Under the pieces are notes generated by a model. The model saw nothing but the letters and a program-made list of their open reading frames with translations, ran no database searches and had not been told where the DNA came from. Positions 1-64,000 of a stretch of 64,000 nucleotides of DNA are shown one piece after another. The position numbers and the translations under genes are program-made. Positions within the stretch are counted from its first letter, which is position 1, and the number at the start of each line of letters is the position of its first letter. The DNA is from an uncultured archaeon (lineage in GTDB: Archaea > Asgardarchaeota > Lokiarchaeia > Sigyniarchaeales > SOKP01): the NCBI GenBank assembly GCA_964388035.1, contig CAYLZE010000011.1, positions 1-64,000 of the forward strand, given 5' to 3'.

Positions 1-26
1 AATTAAAAAGAAAATTCGATGCCGTT

Positions 27-830
27 ATGGTTGATATTGTACAGATAAGTGATTTACATTATGACAGTTCATTTAGAAAAGATTGCATGGAGAACGTCAT
101 CAGTTATATTAATGATACTTGTCCCGATGCTGTTGTATGCACGGGAGATATTGCTGATGGCGGAAGAGTGCAAGAATATAAAGGGATTTGTGAATATTTG
201 AAGAGAATTAAGCGTCCATTACTTGTGGTTCCGGGCAATCATGACGTTAAAAACAATGGACTCATCTATTTCGAAAAAAAACTCGGACCACGGAGAAGAA
301 GAATGGTAATTGAAGAAAAAGACACAATTATAGTAGGATTATGTTCCTCTCGTGATGATCTAAAGGATGGCGAGGTTGGTGATGAACAATTAATGTGGTT
401 ATCCCAACAATTTGAAAAACCGCGCCGAGAGAATAGAGTAATGGCCCTTCATCATCATCTTATTCCCGTGCCTTTTGCAGGAAGAAAATGGACGACGGTA
501 AGAGATGCAGGAGAACTCTTGGAGTTTTCACAACTTTATGAAATTGATTTAGTCTTGTCAGGACATCGTCATGTTCCCCACGCTTGGGAGATAGGTTCCA
601 CCGTTTATCTATATTGCGGAACGAGTACGGCAGATAAGACTCGAAGTGACGAAAGCCCAAGTTTTAATCATATCACATTAGACAAAAAAAATTTAGAAAT
701 TTACATGGTAAATTCAGAAACCTTAGAAAAGAATATTCTTTTAACCCGAGTGGATGGAAAGACACAATTTATCCGCCCACGTCGCACGAGAATCGAACAT
801 ATCTTAGCAACGGTTCCTATATGGGATTAA
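27..830 (+). CDS. Calcineurin-like metallophosphoesterase (Icc/CpdA-like)
   Basis: Motifs SDLH, GDIAD, GNHD, HHH and GHRH in the expected order. Confidence 0.9.
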   Translation: MVDIVQISDLHYDSSFRKDCMENVISYINDTCPDAVVCTGDIADGGRVQEYKGICEYLKRIKRPLLVVPGNHDVKNNGLIYFEKKLGPRRRRMVIEEKDTIIVGLCSSRDDLKDGEVGDEQLMWLSQQFEKPRRENRVMALHHHLIPVPFAGRKWTTVRDAGELLEFSQLYEIDLVLSGHRHVPHAWEIGSTVYLYCGTSTADKTRSDESPSFNHITLDKKNLEIYMVNSETLEKNILLTRVDGKTQFIRPRRTRIEHILATVPIWD

Positions 831-911
831 TTAAAAGAGCGAATAAAATTATATGTTACTTTTTAAATAAAATATTAAATACAATTAAATTCCGAACACA
901 TTAAATGAAAA

Positions 912-1334
912 ATGCCAAGACCAATTACTCCTTTATTAACAATAGATGCATTAATATTGTATAATAAAGAGAATATCGTATTAATTCGGAGGAAAAATGA
1001 ACCTTTTCAAGGACAATTAGCCCTTCCGGGAGGGTTTGTGGAAATAGGGGAGACGGTTGAGCAAGCTTGTATTAGGGAAGCTAAAGAGGAAACTAATCTA
1101 AGTATAAAAATTAAAAAGTTAATTGGAGTATTTTCTGATCCAAATAGAGACCCCCGTGGACATACGGTAACCATCGCTTTCTTATGCGAGCCAATTAAAA
1201 AGAAGGTAATTCCTAAAGCAATGGATGATGCTGCAGACCTTGAAATAGTTCCAATCTCAAGACTTTTGTCCCTGAAATCAAAGCTCGCTTTCGATCATTG
1301 GGAAATCATTGCGGCTTCTGGAATCTTAAGATAA
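912..1334 (+). CDS. NUDIX hydrolase (ADP-ribose pyrophosphatase-like)
   Basis: Nudix box GGFVEIGETVEQACIREAKEETNL and SDPNRDPRGH motif. Confidence 0.92.
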   Translation: MPRPITPLLTIDALILYNKENIVLIRRKNEPFQGQLALPGGFVEIGETVEQACIREAKEETNLSIKIKKLIGVFSDPNRDPRGHTVTIAFLCEPIKKKVIPKAMDDAADLEIVPISRLLSLKSKLAFDHWEIIAASGILR

Positions 1335-1495
1335 TAAACTTTCTTTTTTGATATTTTAAATCAAGATCATACTCGTCTTTCCAACTTTTTATCCATTCCG
1401 AATCTTATAACCTAAATTTTTTCAAAAGAATGGATTAAAATATCTCTAGAATATCCTTCCTTGTAAAAGTACAATCAAAAAAAGTAATGACCAAA

Positions 1496-2266
1496 TTACT
1501 CCTTAAAAATTTCATTAAAGCAACGGCAACATGGTATTCCGATAGATAGATTGTTAAAAATAGTGTTTTTATCATTTAATTTAATTAGTTCTAGTAAAGT
1601 GTTTTTTAATTGAACGTTTTCAGGATCCTCATTAAAATAAAAGTTCTTTAAATAATCAAAATGGTTCTCTTTTTTACAAATTGGACAATTTGAAAATTGA
1701 TTTATAAATTTTTGAAATTGAACATCTTGCTGAGGAGTAATTATGGATAAACGTGATTTAGGGGGAACCACGTGCAGAGTTTTAATTAGCTGCTTTAAAA
1801 CAGGTTTTCTAATATCTTGATTTTTAACTGATATGGAAAAATATCCTTCTAAATCATATTTTTCCACCTTCTGGGATATTTCTTCTTGAGAAGCAGCATG
1901 CGGTAAGTCCGATTTTGCAGCAATCAAAAATATGGGGGTGGAGATGGATTTTAATTTAAATAAATTAATCCAGTAATCAACTTCTTCAAAAGATTTTCTG
2001 TCAGAAATGTCAAAGAAAATTAGAGCACCTGCCGTTCCCATGCTAAAACTTTCATGAAGAATGCGATAATCATGATTTCCTTTTAAGTCCCAAACCATAA
2101 TTTTCAAAGAATCTTTATTGTTAATCATGCATTCGATTTTGTCAATGGATACACCAATACTAGAACTTGAGAATTCATTAAAATTTAGAGTTCCTTTCAA
2201 AAAAGAGGTTTTCCCCGAACCTCTTGACCCACAAATTGTAATTTTTACTACGTATTTAGCGGGAAT
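1496..2266 (-). CDS. Rab/Ras-like small GTPase with C-terminal Zn-binding domain; probable ATT start
   Basis: The in-frame extension upstream of the track's TTG (2200) gives YVVKITICGSRGSGKTSF (G1). Also WDLKG (G3), AKSD (G4), SVK (G5) and C-terminal CPIC...CCRC. No in-frame ATG/GTG/TTG precedes the P-loop; ATT at 2266-2264 lies 8 nt after GAGGAG. Confidence 0.8.
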   Translation of the reverse strand: MPAKYVVKITICGSRGSGKTSFLKGTLNFNEFSSSSIGVSIDKIECMINNKDSLKIMVWDLKGNHDYRILHESFSMGTAGALIFFDISDRKSFEEVDYWINLFKLKSISTPIFLIAAKSDLPHAASQEEISQKVEKYDLEGYFSISVKNQDIRKPVLKQLIKTLHVVPPKSRLSIITPQQDVQFQKFINQFSNCPICKKENHFDYLKNFYFNEDPENVQLKNTLLELIKLNDKNTIFNNLSIGIPCCRCFNEIFKE

Positions 2267-2317
2267 TTTTATATCTCCTCTTCCTACTTTATTGAAAAAA
2301 GGTTTTCCATTAATCTC

Positions 2318-2707
2318 TCATTTTATTTCATAAAGATTTCCAAATTTATCTTTAATAAAGCAATAATACGATTCTCCTTCTTTTCTTGGCACTTTTATGG
2401 TGGAATAACCCATTGATTTCGCTTTTTCTAGTAGTTGTTCTTGATTTCCGGTAGATAAACAAACATGACTAAAAATATTTGGGGCTTGAGAGCCATCATT
2501 GGTTATGAATACTTCAATATCTACGTTTTCCTCTGAATAACGAACAATAGGCTGTTCCTTCTTAATGCCAAAAAATCTTTCGGTGAGCTCAGAAGATATA
2601 GTAAAAGACCTTGTTTTTTTTAATTGAAGTAAATCTATAAAAAATTGATCACTTTCTTTTTCAGAGTTTGTGCATAATGCCACATGTTCCAATTCCATAG
2701 TATTCAT
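2318..2707 (-). CDS. VOC/glyoxalase family protein
   Basis: LEHVAL...FF..LL start, SHVCL, and terminal FIKDKFGNLYEI; ATG at 2698 is an alternative start. Confidence 0.85.
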   Translation of the reverse strand: MNTMELEHVALCTNSEKESDQFFIDLLQLKKTRSFTISSELTERFFGIKKEQPIVRYSEENVDIEVFITNDGSQAPNIFSHVCLSTGNQEQLLEKAKSMGYSTIKVPRKEGESYYCFIKDKFGNLYEIK

Positions 2708-2913
2708 CGAAGCTCTTTTTGATGGTCAGTTAAAATATAATAATTGTTTTTTTATTAAAAAAATAAGGATTATATTTAAAGTTATTACCTTGTAAAAATT
2801 ATGTAGCAAGGTTATTTGCTTTGATTAATCATCCTATATTTTAATTTTTAAAAAAATTCTTTAATTATTTAATTTATTAGTAATTATTTGATAAATATAA
2901 CGAATTCAAGTGA

Positions 2914-4110
2914 ATGTTCGTGTCAGAGATATATAAAAATTTGCTAGAACAAGAAAAGCTCCATCACCCCATATTTTCTAAAAAAGATTTCATTTCAGTA
3001 AAAGGAAAAGGAGCCTTTCTTTATGATGAAACAGGTAAGGAATATATCGATTGCGTAGGAGGACATGCAGTCATGAATATTGGTCATTCTCATCCAAAAT
3101 TCATTGAAGCTATGAAAAGCCAGCTTGACAAGTTAGTGATGGTACCCCCTGACTTTGCTTCCGAGGAAAGGGCTAAACTTCTCATCAAATTAACTGAGCT
3201 TACACCAAAAAAATTATCGCAAGTTTTTCTTGGAAATAGTGGCACGGAAGCGATCGAAGCTGCAATTAAATTAATTCTCTGTGCAAGAAGAGATCTTGCG
3301 AAGCCTGAGATAATTGCCTTTAAGCGGGCATTTCATGGAAGAACATTAGGAGCTTTAGCCATGACACATAACATGAGATACCGAAAGCCTTATTTATCTT
3401 GGTTATCTCCTCATGTGAAATTTGCCTCGTTCGGAGATATTGATTCAGTAAAAGAATTAATCAATGAAAATACAGTGGGAATATTTTGCGAATTAATTCA
3501 AGGGGAAGGAGGAATCTATCCAGCACCTGAGGATTTTCCAAGGGAATTAAGGGAATTATGTACTGAAAAAGATATTGTTTTAGCCATAGATGAGATTCAG
3601 ACGGGGTTGGGTCGAACGGGTAAGATGTTTGCGTTTGAGCATTATAATATTGAACCAGATATTTTATGTTTAGCTAAAGCTATTGCTGGTGGATTTCCGA
3701 TGGGAGCAACTATTAGCACTACAGATTTATTTGATCACGTCAAATCAGGAGAACATGGAACAACTTTTGGCGGTAATCCGTTCGCTTGTGCTGCTGCAAA
3801 TGCAGCAATTGATATTATTATAGAAGATAAGCTAGTTGAAAATGCAGCAAGACAGGGAGAAAGGATAATATCAGATTTAATAAAATATTCTAAAGAGAAT
3901 GATACAATTATCAGGGAGGTGCGGGGAAAGGGGTTAATGATTGGCGTTGAATATAGAAATAAAATTAAAGATTTAATCGAAACTGCCCAGCAAATGGGGT
4001 TATTACTTTTAAATGCAGGATTGACCGTGATACGACTCTTGCCTCCTTTAGTTATTAATGATATGCAAGTAAATCGAGTCTTGGAAGTGATGCATCAAAT
4101 CTCCTCGTGA
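2914..4110 (+). CDS. lysJ: Class III PLP aminotransferase (LysJ/ArgD type)
   Basis: NSGTEAIE, FHGRT, ELIQGEGG, DEIQTGLGRTG, LAKAIAGG, HGTTFGGNP; lysJ versus argD cannot be resolved from sequence alone. Confidence 0.8.
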   Translation: MFVSEIYKNLLEQEKLHHPIFSKKDFISVKGKGAFLYDETGKEYIDCVGGHAVMNIGHSHPKFIEAMKSQLDKLVMVPPDFASEERAKLLIKLTELTPKKLSQVFLGNSGTEAIEAAIKLILCARRDLAKPEIIAFKRAFHGRTLGALAMTHNMRYRKPYLSWLSPHVKFASFGDIDSVKELINENTVGIFCELIQGEGGIYPAPEDFPRELRELCTEKDIVLAIDEIQTGLGRTGKMFAFEHYNIEPDILCLAKAIAGGFPMGATISTTDLFDHVKSGEHGTTFGGNPFACAAANAAIDIIIEDKLVENAARQGERIISDLIKYSKENDTIIREVRGKGLMIGVEYRNKIKDLIETAQQMGLLLLNAGLTVIRLLPPLVINDMQVNRVLEVMHQISS

Positions 4111-4211
4111 ATAGATAAAAATCCTTACTTTAAAATTTAAGGCATGTGAAATGAAACTTTAAAAAACCTCATTTCCATGTTCATTATAAAAGAAAAAGAA
4201 AAGAAGAAAAA

Positions 4212-5093
4212 ATGACAGATGTTGCCTGTGAAGTTGATTTTAATCTTAAACTACTGGAAGTACTTAAAAAATTAGCCAGTATTGCAAATGCACAATCTGC
4301 TCGTTTTAAATTCAAATGGGAAGAATATTTAAATCCAATTAATGATAAACCATCACTTATAAGAAAGATTCCTCAACCTATTAATGAGGAACGTTTTTGT
4401 TCTTCAGCTGATTATCGAATTGAAATTCTAAAAATTATTGAAAATGCCTTGGTTGATGGCTATTATTTAATTAAGAATTTAGTATCTACATTATATAATC
4501 AGTATTTTAATAATTCTGCTCTCTTACAGCAAGATTTTATAACAAAAGATCAAATTACTCTCAAATATCTCGTAGCAAAAGAAATTTTGGGTAATCTCAT
4601 TCAATATAATAAGATGGATCCCGATACCGTGCCCCTAAAATATAATATTATTGCAAGGAATTATTTGATCATCAAACTCCAAGGAATTAATTTAGAAGAG
4701 ATTATGGATAATTTAAAAAAGTTGAATCGAGTGGTATCAAAAGAAGATTTAATAAAAGCCATGGAGGAGATCCAAGAAGATGGTTTATTAAATATTGAAA
4801 AAAAGGATGATACCCTTTTTTATACCTTGAAAGAACCTTTAAAACTTAGTGAGGAGGGCGAGTATAATTATAATCTAAAATTAAGAGCTTTGGTTGAATT
4901 TCCCACGCAATTCTACAGAAGCTTTTATAATATCCGAGAATTAAATGTGACCCCCTCTAATGAAATGAAATATAAAGATTTTTTAATGCAAGTATTATCC
5001 AAAGCAGCAATACAGGGATTTCCCTCTACGCATTATGTTATAAAACATCTGATTATTTATTATGAAAAATTAAAAGAGATGGAACAAGTCTAA
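4212..5093 (+). CDS. Hypothetical protein with probable winged-helix domain
   Basis: 293-aa ORF; the segment LEEIMDNL...EDLIKAMEEIQEDGLLNIEKKDDTLFYTL fits a wHTH pattern. Confidence 0.6.
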   Translation: MTDVACEVDFNLKLLEVLKKLASIANAQSARFKFKWEEYLNPINDKPSLIRKIPQPINEERFCSSADYRIEILKIIENALVDGYYLIKNLVSTLYNQYFNNSALLQQDFITKDQITLKYLVAKEILGNLIQYNKMDPDTVPLKYNIIARNYLIIKLQGINLEEIMDNLKKLNRVVSKEDLIKAMEEIQEDGLLNIEKKDDTLFYTLKEPLKLSEEGEYNYNLKLRALVEFPTQFYRSFYNIRELNVTPSNEMKYKDFLMQVLSKAAIQGFPSTHYVIKHLIIYYEKLKEMEQV

Positions 5094-5179
5094 ATTATAC
5101 TTCTAATATTAAAGTTTTTGAAAATTAAATATGAAGAATCTTCAAATTTATTCCAATTAAGCAAATAATAGTAGGAAAA

Positions 5180-6085
5180 TTAAAAATCCTTGCTTTTCTT
5201 AATAGGAATATCAAAATCTTCTAGGAGGGGAATTAAATGCTTTTTATCTTCAGAATTCGTGCCTTTCCAATCAATTATAAAAAAATCCACATCTTCTTTG
5301 GTATTCTTTATCATTTTTTGGATCATTTCCCTTGTTAAAGATTGTATAAAATATTTGGGACAGATGAATGAAAGAGAGACTTCTTTTTCTAGAATAATTC
5401 TTTTAAATTGATTCGCATAATGCCTTCCACCAAATCCGAGTCCTACCATTTGTTTTCTCTTATCATATTTTAAATAATCCACGATACCTTTAACAATTGC
5501 TTCCGATACCAATAAGGCAGCTTTTTGATCCGTCCATTCTTCGGGATTACTCCCTAATTCCATGAATATTAAGGGTTTTTCTAAGCTAGTAGGACCGTGA
5601 TGAGTTACTTCCATGTCGCAAGCATATCGGTCTGAGAATCCATATTTATAAGTTAACTCCATTAAGGATTGAAATCCTGCCTTCAATAATAAAGCACTGG
5701 TTAAAGATAATTCTCGTGGTTTTCCTCCAAAAGAGGAATCATCACCCCAAATTCCTGTGGAGTGGATTAGAAATGCGGGTTTTCCCGATTCTGAAGCATG
5801 TCTACTTGCAAAGATAAGAATATCAGGATTAAAAGATGATGATTCGAGCATTAAATTATCTAAAAAGATTAAAGGTTTTTTAGTCAGCCCTAAGTAAATA
5901 GCATGCTTCTTAAAAAGATTCATATCAATTCCTTCCTTATTGTAAGAAATTAGTTGTAAAATAGGATTGTCTTGCCACTTAACTTCTGTATTTGTAAATG
6001 TAAATAAATCGGAGGTAAGAAATCTTTCCCGCATGTTCATGGAAGCTTTATCCTCTGTTGAAGTTATAATTAAAAATTTTGTCAT
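5180..6085 (-). CDS. dtdA: D-aminoacyl-tRNA deacylase (archaeal DTD2/GEK1 family)
   Basis: DKASMNM, FASRHAS, EVTHHGPT, FMELGS..EEW, GFGGRHY, IIDWKG. Start moved to ATG 6085 because the longer ORF overlaps the GNAT gene. Confidence 0.92.
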   Translation of the reverse strand: MTKFLIITSTEDKASMNMRERFLTSDLFTFTNTEVKWQDNPILQLISYNKEGIDMNLFKKHAIYLGLTKKPLIFLDNLMLESSSFNPDILIFASRHASESGKPAFLIHSTGIWGDDSSFGGKPRELSLTSALLLKAGFQSLMELTYKYGFSDRYACDMEVTHHGPTSLEKPLIFMELGSNPEEWTDQKAALLVSEAIVKGIVDYLKYDKRKQMVGLGFGGRHYANQFKRIILEKEVSLSFICPKYFIQSLTREMIQKMIKNTKEDVDFFIIDWKGTNSEDKKHLIPLLEDFDIPIKKSKDF

Positions 6086-6101
6086 TGCAATATTTACGTT
6101 A

Positions 6102-7019
6102 TTAAATTCGTTTTTGCATCGGCCAATATAATTCACTAATATGAGCCCCCACGCTTTTGAGATAAAAGTAAGCAGTATCTTCTTCAACCCATCGTATGAT
6201 GGTTTCTTGAATCCCACTCCGCTTTAAATCCCAAAGACACCATTGTAAAAGAAATCCCCCCAATCCTCTTCCCCTATATTTTTTACTAACTCCTGTGGGA
6301 CCAAAGGATCCCGGAAAGCTCACAGAATGCGTGGCCCATCCGATAATTTCGTTAGTATCAGTATCAAGAGCAATAAATGATGAAATTGGGGTATTTTGGA
6401 ATGATATCTTAATTTCTGGAGGCCAAGAGGTAATATGATATACCATTGGCATGAATTGAAGGGGAATTAACCTATGTTCTTCTTCTTTTTTTGCCCTACG
6501 TATTTCTATATTCCCTATTCGAGAAGCAGGTTCAGTCTCGGAAAAATTCTTTAAACTCAGCCTTAAATTCATTCTTTCCCCTTTCCTTTTAAATCCATGT
6601 TTCTTAAGAAAGAATAAAGCTTCAGTATGCCGTGGATCTAAACCAGGAAGCCAGTAATCTGGCATTGCTGATAAGACTTCAAATTTCATCCAAAAACATC
6701 TCTTCTCTGATGTTTTTATTCGTGCGGTTAAGGACGTTAATATTTCGCTACCCAACCCCTTATATCGCCATCCTCTTGCAACGACGAAAAATTTCAGAAC
6801 AGCAACAGTTCGTCTTTTTTTAAATAAATATGGCTTTCTGAACACAACCATAAAAAATGCGATTATCTTCCCCTCTTTATCGGTGGCAGTTATAGTAAAA
6901 TCAGGAAGAAAGGCAGTACTTTCTAAAGTCGCAGATTTAAATGTCTCGAAGGAATGAGAAAGATGTTCCACATTTTCTTCACAAAAATCATATACATCTC
7001 TAATATTGTCAATTGTCAA
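6102..7019 (-). CDS. Tandem GNAT acetyltransferase
   Basis: Two acetyl-CoA-binding motifs (V...WRYKGLGSEIL and GVSKKYRGRGLGGFLL). The frame stays open upstream and the start may be ATT at 7067. Confidence 0.85.
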   Translation of the reverse strand: MTIDNIRDVYDFCEENVEHLSHSFETFKSATLESTAFLPDFTITATDKEGKIIAFFMVVFRKPYLFKKRRTVAVLKFFVVARGWRYKGLGSEILTSLTARIKTSEKRCFWMKFEVLSAMPDYWLPGLDPRHTEALFFLKKHGFKRKGERMNLRLSLKNFSETEPASRIGNIEIRRAKKEEEHRLIPLQFMPMVYHITSWPPEIKISFQNTPISSFIALDTDTNEIIGWATHSVSFPGSFGPTGVSKKYRGRGLGGFLLQWCLWDLKRSGIQETIIRWVEEDTAYFYLKSVGAHISELYWPMQKRI

Positions 7020-7282
7020 GCTATTTAAGGAGAGATTTTCAATTGAATTAGTTTTTGCTTCCGAAATATTAACATCAACTCCATGGTTTAAATTTATCTG
7101 AATTCGGTACTACTACCATTTAATATAAATAACCATGCCATAAATAACATTGGATGTAGTGCAAATCTCGCTTATTTTTTAGAGAGATTATATTATAAAA
7201 TATAGATTATAAAAACTAATTTTAACCTTCTTTAATCTCACATATAAATATTGCTTAATTAAATATTCATTGGATTATGTAA

Positions 7283-8248
7283 ATGCTTGAATCGGATATA
7301 ATTCTCATTATTCTTGCCATCATCTTCGGTATTCTATTTTTTATTGCGGACTTTTTTGAACAGAAGCATCATCGCATCCATATCTCTTTTATCGCAGGGG
7401 TTTCTATCGCCTACTTTTTTCTCGTCGTATTACCAGAAGTTGCAGAAGGACTTCCTGAAGATCCTTTACAACTCAAAATTTTTGAATTTCTATTTATACT
7501 TATTGGTTTCAGTTTTGTTCATATAACTGAAAAATTAATCTTACAAAAAGTAGAAGCAAGAAGTCAAAAAAGAATGCGAAAGTTGATGGATATGGAAGAA
7601 AATCTCGAGCTTGTCGAAGAAAAAATTGAAATACGAATAATTGATGAATTGAAACATAAAGAACTCGATATCGAGGCATTAAAACAATTAGGAGAAACCT
7701 TCTTGTCTCTGTATGATCAAAGTATTACTATTAAAGAAGAAATTAATCAATACAAGCAGAAAATTCAAGCACATGTGAATAAAGATTTATCTGACTTGCG
7801 ATATTTTACCAATTTTTTCTATCATGTATTAATTGGAATTATTATTGTAGGCCTGCTATTAATTAGCTTGTTACCAGCAATTTTATTTTTCATTTTTGGA
7901 TGGTTTCGAGCAATTATCTCCAATCGAACAGATCGTCATGTTATCTTTACGGATTTGGATATCAGTACAGAATTCAAACAAACGCCCATTAAGAAATTAT
8001 TTTCCGCAATTGCTACTATATTTGGAATAATCCTCGGGCTAATAACTGAATATATTCTCCCCGTGAAGTTAGAATTAGAATTAATCTATATTCTTTATTC
8101 TTTTATTACGGGAGTAATATTTTTTACTATTGTACGAGAAGTTTTACCCGAAAAAGAGAAGGGAAAACCACTATACTTCCTCATTGGACTAATAAGCTTT
8201 AGTGTTTTCATCTTTATCATGAGAATTCTAGAAATAATCACGTTTTAA
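7283..8248 (+). CDS. ZIP-transporter-like membrane protein with cytoplasmic coiled-coil insert
   Basis: TM pattern ISFIAGVSIAYFFLVVLPE and SFITGVIFFTIVREVLPE; charged insert of about 85 aa after TM3. Confidence 0.65.
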   Translation: MLESDIILIILAIIFGILFFIADFFEQKHHRIHISFIAGVSIAYFFLVVLPEVAEGLPEDPLQLKIFEFLFILIGFSFVHITEKLILQKVEARSQKRMRKLMDMEENLELVEEKIEIRIIDELKHKELDIEALKQLGETFLSLYDQSITIKEEINQYKQKIQAHVNKDLSDLRYFTNFFYHVLIGIIIVGLLLISLLPAILFFIFGWFRAIISNRTDRHVIFTDLDISTEFKQTPIKKLFSAIATIFGIILGLITEYILPVKLELELIYILYSFITGVIFFTIVREVLPEKEKGKPLYFLIGLISFSVFIFIMRILEIITF

Positions 8249-8516
8249 CTGATAATTATATTTGATAATTGGTGACATCATTAAACATTTCACGAGATTG
8301 TTCCAAATATTAATAATTAATAAGAAAAAAATCAATCCATCCCAATCATAATCAAAACATACATGTTAATTTTAATCTAAAGGGATATTTTATTAAAAAT
8401 TATCCTCGTGACCATAAAAATTTATAAATTAAAAAAAAAAATCATTATTGATTATTCATTTTCTCCCATAAAGTTAAAAAAATAATAATTTTATTATACT
8501 AATATTTATATGGATA

Positions 8517-9140
8517 ATGACTTGTTATCATTATGGAAATGATGAAAACATGATGAAAAACAAAAGCTTTAATAAATTACTCAGTATTGATGATGATGAT
8601 AAAAAGATCATCGAAATGATTGAAAAAAACCCTGATATCACTCATAGCGACATAGCTAAAGAGATTGAGAAATCACAACCCGCTGTAGGTGCAAGAATCA
8701 TAAAATTAGAAAGAAAGAATCTTCTCTCTAAGCAAGTGGGATTTAATATACGAAAAGTGGACATTAAAGTAGGCATTGTTTACATTTCTACTAAAGATGT
8801 AGATAGCATTGTGGAAAAAATAAAAAACTGTCCTTTTATAAATCATTCCTTCAAAATATCTGGAGAATTTAATTTGCTCTGTTTTATTGCCGCGGCGGAT
8901 TTGCAAATCATTGAGCGCTTGGTTGATCTCTGTTTTAGAAAAGATCCAAACGTGATTAACGTAAAAACGAATGTAATCATTGAATCCATACATGATTTTG
9001 TGATTCCTATTGATTTCCAGATTGAGAATTTCGAATTATATAGCTCTAATTGTGGTGCGGACTGTAATCTTGGCACAAACTTTTCTAAATTCAAGTTTGA
9101 TAAAGCTAACCCGGAAGAGGAAGAAGAAGAGGGAGCATAA
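8517..9140 (+). CDS. Lrp/AsnC family transcriptional regulator
   Basis: IDDDDKKIIEM...SDIAKEI..SQPAVGARIIKLE HTH; RAM-domain ISGEFNLL; poly-Glu tail. Confidence 0.9.
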   Translation: MTCYHYGNDENMMKNKSFNKLLSIDDDDKKIIEMIEKNPDITHSDIAKEIEKSQPAVGARIIKLERKNLLSKQVGFNIRKVDIKVGIVYISTKDVDSIVEKIKNCPFINHSFKISGEFNLLCFIAAADLQIIERLVDLCFRKDPNVINVKTNVIIESIHDFVIPIDFQIENFELYSSNCGADCNLGTNFSKFKFDKANPEEEEEEGA

Positions 9141-9295
9141 AATAAAGAATCTTAATTTTAGAAAAATTTTATTTAAAATTATTGATAAAGATTATTTTAG
9201 CAAATGTCGTCTATTATTTAATAGGTTTCAATTTAGGGCGTACAATTCAATAGTTTGCTTAAATGATTAAAATAAAAGATTTAAGAGGTACATAG

Positions 9296-9499
9296 ATGCA
9301 TTTTTTGTGGTTGCATGTTCAATCTAATGCAAATGCAACGATAGTGGCTCCTACTCAATCTCCTAATCAAAACGCAACTCAATTAGTTTTTCCCATGAAG
9401 CAAGCCGTTGCTTTAGATGCTCCGTATTTTTGTCCAAATTCTGGTGCTGAATTAGAAAACAATGGAACCCTTAAATTCTGTTCATTATGTGGGGCCTAA
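9296..9499 (+). pseudogene. Short or remnant zinc-ribbon protein
   Basis: C-terminal FCPNSGAEL...KFCSLCGA resembles a double zinc ribbon with one Cys replaced by Ser; low-complexity N-terminus. Confidence 0.4.
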
Positions 9500-9534
9500 A
9501 TCAATGAATACGTCCTTTTTTCTTTCCCTTTTTT

Positions 9535-10434
9535 TTATTCTTTTAGAATTTCCATGAATCGATAGAAATAATCGTAAGACATTTCAAAATGCTTATCTTC
9601 TTTAGAATAATTTAATCCTTCTGAGAAAATTCGTTCAAATCCTTTAGAATCTTTATTTTGTATGATTTCTTTATATTCTTTAATAATTTTTTCAAGAAGT
9701 TCCAAGACTTTTCCAAATTGAGGATTCTCCATTTGAATATCACCAAACATTTCCATCTCTCGTTGGATGATGCTTTCTGCGAATACTTTTTGAAGTAAAA
9801 ATGTCGTTCCCGTGTAATTGGTTAATTCAGAGAGAGAATTGCTGGTATTGCGAAGAAGATATAAAAAAAGAATATTAAACATGTGAGGTACTCCTAAAGT
9901 GAGAGCAACTTTTTTATCATGAACTTCTGGGGTCGTCTCAGTTATTAAAAATCCAAGGTTCTTTAACTTGGAAATCAATTCATTTACTTTTTGATTATAT
10001 TGTTGTGTACCCCCGATTCTAATGAGAATTATAACATAATTTTTAAAGTCTTTAATTCCTGGACCAAACATTGGGTGTAGAGAAAGACAATTAATTGGAT
10101 ATTTTTCGCTTGCTAATTTTAATTCTGTACATACAGAATGTTTCAAGGAGGATACATCAAAAAGGAGTGCATTTTCTTTCAAGAATGGGGTTACTTTTTT
10201 GACCATTTCTGGCGTGTCCTTAATAGGTATGGAGATGATCACGATATCCGCTTCTTGTACACTTTCCTTTAAACTCAATGAATAACTCACGGAAAATTCC
10301 TCTGCTACCAGTTTTAACCTTTCTTCATTTCTTGCCATTAAAGTAATCTCAAAATCCAAATTTTTGAAAAGTCGCGTGAAAACTTTTCCTAGACCACCCG
10401 AACCTCCAATTATGGTTACTTTTTTTCCTAACAT
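9535..10434 (-). CDS. tyrA: Prephenate dehydrogenase
   Basis: Rossmann IIGGSGGLG, DVSSLK, HPMFGP, EVHDKKVA..LGVPH. Confidence 0.92.
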   Translation of the reverse strand: MLGKKVTIIGGSGGLGKVFTRLFKNLDFEITLMARNEERLKLVAEEFSVSYSLSLKESVQEADIVIISIPIKDTPEMVKKVTPFLKENALLFDVSSLKHSVCTELKLASEKYPINCLSLHPMFGPGIKDFKNYVIILIRIGGTQQYNQKVNELISKLKNLGFLITETTPEVHDKKVALTLGVPHMFNILFLYLLRNTSNSLSELTNYTGTTFLLQKVFAESIIQREMEMFGDIQMENPQFGKVLELLEKIIKEYKEIIQNKDSKGFERIFSEGLNYSKEDKHFEMSYDYFYRFMEILKE

Positions 10435-11303
10435 TATTTTAACCCTAAAAATTCAATTATTTTCTTTTTCATTAGCATTTTATTTGGAGTTTTGCCGATC
10501 CACCATTCGAAGGCTAAAGCCCCTTGATTTACCAGCATATCTAATCCTCCTAAGGTTCTACAACCTGATTCTTTTGCATCTTTTATTAATCTCGTTTCTA
10601 AAGGATTATATATAGCATCAAAAACAAATATGCTTGAATGCAAGAACTCTTTTGGAACAAGTGACTCAGTTGCTCGAGGTTCCATGCCTATGGAAGTGGA
10701 ATTGATTAAAATATCGGAATTAATTAACTCTTTCTTGAGATTTTCTCGATTGAGTTCTTTTGCATTATATTTTTTATTGAAATTCTTTTCAAGACTCGTT
10801 GTTAAATACTTGGCATGTTGTACCGTTCGATTTAAAATAACAATTTGATCAACGTCTTCTGCAATTGAAAACGTAATAGCTCTTGCAGCCCCTCCTGCTC
10901 CTATGAATAACACTTTTTTGTTCATTAATTTGCAGCCCGCTTCAATTAAAGCCATTTTACACCCTAAAGCGTCCGTATTTTTACCTAATAAAACACCATT
11001 CTCATTTTTAATCGTGTTTACAGCTCCAATTTGTACAGCAAGTGGATCAACCTCATCTAAATATTGTATAACATTAATTTTATGTGGGATCGTAACATTT
11101 ATCCCTTTAATTCTTAAAGCTTTAAATCCTTCTAAAGCATATTTAAGATCATTGGGATGAACGTCAAATGCCACGTACACGTAATCCAAGTTTAAATCTC
11201 TTATTGCGGCATTATGCATGGGTGGGCTCATGCTATGCCCTATTGGATGCCCAATCACGCATAAAATCTTTGTTTTCCCTGTAATTGAAAAATCTACGGA
11301 CAT
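10434..11303 (-). CDS. aroE: Shikimate dehydrogenase
   Basis: GHPIGHSMSP.MHN, NVTIPHK, GAVNT, NTD, GAGGAARA, DAIYNP.ET, MLVNQG; stop overlaps the tyrA start. Confidence 0.95.
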   Translation of the reverse strand: MSVDFSITGKTKILCVIGHPIGHSMSPPMHNAAIRDLNLDYVYVAFDVHPNDLKYALEGFKALRIKGINVTIPHKINVIQYLDEVDPLAVQIGAVNTIKNENGVLLGKNTDALGCKMALIEAGCKLMNKKVLFIGAGGAARAITFSIAEDVDQIVILNRTVQHAKYLTTSLEKNFNKKYNAKELNRENLKKELINSDILINSTSIGMEPRATESLVPKEFLHSSIFVFDAIYNPLETRLIKDAKESGCRTLGGLDMLVNQGALAFEWWIGKTPNKMLMKKKIIEFLGLK

Positions 11304-11506
11304 AAAAGAAGTAAATTCTTGTTATAAAATCATGTTGATATTTTTTCTAATGATAGAGATAATAATTCTTTAACTAATATAACTCGGTTCAATTAAAAAA
11401 AAATAAACTCTATAATGAAATTAATTCTAAAACTCAATCTTTTGAAATTTTGTTTTTTATTCTCGATTTCTTAAAACTTAAATTAATAAATTTAAATCAT
11501 ATTATT

Positions 11507-14269
11507 ATGAATTCTTCAATTGACTTTGCATCTGTTTCCTTAAGTGATATAATAGGAGATTTAACTCGTGAAGGTTTTTTTATCTATTGTGGGGCGGGTA
11601 TCTCAATTCCAGCTCCGACATGTGCTCCATCTTGGTGGGTGTTGACCGAAGAAATTTTAAAAGGCTTTTTTAATACAATCCCAAAAGAATGGGGTTTACC
11701 GAATGATCTAATTATTAAGGATCCCGATATAAAACCGGAAGAAGTTTTTGAAACATTTGCTTATGTTTTTGATGAATTGTTATATGATGTATTCAAAGCT
11801 CTTGATTTTGGTTCGTTCAATGCTAATCATCAATTAATTGCCCGTCTTGCAAGTTCGCGGAAATTAAAAGCGTGTTTTACTACCAATTTTGATACGTTTA
11901 TTGAAAAAGCATTAAATGCAGAGGGAGTTGAATTCGAGCTTATAATTGATAATGGTGAATTTGAAAACCTTCTCTCAAAATTAAACTCCGAGGGCATAGG
12001 AAATAAATTCATATTATGTAAGGTACATGGTACTACCGAACGTCCCAAAACCATTGTAAGTGTTGCCTCGGCCTATAAAAGTTCCAAGGGTTTTTCTACT
12101 CCCAAGGCAGACGTATTAACGTGGTTATTGAATCGATATCCTTGCCTATTTTTGGGGTATTCGGGTTGGGATTTCGAACATTTGAATTACCGGAGGTTTT
12201 GGGAAAGAGCAGGAAAAAACCTAAAACAAATATATTGGAATCGCAAACCTGGTGAAACTGATGGTCCCGTTTTTTCGGAAATTTTCCATGCTTGTATAGA
12301 TAGATTTACCTTTTGCGAAGCAGATTTACCTGACGGCATGGTTTCCGCATTGAATCAGTCATCCATCCCCAATTTAAATCTAAATGAATTAAACCTACTA
12401 AAACCTTCTGAAAATGAGCAGTTTTGGGGAAAAAATAAGAATGCTCGCATGCAATTCTTTGGAGATTGGTCTGATTCTCTCCCAACTGCGCATAAGTTAG
12501 CAGCAGCCATGACGGAAGGAGAATTGCTTTCTGCACGATTTAAAGAAAAACAAAAGCAATTAATCGAGAGTTCAAAATCTCAAACAAGCTATACAGGACC
12601 CGATCCCCATCTTCAACAAGAACTTCAAGAATTGAGCATTCAATTATCAACCCAACAAATATCCCTTGAAGATTACACTAAAAAATCATTTGAAATTCAA
12701 TTAAAAATGCAGTTAGGACCAGTTCGAGAAGAATATAGACCTTATATCACTTCGATTTTCTTAGATGATAAATTTCCAGGATTTACGGATGATTCCTTAA
12801 AGCAGCAACAATTATTACCTAAAATTATTGCCTTATTAGATCGATTCGAACCAGAACGGGCTGTAGAATTAGCAATCGAAATTATGAAGAAAGATGAGGA
12901 AGCTACTTTAAAGGGAGAACCCCATACTACCGCCGATATGACGTTAAATTTAATGTATCAATCAATAATTTCACCCAATGATGAAGAATGGCAACCATAT
13001 TACGAGAAAATGTTGGTTGAAAAAGAGAAGTACTTGCAGGGAGACATTGATTTGAACACTTTTAAAGCCTCGTTGATGGCAATTCTTAATGAATCTAAAG
13101 AAACCCAATTAGGAGTTACCATTCCCGTAGATGCTTTGCTAAACCGCCTAATGGAAGTATTCGTCGCGGGGTCGAAAAATGTAGAAGAATTTAAAATTAA
13201 TCTCGAAGCATTTAATCTAGCTGCTAATTATAGATATGCGTACATTAATTCGATCATGTATAAAACATCAGAATATAAGAAAATCGAAAGTATTTGTCAT
13301 GAGCAAACAGTTCCAATTGATCAATCAGCTTCTGCTCCGAAGATATCGCCAGAAGCAGAAAAACAATTAATTGAACTGGGATTAAAATATTCTCAAGGAA
13401 AAATTACTCTGGATGATTATCAAAAACAAGCAATTGCTATTTCTATGGGGAACATTCAAACACAACCACAAACAGGGCCAAATCCTTCGGAAGAAATGCC
13501 CATTGTTCCTAACAATTTACTTGAAGAGTATGACAAGAGAATAAGAGATTGGATGCGTCCCGTTCTCGATGCTCAATATGAATTCTTTGGTGATGAGTTA
13601 AATGAGACGAGAATATTAATCGAAATGACGATATTTGGAATTTGGATAGCTGGAACCCAATACCTGGATATAAAAAGTGGAACGAAAGTTCAACAGCTAC
13701 AAAATCAAGGTCTTTATCCAAAAGTTATCTCTAATCCATCAGTTACCAATTATCTGTGGAAAAAGAATGAAGAATGGATAAAAAAAGCAATAAAAGAATT
13801 ACCTAACAAGTTTATGCAAAGATTATGTTTTTACCTAATTACTTTCTCTGAAATGACAAATGATTTTCAATTATGCAGGGAAATTACTGAAAGGAGCCTG
13901 GAGTTAACGGAAGGAGTAATTAATGAAACGGTCTATCATAATATTCCTATTTGTTTAGCGTCCTTTTATCATGAACAGGGAGATTTGGAAAATGCCTTGA
14001 AATATTATTCTCTCGCTCTTGATGGAGTTAAGATGTTCGTCCCATCTGTTTGGTCGGATGTGGCAATTTATCAAGCGGCTCAAATGAATGCTCAAAAAGG
14101 TAATATTGAAGAAGCTTTAAGGATAATAGGAACTTATCATTCAGAATATAAAGGTAATTTACCTCCCTATGCTCCTCCTGCTAGAAAATTATGTCTTGAA
14201 TTTGCAGAACACCTTGCAATTCAATTAGGTTATAAAAATGCAAGAGAGGCTATAGGATCATTAATTTAA
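11507..14269 (+). CDS. SIR2-like (SIR2_2) domain protein with long helical region and C-terminal TPRs
   Basis: GAGIS, TTNFD, KVHG, FLGYSGWD; C-terminal TPR-like LASFYHEQGDLENALKYYSLAL; first ATG at 11507. Confidence 0.85.
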   Translation: MNSSIDFASVSLSDIIGDLTREGFFIYCGAGISIPAPTCAPSWWVLTEEILKGFFNTIPKEWGLPNDLIIKDPDIKPEEVFETFAYVFDELLYDVFKALDFGSFNANHQLIARLASSRKLKACFTTNFDTFIEKALNAEGVEFELIIDNGEFENLLSKLNSEGIGNKFILCKVHGTTERPKTIVSVASAYKSSKGFSTPKADVLTWLLNRYPCLFLGYSGWDFEHLNYRRFWERAGKNLKQIYWNRKPGETDGPVFSEIFHACIDRFTFCEADLPDGMVSALNQSSIPNLNLNELNLLKPSENEQFWGKNKNARMQFFGDWSDSLPTAHKLAAAMTEGELLSARFKEKQKQLIESSKSQTSYTGPDPHLQQELQELSIQLSTQQISLEDYTKKSFEIQLKMQLGPVREEYRPYITSIFLDDKFPGFTDDSLKQQQLLPKIIALLDRFEPERAVELAIEIMKKDEEATLKGEPHTTADMTLNLMYQSIISPNDEEWQPYYEKMLVEKEKYLQGDIDLNTFKASLMAILNESKETQLGVTIPVDALLNRLMEVFVAGSKNVEEFKINLEAFNLAANYRYAYINSIMYKTSEYKKIESICHEQTVPIDQSASAPKISPEAEKQLIELGLKYSQGKITLDDYQKQAIAISMGNIQTQPQTGPNPSEEMPIVPNNLLEEYDKRIRDWMRPVLDAQYEFFGDELNETRILIEMTIFGIWIAGTQYLDIKSGTKVQQLQNQGLYPKVISNPSVTNYLWKKNEEWIKKAIKELPNKFMQRLCFYLITFSEMTNDFQLCREITERSLELTEGVINETVYHNIPICLASFYHEQGDLENALKYYSLALDGVKMFVPSVWSDVAIYQAAQMNAQKGNIEEALRIIGTYHSEYKGNLPPYAPPARKLCLEFAEHLAIQLGYKNAREAIGSLI

Positions 14270-14465
14270 TATTTTTTTTAAAATAAAGTAATAATTATTA
14301 CAAAATTCAAATTCTCTCTTTTTATCTCATCTTTATAAATAAAGAATGGATTTAAAAAATTAATGAGTATATTAAAAAAGAATGAAATTTCACCAAATTT
14401 AACAAAAAAATGAATAATACTATTAAGTTTATTATTTTCAATGAAATATGAAAAACTAAATTAGA

Positions 14466-15767
14466 ATGTCCATTAATTATAAGCAAATTTTACTTAATCT
14501 AAAAAAGGAATTACCTTACTTGAATGAACTTGCTATAATTAAGAACGATTTTAACATAATTTACTCCACGGAAAAGTGGAATAATGAAAGTTTTTCTCAA
14601 TTCGTTTCTGATTGGTCTGCAACAAAAATACAAGATCTTACTTTTAATGGAATTAATTTTAAAAAGATTACTTCTACTTCAGATAGAATTATAGCATTAA
14701 ATCAAGAAGAGGGTTATCTTGTGGGCGTTAAGGACCGTAATTGGTTCATCATCGCCCAGATAGAATCTGATGGTATCATACCTTTTACCATAACCGAATT
14801 ATCGAGGTTGTTAGCAAGCTTACGTTTAAATAAACCACTTATAATTCGAGAAAAGCTGCTTAAAGAGAAAGATATAGAAAATGAAGATAAATTAAAAACT
14901 TTAAAAACAAAAGATAATCAAAAATCTATTAACAAAAATAATACCGGAATTGTGCCATTTAGTGCTCGTTTGATGGCCTATTATCGAAGTTTGGAAATAA
15001 ATAGGAAAAATTCACTCATCATCGATCCCTTGGCAACACGACTTGCTGGCGATTTAAAATCCTATTTTAAAAAGCATATTCGCTATTCTGAAATGGATTA
15101 TCCTATCGTTCGTTCCTACTTTATTGAAAATGCACTACTGACACCATGGTGTAGAGAAAAAGAAAGTTCTCAAATAATGCTTTTAGGAGCCGGATTAGAT
15201 ACCCGCGCATATCGATTTAAACCTTTAGAATTAAATAATCATGCGATTTTTGAACTTGATTTTCCCCAAATAATAACCTATAAAGAATCGGTATTATTCG
15301 AGGAACAACCTTTGTGCTCGCTTAAAAGGATTCCAGCGGATTTAACAACAGAAGAATGGCTCCCCCTTCTAAAGGAATCAGGTTTTTCTAAAAATTTACC
15401 CACAATCTGGATATTAGAGGGCCTTGTATATTATATTGAATTGCATCTTTGCATAAAATTACTTCAAAATATAACTCGTTTGAGTAATGAGGAAAGCCAA
15501 ATCTTTATAGATCTAATGCAACTTTCCCGATGGTTGAAATCAGATGATTATCTTTATTTGAATTCTTCTGATACTATTAATGGACACTTTAGATGGGGGA
15601 TGGATATAAAGGATGTCGCAAGATTCTTTTGGGATATTGGATGGGATGTCAAATGTGATTTTGCTGATGAGTACGATCAAGGTCGAGATGTGGGACAAAA
15701 AGCAATGGTATTCGTTCATGGAAAGCTTAAATCTCATGTGGAATGTGAAGAAAGATATAAAAAATAA
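14466..15767 (+). CDS. Profilin-like domain fused to LCM-family SAM-dependent methyltransferase
   Basis: C-terminal part has ARLMAYYRSLE, DPLA..LAG, LGAGLDTRAYR, FELD, WILEGLVYY. The N-terminal ~120 aa fits the Asgard profilin pattern (AII...IIYSTEKW...FNGINF....TSDRIIA.N...GYLVG). Confidence 0.8.
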   Translation: MSINYKQILLNLKKELPYLNELAIIKNDFNIIYSTEKWNNESFSQFVSDWSATKIQDLTFNGINFKKITSTSDRIIALNQEEGYLVGVKDRNWFIIAQIESDGIIPFTITELSRLLASLRLNKPLIIREKLLKEKDIENEDKLKTLKTKDNQKSINKNNTGIVPFSARLMAYYRSLEINRKNSLIIDPLATRLAGDLKSYFKKHIRYSEMDYPIVRSYFIENALLTPWCREKESSQIMLLGAGLDTRAYRFKPLELNNHAIFELDFPQIITYKESVLFEEQPLCSLKRIPADLTTEEWLPLLKESGFSKNLPTIWILEGLVYYIELHLCIKLLQNITRLSNEESQIFIDLMQLSRWLKSDDYLYLNSSDTINGHFRWGMDIKDVARFFWDIGWDVKCDFADEYDQGRDVGQKAMVFVHGKLKSHVECEERYKK

Positions 15768-15881
15768 AAAAAATATGGATTAAGAACTTTCAAAAAAGGT
15801 TTTTTTAATCTCTAAGTATTTTTGGTTATAGGACCACTCTTTCACAAATAATTTAATTTTTTGAAATGTTATACTATAACC

Positions 15882-17081
15882 ATGGAAGGAAAAAAAAAAT
15901 ATGATTTTCTTATTATAGGTGCTGGTCCAGCAGGATTAACAGCAGGGATTGTTGCTGCTAGAAAAGGGCATTCCGTAATTATTATCGAAAAAGGTAATAA
16001 AGCTGGTCCAAAACCCAGAGGAGAAGGGATGGGATATTTTCCTATTGTAGATACGATCTTAGGGCAAGGATTCTTGCCATCTATCGGTATCAAATCAAGC
16101 GGTGGACGTGTCTGGCATTCTCCTGGAGACAAACAAAAAACTATCACCCATAAAGATTACACGCATTTCTTTTTTGAATGGAGGAAGTTTATCGATCGGT
16201 TTGTCGAAAAGCTAAAGGAAGCGGGCGGATCATTATTATTAAATTCTGAAGTGATTGCTCCTATAGAAAAGAATGGAAAATGCATTGGTTTGAAATATAT
16301 AAGAGATGGTAAAACAGAGGAATTTTATGGAAAAGTCATTTTTGATTGTTCGGGATACGAGGGTGTTATTGCTAAAAATTATGGAATTGATTATGAAGAA
16401 ATGATATGCCCTATCACTAAGTGCCTTATTAGTAATGCGAATTACGATCTTAAAACAACACCCGATTTACAATTCTATTTCATAGGAAATGGAGATTTAA
16501 CCCATGCCCCCGAATTTCCTCCATGTGTGGCATATTTTTTTCCTCTTGATGGAAATCGAGCGGAAGTTGGGTTGATGTTGAGAATGACACAAATTCCAAA
16601 AATGAAGACCGTAAAAATTCCTAACGAAAGAGAAATTATGGAAGTATGGACGCGAATCAAAAAAGATTATCCCGGATTTCACGTGTTTTTTATAAATGCT
16701 AAAACCGACTATGAGGAAGTTACATATTTACCGAACGCTAAAATGGCTGATAAGTTTGTTCCATATCCTGGTGTCATTATTGCTGGAGATAGTGCTGGAT
16801 TCGTTAATCCTTTTGGCTCTTCAGGGCTCTATTATTCCATGGAGATGGCAAAAATGTGGCTCGATATGATAAGCGAAAAGCTCAACGATCCGGAGCCCTT
16901 TTCTCCGGAAAATATCGAAATGTATACCACGCAATTCATGCAATCTTCGGTATATGAGGAGGTAAGCCACTTCTATAATCTCATCGGGGCTTTTGAATAC
17001 ATGATTTTCAATCGAATGAGAACTTCAGAGCGTATAAATAAAAAATGGGATTATATCAGTTCACTCCTCGAGCAGGCGTGA
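15882..17081 (+). CDS. Geranylgeranyl reductase-family FAD oxidoreductase
   Basis: YDFLIIGAGPAG, DCSG, AYFFP....AEVG, AGDSAGFVNPFGSSG. Confidence 0.85.
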   Translation: MEGKKKYDFLIIGAGPAGLTAGIVAARKGHSVIIIEKGNKAGPKPRGEGMGYFPIVDTILGQGFLPSIGIKSSGGRVWHSPGDKQKTITHKDYTHFFFEWRKFIDRFVEKLKEAGGSLLLNSEVIAPIEKNGKCIGLKYIRDGKTEEFYGKVIFDCSGYEGVIAKNYGIDYEEMICPITKCLISNANYDLKTTPDLQFYFIGNGDLTHAPEFPPCVAYFFPLDGNRAEVGLMLRMTQIPKMKTVKIPNEREIMEVWTRIKKDYPGFHVFFINAKTDYEEVTYLPNAKMADKFVPYPGVIIAGDSAGFVNPFGSSGLYYSMEMAKMWLDMISEKLNDPEPFSPENIEMYTTQFMQSSVYEEVSHFYNLIGAFEYMIFNRMRTSERINKKWDYISSLLEQA

Positions 17082-17127
17082 TCTTTGAAGATAGTATTAA
17101 AATAAAAAGCTTTAAAAAATAATTTTT

Positions 17128-18561
17128 TTATTTTTCCAGTATTTGATTACTGATCTCTTTCCCTCTTACTAAAGAGGTAATTGCTCCGAACATGCATAAA
17201 ATAGCAGAAACAACGAATGCAGTGTGCATTCCCATTTCAAATTCCACTTTTGTTATTGGAGGGACACTTATAGAGATTTGGTCTAAAATAGCATTTAACA
17301 CGCTTGAAGGAATGAAAAGCAATAGAATTGCACTTAATAAAGCGATGGATATGGACTGGCCCATTACGCGCATGGTAGAAAGAGTTCCAGCGGCAATTCC
17401 CAAATCTCTCTTTTCAACGGATTTCATTATTGCAGTTTGATTTGGAGATGAAAATAGACCAATCCCTACTCCAATGATGAATTGGCTTATGATAATATAA
17501 ATTATCGGGAGATACATTATCGTAAGAATTAATGCAAAGTAACCAAACGCCATGATGCTCATGCCGAGAGTGCATGGAATTCTTGTTCCTATTCTATCAG
17601 ATAACCTGCCACTTAAAAGGGAAAATAATGCCATGGTAATGGTTGTTGGTACTAATAAAAAGGCTGCGATGGCGGGCGGGAACTTTAAGATGGATTGGAG
17701 ATATATTGATAATAAAAAACTAACTCCCATTGTTGCGATATAATTAATTAATGCTGCAGAATTTGCAGCAGCAAAAATTCTATTATGCCTGAATAGATTC
17801 AGGTTTAACATGGGAAATTTAGTTTTCCTCTCGATTAAAATAAAAAAGATAAATCCAATAATAGATATTATAAAAAAAGTTAAAATAATAAGGGACAACC
17901 AACCCAAAGTATTTGCTAAGCTAAGTCCTAATAGTAAAGAAGCCAATGAAATTCCAAATATTGCGGTTCCTAATATATCAAAGGTTTCATTTTTAACGGC
18001 GGGTTCAAGTGGTTTGATTTTAAAATAGCCGATAATGAATAGTATTGTTCCGATTGGGAGATTAATGGCAAAGATCGCCCGCCACGTAAAACCTTGCACC
18101 AAAAGTCCGCCTAAGACGGGTCCGGCAACGAGCCCGAGATAAATGGCAGCTACATACGTGCCCATAGCTTTGCCTGTTTCGCGTGGAGAGAACGTTTCAG
18201 TTATCATTGAGGGTGAATTTGCGGCAATAAAAGCACTCCCTGTTCCTTGTATTAAACGAAAAATAATTAACATGATACCGGAAGTGGCTAACATGCATAA
18301 GAAACTTGCGGATGTGAATAATGCCAATCCAAAAAAAAAATAGTTTTTTCTTCCCCTTAAATCGGCTAATCTCCCAAATCCAATAAGAGTAATGGCCATT
18401 ACTAAAAGATAAATTATGGGAATCCACTGGACTAATTCAAAAGAAGCTTGTAAATCGGTGGAAATTACGGGAATTGCAATATTTAAAATACTTCCATCTA
18501 AGGAAACCATGAAAGTTCCCACAGACACTATTCCAAGGACAATCTGTTTATATTCGGGCAT
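17128..18561 (-). CDS. MFS transporter, DHA2 (14-TM drug:H+ antiporter) family
   Basis: FMVSLDGSILNIAIP, GRLADLRGRK, GPVLGG, WRAIFAINLPIG. Confidence 0.92.
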   Translation of the reverse strand: MPEYKQIVLGIVSVGTFMVSLDGSILNIAIPVISTDLQASFELVQWIPIIYLLVMAITLIGFGRLADLRGRKNYFFFGLALFTSASFLCMLATSGIMLIIFRLIQGTGSAFIAANSPSMITETFSPRETGKAMGTYVAAIYLGLVAGPVLGGLLVQGFTWRAIFAINLPIGTILFIIGYFKIKPLEPAVKNETFDILGTAIFGISLASLLLGLSLANTLGWLSLIILTFFIISIIGFIFFILIERKTKFPMLNLNLFRHNRIFAAANSAALINYIATMGVSFLLSIYLQSILKFPPAIAAFLLVPTTITMALFSLLSGRLSDRIGTRIPCTLGMSIMAFGYFALILTIMYLPIIYIIISQFIIGVGIGLFSSPNQTAIMKSVEKRDLGIAAGTLSTMRVMGQSISIALLSAILLLFIPSSVLNAILDQISISVPPITKVEFEMGMHTAFVVSAILCMFGAITSLVRGKEISNQILEK

Positions 18562-19097
18562 GTGAGATAAAGTTTTTGTAATTAAAACTGCATAACATTC
18601 AATATTATTTAACTAATCTTGTTATAAATTAAAAAAAGGACCTCTCAAATAATATTTTATTAAACTAATTTAAACGCGGGAATTAGATCGGCGTTATAAT
18701 GACCGGATCCATTTTGTTAGTTAATTGCTAATCCATTAATATCAGTTTATTAACATTTTTAGGCTCATGATTGCCATTCATGAAAGATCACCCATGAGGT
18801 TTTAATAAATCATCTCAGTCCTAAGTATTTAAAATTCAAAAAACTTAACTGAAATTGAAAGACAAATGCTGTGTAGAGTATCGTTAAGACAATTGGAGAT
18901 GATAATCAATAATGCTGCATGTTATTCATCACTCAAAAATAAATCATACCCGGTAAATTACCATACCATCGATTTTCCAGGCATTTGTAAGCAGTTATTT
19001 GTTACTTGGAAGAATTAAGTGGTTATTAATTAGGTTAATATAGAAATGTAGTACAGATAAAAACAAGAATTAATCAAGAAAGACAAAATGATGCATA

Positions 19098-19346
19098 ATG
19101 AGTTTAAAATTTAATATATCTGAAATTTTGGATAAATTTGATCTTGATGAGAGAGAAAAGAAGAATCTTATTCATCTTTTTGATTTAACGAATTTTTTTT
19201 ACGACGATGAGCAAAATCTCACCAAAACGTTTAATTTGGTGAAGAAAGCTCGGGAGAAATTACGAGAACGAATTCAAGAAATGTTTGAATTTGAACTTAT
19301 AAATGAAGAAATGAATGATATATCTAATACAGATAAAATGGAGTAA
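19098..19346 (+). CDS. Small acidic helical hypothetical protein; first gene of the SMC-MoxR-vWA operon
   Basis: 82-aa ORF ending 4 nt before the ATPase ATG; its 3' end supplies a GGAG Shine-Dalgarno. Confidence 0.65.
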   Translation: MSLKFNISEILDKFDLDEREKKNLIHLFDLTNFFYDDEQNLTKTFNLVKKAREKLRERIQEMFEFELINEEMNDISNTDKME

Positions 19347-19350
19347 TACC

Positions 19351-21879
19351 ATGTTAGAGTCAATATGGTTAAAAAATTTTAGAAGACATCGGGATATCCA
19401 CTTCGAATTTGATGATAAATTCAATCTAATACATGGAAGAAATAATGCCGGGAAGTCCACGATCTTTTACGCCATAGAATATGGTCTTTTTGGAAATGTT
19501 CAAGGGTTTAAAAAGATCTCGCAATTAACCCATTTTAATCAAAAAACCATTGGAGTTCAAATAATATTTAAGGGAAAGGATAATGAGCGTTATAAACTAC
19601 AACGCATGCACAGATTATCCGGCAAGAGTTTGTCGGCTAAAGGTTTCTTTACTTTAAAAAAACTGGTTAATGGAGGAGAAGCGTATTTATTAAGCTCCGA
19701 CCATGGAGATCGGGAAGAAGATTTATCATTGAAGCTGAATCAAATTTTGGGCGTGACAAAACGCTTTTTTGAGACAGGAATTCACTTTTATCAGGGATCG
19801 GTATCTGAAATTTTAAAAGGAGATAAAAAATTAGACATTGTTTTTGGGATCAGGGCTGCAATAGCATTGGCAGACGAATTTAAGGACGCGGCATTAGAAT
19901 TTGAAAGAGACATAAAAAGCATCAATGTATTTCAGGCTACTTTAGAGCAAACTAGAAATGAAAAATCAGAATATCAAAAAAGACTAGGTACTCTTACCAC
20001 AGAACAAGAAAACCTGTCAACAACCATTCAACAAAAAGAACAAGAATTAAGTAATTTTGAAGGTTTTAAGGAGCAATCTCAACTTATTGCATCAGCTGTT
20101 GAAGCTCTTGAAGAAAAAGAAAAATCCCTTGAAAAGGGGAAAGTTCAGGAGGGGATCATAAAAAAAGACCTTGAGGAGATTATAAATAAATACGGCTCTG
20201 AGGCAAAATTGATTGATCTAAATGAGAAAGAAAAAAGGACGATGGAGGAAATTAATAAATCCATTATAACCTCTGATAAAAATATGGAAACCCAACAAAA
20301 TGAACGAAGAAAATTGGATAATGAAAAAGTGCAAATAGAAACAATGCAGAAACAAAAGGAGAACATTATAAAAGAAATTGAAACTATAATAAACGCGACA
20401 GGAAATAAAGAGAATTTGCTTTCTAAAATAATTGATGAAAAGACCAAATTAGAAAAAACAAATTCAGATTTAAGCTCTTTAGAAGAGGAAAGTAATTTTC
20501 TACAAGATTTTTTTAGGAAGATCGAAAGAGAAAAGGGAGACATTGAAGGTATTCTACAACGCAGAGAAGCATCAAAAGATAAACCCCAATGTGAATATTG
20601 TGGAAATCCCATCGATCCTTCTAAGATAAAAGAGGAAATCAAAATATGTAGTCAAAAATTGAGTAATATCAATGAGGAGATTAAAAAGAATGAGGAAAGG
20701 AAGGAAATTATAAAAACTGAATTAGCTTCCTTACGAGAAGACCAAAAACTATTGAACAATACAATCTTGACATTAGAAAGTTCCCATCAAAAAATAGTAA
20801 ATTTAGAGGAAAAATTGAAAAATGGATTATATGAGGAATTAGAAAAAAAAGGTAGAGCGGTTATAGATTCAATCAAAGTCCTTGAGGATTCATTAAAAAC
20901 CGAAAAAGAAACTCTCATTGAATTAAGAGAAAAAGAAAAACAAGCTCAACAACAATTTAATGAAACGCAATCAAAATTAGAACATTTTAAAGGGTTGATT
21001 AAAAAATCCGAAGATATTAGATTGAAAATTGAAAGTGCGGAAATAGTGTACGAACAAGAAAGAAAAAGACTTTTAAAAACCTTCATGGGAGTAAGGCAAC
21101 AATTAAGTGCGAGAATTGAGGAATATGAAGAAGACAAAGATGAGATTCATCATGAACTTGTGCATAAAATTAACACTATTGTTCAGAAAATAGAGAAGTT
21201 AGAAGATAACTTTTCATTGCAAAAATTGACTGAAATTAAAGAGGAATTTAAAGAATTAATCATAACGAAAATTTCTGAACTTTCGACAAGCATCAATCAT
21301 CTAAAGGAACAAGGAGAGAAAATGGTAAACCAATTAGATGACATTAAGAACAATATTAAACGATTGGATAAAGACATCGCAAAAGCAGGAAAGGAAATAG
21401 AAATTCTGGAGGAAAAGGAGAAAATTGCCCAAAAATATCGTAAATATCAAGAAAATTTTGAAAGAGTTCAATCCGTGATTAGAGAAAATGTATGCTCGCT
21501 CTTAGAAGAGCAAATTCTTGAATTACATAGAAATCTTTCCACGACGGATGAATTCGAAAAGGTACACGTTGATAATAATGATTACAGTCTCTCCATCACA
21601 CCTCATAGTTTAAAAGAAAAAGAATTTTATCCGGCGCATTTATATGAAGGAGGAGGTCATAAGCTAATTTTAGGTCTTTCCTACAAATTTTCATTAGGGA
21701 AAATAATAGGTAATGCTCCGTTTCTCCTTATTGATGAACCAACTGAATTCATGGACGAGAAAAATCGTGTCAATCTCTTATCAACCTTATCTACCATACT
21801 CCAGAATAATCAGGTCATGCTCATTACCCATCAAGATGTGAATAAAATCAATTGTAAGAAGAAAATCGAAATTAATTAG
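19351..21879 (+). CDS. Rad50/SbcC-like SMC-family ABC ATPase with zinc hook
   Basis: LKNFRRH, Walker A GRNNAGKST, Q-loop FYQG, coiled coils flanking CEYC, atypical signature YEGGGHK, Walker B LLIDEPT, H-loop ITHQ; ATG 19351 follows GGAG. Confidence 0.9.
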   Translation: MLESIWLKNFRRHRDIHFEFDDKFNLIHGRNNAGKSTIFYAIEYGLFGNVQGFKKISQLTHFNQKTIGVQIIFKGKDNERYKLQRMHRLSGKSLSAKGFFTLKKLVNGGEAYLLSSDHGDREEDLSLKLNQILGVTKRFFETGIHFYQGSVSEILKGDKKLDIVFGIRAAIALADEFKDAALEFERDIKSINVFQATLEQTRNEKSEYQKRLGTLTTEQENLSTTIQQKEQELSNFEGFKEQSQLIASAVEALEEKEKSLEKGKVQEGIIKKDLEEIINKYGSEAKLIDLNEKEKRTMEEINKSIITSDKNMETQQNERRKLDNEKVQIETMQKQKENIIKEIETIINATGNKENLLSKIIDEKTKLEKTNSDLSSLEEESNFLQDFFRKIEREKGDIEGILQRREASKDKPQCEYCGNPIDPSKIKEEIKICSQKLSNINEEIKKNEERKEIIKTELASLREDQKLLNNTILTLESSHQKIVNLEEKLKNGLYEELEKKGRAVIDSIKVLEDSLKTEKETLIELREKEKQAQQQFNETQSKLEHFKGLIKKSEDIRLKIESAEIVYEQERKRLLKTFMGVRQQLSARIEEYEEDKDEIHHELVHKINTIVQKIEKLEDNFSLQKLTEIKEEFKELIITKISELSTSINHLKEQGEKMVNQLDDIKNNIKRLDKDIAKAGKEIEILEEKEKIAQKYRKYQENFERVQSVIRENVCSLLEEQILELHRNLSTTDEFEKVHVDNNDYSLSITPHSLKEKEFYPAHLYEGGGHKLILGLSYKFSLGKIIGNAPFLLIDEPTEFMDEKNRVNLLSTLSTILQNNQVMLITHQDVNKINCKKKIEIN

Positions 21880-21888
21880 GTGAAAAAA

Positions 21889-22407
21889 ATGATTGAAACC
21901 GGTATTGAAAATGCTGTAAAAAAGTTTAGAGAAGACGTTCAAGGACTTTATTTAGCAAAATTAGAGTATTTAGACCAAATTTTTACATTTGCTCAAGAAC
22001 AAGCGAAAAATCACGTATCCATGGAAGATTTTGAGAGAAAAATGAGCTTTAATTTCTTAAAAGAAATTATTCTCAGGGTTAAAAATGATGAATTGTCTCA
22101 TAAAGATTTTTTTTTAGAAGGATTAAAAAGTAGTGATTTTTGGAAACCCTTAGCAAAATTAGTGCTCTTTAAGCGCATCGAAGAATTGCGAAAATGCAAG
22201 GTTCTAAAAAAAGGAAAAAAATATGATGTTTCTGGTCTTAAAGAAACTTTTATTGGAAAATATATCATGGATCGATTAAAATTCGAACGAAGATCCATGT
22301 TGGACGAAATAGAATACCTAAAAATAACTAGTGCTATAAAAAAATTGAAGTATGAAGTTCCTCTTTTAATCGAACCAACTACAACAGAGAAATTTTTTAA
22401 AGATTAA
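21889..22407 (+). CDS. Basic helical hypothetical protein in the SMC-MoxR-vWA operon
   Basis: Directly follows the ATPase stop; AGGTGA Shine-Dalgarno before ATG 21889; no recognised motif. Confidence 0.7.
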   Translation: MIETGIENAVKKFREDVQGLYLAKLEYLDQIFTFAQEQAKNHVSMEDFERKMSFNFLKEIILRVKNDELSHKDFFLEGLKSSDFWKPLAKLVLFKRIEELRKCKVLKKGKKYDVSGLKETFIGKYIMDRLKFERRSMLDEIEYLKITSAIKKLKYEVPLLIEPTTTEKFFKD

Positions 22408-22434
22408 ATTAGAATAAAAGAAAGTTGAAAATAA

Positions 22435-23364
22435 ATGACTAAAAGTGATGTAGAAAAAAAGGAAGATTCAGATAATTTTTCTGAATTGATGGAAAAAAGC
22501 AAAATTATTGATATTCGTGAAAATATTAATTTAGTTTTAGAAGGACAATATCTCTATGCATATGAGGCCATGATGGATGCATATAACGCAGGATTGTTCG
22601 TGGGCTTAGTGGGACCGGTTGGTTGTGGAAAAACAGCTTTATGCAGGAAATTTGCCTACGATTTGAAAAGAGAGTTCTATTGGGTCACCTTTTCAGATCT
22701 CGTTAGACCCGCAACTTTAATAGGATCGTTTGATCCTACTCTTGTTTTTAAATATGGCTTTGCAGCAGAATCTTACATCCCGGGTCCTTTTACATTAGCC
22801 TCCTTAAAGGGAGGCGTATTTCTGGCAAATGAATTGAATCGTGGGGATGAATATGTTTTGAATAGCATGTTAGATGCCATGGAAGAAAGACGATTATACA
22901 TTCCCCAACTTAAAACTTGGATGAAAGCCAGAGATGAATTTTATGTCATCGCCGCAATGAATCCCTCGGAACTCAAGGGTACCAGAAAATTGCCCTCAGC
23001 CATTAAAGATAGAATCAAAGTCTGGATTCACTTGGGTTATCCTCCCAGGTCCTTAGAACAGAAGATCATGGTTGCAAATTGCCCCGAATATCAACTCTCA
23101 GCAATGATGCAAGAGAAAATCATTGAATTAATGATAAAGATTCGTGAGGATCCCATGGTTGAAATTCCTCCCAGCTTGCGTACCAGTATTGGTCTTGCTC
23201 GCTTCATATCTCAGCGTGCTAAGAGGTTAAATGTGACAGTAGATAACAAGTTAGTCGCAGAATGCGCTAAATTAATTCTTCCTGACGCCCTAGAATTGCG
23301 TCCTGGAAGAGAGGTTAATGCATTTTTAAAAAAAATCTTGACAAGTGTTATTGGTGTTGCTTAA
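22435..23364 (+). CDS. MoxR-family AAA+ ATPase (CoxD/CbbQ/NorQ-like)
   Basis: GPVGCGKT, LIG...PGP, variant Walker B FLANELNR, AMNP, LPSAIKDR, PPSLR. Confidence 0.9.
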   Translation: MTKSDVEKKEDSDNFSELMEKSKIIDIRENINLVLEGQYLYAYEAMMDAYNAGLFVGLVGPVGCGKTALCRKFAYDLKREFYWVTFSDLVRPATLIGSFDPTLVFKYGFAAESYIPGPFTLASLKGGVFLANELNRGDEYVLNSMLDAMEERRLYIPQLKTWMKARDEFYVIAAMNPSELKGTRKLPSAIKDRIKVWIHLGYPPRSLEQKIMVANCPEYQLSAMMQEKIIELMIKIREDPMVEIPPSLRTSIGLARFISQRAKRLNVTVDNKLVAECAKLILPDALELRPGREVNAFLKKILTSVIGVA

Positions 23365-23384
23365 AATTCAAATGAGATGATAAA

Positions 23385-25949
23385 ATGGCTCAAAATAATT
23401 CCATGGATTCTATAAAAGTTGGAGACTTTTGGAATAATCAAGTATTAGAATGGAATCCGCTTACCTTTACGGTGGAATTCATTTATAGAATGCGTCAATT
23501 AAAACATAATCTTTTAAATTCTCCTAGTACACGACAAGCGATTGCGATTCCTAAATTAATGACTGCAATGTATTATCGAAAAATAAATCTCATCCCTGAT
23601 GATTACATAAAAGCAGCCGTAATTACAACTCCTATTGAAGACCAAGAAATCGCTGCTAAAATTGCTCATGATATCATCTTTTCCAAGCCAGAAGAGGTTA
23701 GGAAAAAAAAGATTAAGAGGGAAAGTAAGGAAACTAAACCAGGAAATAAAGTGATTACACAAGGATCGGATTTTATGGAAGATCTCCTCTCAGAGATAAT
23801 GGATGAAGAACTCCTTGATGAAAACTTGGATATTGAGGCTTTAATGGATCAAACTATTGAAGAAGTATCATCTTTAATGGATTTTATCAATAGTATCTAC
23901 GAAGAAGCAAGAAAAGGGTTGGAGCCTTATCAGAGCTTGGTCGATATTTTAGAGAGCAGAAGTAATTATCAAAATGTTTTAGGAAAGGGAATTTCTACAA
24001 TAGACCAATTGAAGGAATATCTTCATCAAATAATACAGAGAGAAAAAAGTACGCTTTTCCCTCAAGAAATTAAGTCTTCAATTAATTTAGGATGGGGACA
24101 AGACCTAATCAATCAAGATACGGCTCCTTGGATTAAAGCATCTGCCATGTATGGGACAAATAATCCCGACTTTAAGAATTATCTAAAGGATATATTAGCA
24201 AACGAAGACGTGGGAACTGCAGCTAAGACTAATGATTATCTGCAAAAAATTGGTATGGATCCGAAAAAGGCAGAGGATTTAACTAAACAATTAGTTGACC
24301 GAGTTTCTGATATTATGGATATTTCTGAAATCGCGAATGTATTGAGATCCGTTCCCGAATTTGATGAAAAAAAAATTATTCCTAATAGCCTAAATCGAGA
24401 TGTAGGTTTATCCTTTAATATCACCCGCGCATTAGATGAACAATTTTCTACCAATTTCACTAATCACTTTTTTGACGAATGGAGTAAAACCAATCCAGAT
24501 CCTTCATTATCCGAACTTTATCAAACACAAACTAAAAGTCCCTATTGGAATCAAAAAGTGAATGATTTTGTATCCTCAAAACTTACCGATTTATCGAGTA
24601 CTAATGGGAGTGCAGCGAATAATTTGATGAATCTTGCGAAAGATTTGAAAAATTATTCTATGGAATCTGAATATGAGCTTTGTGCTGATCTTTTTAATGA
24701 AAAAGCTGGTCAGGCGGGAATGAAAGCACTTGAAAAAGAAGTAGATATCAATCAATTTAAAAATAAATTGGAATCTTTAATCGAAAATGATATTAAGATA
24801 ATCCCGTCAGATGTTCTTCAAATGTCAAAGAAACTAGGCATTCCAGAAGTTGATGTGATTGAAATTCTAGGCGGGACTTTCGAGCTTTTAATTTCAATGA
24901 CCGAGAATAAAGTAGGAACTTTTGATCGATACTTTAAAATATTAAAAAATTTAAACTCCTTAACTAATGATCAGACCCGCGAATTGATGAGTAAGGCACT
25001 TGATGTTAACAATTTCCAAGCGTTAGGTGCTTTAGGCCATGCTAATTTGGGAAATGCGTTTAAAGTTTGCGAGCAGAATTTTCCGAATGCCTCCTTACAA
25101 TTATCAGAATCCCTTTCAGCAGGACCAGGTGACAATTTATTACTGCAATGGTTCTTACACCGTCATTATATTCCTCCAAAAGCTAAAGAGTTTGTTAGAA
25201 ATTTGGTTAAAGATGCTTTAATCAAAATTGCTTTAAATATGATTTCAAACCAGAGAGGAAGCGGAGAAAAGGGGTTGGTCCCTACAAATAAGCTGAGAAC
25301 TTTCCTTGAAGGAGATGACATGGACTTAATTGACATTGATGCATCAATTGAAAATATCATCATGCAAGGGAAATCATTAGAAATGGTATGTACAGAGGAT
25401 CTAATGGTAATGGAAGCTGAAAAAGGGCGAGTTTCAATATGCTTTCTATTAGATATCTCCGGTTCAATGAGTGGAATGAAATTAGCTGCTTGCTCCATTG
25501 CTGTAATGGTATTAATTGGAACCCTAAGAGCGGAAGAAGTGGCAATTTGTTTTTTTGAATCGAGTACGCATGTTGTTAAAGAATTTGGAGATGAAAAAAA
25601 TTTAGATGATGTGGCTGATGAATTATTAGACCTCCAAGCTCGGGGTGGGACGCAAGTTCAGAGAGCATTAGAATGGGGGGGAAATCAGTTGAAAGAAACA
25701 ACTTCAGAGTTGAAAGTATGTTTTTTATTGACGGATTGTGAATTTTCTGAATCAAATGAAGTACTCATTACGAATTTAGAAGAATATGTGAACCAAAAAG
25801 TGGAATTTCTCTTAGGGGTAAATACCAAGTCCTATTCAAAAAGAACTTCAGAATGCATTTTGGAAATGACAAAGGGTAAAATAGTATATATTTTAGAGAT
25901 AATGGATATTCCTAAAGTTCTCCGAGAGGTATTGGATCAAATCGGATAA
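23385..25949 (+). CDS. Large vWA-domain protein (CoxE-like partner of MoxR)
   Basis: C-terminal DIDASIE, MIDAS DISGSM, GGT, LLTD; about 600-aa helical N-terminal region. Confidence 0.88.
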   Translation: MAQNNSMDSIKVGDFWNNQVLEWNPLTFTVEFIYRMRQLKHNLLNSPSTRQAIAIPKLMTAMYYRKINLIPDDYIKAAVITTPIEDQEIAAKIAHDIIFSKPEEVRKKKIKRESKETKPGNKVITQGSDFMEDLLSEIMDEELLDENLDIEALMDQTIEEVSSLMDFINSIYEEARKGLEPYQSLVDILESRSNYQNVLGKGISTIDQLKEYLHQIIQREKSTLFPQEIKSSINLGWGQDLINQDTAPWIKASAMYGTNNPDFKNYLKDILANEDVGTAAKTNDYLQKIGMDPKKAEDLTKQLVDRVSDIMDISEIANVLRSVPEFDEKKIIPNSLNRDVGLSFNITRALDEQFSTNFTNHFFDEWSKTNPDPSLSELYQTQTKSPYWNQKVNDFVSSKLTDLSSTNGSAANNLMNLAKDLKNYSMESEYELCADLFNEKAGQAGMKALEKEVDINQFKNKLESLIENDIKIIPSDVLQMSKKLGIPEVDVIEILGGTFELLISMTENKVGTFDRYFKILKNLNSLTNDQTRELMSKALDVNNFQALGALGHANLGNAFKVCEQNFPNASLQLSESLSAGPGDNLLLQWFLHRHYIPPKAKEFVRNLVKDALIKIALNMISNQRGSGEKGLVPTNKLRTFLEGDDMDLIDIDASIENIIMQGKSLEMVCTEDLMVMEAEKGRVSICFLLDISGSMSGMKLAACSIAVMVLIGTLRAEEVAICFFESSTHVVKEFGDEKNLDDVADELLDLQARGGTQVQRALEWGGNQLKETTSELKVCFLLTDCEFSESNEVLITNLEEYVNQKVEFLLGVNTKSYSKRTSECILEMTKGKIVYILEIMDIPKVLREVLDQIG

Positions 25950-26095
25950 AACTATTTCTTCTCTCAAAAGAAAAATAAAGAAAAAGCAGAATCAGTCAAA
26001 TGGTTAGGTTTTGGATAATTCTGCGAAATCTACTTTTTTTTTAATAAATAACCATGTATGAAATCAATGGCTTTAAGTAAAGAAGCCATATTAAG

Positions 26096-26956
26096 TCATT
26101 TTTTCCATGCTACGCCTAAAATATACCCAACATAGTTTTTAGTGTTTTTTCTACTTAACAGCTTTCTTTTTGCCTTGCTGATTAAACCAAATTTTTTTCT
26201 TAATTCTTTGCTTTTCAAAGCTAATTTAATTATTTTGCCAAATATCTTGATTAATTTTTTATATCCTCCAAAATCATTAATAATTTTCCCAATATTGCTT
26301 TTGCTACCATATTCATGACATTTTTCTAAGTAAACATCAGAAAAGGAAGTACGATAAAAATTTTCTTGCCATTCAGAGGGAGTAGGAATATTCAAAGGTA
26401 ACTCAGTGAGATCTTGGAATATTTTTTCTGCTTGATCTACTTCTTCAGCTAACTCCAACGGAACGTCTTCTGTTTTAAACAATTCATTAATACCTAAACA
26501 TCCTCCTTTTTTTAAAACACGATGAAATTCTTTAAAAGCTTTTTCTCGGTCTAGAAATTGAGAAACAAAGACAGTTAAAACAACATCAAAGGTTTCAGTT
26601 TCAAATTCCAGATCATATGCATCACCTACTTTAAACTCAACTAAATAAGTTAACTCTTCTCTTTCAACTCGTTCTTTAGCTTTTTGAATCATGTGTTCCG
26701 CAATATCAATTCCGATAATTGAGCATCCATATGTTTTGGCAATGTATACAGCATCGCCCCCCGTACCGCAACCGACCACCAAAACTTTTTTCGCATTTTC
26801 GAGTTTACATAATTCTGCCAACCGTCCAATGGATTCAAATCCTCCTATTGTAAAAAAAGGAACGTCCAGATGAGCCATTAAATCGTAATAAGATAACTTT
26901 TCAAGCTCATCAATGGAATACATTTCTTCCTTTTTTTCATAATCTACCTTTTGCAT
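26096..26956 (-). CDS. Class I SAM-dependent methyltransferase
   Basis: VLVVGCGTG, GIDIA, GDAYDL.F..ETFD, RVLKKGG; ATG 26956 follows GGAGGT. Confidence 0.9.
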   Translation of the reverse strand: MQKVDYEKKEEMYSIDELEKLSYYDLMAHLDVPFFTIGGFESIGRLAELCKLENAKKVLVVGCGTGGDAVYIAKTYGCSIIGIDIAEHMIQKAKERVEREELTYLVEFKVGDAYDLEFETETFDVVLTVFVSQFLDREKAFKEFHRVLKKGGCLGINELFKTEDVPLELAEEVDQAEKIFQDLTELPLNIPTPSEWQENFYRTSFSDVYLEKCHEYGSKSNIGKIINDFGGYKKLIKIFGKIIKLALKSKELRKKFGLISKAKRKLLSRKNTKNYVGYILGVAWKK

Positions 26957-27071
26957 GTTTTTAACCTCCAATTCATTTATATTAAAATAAAACCAATCTT
27001 CATTTCACATTTTTTGAAGAATTATATTTACCTAACTTTAATAAAAAAATAAGAACATTTAAATATTTTCA

Positions 27072-27125
27072 TTTCATCTGAAATATAATGAAATCAAGAT
27101 TCAAATTATCTGAAACATATGAAAT
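27072..27125. promoter_or_regulatory. Putative operator array between the divergent methyltransferase and regulator genes
   Basis: Palindrome TTTCAtcTGAAA plus imperfect direct repeats ATCTGAAATATAATGAAAT and ATCTGAAACATATGAAAT. Confidence 0.45.
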
Positions 27126-27161
27126 TATAATTAATTAATTGCCAAAAGAATATTTTTTGAC

Positions 27162-27974
27162 ATGAACAATAAAGAAAATCGAGATAATGGGAAAGATCCA
27201 AAAGAAATAGAAAAAGTTTTGATGAAGTCTGCAAAGAATACTTTAATAAACACCATTTATAACAATCCCGTATTGGACATTGGAACTTTTAAAGAAAAAA
27301 TTAAAGATTTTTTACTCAATCCACTTTGGAATCAAGACTCTATTATTTCGTTGAAAAATACTTTTTCAATCTTAACCCAAAAAGATGAAAAAGAAAAAAA
27401 TCGGTTGATGAATAAAATCCAGAAAATTTTTGATGAAAATTATCTAAAATTCCAAGATAATTATTTATTCAAGGGACGGGTGAAGGAGTATGAAGAAATA
27501 TTAATCGACTTAATTAAACAAATTGCGGTCAGAAGAGGGCAAACATCAATAATGGGAACAATTATAGGATATTTGATAATCCATGAAAATGGTCTCACGC
27601 AGCAACAACTAAAAGAATTAAGCGGGAGCTCGATAGGATCAATTTCTACATATTTAAATAGCATGGAAAAAGCAAAATTTCTAGAAAAAAAAATGGTTGA
27701 GGGAACCAAAACCTATGTTTACTCATTTGGTGGAGATTTATCATACATGGCATTTAACATAGGCTTTGTAAAGAAAGAAATTAATGACCAAGTCACTCAA
27801 TTCATTGAGAATAAATTAAAGGAATTAGAAAATTTTAAAAATCAAAACGGTTATGACATTCTAACTAACCAATTACAAGATTTCTTAAAATCCCTAAAAA
27901 TTAGAGAAAAAATATTATTAAAAATTGAAAAGACCTATAAAGTGGAGCAATTTCTTAAATCTAATAAGGAGTGA
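27162..27974 (+). CDS. GbsR/MarR-like wHTH regulator with N-terminal extension
   Basis: IIGYLII...LTQQQLKELSGSSIGSISTYLNSM..AKFLEK...GTKTYVY. Confidence 0.8.
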   Translation: MNNKENRDNGKDPKEIEKVLMKSAKNTLINTIYNNPVLDIGTFKEKIKDFLLNPLWNQDSIISLKNTFSILTQKDEKEKNRLMNKIQKIFDENYLKFQDNYLFKGRVKEYEEILIDLIKQIAVRRGQTSIMGTIIGYLIIHENGLTQQQLKELSGSSIGSISTYLNSMEKAKFLEKKMVEGTKTYVYSFGGDLSYMAFNIGFVKKEINDQVTQFIENKLKELENFKNQNGYDILTNQLQDFLKSLKIREKILLKIEKTYKVEQFLKSNKE

Positions 27975-27982
27975 GATCGATA

Positions 27983-28525
27983 ATGTCTAATAACATGGTA
28001 TTTGATAGCAATATATTAAAAATAGAAAAGGAAATCGTGAATTATCTAATTAAATCCCCGTTATTCCTGGGGCAAGAACCTAAAAAAGTGCTAATAATTG
28101 CTTTATTTATTACGAGGAAAAGATTAACTCAGCGAATATTAAAACATTTAACAGGATATTATGCGGAAAAACCCTTTTCCTCGGGAAGTATCTCCATGGA
28201 ATTGAATGCTCTCGTTGAACAAAATATCATAAGAAAAGCACAAACATCCAGTTCTGGTGAAATTACATACGAGATAGAATCCATGGAAGCAGTGTTGATG
28301 AATTCTAATTTACAAACCTTAAAAGAATTAACAACTGTATTCGGAGATAAGTTAAAAATAATCAAAAAAGGAATGGAAGAGGAGAGGAAAGAAATAAAAT
28401 TTATCCACGGATTTTGGGCTGTATATAGAATCGTATCGCTTTTTTATAATACAATTGATTTCTCTAATAAAATTATAGAAATTTTAGAAGATGAACTCAA
28501 CGCGCGTGAAAATAAAAGTTCATGA
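27983..28525 (+). CDS. GbsR/MarR-like wHTH regulator
   Basis: LTQRILKHLTG...SSGSISMELNALVEQNIIRK; GGAGTGA Shine-Dalgarno before ATG 27983. Confidence 0.78.
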   Translation: MSNNMVFDSNILKIEKEIVNYLIKSPLFLGQEPKKVLIIALFITRKRLTQRILKHLTGYYAEKPFSSGSISMELNALVEQNIIRKAQTSSSGEITYEIESMEAVLMNSNLQTLKELTTVFGDKLKIIKKGMEEERKEIKFIHGFWAVYRIVSLFYNTIDFSNKIIEILEDELNARENKSS

Positions 28526-28679
28526 AAGAAAAAAAATGCTTTCTTCAAATCATTTAGTTCTATTAGGAAATACGTATTGAAAAAGGTTTTTAATAGTGGA
28601 AGTTTTCCTTTTTTACAAGCTATATTGATGAATCAATTTTATCCAAGTAATACATTGTAATTAAAAATATAAGGATATC

Positions 28680-29213
28680 ATGAAGAAAGATTCTTTAGCA
28701 CTCATTGGATTCATGGCTACTGGAAAAAGTACAGTGGGAAAAGCTTTAACAGAAAAGTTAGGGGGAGATTATGAATTCCTAGAAATAGATGAAATCATAG
28801 AAAAGCAAGCAGGTAAAACCATTCCTCAAATTTTTTCTGAAGAAGGAGAAATAAAATTCAGAGAACTTGAAATTGCCGCGTGTAAAAGTCTTTCACAAAT
28901 GCATAAAAAGGTCATCTCTTGTGGAGGAGGGGCCGTACTGAATAAGATCAACATGGATTATCTAAAAAAAAATTGTTATATTGTATTACTTACAGCATCC
29001 AAGGAAGAATTAGCCAAAAGAATAGTGAAAGATGGAATAGAAAAACGACCAAAAATCAAGAAAGAAGATTTCAATAAAGAAATGGTGACCCTTTTAGAGT
29101 TCAGAAAACCTTTTTATTCGGCTCAAGCTGATTTTCAAATTGACACTACTGGAAAAAGCATACAGCAGATTGTAGAGGAAATTATTTCTAAAATTAATAA
29201 AAATAAAAAATAA
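28680..29213 (+). CDS. aroK: Shikimate kinase, bacterial (P-loop) type
   Basis: IGFMATGKSTVG, IF..EGE..FRELE, SCGGGAV, RP, R...Y. Confidence 0.93.
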   Translation: MKKDSLALIGFMATGKSTVGKALTEKLGGDYEFLEIDEIIEKQAGKTIPQIFSEEGEIKFRELEIAACKSLSQMHKKVISCGGGAVLNKINMDYLKKNCYIVLLTASKEELAKRIVKDGIEKRPKIKKEDFNKEMVTLLEFRKPFYSAQADFQIDTTGKSIQQIVEEIISKINKNKK

Positions 29214-29228
29214 GTAAAATTCAAGAAA

Positions 29229-30071
29229 ATGAGCATAATTAAGGATTTCTTAAATATTATCAAAGATATTAATGAAGTAGTGCAAATTCCTCCTATTAAG
29301 GAAATCTTCATACCAACTTCTGAAATTCTGATAAAAAGTCCTAAAAAATCTAGTTTTGGGGCAGTTCAATTAGAGGATAAGACAATTGGAATCGTATTTC
29401 TCAATTTAAATGATAAGATAAAAGAAGAAAGTAAATCTTTCGATTTAAATACTTTCAAGGGTACAAATACGATAGATTTAGCGTTAAAGTTTAGTTCTTC
29501 AAATGATTTTTATAAAACCTTAGGACTTGGAGCCATGAATGCAATTAGCCAATACATCCTTCGAAAACCAGGCTTTTCTTTTGACTTTACTACGGATCCC
29601 TTGGGAAAATTATATTTGAATAACCAAGATAATGTGGGCATGGTTGGATTTTTCCCTCCTTTAGTTAATTTAATCAACAAAATGGAGATACCTCTCATAG
29701 TGATTGAAAAAAAGGAGCAGCTAGTTCAACAACACGAGAATTGGCAAGTAACTCTCGATGCTTCTGCATTAGAACGATGCAATAAAGTCCTTTGTACGAG
29801 CACCACCGTATTAAATAATACCCTCGATGATATTTTATCACATTGCAAAAGTGCGGATAGAATTGCTGTTGTGGGGCCTACTGCAGGATTTCTACCGGAC
29901 CCTTTATTCAAAAAAAATGTCCAGGTAGTAGGGGGAACCTTCATTCAAGATCCGATGCTTTTCATGCAAAGGATAAAGAAGGGTATTAAATGGGGAGATT
30001 CGGCTGAAAAATATTGCATAGAAGATATTACCTATCCAGGATATAAGCACTTGCTTAAAACAATTTCATGA
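29229..30071 (+). CDS. DUF364 family Rossmann-like protein
   Basis: LGLGAMNA, VGMVGFFPPL, TSTTVLNNTLD..L, VVGPTAG. Confidence 0.8.
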   Translation: MSIIKDFLNIIKDINEVVQIPPIKEIFIPTSEILIKSPKKSSFGAVQLEDKTIGIVFLNLNDKIKEESKSFDLNTFKGTNTIDLALKFSSSNDFYKTLGLGAMNAISQYILRKPGFSFDFTTDPLGKLYLNNQDNVGMVGFFPPLVNLINKMEIPLIVIEKKEQLVQQHENWQVTLDASALERCNKVLCTSTTVLNNTLDDILSHCKSADRIAVVGPTAGFLPDPLFKKNVQVVGGTFIQDPMLFMQRIKKGIKWGDSAEKYCIEDITYPGYKHLLKTIS

Positions 30072-30153
30072 GAAGAAATTTAAATCGAGCAAACACATAA
30101 ATTTAAATTATCTTACCCCACTTTTAATATAAAAACTCCAAGTTTGATTAAAG

Positions 30154-30324
30154 ATGAGCACGTATAAGCGTATAAAATGTGCAAAATGTGGAAATGAGAA
30201 TCCAAGAAAGCTCCATGAAGAACCTGATAAAAGTGAAGTACTTTATTATTCAATGCAAGGAACTCCCGTCTATAAAACACTTATAAAGTGCGGCGAATGC
30301 GGCTATAAGTGGAGTAAATCTTAG
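30154..30324 (+). CDS. 56-aa zinc-ribbon protein (below the ORF-track cutoff)
   Basis: Manual translation MSTYKRIKCAKCGNENPRKLHEEPDKSEVLYYSMQGTPVYKTLIKCGECGYKWSKS shows CxxC...CxxCG..W. Confidence 0.8.
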   Translation: MSTYKRIKCAKCGNENPRKLHEEPDKSEVLYYSMQGTPVYKTLIKCGECGYKWSKS

Positions 30325-30609
30325 CTTTTTGGTTTTAAACGTCAATGCTTATATCAAAACTATAATTTTTCTAATACTATTTTTCCTTTTTATCTATTTT
30401 TGATAATTTCATATGATTGGAATCCTCATAAATCATAAATGCATCTTTTATAGGTCAAATTAAGTTTGCGTTATGAAAAATATAAACTAAGAAATTTCTT
30501 AAATCTTAAAAGAACTATTAAGATGAAAAGATAGGAAAGAAATTTAATTTCTCTTGAGGAAGGAAGAAATTGAAGTTTCTCGTCTGACTTAAATTAAGTA
30601 AAAGAACAG

Positions 30610-30945
30610 CTATAGTCCAAAAATATATTCAATTTCTTTCTTATTATCATTTTCATTTGAAAAGATTGCCAGATAAAATAAGACTTTCATGATAAGGTCA
30701 GATTCATGAATTCTTTCTATTAAATTATTAACTCCATCTTGCATTTTCTCTAAATCAATGCGATCTTGAGGATAAAGCTTGTTTTGATTATCAAAATATT
30801 CATTTATTCTTCCGTATACTACATCCTCATATCCCGGGGTGAAAATCATATTTACAAAATCACGTCTTTCAGAGAAGTTAAAAATTTCTTCTAAGACTAT
30901 TTTGAAGCTGTCCGCAATTTTTTTTATAAATTTTTCTTCATTCAT
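30610..30945 (-). CDS. Hypothetical protein
   Basis: 111-aa ORF with ATG start in otherwise non-coding DNA; no motif. Confidence 0.55.
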   Translation of the reverse strand: MNEEKFIKKIADSFKIVLEEIFNFSERRDFVNMIFTPGYEDVVYGRINEYFDNQNKLYPQDRIDLEKMQDGVNNLIERIHESDLIMKVLFYLAIFSNENDNKKEIEYIFGL

Positions 30946-31286
30946 ATTTAAAAAAATAATCCAAAATTATTTAAAAAAATGTTATTAAACTATAATCGAT
31001 AAATTTTATAGGAGAAATTTGCAAAAAATCTTGCATTCTAAATGAGAGTACGTTCTTCTTTTCGAATAAATTATTGAGATCTAAAAACTAATGATGGATA
31101 TGAATCATTTTTTCAAATCTTTGACAATTTTTCCATCTTTTTTTATCTATTTCTTAAGAAAAGTAGCATAGAGTTAAAAATATTTGAGAAAATTTATCTT
31201 AAATAGAGATATAGTTAAAATTCTTAAGAACAAATTTTAAATCACGAAAATATGGTATCATAAATTCTCATTCGACTTCTAAAAGA

Positions 31287-32489
31287 TCAAAGAGATAATA
31301 CAATTTTATTATGCGATTTTAACATATCCGTGAGTATAAGTTCCATCGCATCTTTAATATCTGCATTATTATCTATGATACATCTTTTTGCATTGATTGT
31401 AGCCATTAAGATTTCATTCAATCCTCTTAAAATCATATCTGTAGAATAATAGGGTTTCTTAGAAGCCCACCATTGGGAACAGGAATACACACCTCTGTCC
31501 ATAAAATTACGTGCATTATAAAATAAATTAACTCTCTCGGGATTCATGCTATCCTTATATTTGCTTGCCAAATTAATGACAGTTAAGCCATACATGAATA
31601 GTTTGTGTTGTTCGATGTGTAATGGATTATTAGGGTCAAACCAGAGAGGATAGGGAACGTCATGAGCAATATCTCCAGGCATTGTGGACCAAGTGGAAGC
31701 TCTGGGATACTGGCTCGTTCCAACGGGAAATTTTTTTACAATTTCAGAAATAGTACAGAGTTTAATATCATTTCGATTTGGTAATTCATCAAACAAGGGG
31801 ATCAAAAATTGTTGAATCTTATGTTTAATATGGTGTCCAAAGGTTTCAACATCCATTGCAAGAATGACATAGGTATCTTGAGGAGAATTGGTGTAATGTA
31901 AGCGTTTAAAAAACTCTTCGACAGAATTAATTTTATTAAAAGCCAGATCCACTGAGATGTAATCATCTCTAAACAGTAATTTTAATCCATTAGGATGTTG
32001 AGAAATGAAATTAACTGGAAATTCGGGAAGGGTATTTGCTATACCACTCATGATAATCCATTCTAATCCCATTTGTTGCACTATTTTTAACACTTCCTCT
32101 GAAATGGCCATTTCTGGAGGGAAAAATCCTGTAGGCGTGTAAACTCTACCAAAATATCTGCTATTTGTTACATGATTTAATGAAACTTGACGCTCTATTT
32201 CTGGTTCTGGAAGTAAGGGCAAGATGGGATGGAATTTACCCGATTCAGTAAACTCCACCTGTCCTTTTGAAGCTAAAGTTGTAATCTTTTGAATTATATC
32301 ATTATGCTGATAATCCATGAATTGTTCTGTTAAGATTCCATTAATGTTTAATGTAATTTTTGCTTCCGGATGATTATATATCGCATCCAAGACAGGATCA
32401 TAGCATTCTTTAACAATTTGCTTGATGACAAATGGAACTTGAACAGGAGGTTGATAAAAATGAAATAAAAAAGCAAAATATACCGTCAT
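31287..32489 (-). CDS. Glycoside hydrolase family 57
   Basis: HFYQP, HPILPL, GFFPPEMA (nucleophile), AMDVETFGHH (acid/base), SCSQWW. Confidence 0.92.
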   Translation of the reverse strand: MTVYFAFLFHFYQPPVQVPFVIKQIVKECYDPVLDAIYNHPEAKITLNINGILTEQFMDYQHNDIIQKITTLASKGQVEFTESGKFHPILPLLPEPEIERQVSLNHVTNSRYFGRVYTPTGFFPPEMAISEEVLKIVQQMGLEWIIMSGIANTLPEFPVNFISQHPNGLKLLFRDDYISVDLAFNKINSVEEFFKRLHYTNSPQDTYVILAMDVETFGHHIKHKIQQFLIPLFDELPNRNDIKLCTISEIVKKFPVGTSQYPRASTWSTMPGDIAHDVPYPLWFDPNNPLHIEQHKLFMYGLTVINLASKYKDSMNPERVNLFYNARNFMDRGVYSCSQWWASKKPYYSTDMILRGLNEILMATINAKRCIIDNNADIKDAMELILTDMLKSHNKIVLSL

Positions 32490-32613
32490 GAATATAATAG
32501 GTAAAATATCTATTTTAAGCTATCATCAAAACTTTCTAATAAAAAAATTTAATTTCTCATTGGTTAAGCTTAAAAATAAAAGAATTAAATTAAAAAAAAA
32601 AATCAAATTAGAT

Positions 32614-34095
32614 TTAAATATCACTTCTTCGAACTTTTAATTTTCTCGCCATTAGGATGGTAATAACCGCAGTAAACAATCCTGCAATTAAAAACCATAT
32701 ATCTAGTGTGAAAAATGGGATTGAAAATGTATTAGAGCCCGCTTCAATATCTCCAGGATTCGATCCGTAAATGGCGATCCACCAATCGCGATTGCCATCA
32801 ACATCCCCATCATCTTGAGGTTTAGGACAACTTGATCGACCCCAGTTTCCACTAGATAAGATTAGAGTGCTATTATCTATGATGCAATACTTGCAATGTT
32901 GAAAAGAGAAATCTTGAGTTGCCCATAATCCCTGAGCTTTAACTTGTTCGCTATTTACTTGAGATTTTACTCCCACTTCCGTGAGACGATACATCGCATC
33001 TCGATTATAATCTTGTTCATATGAACCAACTTGCGATTTTTCTAAAAGTAATTTTACTGTTACACCATCAGCCATTCGATCTTTGATGATATCAATTAAA
33101 TACGGAGAAGAGAGAGTATAGACAGACAGATATATATTGGTTTTCGCTTTTTTGAGTAAATTTGAAACAACATTAAAACAATTATCGGGAGAAGCCATGC
33201 ATGTTACATCCATGGTTCCTTCAAAAGTCTGTGTCGTTGAAAATTGATTAATGTAAACCGATGGAGTAATATTCCCCGTTGGCTCGTCTTGGATTGTTTG
33301 GGTGGAAATCGTTTGTAGATGAACAGAGGGATCATAGTTTACACAGACAGACCAATCATGATTGTACAAGGTCAAATAATAGCCTGCCACACTAGAGGAT
33401 TCGATGATAAGTCCAGCTTCTCTATTTTCGCGTATCGATGTTGGGGACCAATTAATGGATGAGATTAGGACCTTAGCACCATCCACGATAACTCCTTTAT
33501 TATGCATGGTATCAAAATACATGGGAACGGTTCCGGTACAAATTTTTACTGAAATTCCATGACTTGTTAATAAATCTGCGCTAGCTTTAGAATCTGCATT
33601 ATTGGCGTCATCCAAAATTACTCTTACTTCAACGCCCCTATCATGGGCGGAAATGATGGCGTTTACCAATTCTGTTAAATCATTATATATGTACATTTGT
33701 TCAATGTATAAAGTCTGCGTAGCGCTGTTGATTAGAGAAATTATCTGTGACTCCGAATTATCCGGTGAAAGAATAGGGGTGATTTTCATGGTACCCGAAA
33801 TTTTCTCTGAATCATAAGGTTGATAATTGCTTCCATAAATTGTCGTGCTCTGGGCTTCTCCCTTTCCATCAACGGCAGGATCGTAAGCTTGTCCTAAAGA
33901 CCAGTCATAGCTGAACACTTTTCTGAAATAATCGACCACTCCTTGTGCTTGATTCGAGGAAGCATCTGCTGATAATCCAAGATTTTGATCTTCATTCGAA
34001 AATAAACCATTAAAACTTAAAGCACTAAGAGTAGGGAGTGAAATCAATGAGATTACACAAATTATGAAAATTTTTTTTTTTAAATTCGATATCAT
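32614..34095 (-). CDS. Membrane-anchored phospholipase D-superfamily protein (two HKD motifs)
   Basis: HNKGVIVD...SINW...NRE and HCKYCIID...SGNW...NRD; N-terminal signal/TM and C-terminal TM with basic tail. Confidence 0.88.
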   Translation of the reverse strand: MISNLKKKIFIICVISLISLPTLSALSFNGLFSNEDQNLGLSADASSNQAQGVVDYFRKVFSYDWSLGQAYDPAVDGKGEAQSTTIYGSNYQPYDSEKISGTMKITPILSPDNSESQIISLINSATQTLYIEQMYIYNDLTELVNAIISAHDRGVEVRVILDDANNADSKASADLLTSHGISVKICTGTVPMYFDTMHNKGVIVDGAKVLISSINWSPTSIRENREAGLIIESSSVAGYYLTLYNHDWSVCVNYDPSVHLQTISTQTIQDEPTGNITPSVYINQFSTTQTFEGTMDVTCMASPDNCFNVVSNLLKKAKTNIYLSVYTLSSPYLIDIIKDRMADGVTVKLLLEKSQVGSYEQDYNRDAMYRLTEVGVKSQVNSEQVKAQGLWATQDFSFQHCKYCIIDNSTLILSSGNWGRSSCPKPQDDGDVDGNRDWWIAIYGSNPGDIEAGSNTFSIPFFTLDIWFLIAGLFTAVITILMARKLKVRRSDI

Positions 34096-34386
34096 TCCCG
34101 ATTCCTCAAAAAAAGGGATAGATTTATTATTTATTTGGATTTCTTCGTTTTAAAGTTATCTATCTAAGATTAATATGATGAAAATCTAACCTATATAATA
34201 AGATAAATAGGTAATTTATACTTCCGACAAATTTTTTTATTTTATTAGGAATAAGATAAGAGAACTATCATTGAAGGTTTTTTATTGTTCAAAGTCCTTT
34301 TCACTTACTAATTATTCTTATTTATTAATTTTTAATTAAAAATAATTCATGAATTGATATCTTTAGTTCAAAAAAAAGAAGATAAT

Positions 34387-36183
34387 TTAGAATAACGTCT
34401 TTCTTAATACTTTTCCCGCCTTAACACCAGTATGCTGCTTATTTTTATAAGTAATTTCTCCATTAACAATTACATGTTCAATTCCATCAGGAGCTTGTCG
34501 AGGATTTTGTAAATCTCCTGTCATTTTAATTTTATTATAATCGAAAATTAAAATATCTGCATAATAATTTGGTTTAAGAATTCCTCTATTCTTTATTCCA
34601 TAACGCTCGGCAACAAAAGAAGTTGCTTTACGAATCGCTTCTTCTAAGGAAAGAAAACTTTTTTCTCTTACAAATCTTCCAATATAGTCTGCATACATTC
34701 CATAAAAGTGGGGCACAAAAACAGAGCTTAGAAATTCTTCAGGAATTCCAGTTCCTATTCTTTTTAAATTTTCAAGAGAAAAATTTAGTGTTGGGAGAAC
34801 GCTCATATCGGTGCAAGGCATGCTAAGAGGATGCTTCAAGTAAATGGGAAGTGTAAGGTAATTTGTTGCTCTATCCTCCGTAAATTGAAGCCATTTTATC
34901 TCAGGGTCTTCGACTATTAAATCAAAAATTATATCAAGACAAGGTTTATCGAATTCTATAGAAAGTTCTCCAATCGTTTTGTTGACATAATTTGAATTTT
35001 GGGATTCTACAATTTTAAATCTATTCATCCAAAAGGGATCTGCTTTTAGATGGATCATGCTAAATTTTAGATATCCCTCTTGATTTAATTTCTTTAATTT
35101 ATTCCGGAATTCATTATCTTTTAATTTCGCGATAAATTCTTCCTTGTTAAATTCCCTTAACCATTGTAATTTTTGTAATCGTGATAAAAGGAATTCATTA
35201 ATCAGGAGAGTTTTTGGGGCGATACTTGTATCTGAAACGATGATATCAAATGTTACATCTATTCCTTCACATTTTGCTTTATCAAATAACCAATGGGTAG
35301 CTTTTGCTGTTGCTTCATCGAGAAAATCAGGATGCGGTTGGGGTAAAACATATACTGTATAAATGTGAGAAACTTGAATGGGAAGACCTACTCTTTTTCC
35401 AATTTCAAAAGCTTCCATTAATCCCTTCTATTTCCCGATCCAAGCTTCTTCTATCGCTCCATGAAATACGCCATATCCATATAATTCCGAATCCTCAGTT
35501 GCCCATTGGCTTTGACAGTGTCTCAAATGAGATACATATATTCCTCCATATTTTTTTGCTACTTTTGCCAATTCCACGATTTCATCTGTATTGCAATATT
35601 CTGAAGGATCATAATCTAAACCCGTGGATAATCAATAAGCACCACATTTCATTCCATCTTCAACGAGTTGTTTCATTTCTTCAATTTCTTTAGAGGTTGC
35701 ATATCTCTTGAAATCTTCTCCCATGACATACCTTCTTACTACATTATGCCCAATGAATGGCACAAAATTGACAGAAATTCCTTTTCTTTCTACTTTTTTT
35801 AACCATTTAGCTTGACTTAAATCATTTTTTGATATCCCCGCTTCCCAACCGTCCAATCCAATTTTCCTTTTTGTTGGTTCAACACTCATACCCCTTTTGG
35901 GGGAAGGAGTAAGACCACAATTTCCTCCTATTGCTGTGGTTATTCCTTGCATTATAAAATTATGACAAAGTGGAAGAATCATCATTGTCAAATCCACATG
36001 ACAGTGAGGATCGATAAATCCCAGAGAAGTACATAACCCTTTTCCATCAATAATAACTTAAGCGCTTTCTTCCATTTTATTAATTGAAACTATTTTTGAA
36101 TTTTTAATCGTGATATCTCCAAAATAAGCGGGGGAACCCGTTCCATCAATAATTTTTGTATTTTTAATAATAATATCATTCAT
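34387..36183 (-). pseudogene. N-acyl-D-amino-acid deacylase (amidohydrolase) pseudogene
   Basis: One frame from ATG 36183 (IIDGTGSP, GFIDPHCH, GITT..GGNCG, LSTGLDY, LEEAIRKAT) interrupted by TAA 36060-36058, TGA 35634-35632 and TAG 35430-35428. Confidence 0.88.
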
Positions 36184-36480
36184 TATTTACACTTTATACT
36201 GATTTGTATAAAATACTTATCTTATTCGTTTAAATCTATAAAAACTTCTAAAATTCCATTTTATTATTTTTTTATTCTTTGATCATTTCACCTTCATACA
36301 ATAAATCTTTCGTTTCTTATCGTATCTAATTCTAGAAAAAGTAGTTTAGAACTCCATTTTTGATTCTTATTTATAAGTTTTTCGGAATCTAAGAAATTTC
36401 TCACTTCTTTCATGTAATAGAGACAAACTTTAATTATTACGCCATGTTATCAATATCAATATAGTTGCCTTGAATATATC

Positions 36481-37704
36481 ATGGAGACCACGATTAGTAG
36501 TGAGAAATGGCCTTTTTGGCCTGTCCTTTTACTTTCTCTTCTTTATCCCATCAATAATGCGTTGCTATCCCTTGCCATTCCTATTTATTATTTCAATTTA
36601 GGCACCAGTATAGAGATTATCGGTCTTTTAAGTTCGGGATCAGCATTAACCTATTGTTTTTCTCCCATTCTGGTAAATAATTTCTCCAATATGATAGGGC
36701 GCAGAAATAGCATACTTATCGCTTGTCTGGGAGGATTCATGGCAGAATTCACCTTTTTTTTTACTTTAAATCCTGTAATTTTTTTTATCTCTAGACTTAC
36801 GGAAGGTTTTGTAATGGGTTTTTTTTGGACCAGTTTACAATCCTCCATCTCTGATAATGTTTATAATCAAGATAAATTGATGTCAAGATATAATTTTTCT
36901 TGGAATTTGGGTTTAGTATTAGGGTTTTTGTTGGGTTTCCTTGTATTATTTTTCTCTAATAAAATTCTATTTGTTTTTTATATAAGTGCCTTAATAATTC
37001 TAGGGATGTTTATAGTGGGACTCTCCTCCTTTAAGGAGCCCCTAAAACTCAACGGAAATAATTCCCAATTACAATCAAATAATTCCCAATTACACTCATT
37101 GATGCAAAGAGATTCATCCAACGACCCTATTAATATAGATAAAGATTTTTCTCAATATAACATCCCTGTCATTTTACCTACGATTCTTATTATTATTTTC
37201 TCTTTACTTAAGACAGGAGTAAGTTTACTTTATCCCATAAAATCAGAAATTATTGGTTTTCCCGGGTATTCTACTTATTTATTATCTTTTTTAACAATAA
37301 TCGTGCAAGCCATATTTGCGTCCCTTGGTAGTAATATTTCATTTAAATTGTTAAAAAAAACAACTTATTCCATCATTTTGGTGACAATACCGACCATAAT
37401 TTTATTTGGAATCACTACTAATTTCTTCGTATTTTTAATATTATTTCTTATTGTGGGCGCCATTTCCGGATACTCTTTTGGAATTGCCCTAAAAATGTTT
37501 CTCTCCATGAACATTCGATGGAAAACCTCAAAATATAGCGGAATCATTGAGACTGTAAATGGAATTGCATTTTTCTTATCACCCATACTCATGAGCCTAA
37601 TAGCTGCAATCTCTTTAAATTTCAGCTTTTATTTCATGGCAAGTATTATAGGATTATTATTAATAATTTATATTTCTTTTAATCGTAGGATCATGAAAAT
37701 TTAA
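36481..37704 (+). CDS. MFS transporter (12 TM)
   Basis: Hydrophobic 6+6 layout, motif A-like SNMIGRR, ISRLTEG. Confidence 0.85.
   Translation: METTISSEKWPFWPVLLLSLLYPINNALLSLAIPIYYFNLGTSIEIIGLLSSGSALTYCFSPILVNNFSNMIGRRNSILIACLGGFMAEFTFFFTLNPVIFFISRLTEGFVMGFFWTSLQSSISDNVYNQDKLMSRYNFSWNLGLVLGFLLGFLVLFFSNKILFVFYISALIILGMFIVGLSSFKEPLKLNGNNSQLQSNNSQLHSLMQRDSSNDPINIDKDFSQYNIPVILPTILIIIFSLLKTGVSLLYPIKSEIIGFPGYSTYLLSFLTIIVQAIFASLGSNISFKLLKKTTYSIILVTIPTIILFGITTNFFVFLILFLIVGAISGYSFGIALKMFLSMNIRWKTSKYSGIIETVNGIAFFLSPILMSLIAAISLNFSFYFMASIIGLLLIIYISFNRRIMKI
37057..37098 (+). repeat. 21-bp tandem duplication in the MFS central loop
   Basis: AATAATTCCCAATTACAATCA then AATAATTCCCAATTACACTCA (NNSQLQS/NNSQLHS). 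Confidence 0.8.
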
Positions 37705-37823
37705 GAATTCATTTAAAAATATTCTATATTTATAACCAAAAGCAAAGGAATCAATCTACAAAATTCTAAAACTTTCTCGAATTTACAAAGAATATGAGTG
37801 AATAAAAAAAATTTGGAAAGGAA

Positions 37824-37929
37824 TGGCGCCCACAGCGGGATTTTCATCGTGAGTGACTTCACGCACGTTTTGAACCCGCGTCGCAGGAGTGACAGTCCCG
37901 AATGCTGGACCGGGCTACACTATGTGGGC
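37824..37929 (-). tRNA. tRNA-Asp(GTC) with 28-nt T-loop intron (59/60) and encoded CCA
   Basis: Acceptor GCCCACA/TGTGGGC+G+CCA; anticodon arm CGGGA-CTGTCAC-TCCTG; T stem GCGGG/CCCGC. Removing 37868-37841 restores TTCAAAT. Confidence 0.93.
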
Positions 37930-38255
37930 CAGATGGGTGGGTTACCCAAATTAGATATAAAAAAAGAAATACATCAAAATATAAAAATTTTATTCTCTTA
38001 TATCTCTGGCTCTAAAACATGTCATGATAAAGATAAATTACGGCATTTTAATTTTAAAAACAAAAATGGGATTCTATCCAAGGAAAGGAATTAAAGTTAA
38101 TAATTAGGAATTCAAATTTTAAAATTTTGAAATGATTTTGAAAATATGAATCACGAGAAGATTTTAACGGTATGATAATATTTTTATAGGTACGTGGTGA
38201 TGTTTTATTTATCATTAATAGGATATATTTGCATTTTGTCACATAATTTTTCATT

Positions 38256-38708
38256 TTGAAAAGTTCCATGCCAAACTTGAATACGATCAATTCCATATTA
38301 AATCTTCTTGAGAAAGATGATGAACAATTCCTTTCGGTATTAGATAGGTTTATTAAATTTAACATTATGATTGCTGATAATTCCGAGGAAATTAGAGAAG
38401 AATTATCACTATTAAATAAAATATATCAGTTTGTTATTTATGAAGGAGATAAGACTTTATTAAGCTTTTGGATTGAAAGAAATAATGATAAAATCTTATA
38501 TCAGCAGGGAATAAACCCAAAAGCCCAAGTGCATTTTAAATTATCTAAAACCACCTTGATTAAAGCAATTAAAAGGGAAATAAACTTATCAGATTATTTC
38601 ATGAAAGGGTTAATAGAAATTGATGGAGATATTTATGAAATTATTAAATTGAGAAACATTTTAAGGGATCTCTATGCTCATGTTTTGAAGAAATATCCTA
38701 TTAAATAA
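38256..38708 (+). CDS. SCP2 sterol/lipid-binding domain protein
   Basis: C-terminal TLIKAIKREINLSDYFMKGLIEIDGD fits SCP2; ATG 38268 is an alternative start. Confidence 0.7.
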   Translation: MKSSMPNLNTINSILNLLEKDDEQFLSVLDRFIKFNIMIADNSEEIREELSLLNKIYQFVIYEGDKTLLSFWIERNNDKILYQQGINPKAQVHFKLSKTTLIKAIKREINLSDYFMKGLIEIDGDIYEIIKLRNILRDLYAHVLKKYPIK

Positions 38709-38758
38709 CAAGAGAAAATTAGTTTTTTATAGTCGCTTTACAACAGGTGCTTTTCTAT

Positions 38759-41700
38759 CTAATACTTAAAATGATGCTCTTTTAAAGAAATGGCCCCCTC
38801 TTTCACGTTTTTCTTTAGAATTGTAATGATGACGATTGACATCATGCCGATAACAGAAATGAAAAGTCCAATAGAGAGAAAAGTGGAATTTCGATAAGCA
38901 TCTTGATTTGAAAATTGAGCAGACACGGGGATCTTCACAATATTATCCTCACTCGCTAACGTGGAGTTTCCCTTATTTTGAAACTTCAATATTAAAGTTT
39001 TATTCTGTTTTATAGGACTTTCAAGAGACATGTTAAATTCGACGTTTCCTAAATTATTTGTGATGTAACTCTTTCTCATGAGCAAGATGGTTTGATTGTA
39101 TAAATAAATCGTTATATTTTCATATTGAAGGGGATTCTGAATCCCATTTCTAACATAAAGGAAAGAAACTAAACCTAAAAGTTGTTTTTCTTTTAAGGTT
39201 ACATTCACAACTTTTAAAATTACATCCATTTTATTCATCGTGATATTTTTTTTAAAACAATAATTTTCGTGATTAAATACGTTAGTTAAGTTAAACCAAA
39301 AACTATTAGTTCCTATTGATAAATCTTTATAAGATAATTTAAAAGAAAATTGTCCACCTTCTAGAAAAAAGGATTTCTTAGATAATAGCTCGTTATTCTC
39401 TTTAATCAACAATTCTAACGTTCCATTTTTAATATCAACACTGGTATCAAAAAAGTTGAATAAGTGAATACTAATTTTTTGATCCTCTCCATATTCCATT
39501 ACATCTTGGAATGCGTTCAATTCATAGGAAATCTTACCCTTGTGCACATTAATAAGTAGAGAATTTTTTAAAATGTAGCATTCTTGCTTTGACTTATTCA
39601 AATATAAAAAGATAATTATAACCTCCAATTCACGCGTATTATAAATAGTACAATTTGTGAGGGCAGAGGTGGGTATAATTATATTTTCCTCCATGGTTCC
39701 GAGATCATTATATTTAATACTTTTCCAAATTACATTAAAATCGTCATCTATCAACCAAATCTGGACTGAAGGATTTAAATCATAAGAATTATAGATTATC
39801 CATGAGGCATTTAGTATTATTTTTTCTCCGTATTGGAAATTTTCTTTATTTATTTTAAAGTGATTTACATCCATGCAAGATTCTAATACGATAGAAATGT
39901 TAAAAGGAAAAGTATAATCTTCCATATATAAATCATCGGTATCATTTTCGTGAAAATAATAATAGAGATGAATTTTAAAAAAGAATAAATTCGTTGAATT
40001 TACCATGATTATGTTTAAAGTGGATAAATTAACTTCTAAATTAACTTCATTATATAAGGGAGTATGATATTCCACGCTATTCCATATCAAGAAGCCCGTG
40101 CTATTTAATAGGCATATCTGGATGAATGCATACACGGAAGGAGATTGAGCGGTGTAATTCAAAGTCCAGGAAGCGTGCAAATTAATAGTATCATTAAGAA
40201 AATAATCTTGATTATCCAAGGTTAAATCATGCACGCTAAGACAAGAGGAACCCTTTTTAGAAAGGTTAAAATAGTACGTGAAGGTTTCTAAGTATGAATC
40301 GTCTCGATCGCTTTCATGAAAATAATAACAAAATCGTAATTTAAAATGATATAGATTATTTGGCATTGGTAATGGAAGATTCAAGTCAATTAAATGCAAT
40401 TCTTCGAAAATTAGTTCGGTGGTAATGTCATGATATTCCGAGCTATTCCATACCAGAGCATCAGAACTATTAAAAAGGCAGATTTGGAGAAATGCATCCA
40501 CGGGAAGGGGTTGAGCAGTATAATTTAGGGTCCAAGATGCATTCATATAGAGGATATCGTCCATGTAATACGTTTCTTTATCCGTGCTTAAATAATAGAC
40601 GGTAAGACAAGATAACCCTATTTTTAAAACGTCAAAAGAACAGGTATATTCCTCTAAAAAGAGATCTTCAGTCAGTTCTTCACCGAAGGAAGAAAATAGC
40701 CGAACTTTTAAATAAAAACCCGTCTTTGCCGCGTATAAGAAGGGATTTAATTCAGATAAATTGAGATCGAACAGTAATTCAAGAGGATAGGTTTTACGAT
40801 ACTCCGAACTATTCCAAATTAGAGCATTGGATTCATTAAAAAGACAGATTTGGAGAAAAGCATCAACTAAAGGTGGACTAGGAATTTGGTTCATTATCCA
40901 GGAAGCATTTACTTGTACAATCTCATTTATATAGTATTCCTCTTTATCGATATTCATGTAATGAATCTTTACATAAGATGAGGCGATAATGGAGATATTA
41001 AAAGAGCAAGAATATTCTTCTAAATACAAATCTGCAGTGTCCCTTTCATGAAAATAATAAAAAAGTCGCAGTTTAAATTGAAAGGGATTTTTCATTCTCG
41101 ATAAGAAAAGATCCATAGTTGATAAAATGAATTCTTTATTGATTTGCATGGTGGTAATATCATGATATTCGGAACTATTCCATATCAAGAAGCCCGTGCT
41201 ATTTAAAAGGCATATCTGGATGAAAGCATCCACGGGAGGAGGCTGAGCGGTGTAATTTAATGTCCAGGATGCGTTTAGGTGAATAGATTCATCGATAAGA
41301 TAATCATTCTTATCTATATTCAAATAGATTCCTTGAACACAAGATAATCCTCTTTTAGTTATATTGAAAGAATAAGTATAATCCTCTAAAAAGGTATCTG
41401 CGGTATCTATCTCACTAAAAAAATAAAACAGGCGAAATTTGAAATAGAAAGCCGTGCTATTCTTTGATAAATAAAGATCCATAGTTGATAAGATGAATTC
41501 TTCATTGACTTGCATGGTGGTAATGTCATGATATTCAGAGCTATTCCATATCAAGTAGTCCGTGCTATTTAAAAGGCATATCTGGATGAAAGCATCCACG
41601 GGAGGAGATTGAGCGGTATAATTTAACGTCCAAGAAGCGTTTAAATGGAGCACATTGTCCGTAAAATAAGCTTCTTTATCTGTGTTTAAATAATGAACAT

Positions 41701-42559
41701 TGATACAAGATGATCCTCTTTTAGTTACATTAAAAGAGCAGGTGTAATCCTCTAAATAAAGATCATCCGTGTCGTTTTCATAAAAAAAGTAGTAAAGCCG
41801 TAGCTTAACTGTGCATGTCGTATTCAATTCAGAAAGAGAGAGATCAGATAGGATAATCGGTTCGACAATTTGTACCGTGGTTAAATCGCGATATTCCGAG
41901 CTATTCCATATCAAACTATCAGAATCATTGAAAAGACAAGCTTGCATGAAAACATCATTATATAAAGGATTTGACTCATAATCAAGAGTCCACGAAGCAT
42001 TTAGGATTACAGTCTCGTCAATAAAATATTCATCTTTATCAGTATTCAAGTAATGGACTTGCTGGCACGAAGACCCTCTTTTATTTATCGTGATCTCCTT
42101 AGTAAATTGCTCTAAATATATATTTTGGCTATCTTCGGGTACATATATATCAAAATAATAATAGTGAACTTTAATATATAAATGAGTGGTGTTTGAACTG
42201 AGGAATTCTGGTCCTATATTCAGAATATTTAAGTAAAATTCTTCCGTGATTATTCTATGATCATCGTGAAATTCAGAGCTATTCCATAGAACGGCATTAT
42301 CATTAAGAGCAGAAGCTCCAGAACTATTTACTATACAAATTTGAAAAAATCCATCTACTATTGGGGGTTGGGGGTCATATTCTAAATATCCAGAAAAATT
42401 TAGATATATCGTTTCATCAATATAGTACTCATGCTTATCAGAATTGAGGTAATAGACATTATAATCAACAAAAGCTTTGACCGGGGGCAAAAAATAGATC
42501 CCTGTTAGGACAAATAAGAAAAGTACCAGAAATGTACTGATCATTTTTTTTGCCTGCAT
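38759..42559 (-). CDS. Large type-I membrane surface glycoprotein with eight ~122-aa repeats
   Basis: Signal peptide, repeated YL.TDK..Y...E...LNASW...QICL.N....LIWNSSEY, many N-x-S/T sequons, C-terminal TM and basic tail. Confidence 0.85.
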   Translation of the reverse strand: MQAKKMISTFLVLFLFVLTGIYFLPPVKAFVDYNVYYLNSDKHEYYIDETIYLNFSGYLEYDPQPPIVDGFFQICIVNSSGASALNDNAVLWNSSEFHDDHRIITEEFYLNILNIGPEFLSSNTTHLYIKVHYYYFDIYVPEDSQNIYLEQFTKEITINKRGSSCQQVHYLNTDKDEYFIDETVILNASWTLDYESNPLYNDVFMQACLFNDSDSLIWNSSEYRDLTTVQIVEPIILSDLSLSELNTTCTVKLRLYYFFYENDTDDLYLEDYTCSFNVTKRGSSCINVHYLNTDKEAYFTDNVLHLNASWTLNYTAQSPPVDAFIQICLLNSTDYLIWNSSEYHDITTMQVNEEFILSTMDLYLSKNSTAFYFKFRLFYFFSEIDTADTFLEDYTYSFNITKRGLSCVQGIYLNIDKNDYLIDESIHLNASWTLNYTAQPPPVDAFIQICLLNSTGFLIWNSSEYHDITTMQINKEFILSTMDLFLSRMKNPFQFKLRLFYYFHERDTADLYLEEYSCSFNISIIASSYVKIHYMNIDKEEYYINEIVQVNASWIMNQIPSPPLVDAFLQICLFNESNALIWNSSEYRKTYPLELLFDLNLSELNPFLYAAKTGFYLKVRLFSSFGEELTEDLFLEEYTCSFDVLKIGLSCLTVYYLSTDKETYYMDDILYMNASWTLNYTAQPLPVDAFLQICLFNSSDALVWNSSEYHDITTELIFEELHLIDLNLPLPMPNNLYHFKLRFCYYFHESDRDDSYLETFTYYFNLSKKGSSCLSVHDLTLDNQDYFLNDTINLHASWTLNYTAQSPSVYAFIQICLLNSTGFLIWNSVEYHTPLYNEVNLEVNLSTLNIIMVNSTNLFFFKIHLYYYFHENDTDDLYMEDYTFPFNISIVLESCMDVNHFKINKENFQYGEKIILNASWIIYNSYDLNPSVQIWLIDDDFNVIWKSIKYNDLGTMEENIIIPTSALTNCTIYNTRELEVIIIFLYLNKSKQECYILKNSLLINVHKGKISYELNAFQDVMEYGEDQKISIHLFNFFDTSVDIKNGTLELLIKENNELLSKKSFFLEGGQFSFKLSYKDLSIGTNSFWFNLTNVFNHENYCFKKNITMNKMDVILKVVNVTLKEKQLLGLVSFLYVRNGIQNPLQYENITIYLYNQTILLMRKSYITNNLGNVEFNMSLESPIKQNKTLILKFQNKGNSTLASEDNIVKIPVSAQFSNQDAYRNSTFLSIGLFISVIGMMSIVIITILKKNVKEGAISLKEHHFKY
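39540..42460 (-). repeat. Intragenic tandem repeat, 366-bp period, about 8 units (boundaries approximate)
   Basis: Homologous positions at 40117, 40483, 41215 and 41581 differ by multiples of 366; units 3, 4 and 7 share long near-identical DNA stretches. Confidence 0.85.
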
Positions 42560-42864
42560 TCTATTCTAAGTTTAAATAAAAATATAAATATCCAACTATT
42601 CTTCAAATAGATTCCACCACTTGCGGGAGTCATGTATTGATCAATAAGAATTCGTGAAAGAGAGCATGAGAAAATTACAAATTATCGCTATTTTTCATGT
42701 CTTTTTAGTATCATGGCATTTCATCAAGAAAACAGGTTGAATCCTTTCTAATAAGAGCAAAGATTCCTCGTTTCCATGGAAATTATAAAAAATTTTATTT
42801 GTCTTATTTTATTTTAATTATAAATAATCTATGAATGCATATTGAAATCATTGGAAATGAATGA

Positions 42865-42874
42865 TTTTTAAAAT
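42865..42874 (+). promoter_or_regulatory. Putative TATA box for tRNA-Arg
   Basis: TTTTTAAAAT about 25 nt upstream of the tRNA 5' end, preceded by a purine-rich BRE-like stretch. Confidence 0.45.
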
Positions 42875-42893
42875 AGCATCAAAATTATTGATT

Positions 42894-42999
42894 GGGCCTG
42901 TAATCTAGTCTGGATAGGGTACCCGGCTTCGGACTAGAATGCCGGAGATCCGACATTTTACGAAATGGGTTGTCGCAGGTTCGAATCCTGCCAGGCCCG
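42894..42999 (+). tRNA. tRNA-Arg(TCG) with 31-nt intron in the anticodon arm
   Basis: Acceptor GGGCCTG/CAGGCCC+G; D loop with GG-A20; CCCGG-CTTCGGA; T arm GCAGG-TTCGAAT-CCTGC; 31 extra nt containing a hairpin. Confidence 0.88.
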
Positions 43000-43160
43000 C
43001 TATTCTTTTCTTTAATTCTCTTAATTGGGCGTTAAATTCTTACTATTTATATATGATTAGGGCAATTCATTCTTGGATTTATAAAGTAGAAAACTTAAAT
43101 TCATAAAATAAAAATCAGGCAGAAAAAAAGGAAAAATATGGGTGTCAATAAGAGCTTTTT

Positions 43161-43349
43161 TCAATCATGATTTAAAATGTACATGCATTCGACAAGGCTG
43201 AATTCTTCGATCTTGACTTGATCGAACGAGATCTTATTTTCACATGACCTGTTAGCCATGGGCATTTTAATAACTAATTTTTCTTGTTCTAACCAGAGAT
43301 TATTATAAAAAAATCCATCTTTTTTATTAAAAGCGATGAATTGAGCCAT
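43161..43349 (-). CDS. Short hypothetical protein (uncertain)
   Basis: 62-aa ORF in a gap; no motif. Confidence 0.3.
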   Translation of the reverse strand: MAQFIAFNKKDGFFYNNLWLEQEKLVIKMPMANRSCENKISFDQVKIEEFSLVECMYILNHD

Positions 43350-43450
43350 TATATCTATTTCTAAATAATACCATTCACAATAATTCGATTATATTAAATT
43401 TATTAATTAGTTGCTCTTTTAATGATTAAACTCAATTAGAGGAATTTGAA

Positions 43451-43924
43451 ATGAAGGATTTAAGACAAGAAATAAGAAAAATATTGAAAAAGCAGATGTG
43501 GTTGGTATTAAGCACGGTTGATGATACAAATCAGCCTCATAGCTCAGTGGTCGTGTATCAAAGTGACGGAAATAAAATTTATATACAAACGGGCGAGACT
43601 ACAATAAAAGCAAGAAATATTAAGAATAACACTAAGGTATCGATAACCATTCCGTTTAGAAAAAACTTCTTGCACAAAATCATTCCTGCTCCTCCCGCAG
43701 AATTACATTTCACGGCAAAAGCTGAAATTATATCAAAAGAAGATAAGGAAGCGCGTGAGGTTTTAAAGAAATTCATAAAACAAGCGGAATCAGTTGGGGG
43801 AAGTGATGAGACAATTTGGATTAGAATTACACCCTCAGGGATTATTTCTACTTATGGCGTTGGAATTCCTTTATTGACAATGATGAATCCTTTAAAAGCA
43901 AGAAACATCGTTCATTTAAATTAA
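43451..43924 (+). CDS. Pyridoxamine 5'-phosphate oxidase-like split-barrel flavin/F420-binding protein
   Basis: VLSTVD...QPHSS.V, IYIQT...T.KARNI..N.KVSI. Confidence 0.85.
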   Translation: MKDLRQEIRKILKKQMWLVLSTVDDTNQPHSSVVVYQSDGNKIYIQTGETTIKARNIKNNTKVSITIPFRKNFLHKIIPAPPAELHFTAKAEIISKEDKEAREVLKKFIKQAESVGGSDETIWIRITPSGIISTYGVGIPLLTMMNPLKARNIVHLN

Positions 43925-43996
43925 AAAAACTTCTGTGAATTTAATTTAATTTTTAATAGATTACAAATTAAATATTTCATGTTGAGCTACAATATA

Positions 43997-45043
43997 TTAT
44001 ACCTTATCTATAACGATCATTTTATCTAAAACTTGATCTTGTAAGAGAACGCGAAAATAGGGGGGATCATTTTTATAATTAACTTTTTCTAATTTTCCTT
44101 TAATTAATACTTGCTCGCCATCTTGAGCATGTTCGCAGAACCTGCCACGATATGAAGCTACTTCCCGAATCTCATTTAAATCAATCGCCTTCATCTTGCA
44201 CTCTATTATTTGAATTTTTAGTGGTTTTATAATATAAGTGCAAGGAGTGAATAAGGAATCTTGGGAATCGATGATTTTAGCTTTTAGTTTGATCCTTCCA
44301 AGATTTTCATATTTATAATCATAGTATGAACCCTTCCAGTCCTTGGGACTTTTTAAATAGCGGATGAAGAATTCAAACCCTTTATACATTCCTTGATGTA
44401 ATTTTCTTTTTTCACAAAATAGAAATTTGTCAAAAGGAATATCAGAGCCTCCCACTCTCCATTCATAGTGCGTTTGATACTCAGATAAGGTATATTCCCT
44501 GCAGAAATTGTTTTTCCTGAGAATTGAGGCGAGTTCATCCTGAAAATTCTTGCTAATCTCCGTGCCATAAATGATCAAATCAATATCAGAATGCTCTAGA
44601 TTCAATCCCACCATGGGTGACCCCGAGATTCCAATAGTCGTTTCGGGTAAATTTCCCTCGGAAATAAGCAACTTACAGAGCTCAAGGGAACTTTGTTCTA
44701 AACGAGAGAGAGAGGATTGCTTGGTTAAGACGCGATAATAGTCGCGAGGGGTATAAATCTTCTGAATATCCTCATTCTGTACTCCTTGAAGCTCTAAATC
44801 CCATTGTTCGGAATAAAATAAATACTTGGGATAATTTTTCCTTAGGAATTCATACCTTTCTGCAATATTATAAATTTTTTTATATTTTATTCCATTTTTA
44901 ATTCGATCTCCCGTCGGATCCGGGTAAAAACGAATAAAACATATTTTCCGATCTAACGGATGGTGGATGCCTTTAACATCAAAAAACAAATGATCTTGCT
45001 TAGTTTCAAGATAATCACCTTCAATAGCTTCGAAATCAGTCAT
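43997..45043 (-). CDS. Predicted archaeal Pol-beta-superfamily nucleotidyltransferase (COG1665-like)
   Basis: F.VKG..HP, GISGS..VGL....SDIDLIIYG, SYRGRF...A..GE.V...GKLE; ATG 45043 preferred. Confidence 0.8.
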   Translation of the reverse strand: MTDFEAIEGDYLETKQDHLFFDVKGIHHPLDRKICFIRFYPDPTGDRIKNGIKYKKIYNIAERYEFLRKNYPKYLFYSEQWDLELQGVQNEDIQKIYTPRDYYRVLTKQSSLSRLEQSSLELCKLLISEGNLPETTIGISGSPMVGLNLEHSDIDLIIYGTEISKNFQDELASILRKNNFCREYTLSEYQTHYEWRVGGSDIPFDKFLFCEKRKLHQGMYKGFEFFIRYLKSPKDWKGSYYDYKYENLGRIKLKAKIIDSQDSLFTPCTYIIKPLKIQIIECKMKAIDLNEIREVASYRGRFCEHAQDGEQVLIKGKLEKVNYKNDPPYFRVLLQDQVLDKMIVIDKV

Positions 45044-45127
45044 GGTTTGACTCCAATTAATTGATAGATGAATAATAAAGAGAAGTATGTTTTCCAATAA
45101 GTTTTAGTTAAAAAATATTGGTAATAA

Positions 45128-46072
45128 TTATTCCTCCAGAATAGCTTTTTTCAATTCCCCTATGGTGGTTTTCATTTCAGCATAAACATTGTAGGGGTGA
45201 ATGCTCTCATAGCTTTCTATCTTAAATGTCACCTTAAAATTATCTTGAAGATCGGGGAAATCTCGGGCCAGAAAATTTTTTGCCATTTCTCTTACCACGT
45301 CTTCAGAAAATAAGGGCTTTAAGTGCGCGCTTCGGATCAATTCCGCTTCCTCAGGGCGTTTTAATATGGATTGAATTCTTCCACTCATTGATTCTTCGAT
45401 AACATCAATAATATCCAAAACATCAATTAAATGGTTGTTTAATTGATTGATCTGTAAAATAATAGTACCTTTTGATCGCTGGTTATGTGAGGCGTAGGGT
45501 AAGATATTAATCAATTTAACCAAGTCTTCTTCAGAGACATTGATGTCATTCCTGGCTTCGATGATTTCCCTGGCGTACTCTTGACTCATCTCTTTTGCAC
45601 AAGGACATACTGTCATGCCAACAGCATTGGCGCCAATAAAGAATTTGTATTTAATATTATCTTTATCGTCTTTTTTAGCTATGACGCAAGAGCTAATTTC
45701 ATAAGATTTCTGGATGGTTCTATGCTCATTTTCTCTCATTTGAATTACTATTTTCCCTTCTAATTTCACTTCTGCTTTTGAGGTATAGGGGTGTCTTTCC
45801 ATCAATTTTTCTATGATTCGATAAGCGACGACTTCAATGGAAGGTGCAGGCTTTAAAATGACCTCATTAATGATTTCTTCAATTGTTTCAGAAGTTCTTG
45901 ACATGTGGATTCCCCTTTGTTGAGCAGGTAAGCTAATTAATGCAGAAATTTTGGGATAAAAGGAATATTTTTTATTCTTAACTGTTTCAATTTCTACTTT
46001 CTTCTCTAATCCTATGATTCCTACTTTACCGATTTCTAAATTAACCTGAGGAGCGTTATCTTGTAAATCCAT
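45128..46072 (-). CDS. mptA: GTP cyclohydrolase MptA/FolE2 family
   Basis: DLQD, RGIHMSR, GMTVCPCA, SHNQRS, LKRPEE, EDVVR, ESIH. Confidence 0.9.
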   Translation of the reverse strand: MDLQDNAPQVNLEIGKVGIIGLEKKVEIETVKNKKYSFYPKISALISLPAQQRGIHMSRTSETIEEIINEVILKPAPSIEVVAYRIIEKLMERHPYTSKAEVKLEGKIVIQMRENEHRTIQKSYEISSCVIAKKDDKDNIKYKFFIGANAVGMTVCPCAKEMSQEYAREIIEARNDINVSEEDLVKLINILPYASHNQRSKGTIILQINQLNNHLIDVLDIIDVIEESMSGRIQSILKRPEEAELIRSAHLKPLFSEDVVREMAKNFLARDFPDLQDNFKVTFKIESYESIHPYNVYAEMKTTIGELKKAILEE

Positions 46073-46220
46073 TTTATATTTATGAATGAAGCATCACCAC
46101 GCAATAATTAAAGATCAACATATTTATATTATCTCTAGTTTTAAAAAGATAGAATCAATTTTAATATTTAATATTTTAAAGATTAATAATTCGGTTTTTC
46201 CAATAATTACGAAAAAATAC

Positions 46221-47390
46221 ATGAAAAAAAGAACTCTTTCATTTCCGTATGGCTTAATTGGAAGCGAAATGGAGCTTCAAAAAGATGTTATTATAAACAT
46301 TGATGAAGAGGGGAAAATTAATTCCATTACCGGTGATTCTGATGTAAAAGCTCTCGATCTTATGGAAAAAAAGGAGAATCTATTGGTGATTCCCGGACTA
46401 ATAAACGCACACGCGCATGTGGGGGATAGTTTTGCCAAGGAGGTGGGATTTAATCAGGAGCTAAAACAGGTAGTTGCTCCACCCAATGGATTGAAGCATC
46501 ATTTATTACGTAATATTCCCGAGGAAATCAAATCTAATGGGATTAAAAAGGCAATAGCAGAGATGTTTTGCAATGGTATTACTTGTTTTGCCGACTTCAG
46601 AGAAGAAGGAAGGGCAGGGATTTTGATGATAAAACATATTTTAAATGAGGAATCCATTAAATGCATGATTCTGGGTCGTTTTGAAAATACTGATGAAATG
46701 GGTTCGGTTTTTGAATTAGCAGATGGATTAGGATTAGCAAGTTATAATAAAATTAAAAAGGAGTTCGTGGCTATTTTAAAAAGCCTTAAAAGAAAATATG
46801 GAAAAATTATAGCTTGTCATTGTGCTGAAGTAGAGCGAAAAGAAGAATTGATTGAGAGAGTATTTAATGAAGATTTAATTGATATCATTGTTCATGGAAC
46901 TCACTTTAATGAAAGGGATTTATTGAGGATTAAAGAAAAGCAATTATTTTTGGTTTTATGTCCTCGATCTAATGGATATTTTGGAGTGGGCTTTCCCCCA
47001 ATCAATGAAATATTAAAATTGAACATTCCGGTTAGTATTGGGACTGATAATGTAATGACTAATAATTTAAATCTTTTTGAAGAATTACGATATCTTTATA
47101 GAATCCAGAGAGTATTAAACCATGGCAATGAAAGGGTAGTGATGGGGGGCTTAGACATGTTAAAAATGATTACGATTAATGCTGCCCAAGCATTAAGAAT
47201 GCAACATGAAATTGGTTCGATTTCAGAAGGAAAGGATGGGGATTTTAACCTACTTGATCTCAATCATCCAAATTACTTTACTTCAGATTTAAATAAGAGC
47301 AATATTCATGCCATAATTGTTCAAAGGACTAATCCTGAAAATATTAGAAAAGTGTATATAAAAGGGAAGATTGTATATGAAAAATGTTGA
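46221..47390 (+). CDS. Amidohydrolase-superfamily deaminase
   Basis: PGLINAHAHVGD, CHCAE (HxxE), VHGTH, CPRSN, GTDN; ATG 46221; overlaps the arfC start. Confidence 0.85.
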   Translation: MKKRTLSFPYGLIGSEMELQKDVIINIDEEGKINSITGDSDVKALDLMEKKENLLVIPGLINAHAHVGDSFAKEVGFNQELKQVVAPPNGLKHHLLRNIPEEIKSNGIKKAIAEMFCNGITCFADFREEGRAGILMIKHILNEESIKCMILGRFENTDEMGSVFELADGLGLASYNKIKKEFVAILKSLKRKYGKIIACHCAEVERKEELIERVFNEDLIDIIVHGTHFNERDLLRIKEKQLFLVLCPRSNGYFGVGFPPINEILKLNIPVSIGTDNVMTNNLNLFEELRYLYRIQRVLNHGNERVVMGGLDMLKMITINAAQALRMQHEIGSISEGKDGDFNLLDLNHPNYFTSDLNKSNIHAIIVQRTNPENIRKVYIKGKIVYEKC

Positions 47391-48039
47391 AAAACCTTAT
47401 ATAATATTAAGTTCCGCCATGACAATTGATGGAAAAATTGCATCAAAAATGGGCGATCCTGAATTATCAGATGAGAACGATTGGAGAGAAGTACACGAAT
47501 TAAGAACGCAAGTGGATGGAATTATGGTGGGAAAAGGCACGATCCTTAAGGATGATCCTAAACTTCATATTAAATATTATGACCATGAAGGGTATTATCG
47601 TATTGTTGTTGATAGCCATCTCTCGATTCCAATCACATCAAAAGTGATTGAATATGAGCCTAAAGTGTACCCTACTATTATCTGCACGACTGAAAATGCC
47701 GATTCTCATCGAATAGAGCTTTTTAACGCAAAAGGTGTAAAAATTTTAAAAGCGGGAAAAGAGGAAAAAGTAGATTTGAAATTAGCGTTAACCTTACTTC
47801 ATGATCTGGGCTTGAATAAGATCCTTCTAGAAGGAGGAGGGACTTTAAACTGGAGCTTTTTTGAAATGGATTTAATTAATGAAATTAGATTAACAATCGC
47901 CCCTTGGGTAGTTGGAGGAAGGGATGCAATTAGTTTGGTAGAGGGGAATGGGTTTGATAAAATGATAGAATGTCCAAAATATACCTTAAAAAATGTAAAA
48001 GAGAGAGATAATTATGTGATCCTACATTATTATAGATGA
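47377..48039 (+). CDS. arfC: 2,5-diamino-6-ribosylamino-4(3H)-pyrimidinone 5'-phosphate reductase (RibD_C)
   Basis: AMTIDGKIA, VHELR..VDGIMVG.GT..KDDP.L, LLEGGGTLNW; no N-terminal deaminase domain. Confidence 0.88.
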   Translation: MKNVEKPYIILSSAMTIDGKIASKMGDPELSDENDWREVHELRTQVDGIMVGKGTILKDDPKLHIKYYDHEGYYRIVVDSHLSIPITSKVIEYEPKVYPTIICTTENADSHRIELFNAKGVKILKAGKEEKVDLKLALTLLHDLGLNKILLEGGGTLNWSFFEMDLINEIRLTIAPWVVGGRDAISLVEGNGFDKMIECPKYTLKNVKERDNYVILHYYR

Positions 48040-48043
48040 AGAT

Positions 48044-49144
48044 ATGACCGAAGAAAATCAGATAAAAAAATTTAAGGACGTATCTCTTAATCGATTAAAA
48101 GAACGCGTAAAAGAAATTAGGCAAGAATTGGTTAAAGAGAAAAGGCATATCATCACCTATTCTCGCAACTTCACCTTATCTCTCACTAATTACTGTCAAA
48201 ATCAATGTGGATATTGTTTTTATAATTTTAGGATTCCAAAATTATCTGGAGAAGGCAATGTGATCCTCTTAGAAAATGACGTCATGAGAGAGATTATCCG
48301 GAATGGAATCAAGCATGATTGTAAAGAAGCGTTACTGATGTCTGGAGAGCGTCCCGATACTTTCGAGGAGGTAAAAAAGGAATTAGAGGCCCGAAGTTGC
48401 CATGGCTTTATCGAATTTGTTAAGGATATATGTACTTATGTATTAGATTTTAATATCTTACCTCATACGAATATAGGGATTCTTTCTTATCAAGAATTGA
48501 AAGAATTAAAACCATTCAATGCTAGTATGGGCTTAATGTTAGAGAGCACGAATTTAGAACTCTTTAAAAAAGGAGGAGTGCATGAATTTTCTCCCACGAA
48601 GCGCCCTGCAATCAGGATAAAACATTTGGAAGATGCGGGAAAATTAAAAATTCCCTTTACAACGGGATTATTATTAGGGATTGGAGAAAGTTTAGAAGAT
48701 AGAGTGAAGGATTTATTATTGATTAGAAAGATTCATGAACAATTCGGCCATATTCAAGAAATTATCCTTCAAAATTTCGAATACAAAGAGGGGATTCCCT
48801 ATGTTCCACAAAAACAAATTACTATTGAGGAAATGCTAAAAACAGTAGGGATTGCGAAGATCCTTTTTCATAATGAAGTAGCCATCCAAGTGCCCCCCAA
48901 TTTGATTACAGGGCATGAAAAAGCATTTCTAGAAATGGGTGTGAACGATTTCGGTGGTATATCCCCTTTTACTCCCGATTATATCAATCCTGAAGCTCCA
49001 TGGCCGAATCTTCTAGATATAAAAAAAACTTGCGAAAGATATGGGTATGTATTAAAGGAACGTTTAGCAATTTATGATAAATTCATATCGAAAAAGGAAT
49101 TTTGTCCAGAAACTATTAAAAAAAGAATAGATAATATTACATAG
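48044..49144 (+). CDS. cofG: FO synthase subunit CofG (radical SAM)
   Basis: ITYSRN..LSLT.YCQNQCGYC, LPHTN.G, SMGLMLE, PFTTGLLLGIGE, QVPPNL, DYINPEAPWP. Confidence 0.93.
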   Translation: MTEENQIKKFKDVSLNRLKERVKEIRQELVKEKRHIITYSRNFTLSLTNYCQNQCGYCFYNFRIPKLSGEGNVILLENDVMREIIRNGIKHDCKEALLMSGERPDTFEEVKKELEARSCHGFIEFVKDICTYVLDFNILPHTNIGILSYQELKELKPFNASMGLMLESTNLELFKKGGVHEFSPTKRPAIRIKHLEDAGKLKIPFTTGLLLGIGESLEDRVKDLLLIRKIHEQFGHIQEIILQNFEYKEGIPYVPQKQITIEEMLKTVGIAKILFHNEVAIQVPPNLITGHEKAFLEMGVNDFGGISPFTPDYINPEAPWPNLLDIKKTCERYGYVLKERLAIYDKFISKKEFCPETIKKRIDNIT

Positions 49145-50275
49145 ATGTTGATACCTCAAATCTTTGATCAAATGGATCAAGAAATAACGAACATTCTCCA
49201 AAAAGCCCTCAATTCTGATGAAATCACCTCCCCAGAAGCACTAAAATTGCTCAAAGTCACTGGTAAGGAATTTATTGCTCTACAATATGTTGCCGATCAA
49301 CTCTGTAGGGTTAAGAAAAATGATGTTGTTACGTTTATAATAAATCGTAACATAAATTTTTCCAATATCTGCCATCAAGGATGCAAATTTTGTTCATTTA
49401 GCGTACCTAAAGGTTCAAAAGAAGGATTTCTCTTAACAATTGAAGAGATTAAAAAAAAAGTTTTAGAAGCCAAGCAAAATGAATGTACAGAAGTTTGTAT
49501 TCAAGGAGGAATAAATCCCGATCTATCATTTGATTATTATATCGACATCTTAAAAGCAGTGAAAGCAATTGCTCCTCATATTCACATTCATGCTTTCTCT
49601 CCGCAAGAAATATTTTATGCATCAAAATTAAGCGGGGAATCCGTAGAAACTACTTTAAGAGAATTTAAAAAGGCGGGCTTAGATTCGATCCCAGGAACTG
49701 CTGCTGAGATTTTAGTTGATAAAGTCCGCAAAATAATATGCCCCAATAAAATCAATACGTCTCACTGGATTGAAATAATAACAATGGCTCATGAATTAGG
49801 AATTCCTACCACTTCAACTATGATGTATGGGCATATCGAGGAATTAAAGGATCGGATCGAACATTTAGATGTTATAAGGAACATTCAAAAGAAAACAGGA
49901 GGATTTACTGAATTTGTATCTCTACCTTTCATTAAAGAAAAACCCATTTTATCTCGATTAAAGGAATATCCTTTAAAAACAAGTTATGGAATCGACCACT
50001 TAAAATTATTTGCAGTGGCTCGCATCTTCTTGAATAATTATATTGACAATATTCAATGCTCATGGGTGAAGTTAGGTATTAATTTTGCGCAAGTTTCCTT
50101 AAATTACGGGGTCAATGATTTTTCGGGGACTTTAATGGAAGAAAATATATCAAGAAGTGCTGGAGCTACTCATGGTGAATATCTACCTCCTAATGAAATT
50201 GTTAGGATCATACGATCAGCAGGAAAGATACCAGCTCAACGAGATACTTTATATAAAATCTTGAACCGATTTTGA
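49145..50275 (+). CDS. cofH: FO synthase subunit CofH (radical SAM)
   Basis: NRNINFSNICHQGCKFC, HIHAFSPQE, PGTAAEIL, TMMYGH, SWVKLG, GTLMEENISRSAG. Confidence 0.93.
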   Translation: MLIPQIFDQMDQEITNILQKALNSDEITSPEALKLLKVTGKEFIALQYVADQLCRVKKNDVVTFIINRNINFSNICHQGCKFCSFSVPKGSKEGFLLTIEEIKKKVLEAKQNECTEVCIQGGINPDLSFDYYIDILKAVKAIAPHIHIHAFSPQEIFYASKLSGESVETTLREFKKAGLDSIPGTAAEILVDKVRKIICPNKINTSHWIEIITMAHELGIPTTSTMMYGHIEELKDRIEHLDVIRNIQKKTGGFTEFVSLPFIKEKPILSRLKEYPLKTSYGIDHLKLFAVARIFLNNYIDNIQCSWVKLGINFAQVSLNYGVNDFSGTLMEENISRSAGATHGEYLPPNEIVRIIRSAGKIPAQRDTLYKILNRF

Positions 50276-50429
50276 AATCGATTTGAAGCCATTTCTTGAG
50301 ATATCTTAATTAAAGTTGGGAAAAGCATGAAATTTTAAGGACTATAGAATTTAATGAGATTGATTTTTATTATTTCTAATACTTTTAACCTATATTACTA
50401 ATTTATTTCGTATTAGCAGGTCAATTTTC

Positions 50430-51227
50430 ATGGAAGAATATAAAACTTTATTAGTTGAAATTGATAGAAATCGCAAAACAGAAATTATTTATTTTAATCG
50501 CCCTGATTCTCTTAATGCCCTTAATTATCAATTAGCTTTAGATTTAAAGATGGCATTAGAAAAATTGTTGGAATCTCAAAATGTAAAATGTTTAGTCATT
50601 ACTGGTAAAGGAAAAGCGTTTTGCAGTGGTGGAGATCTTTTAGAGTTTAAGAATACTGAAAATCCTCAAGATTTACTTTCCAAATTAGCAAGCACCTTCC
50701 ATGAATCTTTAAAAATAATTAACAAGTTAAAAATTCCAGTTATAGCTGCAATTAATGGACCATGCATCGGGGCGGGATTGGGACTTGTGGGTGCTTGTGA
50801 TATCAGAGTGTGTTCAATCAATGCTAAATTTGGAAGTGCTTTTACCAGTGTAGGATTATCGCCGAATTCTTCTCTTACTTACAATTTACCGAGAATTATG
50901 AGCAGTAGTTTTGCAAATGATTTGATATTCAGTAATAGAATTATAAATGCTGAAGAAGCTTTAAAATTTCATTTGGTTTCTAGGATAATTGAATCAATTG
51001 AGAAGTTCATGGAAAAGGTGATGGAACTTGCCAATCAAATCAGTTCAGGTCCTCCCATTGCCATGGCTTTAGCTAAAGAATTATTGACATCAACCTATGA
51101 AGATAATTTAGAACACCATTTAGAAAAAGAAGCACGAAATGTATCACAATCTGCAGCTACTCAAGATTTCAAAGAAGGAGTAAAAGCTTATTTTGAAAAG
51201 CGAAAACCAGAATATAATGGAAGATGA
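50430..51227 (+). CDS. Enoyl-CoA hydratase/isomerase (crotonase family)
   Basis: NRPDSLNAL, AFCSGGDL, AAINGPCIGAG, DFKEGV.A..EKRKP. Confidence 0.92.
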   Translation: MEEYKTLLVEIDRNRKTEIIYFNRPDSLNALNYQLALDLKMALEKLLESQNVKCLVITGKGKAFCSGGDLLEFKNTENPQDLLSKLASTFHESLKIINKLKIPVIAAINGPCIGAGLGLVGACDIRVCSINAKFGSAFTSVGLSPNSSLTYNLPRIMSSSFANDLIFSNRIINAEEALKFHLVSRIIESIEKFMEKVMELANQISSGPPIAMALAKELLTSTYEDNLEHHLEKEARNVSQSAATQDFKEGVKAYFEKRKPEYNGR

Positions 51228-51284
51228 TCTCATAAAATTAATAATTTTAATAAATTATAAAAACAATAAAGGAATTGAATTACC

Positions 51285-52403
51285 ATGAAAAATTTACTAG
51301 ATGGAATAAAAGAAACATTATTGATGGGACCCGGTCCCTCTTGTGTACATCCAAAAGTATATGAAGCATTGAGCCGCAAAACTATAGGCCACCTTGACCC
51401 TTATTTCATTAAAATAATGGATGAGATTCAGGCTTTATTACAAGAGCTAATGAATACCAAGAATAAACTTACTCTTCCAATTTCAGGAACGGGGTCAGCG
51501 GGGATGGAAACATGTTTTGTTAACTTAATTGAACCTGATGATCCCGTTTTAATTCTCACGAATGGAGTATTTGGTGTGAGAATGCAAGATGTTGCAAGTA
51601 GATTGGGAGCAAAAGTAGATAATATTGATTTTGAATGGGGTACACCTGTAAGACCAGAAGTTATAAAGGAAAAGATAAGTAAAAATAATTATAAAATTAT
51701 TGCTGTGGTTCATGCAGAAACTTCGACGGGAGTTAAAAACCCGATTGATGAAATTTCTAAAATTGTTAAAGGAACTAATTCTTTATTTTTAGTTGATACG
51801 GTTACCAGCTTAGGTGGTATAGAGGTTAAAGTGGATGAGTGGGGTGCAGATGCCGTTTACAGTGGCACTCAAAAATGTCTTTCTTGCCCTCCGGGATTAG
51901 CCCCCGTATCTATATCAGATAAAGCATATTCTCTCATTCTTAACAGGAAAAAGAAGGTAGCGAATTGGTACTTAGACCTATCTCTGATCGGGCAGTATTG
52001 GAGTGGTGAAAGAAGTAGAGTATATCATCATACTGCTCCGATTAACATGTTATATGCTTTATATCAAGCATTACTATTAATTAAGGAAGAAGGGATCCAA
52101 AATGTTTTTAAAAGGCATTTAGAAAATCATAAGAGATTAAAAGATGGATTGGAAACACTTGGTCTTGAAATGTATGTTGAAGAACCCTATCGATTACCCA
52201 TGCTCAACGCCGTAAAAATCCCGGATGGTGTAAATGATGGAAAAGTGAGATCTAGTCTTCTTCAAGATTTTCAGATAGAAATTGGGGGTGGATTGGGTCC
52301 TTTAGCGGGGAAAATCTGGAGAATAGGTTTAATGGGACATACTGCAAGACCAGAAAACGTTGATAGATTAATAAGTGCTGTAAAGCAAACAATGAAAGCA
52401 TGA
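51285..52403 (+). CDS. Alanine-glyoxylate/serine-pyruvate aminotransferase (class V)
   Basis: LMGPGPS, GTGSAGME, VHAETSTG, DTVTSLGG, SGTQKCL..PPG, YHHT. Confidence 0.92.
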   Translation: MKNLLDGIKETLLMGPGPSCVHPKVYEALSRKTIGHLDPYFIKIMDEIQALLQELMNTKNKLTLPISGTGSAGMETCFVNLIEPDDPVLILTNGVFGVRMQDVASRLGAKVDNIDFEWGTPVRPEVIKEKISKNNYKIIAVVHAETSTGVKNPIDEISKIVKGTNSLFLVDTVTSLGGIEVKVDEWGADAVYSGTQKCLSCPPGLAPVSISDKAYSLILNRKKKVANWYLDLSLIGQYWSGERSRVYHHTAPINMLYALYQALLLIKEEGIQNVFKRHLENHKRLKDGLETLGLEMYVEEPYRLPMLNAVKIPDGVNDGKVRSSLLQDFQIEIGGGLGPLAGKIWRIGLMGHTARPENVDRLISAVKQTMKA

Positions 52404-52470
52404 TTCTGATGCTCTTATATCAAAATACCAATTAATTCTATTCATATTTACATTTTGTAAATATCTATAA

Positions 52471-52785
52471 AATTGCAGGGCATTAGATCGCCATTTAAAG
52501 GACGAGGTTTTTGAGATTTCTCATTTGAAAGGTAATCATGATATTCCTTATCGTGCATTAATTCCACAGAAAATTAAAAATCTATTGGTGGCGGGGAGAT
52601 GCATATCGTGTGATCATGATGCTCATGCCTCTTTAAGAGGAGCTGCAACTTGCATGGCGACAGGTCATGCTGCGGGAACGGCAGCAGCATTAGCGTCCAA
52701 AAATTCTATCGATGTAAGGGAGGTCGATATCAAAAAACTTCATGAATTATTAAAAGAGCAAAATGCAATATTAAAAACACCTTAG
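52471..52785 (+). pseudogene. C-terminal remnant of an FAD-dependent oxidoreductase
   Basis: DIPYRALIP..IKNLLVAGRCIS.DH.AHASLR....CMATGHAAG.AAALA; the frame is open only back to a TAA at 52468 and lacks the N-terminal FAD-binding motif. Confidence 0.75.
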
Positions 52786-52832
52786 AATTTATTTTTCCTA
52801 ATTAGAGATAATTTAATCCCATTAGACTCTTT

Positions 52833-54413
52833 TTAATCTTTTTGCAAGTAAGGCTTTCCCGATTCAAGACATTTCTCTGCTTCCATCAGCTCTCTAGAAA
52901 CATAACTCACGTGATACTTATCCTCTATAAAGTTTAGTTCTATTATTTTTTTACAAAGTGCTTCCGCCTTATTGCCTATCAAAGTCTTTTGTAAGATTCC
53001 ATCATTTGAGAAAAAAAGGGCATAAATTTCTTTTTTATAGTGATTTACATGAAATTTAAAATACCCTTTAGGATCAGGAACATACATTTCATTAATTCCT
53101 TTTACTTGAATTGCATTGGTTCTTTTGATTTTTGGAAATTGCTGGGAAGTTTTTCCTTTAGCTCTAAAAACTTGAATTCCCATATTTATGGGAGGAGATT
53201 TTCGATTCTTGGAAAGATAACATAGCTTTAGGCTTTCAGATAATTCTTTTACTCCTCCCATTAATTTAATACTATGTTCTACGGTAAAAAGAATGCCCAT
53301 ATCTAATTCAATTGCGATACTCGCAAGCAAGCCATTTATTCCAACCGAATCAATATCCATGAGTTCAACTACATTTGATATTCCAAAAAAGAGAGGGATT
53401 TCCATGTCGGAATATCCACATTGCAGCACGGCCTTTTTATATAAAAAATAAGCTTCTAATGAATTACAGATCCCCGGAGATATCGGAGTTTGGAGGAGGG
53501 GATCCGCGATAAGCTTGTTAAAACCGAGCTCTCTTAGCTTTTTAATCAAAGAAAATAAATTTTGGATTTTAGTATCAGCATCAGAAGGAAAATATCCTTT
53601 ACTAATATTCGTAGGTAATAAAACAATGGGAATCTCTTTAGGTATAGAAGCACATTGCTTGTAATTACTTATATCTAAACTTAAAATTAAATCAATTCCC
53701 TTCTCGGCTGCTGCCTTAATCTCCATGGGATTCATTGAATCGATGCTTAATAGAACATCGTGGTTATTCCGGATAAGATCAATAATCTCTTGAATTCTCC
53801 CGGGATTTGGACGATTTGATACGCATCCTATGTCAATAACATGTGCGCCCGATTCGATATAATGCTGGGCTTTTTTCAAGATGGTATCATTTTCTTTACT
53901 GGTGCAGTTCACAATTTCGGCAATGATTGGGGGAGGTAAATTTCTCCCAATAATTAAATCAGACCTTTTTTCATTAATATAAAACGTATGGATTCCAAGA
54001 TTTTCTTTTGCAATTTTGAATTGTTCTTCAACTAATTCACGATATAATTTCTCTCCGGAAGTTTTAAACAATTTATTGGCAGCAATTTTCGAAGATAATG
54101 GAATTAAAGTTAAATTTTCAATAATTTGAGGAAGATCCGAAGCAAATTCCGGTCCTTTTTTTATCTCTATTTTCAATTTCGCCTCTAAATCAGAGGTGTC
54201 CCATTGTGTAAAGCCAGGAATTAAAACTAAATCAAAATCGCTTAAAGAGATGGAGTTTAAAATGGCGCTTACCATTTCTTCAGTAATAAAAGCAGAAACA
54301 GATACAGGTGCTTTTTTTATCTGGAATGAATGCTTTTTTATTGGTTCTAAAATCTTTGTAATGATTGGATAACTTTCTTGACCAGTTATGATGAGGATTT
54401 TAATTAAAATCAC
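52833..54413 (-). CDS. Dihydropteroate synthase-like protein with DUF4346-like C-terminus
   Basis: IAEI, GAHVIDIG, LSIDS, IADPLL, GISNVVELMDIDSVG.N, DPKGYF, H.SY..REL..AE. Confidence 0.85.
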   Translation of the reverse strand: MILIKILIITGQESYPIITKILEPIKKHSFQIKKAPVSVSAFITEEMVSAILNSISLSDFDLVLIPGFTQWDTSDLEAKLKIEIKKGPEFASDLPQIIENLTLIPLSSKIAANKLFKTSGEKLYRELVEEQFKIAKENLGIHTFYINEKRSDLIIGRNLPPPIIAEIVNCTSKENDTILKKAQHYIESGAHVIDIGCVSNRPNPGRIQEIIDLIRNNHDVLLSIDSMNPMEIKAAAEKGIDLILSLDISNYKQCASIPKEIPIVLLPTNISKGYFPSDADTKIQNLFSLIKKLRELGFNKLIADPLLQTPISPGICNSLEAYFLYKKAVLQCGYSDMEIPLFFGISNVVELMDIDSVGINGLLASIAIELDMGILFTVEHSIKLMGGVKELSESLKLCYLSKNRKSPPINMGIQVFRAKGKTSQQFPKIKRTNAIQVKGINEMYVPDPKGYFKFHVNHYKKEIYALFFSNDGILQKTLIGNKAEALCKKIIELNFIEDKYHVSYVSRELMEAEKCLESGKPYLQKD

Positions 54414-55488
54414 GTAAAATTTTGTCTTTTTCGAATGGAATGTAAATATCGTCCAAGATAGTTCCCGAAGAATCTTTTATTCTTAAATTTTCAACAATTG
54501 GTTTAAATTTTCCATCTAGTAAACCTTCAGCAATAAATGCTGCTCCTTGGGCGGCGCGTTTAGCTATTTGTGAATACGAGGCCATCATTCTCACGGGCGC
54601 CACATCTTTCAATCCCTTTATAATTTTATTCCGTAAGTAAGTAATCCTTGCTCCCCTTCCCGCCAATAATATTTCTTGGACTTTATCTCTATCAGAAAAT
54701 GATGAAGATATGCCGAATACAGCTTTTTTAACGCTTGAGATGTAAGCTTTTAATGCAGTCCTTGTTTGTTGATCTTTTTCGGCTAATAATGTGATTTCTT
54801 TTAGACTTAAATCAGAAAATCCTGATATGGATGCCACCCCTCCTTTATAAATGTTCTTTTTATCAATATTTTTAATTAGATACGCTAATTCCCCATCTAA
54901 ACTGCCACATGCTTTAAATCCCATGATGTTTGATCCTCCTATCCCGTCAATAATTTGTCCGTTCTCAATTGCTAAAACTGCTGTAAACCCATACCCGATC
55001 TCGACCATGATAAAATTAGATTCTTCTGGTTTCTTACTTAGTCTTTCACATTGATCCCGAATTCCCACGACGGAAGTACATAATTTATCCGCGGTTCCCA
55101 TATCAATTTTATTGACTTTTCTATATCTTGGAACGGTGGGCATGTGTTTCACGCTGGGAACAATCACACCGGGAATGTTTTCAGCTTTGAGCAAGCGAAG
55201 AATATCACCCAATCCAATCATGGTGTCTTCTTTATTAATCGAGAATTTTAATAAAGTATAGAAAATATCTTTTTCCGTCAAATCACTTACTTTTTTTAAA
55301 GGTAAGCCAAAACCACTTGGTGCCACCATTAGATCTATATCCGGCACGGACTTTATAATTGAAATTGCTTTTTTGGGATTTTCTATTAATTCTTTAGTTG
55401 GAATAGAAGTATCTAATATTATTTTTTCTCCTTCTAACCCAAAAAAGTCCCATGATAACGTCCCAGGGTCTACTCCTAATACTTTCAC
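54400..55488 (-). CDS. DUF1464 family ASKHA-fold (butyrate kinase-like) protein
   Basis: GVDPGT.SWD, APSGFG.P, IDMGTADK, G.IIDGIGG, G.LDGELAY, AAQGAA; overlaps the DHPS-like gene. Confidence 0.85.
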   Translation of the reverse strand: MKVLGVDPGTLSWDFFGLEGEKIILDTSIPTKELIENPKKAISIIKSVPDIDLMVAPSGFGLPLKKVSDLTEKDIFYTLLKFSINKEDTMIGLGDILRLLKAENIPGVIVPSVKHMPTVPRYRKVNKIDMGTADKLCTSVVGIRDQCERLSKKPEESNFIMVEIGYGFTAVLAIENGQIIDGIGGSNIMGFKACGSLDGELAYLIKNIDKKNIYKGGVASISGFSDLSLKEITLLAEKDQQTRTALKAYISSVKKAVFGISSSFSDRDKVQEILLAGRGARITYLRNKIIKGLKDVAPVRMMASYSQIAKRAAQGAAFIAEGLLDGKFKPIVENLRIKDSSGTILDDIYIPFEKDKILRDFN

Positions 55489-56128
55489 CAGAAATCAATA
55501 CTACCTTTGTAGATATTTAAATAATCAAGTCAACTATTTCTATTATTTTTAACTTGTTTTAAACCTTGCTATAATAGGAACTTAAAGAAGTTATAAGAAC
55601 GTAATAAAGTCATCTTTAAAAAATGAGATGATACAATTTAACTGATTAAAAATCCAAATTTTTGATTAACAAGCTTTAATTTTCAGCAATATATTTTAAG
55701 GATCTCAAGAATTTTCCTATTAAATCAGATTTTTGAATACATTTTTAAATACGTTTAAATAGTAACATGAATTAAAAGATAAAGGGTAAAAATCTTAAAA
55801 CACTTCCTTTTTCCATGATTTAAGTATTTCTTTTTTCATTATAGAAAATAATTTCATTAATAGAGTTTAATTAAATCTTTATCAATGAACATGTGATAAG
55901 GATGAAATTTCCCTAATATAAAATTATTAAATTCCTATAGAAAATGAAATTAAAAAAATTGATTTATATTTAATTACTAAATCATGTTTTGAAAGCATGG
56001 TATGCTTATTTTTAAAAAATAAGTTGAGATTATTTAAATAGGTGATACTTATTCAACTCAATTAAATCATACCTGTTATTAAATAAATAAATTTCGATGC
56101 GTAATACCTAAAAGGAAGGTAAAAGAAG

Positions 56129-56659
56129 ATGTTTGTAAATGTTTTTGTATGTGAAATCTGTGGAGAAGCATATATTGGAGAGGATATTCCTTCTAGATGC
56201 CCTTTTTGTGGTGCCCTTAAAAAATATATGGTGAAAGCTAAAAATTATGATGACTCCAAAGCTTGGGATGTACAATTAAACGATAATGAGAAAAAAGATA
56301 TAGAGAAAGCCTTGGAACTAGAAATTTCTAATACCGTTTTTTATAAATGCGCTAGTAATAAAGTTCCTGAGCCAGAAGGTCAAAAACTTTTCAAGATTTT
56401 GAGTAAAGTAGAGAATGAACACGCTTCCGTTTGGAAAAAGATTCTCAAATTAAATAAGGTTGATTTTCCAAAATATGATGAATGCGCAACACAATACAAG
56501 CCAAATCTTGAAGAATCCCATGCGCGAGAAGAGAGAGCAATCAAATTCTACAAGCAAGCGGCAAAAGATGCTAAAAATGTTCGCGTGAAACAAATATTTC
56601 AGGCTTTTGTGGAAGTTGAGACCGATCACCTCAATTTATCAGAAGCAAGATTAAAATGA
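56129..56659 (+). CDS. Rubrerythrin-like protein with N-terminal rubredoxin domain
   Basis: CEICG...CPFCG followed by ferritin-like E..FY, ENEH, EE.A..FY, ETDH. Confidence 0.88.
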   Translation: MFVNVFVCEICGEAYIGEDIPSRCPFCGALKKYMVKAKNYDDSKAWDVQLNDNEKKDIEKALELEISNTVFYKCASNKVPEPEGQKLFKILSKVENEHASVWKKILKLNKVDFPKYDECATQYKPNLEESHAREERAIKFYKQAAKDAKNVRVKQIFQAFVEVETDHLNLSEARLK

Positions 56660-56859
56660 GATCTTTTCAAGAATAATCGAGAGATAACAATCTATTCCAT
56701 TTCTAACTAACTTATAATTTTTTTTTTCTCTACTTGAATTATACTCAAATTTTTTTCATATAAATTTAAAAATTTAATTATTTTTTGAAAAACCAATTTA
56801 TAAATAAATTCCGAAATACATATGCATGATTTATTACAAAAAATAAGGGATGAAATAAG

Positions 56860-59346
56860 ATGAGTAAAAGCGAAAAAAAATTAGATTCACAAATTATAGA
56901 ACCTCACGATTTATCACCCAGATCAAAGTGGTTACGGGATTATTACTTTCAAGGTGCTGAAAGAGAATGGGCAAATGAATTCACACCATTTACAACAGGT
57001 ACAGATTGGGATATTGTATGGAATGAAACAGATTATTATGTGGCTCCCGAAACTCATACCTATATCGGTGTGAAAGGAAAGGGAGTGTTTGAGAGTGCAT
57101 TTAGATCTGCTGCTCAGACAGTATCTACTCTTCCTTCAAATTTTTGGGAATTATCTTTACCAGAACGTAGAACGACTTTTTTTGAGGAAATCATGCTAAA
57201 TTACATTCCTCAAGAAATAGTAGGTCCTTCTTTACTTGCCGGATCTCGCTTTAATACCCAATTGAGCAAGTGTTTTACCGAAAAAGAAGTTAAAAGCTAT
57301 TGGAAGAAGAATTTAGCTACCAGAAAAGCTTTTTTTAAATATCACAAATCGGGATTTGGAAATACCGGTGCAACTGCCGGTCATATTATCGTGGATTATG
57401 AAACGATAATTAATAAAGGATTCAAATATCTCCATGAAAAAGCAAAAAATTCTTATGAAAAATTGAGTGAAGCGGATAAAAAAGGTCCTAAGGGTGAAGA
57501 ATTACGAGCAATGATCATAAGCACTCTAATCCCCAAGAAATTGGCATTAAAGTATGCCGAAGAATGCAGGCGCCTTAAAAAGGATGCTCCAACCCCTGAA
57601 AGGGCCGAAGAATTAGAACAAATGGCAAAGAATTTAGAGATAGTACCATGGGAACCAGCAAAAACATTTTGGCAGGGAGTTCAAGCAATTTGGTTCACTC
57701 ACATGTTAATCTTAGCGGAGGAATCTTATCCGGGAGCGGGTACTTCTTTTGGAAGGACCGACCAGCATTTATGGGCATTGTATAAGAAAGATGTCATTGA
57801 TGAAAAAACCATTACCAAGCAATTTGCTAAAGATATCATCGGAAGCTTTTGGTTCCATTGCAACACGGCATATGATGCGATGGTTAGGGTAGGAAGGCAG
57901 GGAATTACTTCGGCTTTTGGGCAATTGATGACTTTAAGCGGATGCGGTCCCAATGGGGAGGATCTCACTAATGAATTAACTTACAGCATTTTAGAAGTTA
58001 CAGATGAGTGGATGCCAATTTTAGAGCCAAAGCCGAATGTACGCCTTCATAGAAACTCTCCTGAGAAATTATTAAATATGATTATTGACATGGTTTCTCG
58101 GGCACAAGGAGCACCCTTTTTAATTAATTTTGATGAACGAAGCATAGCGGGGATGATTTTAGAGGGGATATCTAAAGAAAACGCATGGGATTATGCTTGC
58201 GTGGGTTGTTTAGAAAATACCATGCAAGGGAACGACAGGAGCGGAACGGTAAATTGCAATCCAAATCTGGCTAAAAGCATCGAATTGACTTTATGGAATG
58301 GGAAGAACATACCGGGTAACGTGGTAAAACCTTGGAATAAAAAAGGAGAACAATTTGGACCAAAATCTGGCAATCCGGAAAATTTTGAAAGGTGGGAGGA
58401 GTTTTGGAATGCATGGATGCAGCAGTTAAAACATGTTATCAAATACACGGTCGATGTATATAACATGACGGAAGAGTTAAGATCAGAATACATGCCAACA
58501 CCCTACGTTTCAACTTTAGTCCGAGGGTGCATTGAAAAGGGTTTAGATGTGAGAAATGGAGGTCCAGAGTTAAGATATATTACAATTGAAGGAGTAGCGT
58601 TTGCTACCACCGTGGATTCTCTTTTAGCAATAAAGCATTTCGTATTTGACACCAAGAAATATTCGATTGCTCAAATCAAAGATGCTTTAATCAATGATTT
58701 TGAAGGAAAGGATAATATCATAATGCAAACGGAGCTAAAGAACAAAGCACCTAAATATGGTAATGATGACGATGAAGCAGATGAGATGGCACGAGAGATC
58801 ATGAAGTTGTGGGCGGACGAGACGTGGAAATACAAAACACCTACTGATTTTCAATTCAGGCCTGGAATGCTTTCTTGGAATTATTGGGCTGGTTCCGATG
58901 CTAGTTTTACCCCAGCCACTCCCGATGGTCGTAAGAAAGGGACTTTTCTATCTAATGCTATTTGTCCCACAAACGGCGTAGACATTAAAGGGCCAACTGC
59001 GGTAACTAATTCAGTGGGAATCGCGTTAGGAGGAAAAACAGAAAGCGGAGAATATATTAATTATCTTCCTAACGGAGCAAGTCATACCATAACTTTTAAT
59101 CCCAGCATTTTACGAGATCCAGAACATAGGGAAAAATTTAAAGCGTATTTAAAAAGTTATGTTGAAAATGGGGGCACGTGCCTACAAATAAACATGCTAG
59201 ACGCGGATATGCTACGGGATGCCCAGAAACACCCTGAAAATTATAAGAATCTCCTCGTTCGGGTAACGGGATATAATGCTTATTTTAATGCGATAGGAAA
59301 AGAGTTACAAGACGAGATAATTTCTCGAGAATCCCATAAAATGTAA
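56860..59346 (+). CDS. Glycyl radical enzyme (PFL2/dehydratase-like, substrate unknown)
   Basis: Cys loop ACVGCLE, Gly loop VRVTGYN, SFGRTDQ, KYGNDD, ATPDGR. Confidence 0.92.
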   Translation: MSKSEKKLDSQIIEPHDLSPRSKWLRDYYFQGAEREWANEFTPFTTGTDWDIVWNETDYYVAPETHTYIGVKGKGVFESAFRSAAQTVSTLPSNFWELSLPERRTTFFEEIMLNYIPQEIVGPSLLAGSRFNTQLSKCFTEKEVKSYWKKNLATRKAFFKYHKSGFGNTGATAGHIIVDYETIINKGFKYLHEKAKNSYEKLSEADKKGPKGEELRAMIISTLIPKKLALKYAEECRRLKKDAPTPERAEELEQMAKNLEIVPWEPAKTFWQGVQAIWFTHMLILAEESYPGAGTSFGRTDQHLWALYKKDVIDEKTITKQFAKDIIGSFWFHCNTAYDAMVRVGRQGITSAFGQLMTLSGCGPNGEDLTNELTYSILEVTDEWMPILEPKPNVRLHRNSPEKLLNMIIDMVSRAQGAPFLINFDERSIAGMILEGISKENAWDYACVGCLENTMQGNDRSGTVNCNPNLAKSIELTLWNGKNIPGNVVKPWNKKGEQFGPKSGNPENFERWEEFWNAWMQQLKHVIKYTVDVYNMTEELRSEYMPTPYVSTLVRGCIEKGLDVRNGGPELRYITIEGVAFATTVDSLLAIKHFVFDTKKYSIAQIKDALINDFEGKDNIIMQTELKNKAPKYGNDDDEADEMAREIMKLWADETWKYKTPTDFQFRPGMLSWNYWAGSDASFTPATPDGRKKGTFLSNAICPTNGVDIKGPTAVTNSVGIALGGKTESGEYINYLPNGASHTITFNPSILRDPEHREKFKAYLKSYVENGGTCLQINMLDADMLRDAQKHPENYKNLLVRVTGYNAYFNAIGKELQDEIISRESHKM

Positions 59347-59496
59347 TTTTTTTTTCGTACTTGTTTTTTATTTTTTTAATATTTAATTAATTAAGAATGA
59401 GAAAAATTAGGTAATCTCTTAATGTTCTTTTGAGATAAACCCTAAATAAAATAAGCTAATATTAAAAAAAAAAATAGTTTTGATTTTATTTTTTCT

Positions 59497-62373
59497 TTAC
59501 AGGTTGGATATTTTTTTCTTTTCTAAAGTCAATTCCCACGCTTCTATTCGTGCGGCTGCGTAAGTTTTTATATCTCTTTTTTCTTTCCAAGGACTAAATT
59601 TTGCTCCTGCTTTGCAACAAGTGTAGAGCCCTTTAGCGAACTTAGTTCCAACGCTTACAATTGATATTGAACGTTTAAATTCTTCCAGACCATTTGTAGA
59701 CCAGCCGCCGAAAAACCCTGATAAAAAGAAATACACGTATGGCCCTATCAGAAATGCAAAAACCAATACAATCAGCACTCCAAGCAATCCCCCGCCAGTA
59801 ATCAGAAATATGAACGAACTTATGAAATAGAAGACAATACCAGCTATTCCTGGAGCAATAAAGGTTTTAAATGGAAATATTTTAAGATCGGGTAGAAATT
59901 TTTTTTTAATGATTGAATACATACATATATTTTTAAAAATTATCGCTGGAAGATACGCATATAAGATTGCAAAAATTCCAATGGTAGGATTAATTGCGAG
60001 AGTTGGAATGAGAATAATCATTAGAATTGCTCTAGAACCTTGTTCTATAACCCATGCTAATCCGCCGTAAATAGGACGATTCAAACCTGCGAAAATAGAA
60101 TCTCCCAAACCAGAATAAGGAACAAAAATGTAGAATACGATGAGAAGCGGCATTATTAACGCGACAGATTGAAATTGGAGCGGAGTCAAGGCTAATATTA
60201 AGGGCACCATGATAGCAAGCATTGCCGATGCAACCCAAAAGGTGAAATTTGAGATCCACTTGAAGCTCGACGTGATATTGTAGTTTAATAATTGGAATTT
60301 CTTATTTTCATACGCCTCTGAAACCGAAGGAATGATTGCCGCAGAAAAAAGTGTCATCACAGCAACAAGAAGAGCAACACCATTGGCGAGATTCCAATAT
60401 CCTAACCAGTTGTTATAATTGTCTAAGTAAACACTCAAGAGAACTATCTGAATTGTCATGACTAAAGGAACTAAGGCTTGCCCAGGAGCATATTTTATCC
60501 CAAATTTGAGCATGTCTTTCAACATCTCCCAGTCAAAATCGACTCGAAAAATTGAACTCCCAGAATAACCAAAAGTTTTGCGAAAGAGCCACCAACTAAT
60601 AAAAAATATCGATAAATTTGCAATAAAGTTTGATATAGCGGACCCTATAGCACCTCCTAATGCAATTCCAATAGTAGGATTAGCACTACCAATTTGAATA
60701 AAAATAGGTACTATAATTAACTGGACGATAATAAGTAATGGCGCTAAAATCGTGGTTCCAACATAAGCCGCATCTGTTCTTTGAAGCGAATTGAAGATAT
60801 TGATAAATACTAAATAGAACCCTAACCATTGAAAGAGGCTATACAGTACGAAAACATAAGTTAAGTGAGCATAAACTGTACTGGGAAATCCTATGCCCAC
60901 TAAAAAACCTACAAGCATGATTTGAAAAGCCCCCGTTATCACTTGAAACCATAAATAACATTGAGCTGCATTTATTGCTTTTACTGGTTCAGAAATACGA
61001 TATGCGGCGAACTTTCTCGTCATCCAAACCGAAGTTCCTAAATCTGCAAAAGTAAATAATGCTGCAAAAAAATTTACCACAAAGGTATACATGCCCTGCC
61101 CGCTTGGTGAAGGGAATATATATGCGGGGAAAAACCACAAGAAGAAAATCGTAAACGGTAGGATTGCTAAAATTAGGATTAATAAACCAGTGAAAACTCC
61201 TCCAATCTGTCTGTGCAAACCGATGGCGTTCCATCCTTGTAAGTATTTTGGCAAAGTGGATTCAATTTCTTCAAAAGAAAATTTATCCTTATCCACGGCT
61301 ATTGTTTTTATTTTTTCAATTTCTTCAAGACTCATTTCATGCTCCTCTTCTTCTTTTAACTCTTCAATTTTTAATTTGGCTTTTCGTTTTGCTTCAATTT
61401 CTTCTGCAGTTTCTAAGGCTACAACTTCCTTAAGCGGATGATTCAGGGAATATTTGCGAGCATATATGAACGCAAAGTAAGAACCAAAGGCTAAAGCACC
61501 GAAAATTGCAGCAATAATTAATATTCCAAAATCATGGGGAACGGGGCTATAAGGCCAAGATCGATAAGAGGGAATGGGTTTATCTTGGAGGAACATGAAA
61601 CAAGAATAAAAAAAGTATCCTGTATATGGCCAACTATCGGTTATTTCATTGAGATTTAATTTTGCGTTGAACCAAATTGTAAAAACTAAAATATTTCCTC
61701 CCATTTTGAGATCTTTGTAAAATAAGAAAACATCTCCCGAGTTGTCAGAAAAATCTTGTAAAATTATGGCAGAATTCTTTGCGTCTTTGGTATAAAAACT
61801 ATCGGAGGATAAAATGCTGAAATTATGAATTTCAGGCATTGTATTCCATGGTACATTTTCTGTCAGTTCCGGAACATTGGCGGTATTTCTGCAAATTGCA
61901 TATCCCAATTCGTTGTTTCCTTCAAATGCAGGTAACTTATCATTATTTATGATGTTGAGCTGTTTTAAATCACTTCCTGTGGTTTTTTCATCTATCAAGA
62001 AGATGAGGGAATGATCTTTTGAGCTTTTAACATATTGATCTAAATAGTATAAGGAAGATTGTCCTAAATCCACATCGCTAACTATCACAATATCAAAACC
62101 ATTCAAAGTAGATTGGCCTATATCGTTCTCTTTAATTGGAAATACATTGATACTTTTATCAAGACTCAACTTATTAAACAGAACCTCATTATAACCATCA
62201 TTGGAATGAACGAAAGCAATATTTAATTTAACCTCAGTATAATTAGAAGTTTTTTCGATTTGATATTGCCAAACTAAACCGCCAATGATTATTGCAGATG
62301 TTAACACCACGCATATATAAAAAATAATATAAACTCGCTTGGTTAAGTTATTTTTATCTTTTTTAAGGTTCAT
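59497..62373 (-). CDS. MOP-superfamily (polysaccharide flippase-like) transporter fused to an extracellular N-terminal domain
   Basis: N-terminal TM, ~245-aa soluble domain, TM and acidic linker, then a multi-TM region with ADLGTS, MLKFG, PSVSEAY. Confidence 0.75.
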   Translation of the reverse strand: MNLKKDKNNLTKRVYIIFYICVVLTSAIIIGGLVWQYQIEKTSNYTEVKLNIAFVHSNDGYNEVLFNKLSLDKSINVFPIKENDIGQSTLNGFDIVIVSDVDLGQSSLYYLDQYVKSSKDHSLIFLIDEKTTGSDLKQLNIINNDKLPAFEGNNELGYAICRNTANVPELTENVPWNTMPEIHNFSILSSDSFYTKDAKNSAIILQDFSDNSGDVFLFYKDLKMGGNILVFTIWFNAKLNLNEITDSWPYTGYFFYSCFMFLQDKPIPSYRSWPYSPVPHDFGILIIAAIFGALAFGSYFAFIYARKYSLNHPLKEVVALETAEEIEAKRKAKLKIEELKEEEEHEMSLEEIEKIKTIAVDKDKFSFEEIESTLPKYLQGWNAIGLHRQIGGVFTGLLILILAILPFTIFFLWFFPAYIFPSPSGQGMYTFVVNFFAALFTFADLGTSVWMTRKFAAYRISEPVKAINAAQCYLWFQVITGAFQIMLVGFLVGIGFPSTVYAHLTYVFVLYSLFQWLGFYLVFINIFNSLQRTDAAYVGTTILAPLLIIVQLIIVPIFIQIGSANPTIGIALGGAIGSAISNFIANLSIFFISWWLFRKTFGYSGSSIFRVDFDWEMLKDMLKFGIKYAPGQALVPLVMTIQIVLLSVYLDNYNNWLGYWNLANGVALLVAVMTLFSAAIIPSVSEAYENKKFQLLNYNITSSFKWISNFTFWVASAMLAIMVPLILALTPLQFQSVALIMPLLIVFYIFVPYSGLGDSIFAGLNRPIYGGLAWVIEQGSRAILMIILIPTLAINPTIGIFAILYAYLPAIIFKNICMYSIIKKKFLPDLKIFPFKTFIAPGIAGIVFYFISSFIFLITGGGLLGVLIVLVFAFLIGPYVYFFLSGFFGGWSTNGLEEFKRSISIVSVGTKFAKGLYTCCKAGAKFSPWKEKRDIKTYAAARIEAWELTLEKKKISNL

Positions 62374-62517
62374 TTTGCCTTTGTAATTGTTTTTTTTTAT
62401 TTTTTTTATTTATTTTCTTCATTTGAAACCTTAACAAAAAAATTTTAGGTATGTATTAATTTCAACATTGAACTTTAATAGTGTTATTAATTATTTAATT
62501 TTGAAGAATCTTTTAAG

Positions 62518-62556
62518 TAATTCTCTCTAAAAAATTAATCAAGATAGAGAGAATTA
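62518..62556. repeat. Perfect 12-bp inverted repeat with 15-nt spacer
   Basis: TAATTCTCTCTA (62518-62529) and TAGAGAGAATTA (62545-62556). Confidence 0.7.
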
Positions 62557-62837
62557 AATGATACTTGAAAAATTGTTTAAAAATTGAGTTAAAAAAAATT
62601 GAAAAGCTGCTCTTTTATTCCGAAGGCATGCGTGCTCATGAATGGAAGGTAGTACTTATTAATGTTAAATTATGGGAATAAAAGCGGGAGTTCTTATTAA
62701 AGAATCAGAATAAGATTTCATTAAGATTTTAAAACTTTTAAGTTTTTTTTTAATTGATTAAAAAAAAGAAAAAACTGAAACAAAATAATAAAGTTCAACA
62801 AAAATACTTGTCTAATAAAAAAAGACAATTTAATGCA

Positions 62838-63044
62838 TTATTTGACTAATAAATTTATAATAATACGTGCTACTTTATTCCTAACTCTTGGAAAAGTAGG
62901 ATAGATTTTAGGAATTATTGGATTATACTTTACTAAATTGAATTCTTCCTTGTGATCATGAGATGGAAGTTCAATTTCAGTTTTATTATATAAGCTATAG
63001 TTTTCCATAGTTATTGAATTCAAAATTAATTCTTTTTCCATCAT
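62838..63044 (-). CDS. Short ORF resembling the extreme N-terminus of SMC/ABC ATPases (possible remnant)
   Basis: LILNSITMENYSLYNKTEIEL; GAGGT Shine-Dalgarno before the ATG; no Walker A. Confidence 0.4.
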   Translation of the reverse strand: MMEKELILNSITMENYSLYNKTEIELPSHDHKEEFNLVKYNPIIPKIYPTFPRVRNKVARIIINLLVK

Positions 63045-63185
63045 ATAAAATACCTCTTTTCTAAGTAAAAACAGAGTTAGATGCGATTAAATAATTATGG
63101 ATATACTATATTGATAATACATGATCATATATAGGAGTATATAGAAGCAAGAGTATTGATTAAAATGATTCAAAAAAGAGCATTC

Positions 63186-63722
63186 TTAAAATTTTAGCAA
63201 AAAGTACCATAGAAACGCAATAACCACGTACGCGTTTCTAATTTTTCCTGCTTTTAAAATTTTTTTAACATCGTTTTCTGAAGCAAATTCAATCTCAATG
63301 ATTTCGTTAGGATCAAATTCCACATCTCCTTTTTGACCTAATTTCCCCATAAAAGTATAAACTTTATTGTTCATTATTGCAGGATTTCCATCCACAGAAC
63401 CAATGAGACGTAGCTCTTTCATCTCATATCCTGTTTCCTCTTTCATTTCCCTTCTTGCTGCTTTTTCTGGAGTTTCATCTGGTTCCATGCATCCTCCAGG
63501 AATTTCTAATTCTATCCGATCATTTCCAAATCGATATTGCCTGATCATTAAAATCTTTTCATTTTCATCAATTCCAATAATATTCACCCAATTAGGAACA
63601 TCAATTACATTCGCTATTACTTTTTTACTTTTTCTGGGATGTAAATACTCTTTCTCTAAAACGTTAAAAGGAGGAGTGCTCAGGATTTGAGTTGTTCTAA
63701 TTAATTTCCAGGCTTCAATCAT
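63186..63722 (-). CDS. NUDIX hydrolase (NudF/ADPRase-like)
   Basis: RQYRF, LEIPGGCMEPDETPEKAARREMKEETGY. Confidence 0.92.
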   Translation of the reverse strand: MIEAWKLIRTTQILSTPPFNVLEKEYLHPRKSKKVIANVIDVPNWVNIIGIDENEKILMIRQYRFGNDRIELEIPGGCMEPDETPEKAARREMKEETGYEMKELRLIGSVDGNPAIMNNKVYTFMGKLGQKGDVEFDPNEIIEIEFASENDVKKILKAGKIRNAYVVIAFLWYFLLKF

Positions 63723-64000
63723 TATCTATCCTATTTTTTGTACTATTAAGAAGTTTAATTCATAAATATTCAATAATTTTTTCATGTATTTTACTAAAAG
63801 AACGAAACTCTCCAAAAAAAATAGGAGCAAAAATATCGCATTTAAAATTTAATAAAGAAGAATTATTGGTTGTTTTAAAAAACAAATTATCCTAATCTAT
63901 AATATATCTCAAAAAAGAAATTTAAATAGCAATCTACTAGTCCTACTATAAATTGAAGGTTTTTTAGAAATCGATTATAAATATTTGATACTTAGAATCC

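Follow-up and report, generated by a model that had tools for sequence, protein, structure and literature searches.

A single gene in the window (the whole 64000-nucleotide stretch of DNA analysed here, from a Loki-type Asgard archaeon) encodes a genuine profilin-family domain fused to an OPCMT-like methyltransferase that is predicted to act on carboxylates. The gene lies at positions 14466–15767 on the + strand, as do the parts of it described below. Its product, P0001, is read from one ORF of 433 residues that begins with ATG and is uninterrupted by stop codons, is separated from its neighbours by 196 bp upstream and 93 bp downstream, and consists of a profilin domain (residues 1–125), a linker (residues 126–163) and an LCM-fold methyltransferase (residues 164–430). 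Profilins ordinarily act on actin monomers. Those of Asgard archaea belong to a small set of eukaryote-like proteins there whose biochemistry has been proven, and they have been viewed as actin regulators that stand alone. P0001 shows that one Loki-type family also employs the profilin fold as an enzyme-attached module, and relatives of its profilin domain are attached to transcription-factor, sirtuin and small-GTPase domains. No publication describing a profilin–methyltransferase fusion was found, and a comparison with the PADLOC anti-phage defence families gave no match for the fusion.

Profilin identity and recurrence of the fusion

The initial annotation had proposed a profilin-like N-terminal domain on the basis of its residue pattern. 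When the first ~125–145 residues of P0001 were searched alone, no Pfam or NCBIfam match was obtained, the profilin family PF00235 falling short of E = 1, and the best PDB match of the single sequence was weak (5zza chain P, E = 0.52). Close relatives of the domain likewise gave PF00235 matches below threshold. Since the single-sequence searches against Pfam and NCBIfam were blank, a family profile was needed, and we used an alignment of 42 homologous N-terminal domains (A2) both against the PDB and as the AlphaFold2 input. The profile matched the profilins of Odin (5zza_P, E = 3.8e-12), Loki profilin-1 (5yed/5yee, 1.3e-8), Loki profilin-2 (5zzb, 2.5e-8) and Thor (7pbh, 6e-8). The AlphaFold2 model (pLDDT 91, pTM 0.84) of the domain (14466–14840) showed an α-helix, two β-strands, a short central helix, a three-strand motif, two further strands and a C-terminal helix (H5–15, E19–26, E30–34, H40–51, E57–60, E63–70, E74–79, E83–90, E93–99 and H105–120). 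In Foldseek analysis of this model against the PDB, the top five matches were Loki and Odin profilins (LokiProfilin2/actin, OdinProfilin/actin and LokiProfilin1) with TM scores of 0.71–0.78, after which about thirty eukaryotic profilins were ranked.

A roadblock, GAF or PAS fold, which the initial annotation had named as the finding that would overturn its assignment, was rejected: the Prometheoarchaeum roadblock homodimer 9jq8 ranked 11th with a TM score of 0.47 and an rmsd of 8.5 Å, far behind the profilins, and GAF and PAS domains were absent among the Foldseek matches listed. It has been reported that profilins can be told apart from roadblock and longin domains by a three-strand motif, which takes the place of half the central helix and is responsible for binding actin (PMC10933270). 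This motif is present in the N-terminal domain (residues 57–79; 14634–14702), where the short helix at residues 40–51 is followed by strands at residues 57–60, 63–70 and 74–79. Thus the N-terminal domain is a genuine profilin-family domain by both sequence and fold, as had been proposed. It has the same topology, including the three-strand motif, as the stand-alone Asgard profilins 5ZZA, 5YED/5YEE, 5ZZB and 7PBH, and a core of W38, W50, xKY and GHIVG is common to the P0001-type domains and these solved structures. There are also differences. The long loop of the Loki profilins is missing from P0001, and whereas the solved Asgard profilins are single-domain proteins of 120–145 residues, and profilins are generally small stand-alone proteins of ~115–150 residues, the domain forms the N-terminal third of P0001 and is fused to an enzyme. 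The host genome also encodes a separate canonical profilin of 133 residues (L003:1489-1890) and a profilin paralogue of 206 residues consisting of a profilin plus an extension (L002:1258-1878).

The two domains are connected by a linker at residues 126–163 (14841–14954) with the sequence LIIREKLLKEKDIENEDKLKTLKTKDNQKSINKNNTGI. The charged character that had been noted for it was confirmed, and it is predicted to be disordered, with a pLDDT below 50 for residues 129–161 in a model of full-length P0001 that otherwise contained two confident domains. Across the fused family the linker is rich in lysine, glutamate and asparagine and varies in length from 24 to 51 residues, with a median of 36.

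More than 60 full-length homologues, at 42–51% identity, were retrieved from a collection of 5.8 billion proteins; they came from ENA, JGI, NCBI and Logan assemblies and were mostly labelled Promethearchaeota. When the 120 closest methyltransferase homologues were scanned with an HMM of the N-terminal domain, 63 carried the domain, at the N-terminus every time. We also surveyed 301 sampled genomes of the phylum, 69 of them from the window's own family. The full-length architecture was found in the genome of the window, in ~10 of the 68 other genomes of its family and in a single sister-family genome of the same class, so that the fusion is conserved but carried by only ~16% of own-family genomes (~11/69) and by ~12 genomes overall. 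The same query gave no such architecture in the other ~230 Asgard genomes.

The possibility that two genes had been wrongly merged by assembly or gene calling, or that the gene is decaying, deserves mention because the genome is a draft of 211 contigs with 7% contamination, and because a few copies of the fusion are split by a frameshift within the linker. Against this, the reading frame of P0001 is uninterrupted, both halves are under purifying selection in the 63 fused homologues, and ~12 genomes share the architecture. The recurrence on independent contigs in 63 homologues shows that the fusion is due neither to chance nor to a chimera, and its recurrence across independent assemblies effectively refutes an artefact, which we regard as extremely improbable. 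Thus the fusion at 14466–15767 is real; it is lineage-restricted and patchy, not an artefact.

An OPCMT-like enzyme with an exchangeable accessory domain

The presence of a complete LCM-family methyltransferase, which had been recognized from its LGAGLDTRAYR motif, was confirmed for the C-terminal part of P0001 (residues 164–430; 14955–15755). The Pfam LCM family PF04072 spans residues 169–336 (E = 2.5e-29; 103 bits compared with a cut-off of 22.3), and the NCBIfam model TIGR00027 spans residues 167–403 (136.7 bits compared with a cut-off of 93.55; model positions 4–252 of 259). In profile searches with residues 164–430, the closest solved proteins were ML2640c of M. leprae (E = 3.7e-21) and Rv0731c of M. 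tuberculosis (1.6e-19), with LCMT1 (2.6e-9), PPM1 (8e-5) and also TYW4 behind them. Foldseek analysis of the enzyme half gave the same order, with ML2640c and Rv0731c as the best matches (1.5e-16).

LCMT1 and PPM1 are the leucine carboxyl methyltransferases of the PP2A C-terminus and set the precedent for methylation at the C-terminal carboxylate of a protein. They (3IEI, 3P71 and 1RJD) have the Pfam family PF04072, the fold and the carboxyl O-methylation chemistry in common with P0001, but share only 15–17% identity with it, in a match centred on the SAM motifs; no sign of the LCMT1 lid was seen in P0001. The comparison with LCMT1 drawn in the initial annotation was therefore not upheld at the level of the branch: the enzyme is in the LCM fold and belongs to the OPCMT-like/TIGR00027 branch, outside that of LCMT1.

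ML2640c, Rv0731c and the MnMT enzymes (MnMT2–6) have been described as OPCMT-like small-molecule carboxyl methyltransferases (PMC10193983). In these enzymes (ML2640c numbering), Thr20 and Tyr/Phe194 hold the substrate carboxylate, and SAM is bound by Arg28, Arg90, Ala113-Ser114-Gly115, Asp135, Asp164-Leu165 and Glu189-Gly190 (PMC10193983). We mapped these landmarks on to P0001 by HMMER alignment to ML2640, in which the chain index and the numbering of PMC10193983 differ by 3. Of the SAM-binding residues, Arg28 corresponds to R174, Arg90 to R216 (via the Rv0731c alignment), Ala113-Ser114-Gly115 to G241-A242-G243, Asp135 to D265, Asp164-Leu165 to D292-L293 and Glu189-Gly190 to E318-G319. For the carboxylate-holding residues, Tyr194 corresponds to Y323, which is present in 63/63 fused members, and Thr20 to S166, a position occupied by threonine in 61/63. 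All of the landmark positions other than 166 are invariant or nearly so across the fused family. The SAM-binding motif I, LGAGLDTRAYR (residues 240–250; 15183–15215), aligns to LASGLDSRAYR of ML2640c. Taken on these residues, the enzyme of P0001 looks catalytically competent, with carboxyl O-methylation as its predicted chemistry. ML2640c (2UYQ/2CKD) and Rv0731c (6ID6) are thus the best matches in both sequence and structure, with landmarks that map in P0001; the identity between P0001 and the characterized OPCMT-like enzymes is only 20–24%. Furthermore, the characterized enzymes are actinobacterial, monomeric and single-domain (~300 residues), whereas the clade of P0001 is archaeal and Asgard-specific and P0001 bears an N-terminal protein-interaction domain.

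The closest relatives of this methyltransferase lacking a profilin domain were all from Asgard archaea, with 50–59% identity over the catalytic domain, and took three forms: a bare enzyme of ~270 residues, an enzyme with a conserved domain of ~190 residues at its N-terminus, and one with the same domain at its C-terminus. The members compared comprised 63 profilin-fused, 20 bare and 37 fused to another domain. The ~190-residue domain (alignments A3/A4) had no match in Pfam or in the PDB (best E = 6.2) and no usable match in the Atlas, was not found in the host genome, and was unrelated to profilin in profile comparison (hhalign probability 2.5%). The catalytic landmarks were the same in the profilin-fused, bare and other-domain-fused members, with G241 and G243 invariant in all three groups. 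These identical landmarks indicate that the accessory domain is exchangeable and that the chemistry is probably shared; they argue that the appended domain would supply localization, partner choice or regulation to a common substrate chemistry. The host genome itself holds, besides the fused copy, a bare copy of the same methyltransferase clade (contig C195).

A fusion-specific patch on the actin-contact face

Relatives of the N-terminal domain were few, an exhaustive HMMER search of 1.84 billion cluster representatives returning only 27. They included forms of ~170–260 residues with C-terminal extensions, and profilin-like domains joined to TrmB-type HTH, SIR2 and Ras domains. These last three fusions and a ~205-residue paralogue belong to the same profilin-like family, with E values between 1e-19 and 1e-36 against the N-domain profile, and in the fusions an effector bears the domain as a module at its N- or C-terminus. 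Their existence indicates that the profilin-like domain is used modularly. In a maximum-likelihood tree, the methyltransferase-linked domains were all on one side of a split with 99/95 support, and the other side held all other profilin-like domains, including the host's 133- and 206-residue proteins as well as the TrmB-HTH, SIR2 and Ras fusions and the ~205-residue paralogue.

The initial annotation had recommended inspection of the actin-interface residues, and we compared these element by element between 42 aligned methyltransferase-linked domains and 24 other profilin-like domains, which were stand-alone, extended or fused to other effectors. Part of the interface was retained. Strand 3 of the three-strand motif (residues 74–79) and β6 (residues 83–90, GHIVGxKD) had conservation scores of 0.79 and 0.80 in the fused family and were the elements most similar to other profilins (cross-group BLOSUM scores of 2.6 and 3.1), and W38 and W50 were common to both groups. 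Another part was remodelled. In strand 2 of the motif, R68 was present in 35/42 fused domains where the others have leucine, and the Gln69 of the others was lost. The β7–αC loop and the N-terminal half of the C-helix had conservation scores of 0.85 and 0.71 respectively in the fused family compared with 0.48 and 0.36 in the others, and the cross-group BLOSUM score of this helix half was 0.09. In human profilin, the β7–αC loop and the start of the C-helix are actin contacts (PMC8410842).

Residues LPF16–18, IEPDGIIPF99–107 and E111, together with R68, thus formed a patch that is near-invariant in the fused family, with D102 and E111 invariant, and variable in the stand-alone relatives. Its main segment, at the β7–αC loop and the C-helix start (residues 99–111; 14760–14798), has the family consensus IEPDGIIPFxxxE and reads IESDGIIPFTITE in P0001. 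In the comparison of 42 linked with 24 other domains, the patch was confined to the methyltransferase-linked ones, and the TrmB-HTH, SIR2 and Ras fusions and the ~205-residue paralogue lacked it. Two short proteins in the fused clade were candidates for stand-alone proteins bearing a patch of the fusion type, and both proved to be frameshift-split fusions; the patch therefore occurs only where a methyltransferase is attached. As judged from these alignments, the profilin core is kept, and the canonical face for actin contact is partly replaced by a fusion-specific patch. This patch may be an interface retuned for actin, may dock the methyltransferase or may be the site of another ligand.

Possible roles of the profilin module

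Nine distinct neighbourhoods of the fusion were compared, and they had no gene common to all, no conserved operon and no conserved cytoskeletal surroundings. In the window, P0001 is preceded by a protein of 939 residues with SIR2_2 and TPR domains and followed by a flavoprotein of the geranylgeranyl-reductase family (88 bits, below the cut-off). Elsewhere, the homologue P0010 is followed after 2 bp by an Rce1-like gene, another such gene lies ~650 bp upstream of P0021, and P0057 is flanked by genes for an ICMT/PEMT-like protein and an Arf/Ras GTPase. Rce1-like genes number 26 in the genome, and their proximity to the fusion, noticed post hoc, is only mildly above chance.

We propose that P0001 is a cytosolic two-module enzyme, in which a genuine profilin domain is connected through a disordered linker (typically ~36 residues) to an intact OPCMT-like SAM-dependent methyltransferase. 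The enzyme would make a methyl ester from a carboxylate, by the same chemistry as its bare and other-domain-fused relatives, and the profilin module would be a repurposed adaptor that recruits or regulates it, rather than a plain binder of actin monomers. The remodelled surface (LPF16–18, R68, IEPDGIIPF99–107 and E111) would serve as the adaptor face; candidates for its partner are the methyltransferase itself, a carrier of the substrate and, still, actin. To this reading, in which the profilin module has been repurposed to recruit or regulate a carboxyl O-methyltransferase with the chemistry of its small-molecule-type relatives, we give about an even chance. It is based on the identities of the two domains, on the mapped landmarks and their sharing with bare and other-domain-fused members, on the restriction of the patch to methyltransferase-linked domains and the modular use of the profilin-like domain, on the occurrence of bare and fused copies in one genome, on the disordered, length-variable linker, and on the lack of a conserved cytoskeletal neighbourhood in the nine contexts. 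The fusions to TrmB-HTH, SIR2 and Ras fit a generic adaptor, or the sensor that the initial annotation had named as an alternative, no less well than they fit actin targeting. Several observations run against an adaptor role. Strand 3 and β6 are conserved and most like those of the Odin and Loki profilins that co-crystallize with actin, so actin binding may be retained; the patch sits where profilins touch actin and could be a tuned actin interface instead of a new one; and P0001, a divergent member of its family, itself deviates at otherwise conserved positions (K64N, Y65F, R68I, H84Y and T166S).

It is possible, if on balance unlikely, that Lokiactin, as monomers or at barbed ends, is still a ligand of the profilin domain and that the linker tethers or directs the enzyme to actin, the target being either actin itself (for example, the C-terminal carboxylate beside the profilin site, in analogy to the PP2A tail methylated by LCMT1) or something held at actin. 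Such a role would agree with the homology to profilins proven to bind actin, among them that of Odin (5ZZA), with the presence of the three-strand motif and its conserved strand 3 and β6, with the position of the domain's most conserved loop at the β7–αC actin contact of profilin (PMC8410842), and with four actin-family genes in the host genome; the LCM fold, moreover, includes the protein C-terminal carboxyl methyltransferase LCMT1. However, LCMT1 is a much more distant relative of the enzyme than the small-molecule OPCMT branch is, and the same active site is found in the bare and other-domain-fused relatives. Motif strand 2 and the first half of the C-helix are unlike those of stand-alone profilins, the fusion is patchy in a family in which actin is universal, and cytoskeletal genes were absent from the nine neighbourhoods. 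The narrower proposal that actin itself is the methyl acceptor, with the profilin docked on the barbed face of Lokiactin, beside the C-terminus of actin, and the enzyme methyl-esterifying the carboxylate there or an acidic side chain close by, much as LCMT1 modifies the PP2A tail, we regard as improbable; if true, it would represent a writer of cytoskeletal modification in an archaeon, tuning polymerization in a subset of Lokiarchaeia. Even less credit can be given to a role in CAAX-like processing of protein C-termini with Rce1-like proteases, ICMT-like proteins and small GTPases, in which the profilin/roadblock-like fold would dock the GTPase. The Rce1-like genes adjoining P0010 and P0021, the ICMT/PEMT-like and GTPase genes around P0057, the geranylgeranyl-reductase-family gene downstream in the window and the fusion of a related profilin-like domain to a Ras domain all point in this direction, but the association was seen in only 2–3 of the nine distinct contexts, chosen post hoc in a genome rich in Rce1-like genes, with an arrangement that varies among loci. 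Furthermore, no Rce1-like, ICMT-like or GTPase gene neighbours P0001 in the window, and the N-terminal domain is a profilin, not a roadblock, by sequence and fold.

If the module still binds actin, P0001 would be the first candidate enzyme to link the actin system of archaea with a covalent modification; otherwise, an actin-binding fold would have been recruited for other jobs before or alongside eukaryogenesis.

A separate observation was made on the actin genes of the host. The protein of its main Lokiactin gene (contig C5, L004:1474-2715) is 98% identical to an uninterrupted homologue apart from two inserts, which are hairpin-rich in the gene and lie near its 3′ end. Insert 1 (33 nt) is in frame and adds ETERDQRISRR, and insert 2 (31 nt) shifts the frame and displaces the universal IHRCF* end, which is still present immediately downstream. 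Both inserts are absent in a genome of the same genus, and a genome of another genus has a frame-breaking insert of 31 nt, different in sequence, at the site of insert 1. A canonical bulge–helix–bulge fold was not found for the inserts, and a relaxed form was found for insert 1 only, which can be folded into an exon–exon helix, a 3-nt bulge, a 4-bp helix and a hairpin. The inserts may be mini-introns removed from the mRNA by the splicing endonuclease, in which case the spliced end would read ...TRREYKEMGPQVIHRCF.

Genes flanking the fusion gene

The gene directly upstream of the profilin–methyltransferase fusion in the window (11450-14269, + strand) encodes a 939-aa protein with a SIR2_2 domain at the N-terminus (E 1.6e-13) and TPR repeats at the C-terminus, and showed weak similarity to the PADLOC Thoeris ThsA SIR2 models (E 2.4e-8). 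It is possibly a defence protein or an NAD-consuming sensor; other genomes showed no link between this gene and the fusion gene. Downstream lies an FAD-dependent oxidoreductase (15861-17081, + strand), which matched the geranylgeranyl reductase family TIGR02032 below threshold, scoring 88 bits where the cut-off is 158.8.

At some loci of homologues in other genomes, the fusion gene adjoins Rce1-like genes of the CAAX-protease family, or lies between an ICMT/PEMT-like membrane methyltransferase on one side and an Arf/Ras GTPase on the other (neighbour genes of these three kinds at L013:9259-10002, L020:4542-5351, L015:6900-7775 and L015:9529-10041). This pattern was not conserved across the nine sampled contexts of the fusion gene.

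Profilin-like and other accessory domains

Profilin-like domains of the same family as that of the fusion were also observed in other Asgard proteins, joined to transcription-factor (TrmB-HTH; P0125-P0127 and P0130), sirtuin (SIR2; P0129) and small-GTPase (Ras; P0133) domains. These fusions suggest that the profilin-like fold is a general plug-in module, and one possibility is that a G-actin-sensing regulator is to be found among them. Most genomes of the window's family also encode, beside the 133-aa canonical profilin (L003:1489-1890 in the window's own genome), a protein of ~205 aa (in the window's own genome on contig C31, L002:1258-1878, − strand) consisting of an Odin-like profilin domain (YVEPDGDMRTAY) and a C-terminal extension of ~75 aa.

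A conserved domain of ~190 aa is fused, N-terminally in some proteins and C-terminally in others, to the same Asgard methyltransferase clade (P0068-P0120; alignments A3 and A4) in Thor-, Heimdall-, Hod- and Hermod-type genomes. It carries the motifs ...ISPRLLRDPL...EAHVVGYLKAILQLxYC...GWQF... and had no relative in Pfam, PDB or Atlas; fusions of this type are absent from the window's genome.

Inserts in the main Lokiactin gene

The main Lokiactin gene of the window's genome (P0148, 413 aa), which lies outside the window on contig C5, contains two short hairpin-rich inserts of 33 nt (L004:2570-2602) and 31 nt (L004:2633-2663), both missing in a 98%-identical homologue and in a same-genus genome. 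The 33-nt insert keeps the reading frame, and the 31-nt insert shifts it directly ahead of the universal IHRCF* end; the coding sequence for that end persists immediately 3′ of the insert. Our literature search found no paper on such inserts. The bulge-helix-bulge motif was seen in its relaxed form only, for the first P0148 insert, and we regard the actin-gene inserts as candidate archaeal mini-introns in mRNA. In another genus (genome G301, locus L039), the actin gene has a frame-breaking 31-nt insert of different sequence at the site of the first P0148 insert.

Follow-up and report, generated by a model that had tools for sequence, protein, structure and literature searches.

The window, that is the whole stretch of 64,000 nucleotides that was analysed, contains a cassette of five genes with the following features (positions are those of the window).

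18562-19097, no strand: AT-rich intergenic region that separates the cassette from a divergent MFS transporter gene
19098-19346, + strand: gene of a small acidic protein, 82 aa (ORF list)
19315-21879 (ORF; start used 19351), + strand: gene of a Rad50-like ATPase, 842 aa
21880-22407, + strand: p175 gene, 175 aa from GTG (172 aa if the ATG at 21889 is the start)
22435-23364, + strand: MoxR gene, 309 aa
23385-25949, + strand: vWA protein gene, 854 aa
26030-26046, + strand: T-rich tract about 85 nt past the vWA stop codon, read off the sequence

The sequence-only reading of this DNA had described five tightly spaced, co-oriented genes at 19098-25949, and the ORF list bears this out, with gaps of 4, 0-9, 27 and 20 nt between the genes (ORF map). 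The listed ORF of the ATPase gene opens at 19315; the start at 19351 was used, which is the conserved one in an alignment of orthologs. The region 18562-19097 presumably holds the promoter of the cassette, and the T-rich tract might be an archaeal terminator common to the vWA gene and the convergent gene. Flanking genes code for an MFS transporter, for methyltransferases and for shikimate kinase, and some 5 kb upstream of the cassette there is a SIR2_2-TPR gene. As had been noted before, genes for Mre11/SbcD, NurA or HerA are absent from the flanks of the cassette in the window. A Metallophos gene was found neither in nor beside the cassette there, nor in any bacterial, Thor or Kari locus.

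Related loci were searched for with the MoxR alignment as the query, the p175 alignment having no usable conserved stretch. The synteny on which the proposal of a single system had depended held up: the five genes were found in the same order across Asgard archaea and bacteria. Lokiarchaeia contributed at least 14 such loci and bacteria (Myxococcota, Planctomycetota and others) about 20, and Thor- and Kariarchaeota also carry the arrangement. Stop and start codons overlap at cassette junctions in many of the loci (-4 or -1 nt), and the GC content of the carrier genomes ranges from about 32% to 73%. In five related genomes the identity to the proteins of the window was 47-68% for the small protein, 43-54% for the ATPase, 38-61% for p175, 77-87% for MoxR and 42-63% for the vWA protein. 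The ATPase is 37% identical to its L. ossiferum ortholog, and the MoxR protein of the window is 60% identical to the bacterial orthologs. Judging from their same-order orthologs in many genomes, all five ORFs are real genes, and the cassette is, by the same criteria of sequence and gene order, one conserved five-gene unit. It was detected in 23 of 400 Asgard genomes and in 4 of 401 sampled Myxococcota; a rare and patchy occurrence with transfer between domains is evident. Outside Lokiarchaeia no conserved extra neighbour of the cassette was found, and viral contigs yielded no orthologs of its genes, only distant AAA+ matches (27-32% identity). It is extremely improbable that the ATPase module and the MoxR-vWA module are mere neighbours with unrelated functions. 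The weakness of the sole co-fold result (see below) would fit such an arrangement, but the same five-gene order in two domains of life and in genomes so different in GC content, the -4 nt junction overlaps and the lack of any other common neighbour speak against it.

The ATPase gave Pfam matches to AAA_15, AAA_23, AAA_27 and SMC_N. Its Walker A motif is encoded at nt 19435-19461, a deviant signature, YEGGGH, at nt 21643-21660, and the Walker B/D-loop LLIDEPTE begins at nt 21721. A CxxC zinc hook, CEYC (nt 20590-20601, residues 414-417 of 842), lies in the middle of the coiled coil. Alignment with 19 homologs showed that the hook is kept in all of them; its context is CE(Y/S)CGxPID in archaea and bacteria, the bacterial version being CESCGQPID. 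Conservation also extends to Walker A, the Q-loop, the Walker B/D-loop and the H-loop. In contrast to the canonical SGG(E/Q), the signature reads (E/Q)GGGH, without serine, in 19 of the 19 homologs and in the bacterial versions. Rad50 heads were the top solved-structure matches of both head lobes, and the top NCBIfam matches were Rad50 models, the best of which (PRK03918) scored 113 bits against a cut-off of 700 bits. These sequence features place the cassette ATPase, with its zinc hook and long coiled coil, among the ABC ATPases of the Rad50 family.

It is not the only Rad50 of its genome. A separate canonical rad50-mre11 locus, whose existence had been left to be checked, was found on contig C94 of the same genome in the form of an SF1 helicase-Mre11-Rad50 operon, which rules out that the cassette ATPase is the sole Rad50 with a relocated mre11. 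The two proteins share 23% identity over 222 aa. In a head-domain tree that took in cassette ATPases, Lokiarchaeial Rad50s and E. coli SbcC, LmuB being left out, the cassette ATPases formed a clade separate from the others (SH-aLRT 98). What the cassette shares with Rad50-Mre11 and SbcCD are an ABC head with Walker A, Q-loop, Walker B and H-loop, the long antiparallel coiled coil and the apical CxxC zinc hook, whereas it differs in the signature, in the sub-cut-off NCBIfam score, in the ATPase clade and in its partners: the Mre11/SbcD nuclease, obligate for canonical Rad50, is missing from the cassette, and two small proteins and a MoxR-vWA pair are encoded instead.

The earlier description of the system as Mre11-less is correct for the window, but it does not extend to many related Lokiarchaeia, in which the cassette is encoded straight after mre11-rad50. 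It is co-oriented with and directly downstream of SF1 helicase-Mre11-Rad50 in G008, G036, G022, L044, L048, L060 and L062, and the gap between rad50 and the cassette in such loci is -4 to about 110 nt. In two further loci (L046 and L056) a DNA ligase and a convergent Rad50-Mre11 pair come after the cassette. In several Lokiarchaeia the cassette appears to share one operon with the only mre11-rad50 of the genome. The linkage is limited to Lokiarchaeia and may go back to no more than one or two ancestral arrangements; neither the window nor L. ossiferum shows it, and it is likewise missing in Thor- and Kariarchaeota and in every bacterial locus. A derived variant, type-B, was also found, in which an LRR protein and a Band_7 protein replace p175, MoxR and vWA; type-B loci lie near helicase-Mre11, PNK3P or ligase genes, and their ATPases retain the hook in the absence of MoxR-vWA.

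Two additional NCBIfam matches of the ATPase were to ASRP (80.5 bits, cut-off 300, located in the coiled coil) and to arcadin-4 (59.2 bits, cut-off 860, N-terminus only). Taken together with the Band_7/SPFH and LRR proteins of the type-B loci and with an actin homolog situated about 6 kb from the cassette in L. ossiferum, these matches could indicate a structural tether that does not act on DNA, such as a cytoskeletal or membrane scaffold assembled by MoxR-vWA and resembling arcadin-4 of the crenactin cluster. We consider this improbable: both scores are far below the curated cut-offs and weaker than the Rad50 matches, the hook and the head motifs are those of a Rad50, the neighbours that recur in Lokiarchaeia are DNA-repair rather than cytoskeletal genes, and no membrane segment or Pfam cytoskeletal domain was predicted in the five cassette proteins.

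Neither of the two small proteins had a Pfam match over the curated cut-off. The 82-aa protein (pI 4.7) has a conserved core of about 65 aa. Its NLTK motif (nt 19215-19226) is invariant in a 12-sequence alignment that included the type-B variant, whose small proteins are 47-48% identical; the bacterial homologs read NLTRT. The gene of the 82-aa protein accompanies that of the Rad50-like ATPase universally. p175 has a helical bundle in its N-terminal part, followed by a basic alpha/beta domain (pI 9.7) in the C-terminal part, and ends with a conserved PTxTExFF (nt 22372-22398); the bacterial homologs are 32% identical and carry EPTTTERFF. The AlphaFold model of p175 (pLDDT 89.8) found nothing at E <= 0.001 in a Foldseek search of the PDB, the top hit of VIA wide was a generic helical bundle (Z 6.0), and the ESM Atlas shape search gave TM values of 0.35 or below. 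The C-terminal domain showed some faint similarity to UvsW-N, MutS_I and IF2_N, which was not significant and was discarded.

The fourth protein of the cassette, an AAA+ ATPase of the MoxR clade, matched AAA_5 (69.5 bits) and AAA_3 (53.4 bits) in Pfam and has an intact Walker A (GPVGCGKT, nt 22612-22635), an arginine finger and a sensor 2. GPVGCGKT, the DR motif and PPSLR are conserved among the orthologs. The Walker B, LANELNR, is unusual in that Asn132 (nt 22828-22830) replaces the usual Asp (ANE vs ADE), and the Asn is invariant in the orthologs. Solved-structure matches were to midasin AAA domains (105 bits), NorQ (34 bits) and CbbQ. The adjoining large protein matched VWA_2 and VWA (residues 685-789) and has an intact MIDAS, made up of DxSxS (nt 25452-25466), Thr756 (nt 25650-25652) and Asp784 (nt 25734-25736); in an alignment of 18 sequences D690, S692, S694, T756 and D784 are invariant. 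Its model (pLDDT 80.9) comprises an N-terminal helical bundle (25-98), a disordered charged linker (101-148), an all-alpha domain (150-621) and, at the C-terminus, the vWA domain (637-853). When the model was compared with solved structures, the vWA fold was nearest to that of NorD in the NorQD complex (VIA Z 18.2, rmsd 2.9, 191 residues aligned; also with Foldseek) and to the MIDAS domain of midasin. For the all-alpha domain, of about 470 residues, no relative was recognised with Foldseek or with the Atlas feature search on the protein: Foldseek returned only spurious TPR matches of low TM, the Atlas value (0.77) is an uninformative score, and matches to the vWA domain took up the VIA wide list. 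As to a possible AAA+ lid mimic at the N-terminus of the vWA protein, BLAST aligned the lid of MoxR with residues 26-60 of the bacterial vWA protein at an E of 0.002, and profile-profile comparison gave only 0.066.

Among the closest known systems are NorQ-NorD and CbbQ-CbbO, where likewise a MoxR protein of about 300 aa with AAA_5/AAA_3 matches precedes a large partner that carries its MIDAS-vWA domain at the C-terminus. The cassette differs from these pairs in the Walker B Asn of every ortholog, in the higher score of its MoxR against midasin AAA domains than against NorQ, in the adaptor's 470-residue domain described above, and in the presumed client, which would be an SMC/Rad50-like ATPase complex and not a metalloenzyme or Rubisco. 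Since both cassette ATPases have deviant motifs (GGG without serine and the Walker B Asn), their activities may differ from those of their models. The mechanism of NorQD has been described, and metal insertion is the job of several MoxR-vWA pairs (PMC13036017). By analogy with NorQD, CoxDE and the chelatases, the cassette pair could load or exchange the hook Zn2+ or another metal in the ATPase, which does possess an invariant CxxC metal site. This is very improbable, for type-B ATPases keep the hook without having MoxR-vWA and, to our knowledge, canonical Rad50 and SbcC do not need a metal-insertion chaperone.

For a link between the two modules, p175 was co-folded with residues 150-854 of the vWA protein and Mg. 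The score was 0.58 compared to 0.25 for the best control, which is weak support and gives no interface. Of 80 solved complexes 58 attained the co-fold mark, as did 2 of 110 mismatched pairs; scores of 0.60 or below accounted for only 7 of the 80 complexes and for both passing mismatches, these counts being only a rough calibration because our own alignments and a riding Mg were used. Three runs of the pair agreed in at least 83% of the contacts, with a partner pLDDT of at least 75. From the synteny and this one weak co-fold we infer that the MoxR-vWA pair acts on the ATPase module.

The ATPase had been likened to that of Lamassu, an analogy that found no specific support. With the LmuB model (PDLC03859) the cassette ATPase scored 103.7 bits, but the match appears to be generic, because canonical Rad50s encoded beside Mre11 score alike (94.9 and 124.5 bits). 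LmuA, LmuC and DUF4297 had no PADLOC or Pfam match in the other four proteins, and membership in Lamassu was rejected as unsupported. Nor were JetA, JetB and JetD detected in the cassette. What it has in common with Lamassu and Wadjet is a nuclease-less Rad50/SMC-like coiled-coil ATPase, small dedicated partners and a patchy spread; the subunits just named are lacking, and so is a defence-island context. PADLOC matched just 2 of the 118 proteins encoded in the flanks of 28 loci, and the flanks are made up of housekeeping genes. No defence-system-specific PADLOC model matched any of the five proteins, and Pfam, PADLOC and NCBIfam revealed no effector domain, toxic or enzymatic, in them.

A second comparison is with the MoxR-vWA ternary conflict systems (PMC7159879), which also combine MoxR-vWA with a third module and occur mainly in large-genome 'complex' prokaryotes, and in which LRR and Band_7 domain types, the scaffolds of the type-B variant, recur. 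In contrast to these systems, the cassette MoxR scored below the cut-off for bpMoxR (17.6 vs 27 bits), and the cassette yielded neither a beta-propeller nor a VMAP or effector domain. Kaur et al. 2020 (PMC7159879) do not mention an SMC, Rad50 or ABC ATPase as a partner of MoxR-vWA, and neither that paper nor the full-text literature searches yielded a description of the cassette. The statement that no named system joins the two modules stands for the literature searched, in which no report of a Rad50/SMC-type ATPase working with a MoxR-vWA remodeller was found, and for PADLOC, where the matches were only to generic ATPases.

These comparisons bear on a serious rival to the DNA-break role proposed below, namely that the cassette is directed against foreign DNA. 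The ATPase would sense the ends of phage or plasmid DNA, like LmuB in Lamassu or JetC in Wadjet, and MoxR-vWA would transmit or execute the response, for example by sequestering or disassembling the target. The rarity, patchiness and cross-domain movement of the cassette, its large-genome hosts (Myxococcota, Planctomycetota, Asgard), the exchange of p175-MoxR-vWA for LRR and Band_7 proteins in type-B and the SIR2_2-TPR gene upstream in the window are all compatible with such a role, and Lamassu itself is thought to derive from Rad50-Mre11 (PMC12663957). We nevertheless regard it as somewhat unlikely in view of the generic PADLOC matches, the lack of an LmuA-, LmuC- or nuclease-type effector, the housekeeping flanks, the viral contigs devoid of orthologs, and the apparent common operon with the only mre11-rad50 in several Lokiarchaeia.

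Domain identities, intact motifs, synteny across domains and a distinct ATPase clade having been established, the five genes could be envisaged to encode one machine of two modules. The first would be the Rad50-family zinc-hook ATPase with the 82-aa acidic protein and p175 as dedicated subunits. The ATPase would probably form a hook-mediated dimer whose heads engage on ATP, and, by homology to Rad50/SbcC, this module may bind or tether DNA, probably at ends or breaks. The second module would be a remodeller of the NorQ/NorD type, a MoxR AAA+ hexamer with a large adaptor whose C-terminal MIDAS-vWA domain would hold the client. The client is most likely the first module, probably contacted via p175, and ATP-driven pulling would load, release or reset the Rad50-like clamp. 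Since the cassette lacks a nuclease, the complex would tether or mark DNA and not cut it. Its role would most likely be accessory DNA-break handling beside Mre11-Rad50. As a whole, a DNA-tethering Rad50-like complex that is loaded, released or reset by a NorQ/NorD-type motor in DNA-break handling is our tentative preference, put forward as a reasonable possibility. In favour of DNA-break handling are the repair genes next to the cassette in Lokiarchaeia and flanks that are not defence-like. Against it stand the confinement of that linkage to Lokiarchaeia, a rare, patchy and transferred distribution, which is commoner in conflict systems than in core repair, and the type-B variant, which does without MoxR-vWA and has gained a Band_7 protein that is no pointer to DNA.

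Rad50/SMC-type ATPases and MoxR-vWA remodellers are each well studied. The preservation of the cassette from Asgard archaea to myxobacteria, with a motor that is 60% identical, implies a specific, selectable function. Plausible roles are an accessory route for broken DNA beside Mre11-Rad50 in the archaeal relatives of eukaryotes or a new kind of immunity to foreign DNA. A bolder and rather doubtful proposal is that the cassette represents an unrecognised class of SMC/Rad50-type machine, a DNA clamp that is not coupled to a nuclease or kleisin but has its own midasin-like AAA+/MIDAS motor, which would actively load or extract it. The machine would have been passed between Asgard archaea and myxobacteria or planctomycetes, and in Lokiarchaeia it would form part of a eukaryote-like repair locus with Dna2-type helicase, Mre11, Rad50 and ligase. 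If true, it would be the equivalent, in prokaryotes, of the way in which eukaryotes use ATP to load and unload their SMC and repair complexes. We know of no defined client for most members of the MoxR-vWA family, and the cassette supplies a defined, co-encoded candidate, which homologs from Archangium-type myxobacteria might make experimentally tractable.

The window comes from a Lokiarchaeial (Promethearchaeota) MAG of 5.47 Mb, in which it is contig C11. The sequence-only reading had placed five co-oriented genes of defined types at 19098-25949, and this was confirmed by an ORF map, in which the gaps are 0-27 nt, and by Pfam searches:

19098-25949, + strand: cassette of five co-oriented ORFs
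First gene: small protein, 82 aa, acidic; no domain assigned by Pfam
Second gene: ABC ATPase, 842 aa from the conserved start 19351; Pfam AAA_15, AAA_23, SMC_N
Third gene: p175, 175 aa; no domain assigned by Pfam
Fourth gene, 22435-23364: MoxR AAA+ ATPase, 309 aa; Pfam AAA_5, AAA_3
Fifth gene: vWA protein, 854 aa, with a C-terminal vWA domain; Pfam VWA_2, VWA

The flanks are of housekeeping type (MFS transporter, methyltransferases, shikimate kinase). A 939-aa protein that combines a SIR2_2 domain with TPR repeats at its C-terminus is encoded ~5 kb upstream of the cassette (11450-14269) and is a candidate NAD-depleting immune protein. A 433-aa protein with a leucine carboxyl methyltransferase domain at residues 169-336 is encoded at 14466-15767; its ~165 N-terminal residues received no domain assignment.

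For each head lobe of the cassette ATPase the top solved-structure matches were archaeal Rad50 heads, and the top NCBIfam matches were Rad50 equivalogs, with 113 bits against a cut-off of 700 bits. The Walker A, Q-loop, Walker B/D-loop and H-loop motifs and the central CxxC hook are kept in 19 homologs, whose signature motif is (E/Q)GGGH, with the serine absent. A separate canonical rad50-mre11 locus, which the sequence-only reading had proposed to look for, is present on contig C94 of the same genome. There a 902-aa Rad50, a better match than the cassette ATPase, is encoded directly 3' of genes for a Mre11-type phosphoesterase and a ~1,480-aa SF1 helicase, and the same operon was found elsewhere:

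C94:4203-13017, minus strand: canonical break-repair operon, SF1 helicase, then Mre11, then Rad50
L044:870-9696: same helicase-Mre11-Rad50 operon
L048:579-9514: same helicase-Mre11-Rad50 operon

The helicase of this Lokiarchaeial operon (~1,480-1,610 aa, AAA_11/AAA_12) is Upf1/Dna2-like; thermophilic archaea have another gene layout, herA-mre11-rad50-nurA. At loci L043 and L046 a DNA ligase gene and two small uncharacterised genes lie near the helicase-Mre11-Rad50 genes. The C94 Rad50 beside its Mre11-type gene rules out that the cassette ATPase is the sole Rad50 of the genome; the two proteins share just 23% identity, across 222 residues. In a head-domain tree of cassette ATPases, Lokiarchaeial Rad50, E. 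coli SbcC and SMC, every cassette ATPase fell into a single clade (SH-aLRT 98), apart from the other three groups. Of the families that the sequence-only reading had proposed for comparison, this tree covered Rad50 and SbcC. The suggested likeness to Lamassu received no specific support: the cassette ATPase scored 103.7 bits with the PADLOC model of the Lamassu ATPase LmuB, but canonical Rad50s adjoining Mre11 reached 94.9 and 124.5 bits, so this match is generic.

Conservation of the gene neighbourhood was checked in Asgard archaea and bacteria, and the five-gene order is kept in both. It is unchanged in five related genomes (G001, G008, G036, G022 and Ca. Lokiarchaeum ossiferum) and was also seen in further metagenomic contigs. 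Searching with p175 brought up bacterial homologs, located in Sandaracinus and related contigs (72-73% GC), where the five genes are consecutive and ordered as in the window. In these bacterial cassettes NLTRT is present in the small protein and EPTTTERFF at the end of the p175 homolog. The ATPase (697-702 aa) has CESCGQPID as its hook and QGGGH as its signature, the vWA protein has 943 aa, and MoxR shares 60% identity with that of the window. A scan with a MoxR alignment was performed with one genome per species, and ORFs were mapped on the 50 loci returned. Among these, the full cassette was present in many Promethearchaeota, two Thorarchaeota, one Kariarchaeote, Myxococcota (Kofleriaceae, Archangium, Haliangiales, Sandaracinaceae), Planctomycetota (Gemmata) and several other bacterial bins. 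Junction overlaps were 4 or 1 nt where starts were well called, and no conserved additional neighbours were found outside Lokiarchaeia in the loci compared. That the two modules are mere neighbours is hardly credible.

The cassette is rare: its ATPase was detected in 23 of the 400 Asgard-phylum genomes searched and, for Myxococcota, in 4 of the 401 genomes sampled. The head-domain tree nests the ATPase of one Promethearchaeota bin (DZ2M.341, locus L073) within bacterial sequences, and the MoxR of this bin is nearer to the bacterial type, which indicates transfer from bacterium to archaeon or mis-binning of the contig. On contig C68 of genome G015 (L040:9224-12464) a radical SAM/SPASM gene adjoins a MoxR gene truncated to 220 aa (79% identical) and a vWA ortholog that is intact (53%), with no small-protein, ATPase or p175 genes upstream; this locus looks like a decayed cassette. 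At four bacterial loci (L049:11606-13858 and L088, both from Sandaracinaceae, L084 and L068) the MoxR and vWA genes are 0.5-2.5 kb apart, and the Sandaracinus insert is a gene in opposite orientation that encodes a GH123-like protein. Insertions between these two genes are evidently tolerated.

In seven Lokiarchaeial loci (G008, G036, G022, L044, L048, L060 and L062) the SF1 helicase-Mre11-Rad50 genes are immediately followed by the cassette in the same orientation, with a rad50-to-cassette gap of -4 to ~110 nt, and in L046 and L056 the cassette is followed by a DNA ligase gene and a convergent Rad50-Mre11 pair. In the window, G001 and L. ossiferum it is located away from the helicase-Mre11-Rad50 and ligase genes. 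The earlier description 'Mre11-less' therefore applies to the five genes as such and not to their typical Lokiarchaeial surroundings, where mre11-rad50 adjoins them in many loci. On the basis of the Rad50-type architecture and these repair-gene neighbourhoods we tentatively favour a DNA-tethering complex that would be remodelled by MoxR-vWA and would act in DNA-break handling, even though the linkage to repair genes is confined to one lineage, the Lokiarchaeia. A scaffold function not involving DNA seems improbable.

Three loci, designated type B, carry a variant without the p175, MoxR and vWA genes:

L042:6012-13876: type-B locus
L043:5933-13702: type-B locus
L047:5943-13667: type-B locus

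Their gene order is Band_7/SPFH protein, two uncharacterised proteins (~355 and ~330 aa), small protein, ATPase and LRR protein, and they are situated near helicase-Mre11, PNK3P or DNA ligase genes. The type-B ATPases (32-37% identity to that of the window) fall inside the Lokiarchaeial cassette clade of the head-domain tree, and the small protein (47-48% identity) retains an invariant NLTK motif. Type B is a derived variant of the cassette. Since it keeps the small protein and the ATPase, these two form the core, and the partner module is exchangeable.

Such swapping of the partner module, together with the rare and patchy distribution, the crossing between domains and the large genomes of the hosts, would also be compatible with immunity against foreign DNA. 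We consider this a serious but less likely alternative: the cassette proteins gave no system-specific PADLOC match and contain no effector domain, PADLOC matched only two (one reverse transcriptase, one ZacA-like) of the 118 proteins encoded in the flanks of 28 loci, a search for orthologs on viral contigs found none, and in several Lokiarchaeia the cassette and the sole mre11-rad50 appear to belong to one operon.

The p175 model was confident (pLDDT 89.8), and structure searches with it found no recognisable fold. Its C-terminal half is basic (pI 9.7 in archaea, 10.1 in bacteria) and its end carries a PTxTExFF motif kept across archaea and bacteria. Co-folding of p175 with residues 150-854 of the vWA protein and Mg scored 0.58 (best control 0.25), with at least 83% contact agreement over three runs and a partner pLDDT of at least 75; the verdict was weak support. 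Of 80 solved complexes 58 reached the mark, as against 2 of 110 mismatched pairs, just 7 of the 80 complexes and both passing mismatches doing so with scores of 0.60 or under; these counts are approximate here, as the co-fold used its own alignments and a riding Mg. The co-fold, which reported no interface, hints that p175 may bridge the ATPase and MoxR-vWA modules.

MoxR is the best-conserved component (77-87% identity in archaea), and in all orthologs and one paralog Asn replaces the Walker B Asp. Against solved structures it scored 105 bits with the AAA domains of midasin (Rea1/MDN1), 49 with bacterial MoxR and 25-34 with NorQ/CbbQ (NorQ 34). In the vWA protein model (pLDDT 80.9) a small helical bundle at the N-terminus is followed by a charged, disordered linker, an all-alpha domain of 470 residues and the vWA domain, whose MIDAS residues are invariant in the alignment and whose nearest structures are the vWA domain of NorD, from the NorQD complex, and the midasin MIDAS domain. 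In NorQD the AAA+ pore receives a finger of the vWA domain, and by pulling on a linker of the adaptor the motor acts on the client (PMC13036017). By analogy, the MoxR-vWA pair of the cassette might work in this manner; that it is a metal-insertion chaperone of the ATPase hook is very improbable.

The sequence-only reading knew of no named system joining both modules, and none emerged here: full-text literature searches gave no description of the combination, a mention in the main ABC ATPase classification being possible, and a comparative MoxR-vWA study (PMC7159879) does not describe the cassette. The modules are individually familiar; what is unfamiliar is how they are coupled, together with the two small subunits and the deviant catalytic motifs.

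Heimdall-, Hermod- and Jordarchaeia (L077, L090-L093) have MoxR relatives of 53-62% identity that are accompanied by large vWA proteins, at loci where a Rad50-like gene is absent. The genome of the window also encodes a paralogous trio:

C39:25786-31580 (L035:4787-10581), minus strand: paralogous MoxR-vWA trio

It comprises a 311-aa MoxR (37% identity to the cassette MoxR), an 830-aa vWA protein (29% identity to that of the cassette, full length) and a 783-aa protein that had no match in the Pfam search. Full-length relatives of the vWA paralog (~830-860 aa, 28-32% identity) are present in most genomes of the same family, and the trio looks like a second, far more widespread MoxR-vWA system.
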